A DNA stretch of 8,556 nucleotides from Geosiphon pyriformis uo1 (lineage: Eukaryota; Fungi; Glomeromycota): contig JAAOMT010000020.1 in assembly GCA_016748015.1 (NCBI GenBank), positions 1-8,556 on the forward strand, read 5' to 3'. The position numbers were made by a program, and so were the translations under genes. The notes under the pieces are model-generated. The model had not been told where the DNA came from. It saw only the letters and a program-made list of their open reading frames with translations, and did no database searches. Shown here piece by piece: positions 1-8,556 of this stretch. Positions within the stretch are counted from its first letter, which is position 1, and the number at the start of each line of letters is the position of its first letter.

Positions 1-1291
1 ATAAGGTCCCCAAGATTGAGTGGTAGAGCTTAAGTGTAAATGCTAAGGTAAGAACCCATAGTACTTTAAGTCCCCTTTCCTAGTCATGCTCATTGGTAGA
101 GTTGGTATGGGTAAATGGCCTCAGTCTTGTTACTGTACGGAGGGGGGATAGGTCAGATCATAAGTGTGTACCATTGAGCGCCTAAAGGACCTAATGTTAG
201 CTTAGGGTTATATTAGTGGATCACTAGAGGCTCTAGGAGGTGTACTTCCCTAGCTATATTATAGCCACCCTGTAGAGGACAGTCATGGTATATACACTCA
301 TGGTGGAGATCTTATACTGCTCATACTATGGTAGTGTTGCTATGCTAAGTTACTTACAAAGTATCCGCATTCATAACCACCATCCTTGTAGTGAGGGTAG
401 GAGGTCTAATGGATCTGTTACATTGTTCATACCACGCAATATCATCCCCCTACCTAGTTACTTAGAGCTACAGTGGTCATAACAATCCTGTAATGGAGGA
501 TGTAACTAATAGCAGTTGTACAACTAACCTGGTGATCTTATACTTACACTGATGATACAGGGTAGAGGAGAGGTGGACTGGATTCTTAACAACTAAGGGA
601 TTTCCCACTAAGTATCACTGGAGCCTCAGGAGTTATAGAGGTCATTGGAAATGTACCTGATCACTAGTTAAATTCATACCCCTGTGAGAATCCTTGACAG
701 TCCCTTTGGTATATTACATAGGACTTTTACCTGTTAGATTCAGTGTGGTTAAAGTTAAATTGTGAGCTATAGGCTAGGATCGGATGGGATAGGATTCCAC
801 CATACCCAGTCTAATGGTCCTATTGGTAGAGCATGAGTAGGTAGTGTACAATCCCTTAGGTAGAGGTAGGTCTAGTTTGATCCTCTTTGCTAGTCATGGG
901 TATCTTATTAGGTATTGTACCATATAGTTGAACAAGTTATGGAGTTTAATAAGTAACCCCCAGTTAATTACCTTGGAAGCCCATCCTGATGGTTGATGGT
1001 ACAAGGGTACAAGGTTTAAGGTCATGGTACTCAAATCCCCTACATACCAGATGAGTAGTTTTAGAGTGTAGCTAGCTAGCCGTTACTCATGGATCCTTGG
1101 AGAGTTATAGGGTATTATAGCCAGTATCCATCCTAATCCTTCAGTGAGGACATTAGCCACAGTGATAAGGATATACCGGGTCTACGGGGCTATATCTGAC
1201 TGCTACCTGCCAATCATGTATCCACCCACCCCCTTTTACTGGTGGTCTGGCAGTAGCACTGAACTTCTCTACCCAGCCAGAACCCCCCCCC
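1..1291 (+). repeat. Direct repeat copy 1 of terminal redundancy (period 7265 bp)
   Basis: ATAAGGTCCCCAAGATTGAG at position 1 recurs at 7266. The identical 65-aa ORF appears at 285 and 7550 (offset 7265). No mismatches found by eye up to the C9 run at 1283-1291. Confidence 0.98.
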
Positions 1292-1463
1292 TTACCAAGG
1301 ATCCTTGGGGAGTCCTTTACTTGGCAGGGAGTAACTTCTAAATGTATTTGTGTGTCCAGTGGACAGGGTCCTGGCTGGCTAGAGGCTCTAAGGATATCCT
1401 AAATATATTGTACTGGAGAGGTATTACCTATAACCCCTTATCACTTTGCAATGGACCTGCTTG

Positions 1464-1643
1464 CCCCCCCCCCTCCCATGATTCCCCCCCCCACCCAACT
1501 TGCGGAGGCAGGCATTGGCCCTGCCAAGAGTTGGGCGCCCCATCCTTGCTGGAAGCCAGTGGCGAAGCCTCGCAGGCCCGCGCTTTTGACGGAGGCCCCC
1601 ACCAAAGCTCCAATACCCATCTTTCAAAAGCCCCCCTATATAA
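1464..1643. promoter_or_regulatory. GC-rich structured control-region-like element (candidate origin/promoter)
   Basis: C10 (1464-1473) and C9 (1484-1492). Nested stems CCCAACT 1494-1500/AGTTGGG 1529-1535 and GGCAGG 1507-1512/CCTGCC 1520-1525. CTGG-AAG-CCAG 1549-1559. GCGAAGC 1562-1568. GCTTTTGA 1582-1589/TCAAAAGC 1624-1631. TATATAA 1637-1643. Function is inferred. Confidence 0.55.
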
Positions 1644-1689
1644 GGTACTCTAAAGACCTCACAAGGATCACCAATCATTTAAGACAACA

Positions 1690-2300
1690 TTGCTCTATCT
1701 TTGACTTGTGGCGCCCACAATATAGCTCTTTAGGCAGGCTGATTAGTTCCAGATGTTGGGTACTGTGCGTTGGAGCTAACAGTATTCTAATGTTACTAAC
1801 GGTTATTCCTAATATGGGACCATAATGGGTAATCTCTATATCTTGCCATATTAGGCCGCTCCTAGTTACTCTATACGCTACTCCAATACTTTGTATTGCG
1901 TACTATCAGCCGGTTATCGCTCCCCATCGAATAGAGCCCGTACCAGTAGTAGGATGAGTGAACATAGATCTGGAAGTTGCAAGCCGACTCATAGAAGCCC
2001 GCTTGCTTATAAGGTTCATAGCTTTTGTAATTACCCTTAATCAATAGGGATCGCATTACCAGACAAATGGAGCGCTAAGAGTCCTGGCTACATAGTTATG
2101 CTCTTTGAGTAGGGCCTGATTCTCATTAGTACTTTTGTTAGCTGTCCTATTTGTATTGAGTGGGTTCCATGGACCCTATGCGAAATGAATGATTAGCGAT
2201 GATGGTGGAGTCATAGCGGGCGCTTTGTATTGAAGATAATGGCTATAACAGCTTTTAACTGTGTAGTTTGGCCATCGCCAAGTTTAATTACCCCTTGCAA
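1690..2300 (+). other. Putative cryptic (edited, recoded or pseudogenised) membrane-protein gene, weakly nad2-like; boundaries approximate
   Basis: With TGA=Trp, frame +2 from 1784 to 2236 has about 62 of 151 codons with T at position 2 (hand count). It gives several TM-like stretches: ILMLLTVI, LLVTLYATPILCIA, LLIRFIAFVITLNQ, WFSLVLLLAVLFVLSG. Only TAA 1823, TAG 2045 and TAG 2093 interrupt it. Motifs fall in nad2 order: YCALEL (frame +3, 1761-1778), IAPH, YQTN..LRVLA (2057-2089), LSGFHGPYAKWMI (2156-2194). Confidence 0.35.
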
Positions 2301-2343
2301 CTACTGGGCATATACTCGGTAGGCTATGGGATCCTATGTGTGA

Positions 2344-2377
2344 GCCTGGGGGAGCGGTTTGGTTAGCACTCCCCGGC
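2344..2377 (+). terminator. GC-rich hairpin closing the island (possible termination/processing signal)
   Basis: GGGGAG 2349-2354 pairs with CTCCCC 2369-2374, extended by GCC 2344-2346/GGC 2375-2377. Composition returns to background just after it. There is no U-tract, so it is not a classical intrinsic terminator. Confidence 0.3.
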
Positions 2378-3702
2378 CCTGTAGATTCTACGGTATTATA
2401 GAGTGTACCATGTGGGATCTCCCTCAGTAGATGTAAACTCAGGTAATGGTGACCAGTATTTGTAATAGTATTTACGGTACCTACTAAGTAGATAGACTAC
2501 ATGGGCGTTAAACTGAACTTGTTCTCATCCTCCTATAATGAGCTACCTTACCCTCAGTATCCACTGTCCATACAGCTAATTCTACCCCACCCATAAAACT
2601 GTACAGGTTAGAGGTATGGCAGGGAACCCCCAACTACAGTGTGAGTTTGTATCCTACCAGTAATACTAGGATAACTCCCACATAAAGCTAGGAACTAGGG
2701 TAAGTATAGGAGGGATCCCACATCTCAATGAGGAGTCTCATATAGAGGTCCGGGTAGTACCTGGACGTACCATGACACTTAGTATATTACAGGTGTAACT
2801 TACTTACTATATTACCAATCCATTGAGAAATTGTACCCACACTGTAAACTATCCTTAGTAGTACCCCCCCTCCCAGTGTATAAGATTGACATGGTATTTC
2901 ATATCCGTACAGCGTTCTCAATGAGTAATTAGTAGTTATCATTGTATGGATAGAGTAGGCCTCAGTGGTAGTAGCTAGGAGTACCCATCCTAATATATAC
3001 CTCATACAGCCCCAGTGCTGGACCCAACTAGGGAAGTAGTATCATTGGAGGGGTAATATAAGATACTCCCACTAAGTACTCTATACGCCTTGTCCTAAGG
3101 ATGGGCAGGTTAGAGGCATCTCACACCATGAGCATTGTACCTGGAGGGGTCCCCCCCCCCCCCCCTAGCTAATGAGGTACACTACTTAGTCAAGTATAAG
3201 GGATGGCTATTTGATTTGGTACTCCTACTATCTAAACTGTACCACATAATCCCACCAAGGACTATAGTTATCTAGAGTACCCGCCCGGAGCTAGTATATA
3301 TGTAATGTGTCAACTTCCTTTATAATATACCTATCCTTAGAATTCTGGATGGTTCCCTTCTACCATGCATTGAGTACTACTGGAGTACCGATCTCATATT
3401 CCTTACAGATAAATTACTAGTCATGCTCATGGTACTGGTTAATTGAGCTTGGTATAGGGCTATGGATCCTTGGAGATATAGCTAGGACTAAGTACTATGA
3501 CTATTACCCACGTATTGTAACATGAGTAAGTGTAAGTAGGTAGTAGTAAGTAGTTAGGATAGCATACTGAGTCTTGCTCCTGTTGTAACATACCATTGTG
3601 CGTGTGGCATCAGTACAAATATCCCTAGCCATGACACTTGTGAGGATCTAGATTCTTACCAGTTAGTATAAGGATGGTTCACTTTGGGAAAAGGCTCCCC
3701 TC

Positions 3703-3776
3703 TGGACTGGTAATACACTTAGATCCATGGATATCCCTTTTACCTGGGTAGTATCCTAGTAAGTATAACCAGTCCA
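3703..3776. repeat. Inverted repeat, 13/14 match, 46-nt spacer
   Basis: TGGACTGGTAATAC 3703-3716 versus GTATAACCAGTCCA 3763-3776. The spacer holds the palindrome ATCCATGGAT (3723-3732). Confidence 0.75.
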
Positions 3777-6700
3777 TCCATGGACCTCCCACCACTTTGA
3801 TATGTGTGGATTAGCGTACAAATAAGACGTCCTCACTTAGTGTAATGGTACAAGTTTATACCCATCTCAGCTGATTAACTATACATGGGTATCCCACTGT
3901 CACTTAGAGGTCTGTTTGGTCCTTAAATCTCCCTACCCTAAAGGTACTTGGGTACTGGGTACTGGCCTTGGGTACGTAATATCAGTCATAACTTTAGTGG
4001 TAGTCTCTACTGTACAGGTCCAATGGTACCCATAGACTGGTAATGACTAGCTAGCTCTATGAGTTACAATGGATGGGTAGTGCAGTAGCTTTAGAGGATA
4101 AGGTACAAGGTTCAATCACACCCCTAGCTGGATACGTATGTCATGGTTATAGTAGGATTCAGAGTCCTCCAATCCATAGCTCCTACCTGCTAGCGATCCC
4201 TACATGAACAAGAGTTATCCTTCCTTTACTACGGTGATCGGTTCGGTTGTCAACTGTGTTAGATTATACTAAGCTGCTTAGGAGTTCATAGAAGTTAGTA
4301 AGATACTCAGTATGTTTAGCCTATATGGTATAGGGTATATAGTAGAGGTCAGGTACTATGGTATCCTGTCATAGATGATGGGCTAGATATACCCTACAAT
4401 CTACCTTAGCTAGGATCCAATATATTAAAGGTAGTATGGTACCAAGTGTGGCATGATATAGCTCAATACTACCGAATCCTGTACAAGAGTGTATCCCCCA
4501 TCCCCATCCCCAGTAAGTACTAAGTCAATGGTACCTATTCTCAGTAGTTGGAGAGTTAGGAGTGGTACTCTAGCTCCACTTAATCTCACTAATGTAGTCC
4601 CTGTATAGCTTAGCATTCTATGTAGGATAGGTAGAGAGTAATCATAGGTAAGTACCAGACAAGTACCCCCCCCTTATTACAAGGGTATCTTATAACTGAA
4701 CTATACTTACTAAGAGAGGTTACCTAGTGATAAGATCCTCTCACCCCCCCCCCTGCCTATTCTAGTACCTCATAGAACTTAGTAGTACAGGGTGGTTCCC
4801 TCAGTATAAATGGAGATGGTTAGCTGGTACTTACTGAACTTGTATGTGAGCCTTACACGGTCGGTGCCACTTGTATTGGAGTTACCTTAGAGGTCATACC
4901 CACTAAATACCACTCACTTTATTAGACTTAACTACTAACTAGCCAGTCCCTTGGACCCGTTACTCTCCCGTACTGGGCAATAGTACTGAGACTTGTTATG
5001 GTAGTGTAGCATCTTCAACCTTACAACCAATGGGTGGGTAAGATACTCCATTTAATTCTAGCTAAGTACTCCTCAGGTACATAGTGCTACCACTCATACC
5101 TCCTATAACCTGTTATCTATTTACACTATGATACCCCATGAGCGGTAATATTACTGCTAGCCTCAATGTCCAATCCTAATGATAAGACACTGTAAGGTTA
5201 GTCATACTCAATAGGACTCCCCTATTATCTCCATATCCTCCCCAGTCCCCCACCACCCCCCCCTACCCCTAGCCATATCACCGTCAACTACTTGGTATAT
5301 TGGACTCCATCAATTACCAGTCCCTGTACCCCAACAGTACAATGCCCATTACACTACAGGATAACGAATGGGGAACCTGGTCAGGGTTTAAGGCTTGTAA
5401 CAAGTTCAATAGGGTCAGCTATTACATCTACCAGATACCATATACCCTATACCATAGGTACACTATCTTAGTACGAGTACTTGGTACAGGATATTGGACT
5501 TGAGCAGTACACCCATAGTCTCTAGCCACTACCTTACTACATGGGCATGTACTGATACTTTATGTGATAGAGATAATTCATACCCTATAACTGTACCAGT
5601 GGATATCATTGTACATTGTCTATTGGCAACCTAATCTCCCCCCCCCATCTACAGTGCCATGGGGTAGCAGTACCTTATAGTTATGGGATATGAACTATAA
5701 CTTTGTAACAGTCATTTATCCTACTTAAGCTAGTACACTAAGTACCCTATCCCCTATCACAACTCCTATGATGGTACCCCCCCCCTCATCCCCGCCCTAC
5801 CCCCCCTGTCCCATAGCTCCAGGCAGACCATCCTGAATGTTCTAGGTAGTCTGTACTGATCTTGGGTACACATCTTATAAGAATACGTTATGACTTACTA
5901 CTACTACTCCATCTACATAGATAACTACCTGCCTCATATGGTTAGCTAATATATGGTACTCAAGGACGAGTAAGTGTACAGTGTAAGTATTTGCTAAGTA
6001 ACTAATGATTTTTAGGGTCTAATTCGACTGTATTTGTACTGTACTCTACTATCAGTGGACCGCTAAGGGTCATTGTAGATCCTAGTAAGTTCGCAGTTGG
6101 GTATCCTCAGTCCCCTGTACGGTCCCTTACCTGTACCTGAATCTTAGAAAGTAAATGATCCCAGTACATGGGTAGATGGATAGGGAATCCCATTACAGTA
6201 CACTACCATATATGGAGATCAGGAATAATACATAGGTCAATGATGTTTACCTTTCAATCAGTCTCCTTGGTAGCTCCAGTACCTAATTATGGGGATAGAG
6301 AAGATGGGTATATTACCACTATACCATTTACCCTAATGATACAAGGCTATAGGTGATCCTAGTAGTACAAGATAGTGAAAGGACCTTATTTTACTCATGC
6401 ACTCACACAGCAACCCTGGGGATACACCTACTACTAATACTATTGGAATTTAGGGTTAGGGTTTGGCTATACTAGCAGATTGTAAGGGAATTATAAGTAC
6501 CTATAAGAGTCCCTGCGCCTCAATACCTCATAGCAACCTCCACTGAATAATGACTGATGGACTTGTACCCTTTACTTGTACCATAGTACCTGCCCCCCCT
6601 AGTATACCACTGATCTGGTATCCCGCATGGTTGGTACTGGTAATAGGTTTACTTAGTATAGTGATTTAAGATAGGAGATGGTCATTGATATTACCAGTCC

Positions 6701-7265
6701 TATTAGGTAGTTAAGCATAGTTAATTTCTTCTAGATGATAGCTAGCACCTAGACCCCCATTACATGAGGTAAACAATCTCCCTAGTACTCCTGTCTAAGG
6801 GAGGGGACTGGCAATCCTATTGCAAAGTACTAACATGTAATGGTATCCTAATGGGTACATATCCTGTGGAGTGTTAGGTGAAGTACCTGGGATTGTGGTA
6901 GAGGTATGGGTAAGGGTCTTATGAATAGCTAGGTACTACCCCTATTGCTAAGTTATGGATCTCTATCCTAGTACCCCTTACCAAGTACCTACCAATGACC
7001 TATGATGGTACACCCACAGTCCTTACTTACTCCCACTATAACCGTATTCATCTGGATGTGAGAGTACCATATCCCCAGTACCAGTTACCATTGATACGGG
7101 GACTCCCAGCCCCAATACCTCAGATACTGCAAAGCTTAGCATCCTTACTGGGAGGGTAGAGGGGATGTTGTACCCTACTGACTAATATTCAGATCTGTTA
7201 GCTAGTATACTTATACCCCTAGTACTGGACTGCTCCATCTACTTGCATAGTTAGGAAGTAGTGGT

Positions 7266-8556
7266 ATAAGGTCCCCAAGATTGAGTGGTAGAGCTTAAGT
7301 GTAAATGCTAAGGTAAGAACCCATAGTACTTTAAGTCCCCTTTCCTAGTCATGCTCATTGGTAGAGTTGGTATGGGTAAATGGCCTCAGTCTTGTTACTG
7401 TACGGAGGGGGGATAGGTCAGATCATAAGTGTGTACCATTGAGCGCCTAAAGGACCTAATGTTAGCTTAGGGTTATATTAGTGGATCACTAGAGGCTCTA
7501 GGAGGTGTACTTCCCTAGCTATATTATAGCCACCCTGTAGAGGACAGTCATGGTATATACACTCATGGTGGAGATCTTATACTGCTCATACTATGGTAGT
7601 GTTGCTATGCTAAGTTACTTACAAAGTATCCGCATTCATAACCACCATCCTTGTAGTGAGGGTAGGAGGTCTAATGGATCTGTTACATTGTTCATACCAC
7701 GCAATATCATCCCCCTACCTAGTTACTTAGAGCTACAGTGGTCATAACAATCCTGTAATGGAGGATGTAACTAATAGCAGTTGTACAACTAACCTGGTGA
7801 TCTTATACTTACACTGATGATACAGGGTAGAGGAGAGGTGGACTGGATTCTTAACAACTAAGGGATTTCCCACTAAGTATCACTGGAGCCTCAGGAGTTA
7901 TAGAGGTCATTGGAAATGTACCTGATCACTAGTTAAATTCATACCCCTGTGAGAATCCTTGACAGTCCCTTTGGTATATTACATAGGACTTTTACCTGTT
8001 AGATTCAGTGTGGTTAAAGTTAAATTGTGAGCTATAGGCTAGGATCGGATGGGATAGGATTCCACCATACCCAGTCTAATGGTCCTATTGGTAGAGCATG
8101 AGTAGGTAGTGTACAATCCCTTAGGTAGAGGTAGGTCTAGTTTGATCCTCTTTGCTAGTCATGGGTATCTTATTAGGTATTGTACCATATAGTTGAACAA
8201 GTTATGGAGTTTAATAAGTAACCCCCAGTTAATTACCTTGGAAGCCCATCCTGATGGTTGATGGTACAAGGGTACAAGGTTTAAGGTCATGGTACTCAAA
8301 TCCCCTACATACCAGATGAGTAGTTTTAGAGTGTAGCTAGCTAGCCGTTACTCATGGATCCTTGGAGAGTTATAGGGTATTATAGCCAGTATCCATCCTA
8401 ATCCTTCAGTGAGGACATTAGCCACAGTGATAAGGATATACCGGGTCTACGGGGCTATATCTGACTGCTACCTGCCAATCATGTATCCACCCACCCCCTT
8501 TTACTGGTGGTCTGGCAGTAGCACTGAACTTCTCTACCCAGCCAGAACCCCCCCCC
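7266..8556 (+). repeat. Direct repeat copy 2 (circular overlap or start of next tandem unit)
   Basis: Matches 1-1291 and runs to the last base of the window, ending with the C9 homopolymer. Confidence 0.98.

Follow-up and report, generated by a model that had tools for sequence, protein, structure and literature searches.

The 8,556-bp window, which is the whole stretch of DNA that was analysed, repeats its beginning at its end and contains one compositionally distinct region in an otherwise gene-free sequence. This layout raises the question of what kind of molecule the window derives from and whether the distinct region, referred to here as the island, encodes anything.

A repeating unit of 7,265 bp

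In a self-comparison, bases 1–1291 match bases 7266–8556 at 1291 of 1291 positions (offset 7265), in agreement with the exact 1291-bp terminal redundancy described in the first-pass annotation. This end identity defines a 7,265-bp unit (positions 1–7265) that is circular or tandem, of which 1.18 units are present, with positions 7266–8556 forming the second, 100% identical copy of 1–1291. The overlap fits a circle and a tandem array equally well and does not imply physical circularity.

The unit could belong to a nuclear tandem repeat (macrosatellite) or to an extrachromosomal circle that arose from such a repeat. On this reading, the contig would cover 1.18 units of a 7.27-kb array; the long backbone would be spacer DNA that is hypermutated or methylated, and the island would be a protected stretch in which CpG is normal, for example a promoter together with a gene that is short or decayed. 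The end overlap is equally expected from such an array, but a contig that ends after 1.18 units would be seen more typically when a circle is assembled from long reads.

The 1291 + 5974 + 1291 = 8556 bp layout also resembles an LTR-type element, the ends of which would be LTRs. Alternatively, the ends would be a collapsed repeat that was walked twice in an assembly-graph cycle, and such repeats are known to make contigs look circular when they are not. However, the repeat starts with ATAAGG and ends in a C-run, without TG...CA termini, and it is not followed by a tRNA-complementary primer site after position 1292. No frame contained a gag, protease, RT, RNase H or integrase fragment. Moreover, the repeat runs exactly to the contig end on either side, which is required of a circle or a tandem array. 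An LTR-type element or a graph cycle is considered highly improbable.

Composition and coding content of the backbone

The unit contains no open reading frame beyond chance expectation. The longest table-11 ORF spans 124 amino acids, and the longest stretch without a stop codon spans 140 codons. Under every stop-codon reassignment, the length of the longest open frame falls inside the Markov-shuffle range, apart from 'TAA sense', an exception that merely reflects the GC-rich island; alternative genetic codes were tried and gave nothing. For the homology searches, all six frames were cut at their stop codons, and the pieces of 24 or more amino acids were used, 172 in total, with 140 of them within positions 1–5856. 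Two interrupted frames, at 1700–2236 (plus strand) and 1156–2496 (minus strand), were searched as separate stop-to-stop pieces of at least 20 amino acids. None of the 172 pieces matched Pfam (nothing better than E=0.057), and PHROGs and NCBIfam yielded only noise for the 140 pieces within 1–5856. Replication-initiation, structural, polymerase, capsid, RT and integrase domains were absent, even as fragments, from the Pfam results and, for 1–5856, from those of PHROGs and NCBIfam. Comparison with Pfam, PDB chains, Rfam and E. coli rRNA identified no part of any mitochondrial or plastid gene or of an rRNA; PDB searches returned nothing relevant, and searches of viral loci returned nothing. The backbone and island ORFs were also absent from a 15-billion-protein collection in word searches and exact look-ups. 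A full HMMER search with the 140-residue piece gave two matches (E values of 5e-4 to 9e-4; 26–30 bits per stretch), both of which are translated tandem repeats and were dismissed as noise. No tRNA was found in the unit, and the four candidates from the metazoan-mitochondrial mode of ARAGORN were rejected, given 2.4 in shuffled sequences. No Rfam family matched the unit at E<=1. The first-pass annotation, which had described the DNA as almost entirely non-coding and free of any recognisable rep, capsid, RT or transposase ORF, is borne out on both points.

The backbone extends over 2451–7265 and continues through 1–1100. It contains no gene and no repeat and exhibits an extreme dinucleotide bias, with observed-to-expected ratios of 0.17 for CpG, 0.50 for GpC, 1.57 for TpA and 0.6 for AA/TT. 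TAG, TAA, CTA and TTA are abundant, GCC/GGC is depleted, CTAG and GTAC are enriched, and A or T runs of at least six are absent. C-runs occur only on the plus strand and, together with strand-specific words, give the backbone a polarity. An extreme of the cumulative GC skew is also located in the backbone. No internal repeat longer than 22 nt was found, TRF detected merely short, weak arrays, and the repeated k-mer content equals the fourth-order Markov expectation. Palindromes and the sequence GGATCCTTGG, which occurs three times, are within Markov expectation and were rejected as signals. Promoter-like and terminator-like sites do not exceed the numbers expected from shuffled sequence.

These properties weigh differently on the macrosatellite. 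The RIP-type indices TpA/ApT and (CpA+TpG)/(ApC+GpT) are 1.51 and 0.80 in the backbone and 1.10 and 1.34 in the island; they are positive throughout the backbone, but not in the island, and resemble those of RIP relics of fungal nuclear genomes. The likeness includes the presence of stops everywhere, the lack of remaining ORFs and the sparing of CpC. The abundant TAG, TAA, CTA and TTA are as expected after C-to-T hypermutation, CpG is less depleted in the island (0.54) than in the backbone, and the unit lacks a replication gene, all of which is in line with a nuclear repeat. However, the most depleted steps are CpG and GpC rather than CpA, the GC content is still 42%, and TpG and CpA are not in excess (0.99 and 0.92). 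GpC and GCC/GGC are also depleted, a loss for which 5mC deamination and CpA-directed RIP both fail to account. Moreover, RIP in a tandem array would drive neighbouring copies apart, but the two 1291-bp copies are identical, and no transposon protein remnants were found. Overall, a macrosatellite or its derived circle is judged unlikely.

The empty searches bear on another reading, in which the unit is a decaying selfish or satellite replicon (plasmid-like or virus-derived) or a circle left over from the degenerating genome of an endosymbiont with TGA as tryptophan; its genes would have eroded, with frame traces left only in about 2 kb (450–2500). The lack of a Rep, polymerase, capsid, RT, integrase or other domain, even in fragments, argues against it, as do the lack of any excess of promoter-like and terminator-like sites and the failure of blastn to match the unit to any phage or plasmid. 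The enrichment of CTAG and GTAC is likewise atypical of bacterial DNA.

The compositional island and its coding-like statistics

The island, at about 1500–2350, differs from the backbone in oligonucleotide make-up according to an order-3 Markov score, dinucleotides and RIP-type indices. Its backbone-likeness ranges from -0.35 to -0.01 bits/base, compared with 0.109 +/- 0.046 for held-out backbone. The GpC ratio rises to 1.19, and the CpG ratio is 0.4–0.8 across ~1400–2400 and 0.0–0.3 elsewhere. The first-pass annotation had correctly noted a single island but placed it at 1460–1680, which is the GC-rich left end of the region delimited by the Markov score. GC content peaks at 1200–1700, and a GC-rich left shoulder (1283–1640, plus strand; GC 0.52–0.57) contains four C-runs, at 1283–1291, 1464–1473, 1484–1492 and 1631–1636. 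The cumulative G-C reaches its maximum at 1120, directly upstream of the shoulder, which may serve as a control region, in the role of an origin or promoter. Repeats of at least 8 nt were not found at the island boundaries.

Codon-like periodicity is confined to 1.7–2.5 kb (p ~0.001), and the codon-position composition test reaches its minimum p value of 0.0011 for windows starting at 1711–1936. A candidate coding frame for one or more hydrophobic peptides lies on the plus strand at 1700–2236 (codon starts = 2 mod 3). Its second codon positions contain 39% T and 17% A, and its translation has TM-like hydrophobic segments and a mean hydropathy of 0.9–1.25, among the top 25 of 1542 windows. One TAA (1823) and two TAG codons (2045 and 2093) interrupt the frame, three TAA/TAG codons where 10.6 are expected (P=0.007). 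In-frame TGA codons, at 1955, 2117, 2186 and 2231, are not avoided (four observed and 2.6 expected), and the contrast between TGA and TAA/TAG reaches just P=0.047. Avoidance of TAA/TAG with tolerance of TGA is compatible with a code in which TGA is a sense codon. No relatives of this frame were found in any library searched.

An alternative stop-poor frame is located on the minus strand at 1156–2496, with seven TAA/TAG and five TGA codons in 447 codons; a stop count this low among the six frames has a block-shuffle P<0.001. Its translation is hydrophilic and without a homologue. Stop codons are unevenly distributed over the frames in 1.7–2.5 kb, in contrast to backbone control windows (P 0.24–0.99). 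The coding signal in 1.7–2.5 kb is modest (p ~0.001–0.007), and the minus-strand frame is equally stop-poor. Periodicity, T-rich second positions, hydrophobicity and the stop pattern together constitute weak positive evidence that the island may hold a short organelle-style coding piece.

Some of the same statistics would also suit a decaying replicon. The stop-frame heterogeneity weakly spans 450–2700 (P 0.03, 0.07, 0.0075 and 0.10), stop-poor frames on both strands are located only within 265–2500, the 447-codon minus-strand frame carries just 12 stops, and TGA is tolerated at 1700–2236. Overall, this origin is considered improbable.

Outside the island, a weak second periodic stretch with hydrophobic frames occurs on the plus strand at 6346–6930 (p ~0.012 among ~13 independent windows; hydrophobic windows at 6336–6844). 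Its composition is backbone-like, Pfam yielded nothing for it, and its periodicity is probably due to chance.

A structured RNA was looked for and rejected. The circle-wide mean z score is +0.39 with no value below -2.6, and the two strands of 1885–2115 have z scores of +0.9 and +0.2. On the minus strand at 1905–1927, 13 of 15 bases match the 23S rRNA motif 2447–2461 and are followed by a hairpin. This candidate for the LSU rRNA peptidyl transferase centre was rejected, as nhmmer found nothing, blastn against E. coli 23S rRNA gave E=9.3 at best, and the best collinear chain of domain V motifs was no better than one in the backbone. At their 5' ends, the bacterial RNase P RNAs of three metagenome contigs carry an exact copy of the plus-strand 22-mer at 1901–1922, and the same 22-mer occurs in unrelated bacterial DNA (L002 and L006). 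RNase P RNA was rejected because the similarity ends after 22–23 nt. Rfam RNase P models gave no match at E<=10 in 1300–2500, a profile lacking its first 25 columns found nothing in 1850–2450 at E<=1000, and an apparent CR-I segment is the plain complement of the 22-mer. The identity was treated as a coincidence.

Comparison with multipartite organelle genomes

The features of the unit suggest, tentatively and with somewhat less than an even chance, a small circular chromosome of a multipartite, most likely mitochondrial, genome with a diplonemid-like build. The 7,265-bp circle would be one of several chromosomes, and its long backbone would encode nothing and serve only replication and transcription. 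The region at ~1.5–2.35 kb would carry one or more fragments of a gene that encodes a small, hydrophobic membrane protein, with TGA read as tryptophan. The in-frame TAA/TAG codons would be located between pieces or removed at the RNA level, so that a functional mRNA would arise only after trimming of the ends, linkage with pieces encoded on other circles, or editing.

An organellar chromosome had been proposed in the first-pass annotation. The small circular-mapping unit, gene-free backbone, one distinct region and weak coding traces speak for that reading, and the lack of a match between the island and any mitochondrial or plastid gene or rRNA speaks against it. Six exact backbone probes (21–26 bases) found no sister molecule in three collections (viral, metagenome and prokaryote-genome). 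The multipartite-organelle reading is therefore consistent with the data and slightly strengthened but not demonstrated.

Among known systems, the closest build is found in diplonemids, whose mitochondrial chromosomes are 2–12 kb in size, with class B of Diplonema papillatum at 7 kb (PMC3035467, PMC7049700). Chromosomes of one diplonemid share a constant region (>90% identity over >100 bp), for which the probes revealed no counterpart, and carry a unique cassette with a module of a known mitochondrial gene (cox, cob, nad, atp6, rnl, rns or y genes). Diplonemid modules and rRNAs escape BLAST, Rfam and HMM searches (PMC3936708, PMC3035467), and the known cassettes include module-less ones and ones of up to 12 kb (PMC7049700). 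The unit likewise maps as a small circle, more than 85% gene-free, with one short distinct region, coding content that would escape homology searches and a cumulative GC-skew extreme within the backbone. Its size of 7,265 bp is near that of D. papillatum class B (7,182 bp; class A, 6 kb). By architecture, not by sequence, it can also be likened to the class D and 'empty' class A circles of Sulcionema specki, which consist mostly of unique non-coding sequence or contain cassettes without a detectable module; the unique part of class D circles is 83–90% (Kaur et al. 2020, PMC7049700).

The differences are equally specific. Published diplonemid chromosomes contain many intra-chromosomal repeats (PMC3035467), but the unit has neither direct nor tandem ones. 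GCA/TGC words, which are common in published diplonemid primers, are strongly depleted, and the island (~0.85 kb) exceeds the median diplonemid cassette (~0.3 kb). D. papillatum mtDNA is GC-rich, in contrast to the 43% GC of the unit, which also lacks an XhoI site. Identity with D. papillatum was rejected, and the cassette motifs of Namystynia are absent from the unit.

Mitochondrial minicircles of the Stylonematophyceae (red algae) share the design of a cassette with a constant region and have rRNAs that are hard to recognise, but they contain complete recognisable CDSs, are GC-rich and include tandem repeat regions; gene-free circles are not found among them (PMC10250338). 

A small non-coding circle with one distinct region could also be a guide-RNA minicircle of the kinetoplastid type or an 'empty' plastid minicircle of the dinoflagellate type. 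The island would then be the conserved core, shared rather than unique, and the remainder would be variable with tiny RNA genes. However, dinoflagellate plastid minicircles are usually 2–3 kb, far below 7.3 kb, and no plastid gene, plastid protein domain or rRNA was found. On the kinetoplastid side, bodonids have free 4–12-kb minicircles (PMC6334171), but the universal 12-mer GGGGTTGGTGTA (conserved sequence block 3) is absent from the unit, the best approximations having two mismatches (3 found, 1.67 expected). Nor does the unit, with its low AA/TT ratio and short A and T runs, contain bent A-tract DNA. Both types are considered very unlikely.

The multipartite organelle chromosome could also belong to an undescribed lineage. 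Its genome type would be that of a diplonemid relative which is deep-branching or unsampled, or circles with a single fragment each would have originated independently; context-dependent mutation would have produced the extreme, repeat-free backbone composition, and the coding island would resist it. This variant appears quite unlikely.

If the unit belongs to an organelle genome, it would provide another example of extremely fragmented genes and bloated non-coding DNA, and its repeat-free backbone with a strong mutational signature, unlike those described, would give a clear picture of neutral mutation pressure in that organelle. A nuclear repeat or dead replicon would be of little general interest. 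Classification of circular-looking, gene-free contigs such as this one requires the reads and the remaining assembly. EcoRI and HindIII each cut the unit once.

Unit length and gene content

In a self-comparison of the window, bases 1–1291 are identical to the final 1291 bases at an offset of 7265 with no mismatch, exactly the terminal redundancy described by the first-pass annotation, and the contig therefore contains 1.18 copies of a 7,265-bp unit. The end overlap has the look of a long-read-assembled circle. Because a head-to-tail array would give the same sequence, we infer rather than demonstrate circularity; the unit length of the earlier proposal of a probable 7.27-kb circle thus stands, and the overlap fits a circle and an array equally well. 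An LTR element would also explain identical ends, but LTR-type termini, a primer site and gag-pol domains are all missing.

No conventional ORF of the unit exceeds 124 aa, and stop-free stretches reach at most 140 codons. Setting any one stop codon, or any two together, to sense left the longest open frames within the Markov-shuffle range, the sole exception being TAA as sense, which merely mirrors the GC-rich island. Stop-to-stop pieces of 24 aa or longer (six frames, junction included) number 172; individual Pfam scans of these yielded a best E-value of 0.057, which is noise at that number of queries. PHROGs and NCBIfam returned only noise for the 140 of them within 1–5856, and blastn found no match among 72,556 plasmid and 50,697 phage records. 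These searches bear out the claimed absence of a recognisable rep, capsid, RT or transposase gene. No tRNA was found in the unit, and ARAGORN in its permissive mitochondrial mode proposed four candidates versus 2.4 in shuffles. Rfam gave no match at E ≤ 1, promoter-like and terminator-like sites did not exceed the shuffle expectation, and RNA structure was nowhere outstanding (mean z-score of +0.39).

Composition of the backbone and the island

The backbone, whose composition was computed outside ∼1100–2450, is strongly biased. The observed/expected ratios are 0.17 for CpG, 0.50 for GpC, 1.57 for TpA, 0.6 for ApA/TpT and 1.4–1.6 for CpC/GpG. GTA (270) and TAC (275) are the commonest triplets, and GCA and TGC (47 each) are among the rarest. 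GTAC occurs 104 times versus ∼27 expected from base frequencies (∼4-fold enrichment), and TGCA (9), ACGT (6) and TCGA (2) are depleted by ∼3- to 14-fold relative to the same expectation. The strands also differ. The + strand contains 13 C-runs of 6–15 bases (at 1283, 1464, 1484, 1631, 2864, 3151 with 15 C, 4666, 4744, 5256, 5638, 5777, 5800 and 6593), four of which are grouped along the island's left margin, versus a single G-run of at least six bases (at 142). Several hexamers are strand-specific, such as TAGAGG with 15 copies versus none of CCTCTA. Self-blast detected no internal repeat longer than 22 nt, and repeated 8- to 14-mers are as numerous as in a fourth-order Markov chain. Three copies of GGATCCTTGG (1091, 1299 and 3464) and a perfect 14-bp palindrome, CCAAGGATCCTTGG (1295–1308), are within Markov simulations.

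The RIP indices TpA/ApT and (CpA+TpG)/(ApC+GpT), with conventional thresholds of 0.89 and 1.03, are 1.51 and 0.80 in the backbone and positive along its entire length; the island values of 1.10 and 1.34 are not positive. The backbone pattern suggests that C-to-T and G-to-A pressure has acted over a long time, with CpC spared. TpG/CpA is not in excess and GCC/GGC is depleted as well, so neither 5-methylcytosine decay nor Neurospora-type RIP covers the full pattern, and the bias as a whole matches no known mutational process.

The island had been placed at 1460–1680. The GC peak there is real (up to 0.57), but according to a Markov model built from backbone far from the island, the region that is truly unlike the backbone extends from ∼1500 to ∼2350; the earlier observation is confirmed with these corrected bounds. 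CpG and GpC are close to normal in the island, and neither direct nor inverted repeats were found at its borders. The adjoining region 1100–1500 is rich in GC and C-runs and otherwise backbone-like.

Coding-like signal in the island

The chief new finding is a coding-like signal. In 1156–2496 (block-shuffle P < 0.001) and in 1639–2496 (P = 0.002), the distribution of stop codons among the six frames is highly uneven, compared with P values of 0.24–0.99 in 900-nt backbone control windows from 2251 onward, and a weaker heterogeneity reaches left to ∼450. A 3 × 4 test comparing base composition among the three codon positions, applied in 540-nt windows round the whole circle, gave p < 0.02 at two places only. 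The stronger signal comes from windows starting at 1711–1936 (minimum p of 0.0011). The weaker one, from windows starting at 6346–6391 (p of 0.012), is about the level expected among ∼13 independent windows and is probably chance. Hydrophobic frames are present at 6346–6930, including an open 69-codon frame with one TGA (6460–6666); the composition of this region is backbone-like, and Pfam gave no match for it.

The candidate coding frame lies on the + strand at 1700–2236 (codon starts at 2 mod 3), with T making up 39% and A 17% of the second codon positions. Its translation contains several hydrophobic segments of 15–27 residues, and when 1542 windows are ranked by hydrophobicity, nine of the top 25 places go to 60-codon windows of this frame. 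The other five frames predict 10.6 TAA/TAG codons, and only three are present (P = 0.007), whereas TGA codons number four versus 2.6 expected (Fisher P = 0.047 for the contrast). Avoidance of TAA/TAG but not of TGA is the pattern of a TGA-as-sense code, and TGA is sense in most non-plant mitochondria. The stop-poor frame on the − strand, from 2496 down to 1156, may instead be the true frame; it contains seven TAA/TAG and five TGA in 447 codons, and its translation is hydrophilic.

Both frames are interrupted by stops and were searched as separate pieces of at least 20 aa. Pfam gave no match for pieces of either frame, PDB chains gave no relevant match for six pieces drawn from both strands of the island, and word searches of a 5.8-billion-cluster collection and exact look-ups of ten ORFs gave none. 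A HMMER search of 1.84 billion representatives with a 140-aa piece matched two proteins, P0001 and P0002 (E-values between 5e-4 and 9e-4). These are translated tandem DNA repeats with 48-aa and 98-aa units, whose repetition inflates the E-values; single stretches score 26–30 bits, and the matches were rejected as noise. They have the short pattern Q-x-S-x-L-G-x-(L/I)-(I/T)-(S/T)-S in common with window 1688–1750.

Two RNA leads at 1901–1927 were judged coincidental. On the − strand, 13 of the 15 positions of the 23S rRNA peptidyl-transferase motif agree with 1905–1927, and a hairpin follows. The best nhmmer or blastn E-value against E. coli 23S rRNA (L001) was 9.3, and a collinear chain of seven universal rRNA motifs scored no higher there than in the backbone. 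The 22-mer 1901–1922 has five exact metagenome matches, three in the 5′-terminal P1-P2 part of bacterial RNase P RNAs (L003, L004 and L005) and two in unrelated bacterial DNA (L002 and L006); two of the matches are independent, versus roughly 0.1 expected. Similarity to all five contigs ends after 22–23 nt, Rfam did not detect RNase P in the window, an RNase P profile lacking its first 25 columns gave no match, and the CR-I-like segment is merely complementary to the 22-mer. Bases 1898–1922 pair imperfectly with 2070–2101 (−22.9 kcal/mol, ∼147 nt enclosed); the whole stretch, taken as 1885–2115, folds no better than shuffles (z of +0.9 and +0.2 on the two strands).

Comparison with known circular genomes

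Diplonemid mitochondrial chromosomes are circles of 2–12 kb (6 and 7 kb in D. papillatum), ∼95% of each being a non-coding constant region, and carry one cassette of ∼0.2–2 kb with a gene fragment often missed by homology searches (PMC3035467, PMC5658414, PMC7049700, PMC3936708). The window is compatible with this circle-plus-one-cassette design, and 7,265 bp is near the class B length (7,182 bp). Its best reading, favoured tentatively, is a chromosome of a diplonemid-type multipartite organelle genome; the short coding piece on it would be hydrophobic and would use TGA for Trp. Four alternatives divide the rest of the probability: a nuclear tandem repeat (or a circle that arose from such a repeat), an assembly cycle, a decayed selfish or endosymbiont-derived replicon, and a core-plus-variable minicircle. 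Six exact backbone probes (21–26 bases) found no sister molecule in IMG/VR, JGI metagenomes or GTDB genomes, which are poor in protist organelles, so this result is absence of evidence only.

Identity with D. papillatum was rejected, as the window lacks XhoI sites and arrays and its GC content is 43%. BamHI sites at 1091, 1299, 2329, 2713, 3464 and 4413 predict a 3,943-bp fragment, and a 4-kb BamHI clone of Diplonema mtDNA has been mentioned (PMC3035467); this likeness was taken as coincidence because all other D. papillatum criteria fail. Unlike other published diplonemids, whose repeats hampered assembly, the window has no internal repeats. Sulcionema circles consist mostly of unique sequence, with cassettes lacking detectable modules, and by analogy the island could be the shared rather than the unique part of the circle. 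The lack of CSB-3 and of A-tracts makes a kinetoplastid minicircle unlikely, and dinoflagellate and red-algal minicircles, unlike the window, carry recognisable genes. Two tandem units of the telomere-type repeat TTAGGG occur at 6450–6461 inside TTTAGGGTTAGGGTTTGG, with single copies at 202 and 6012.
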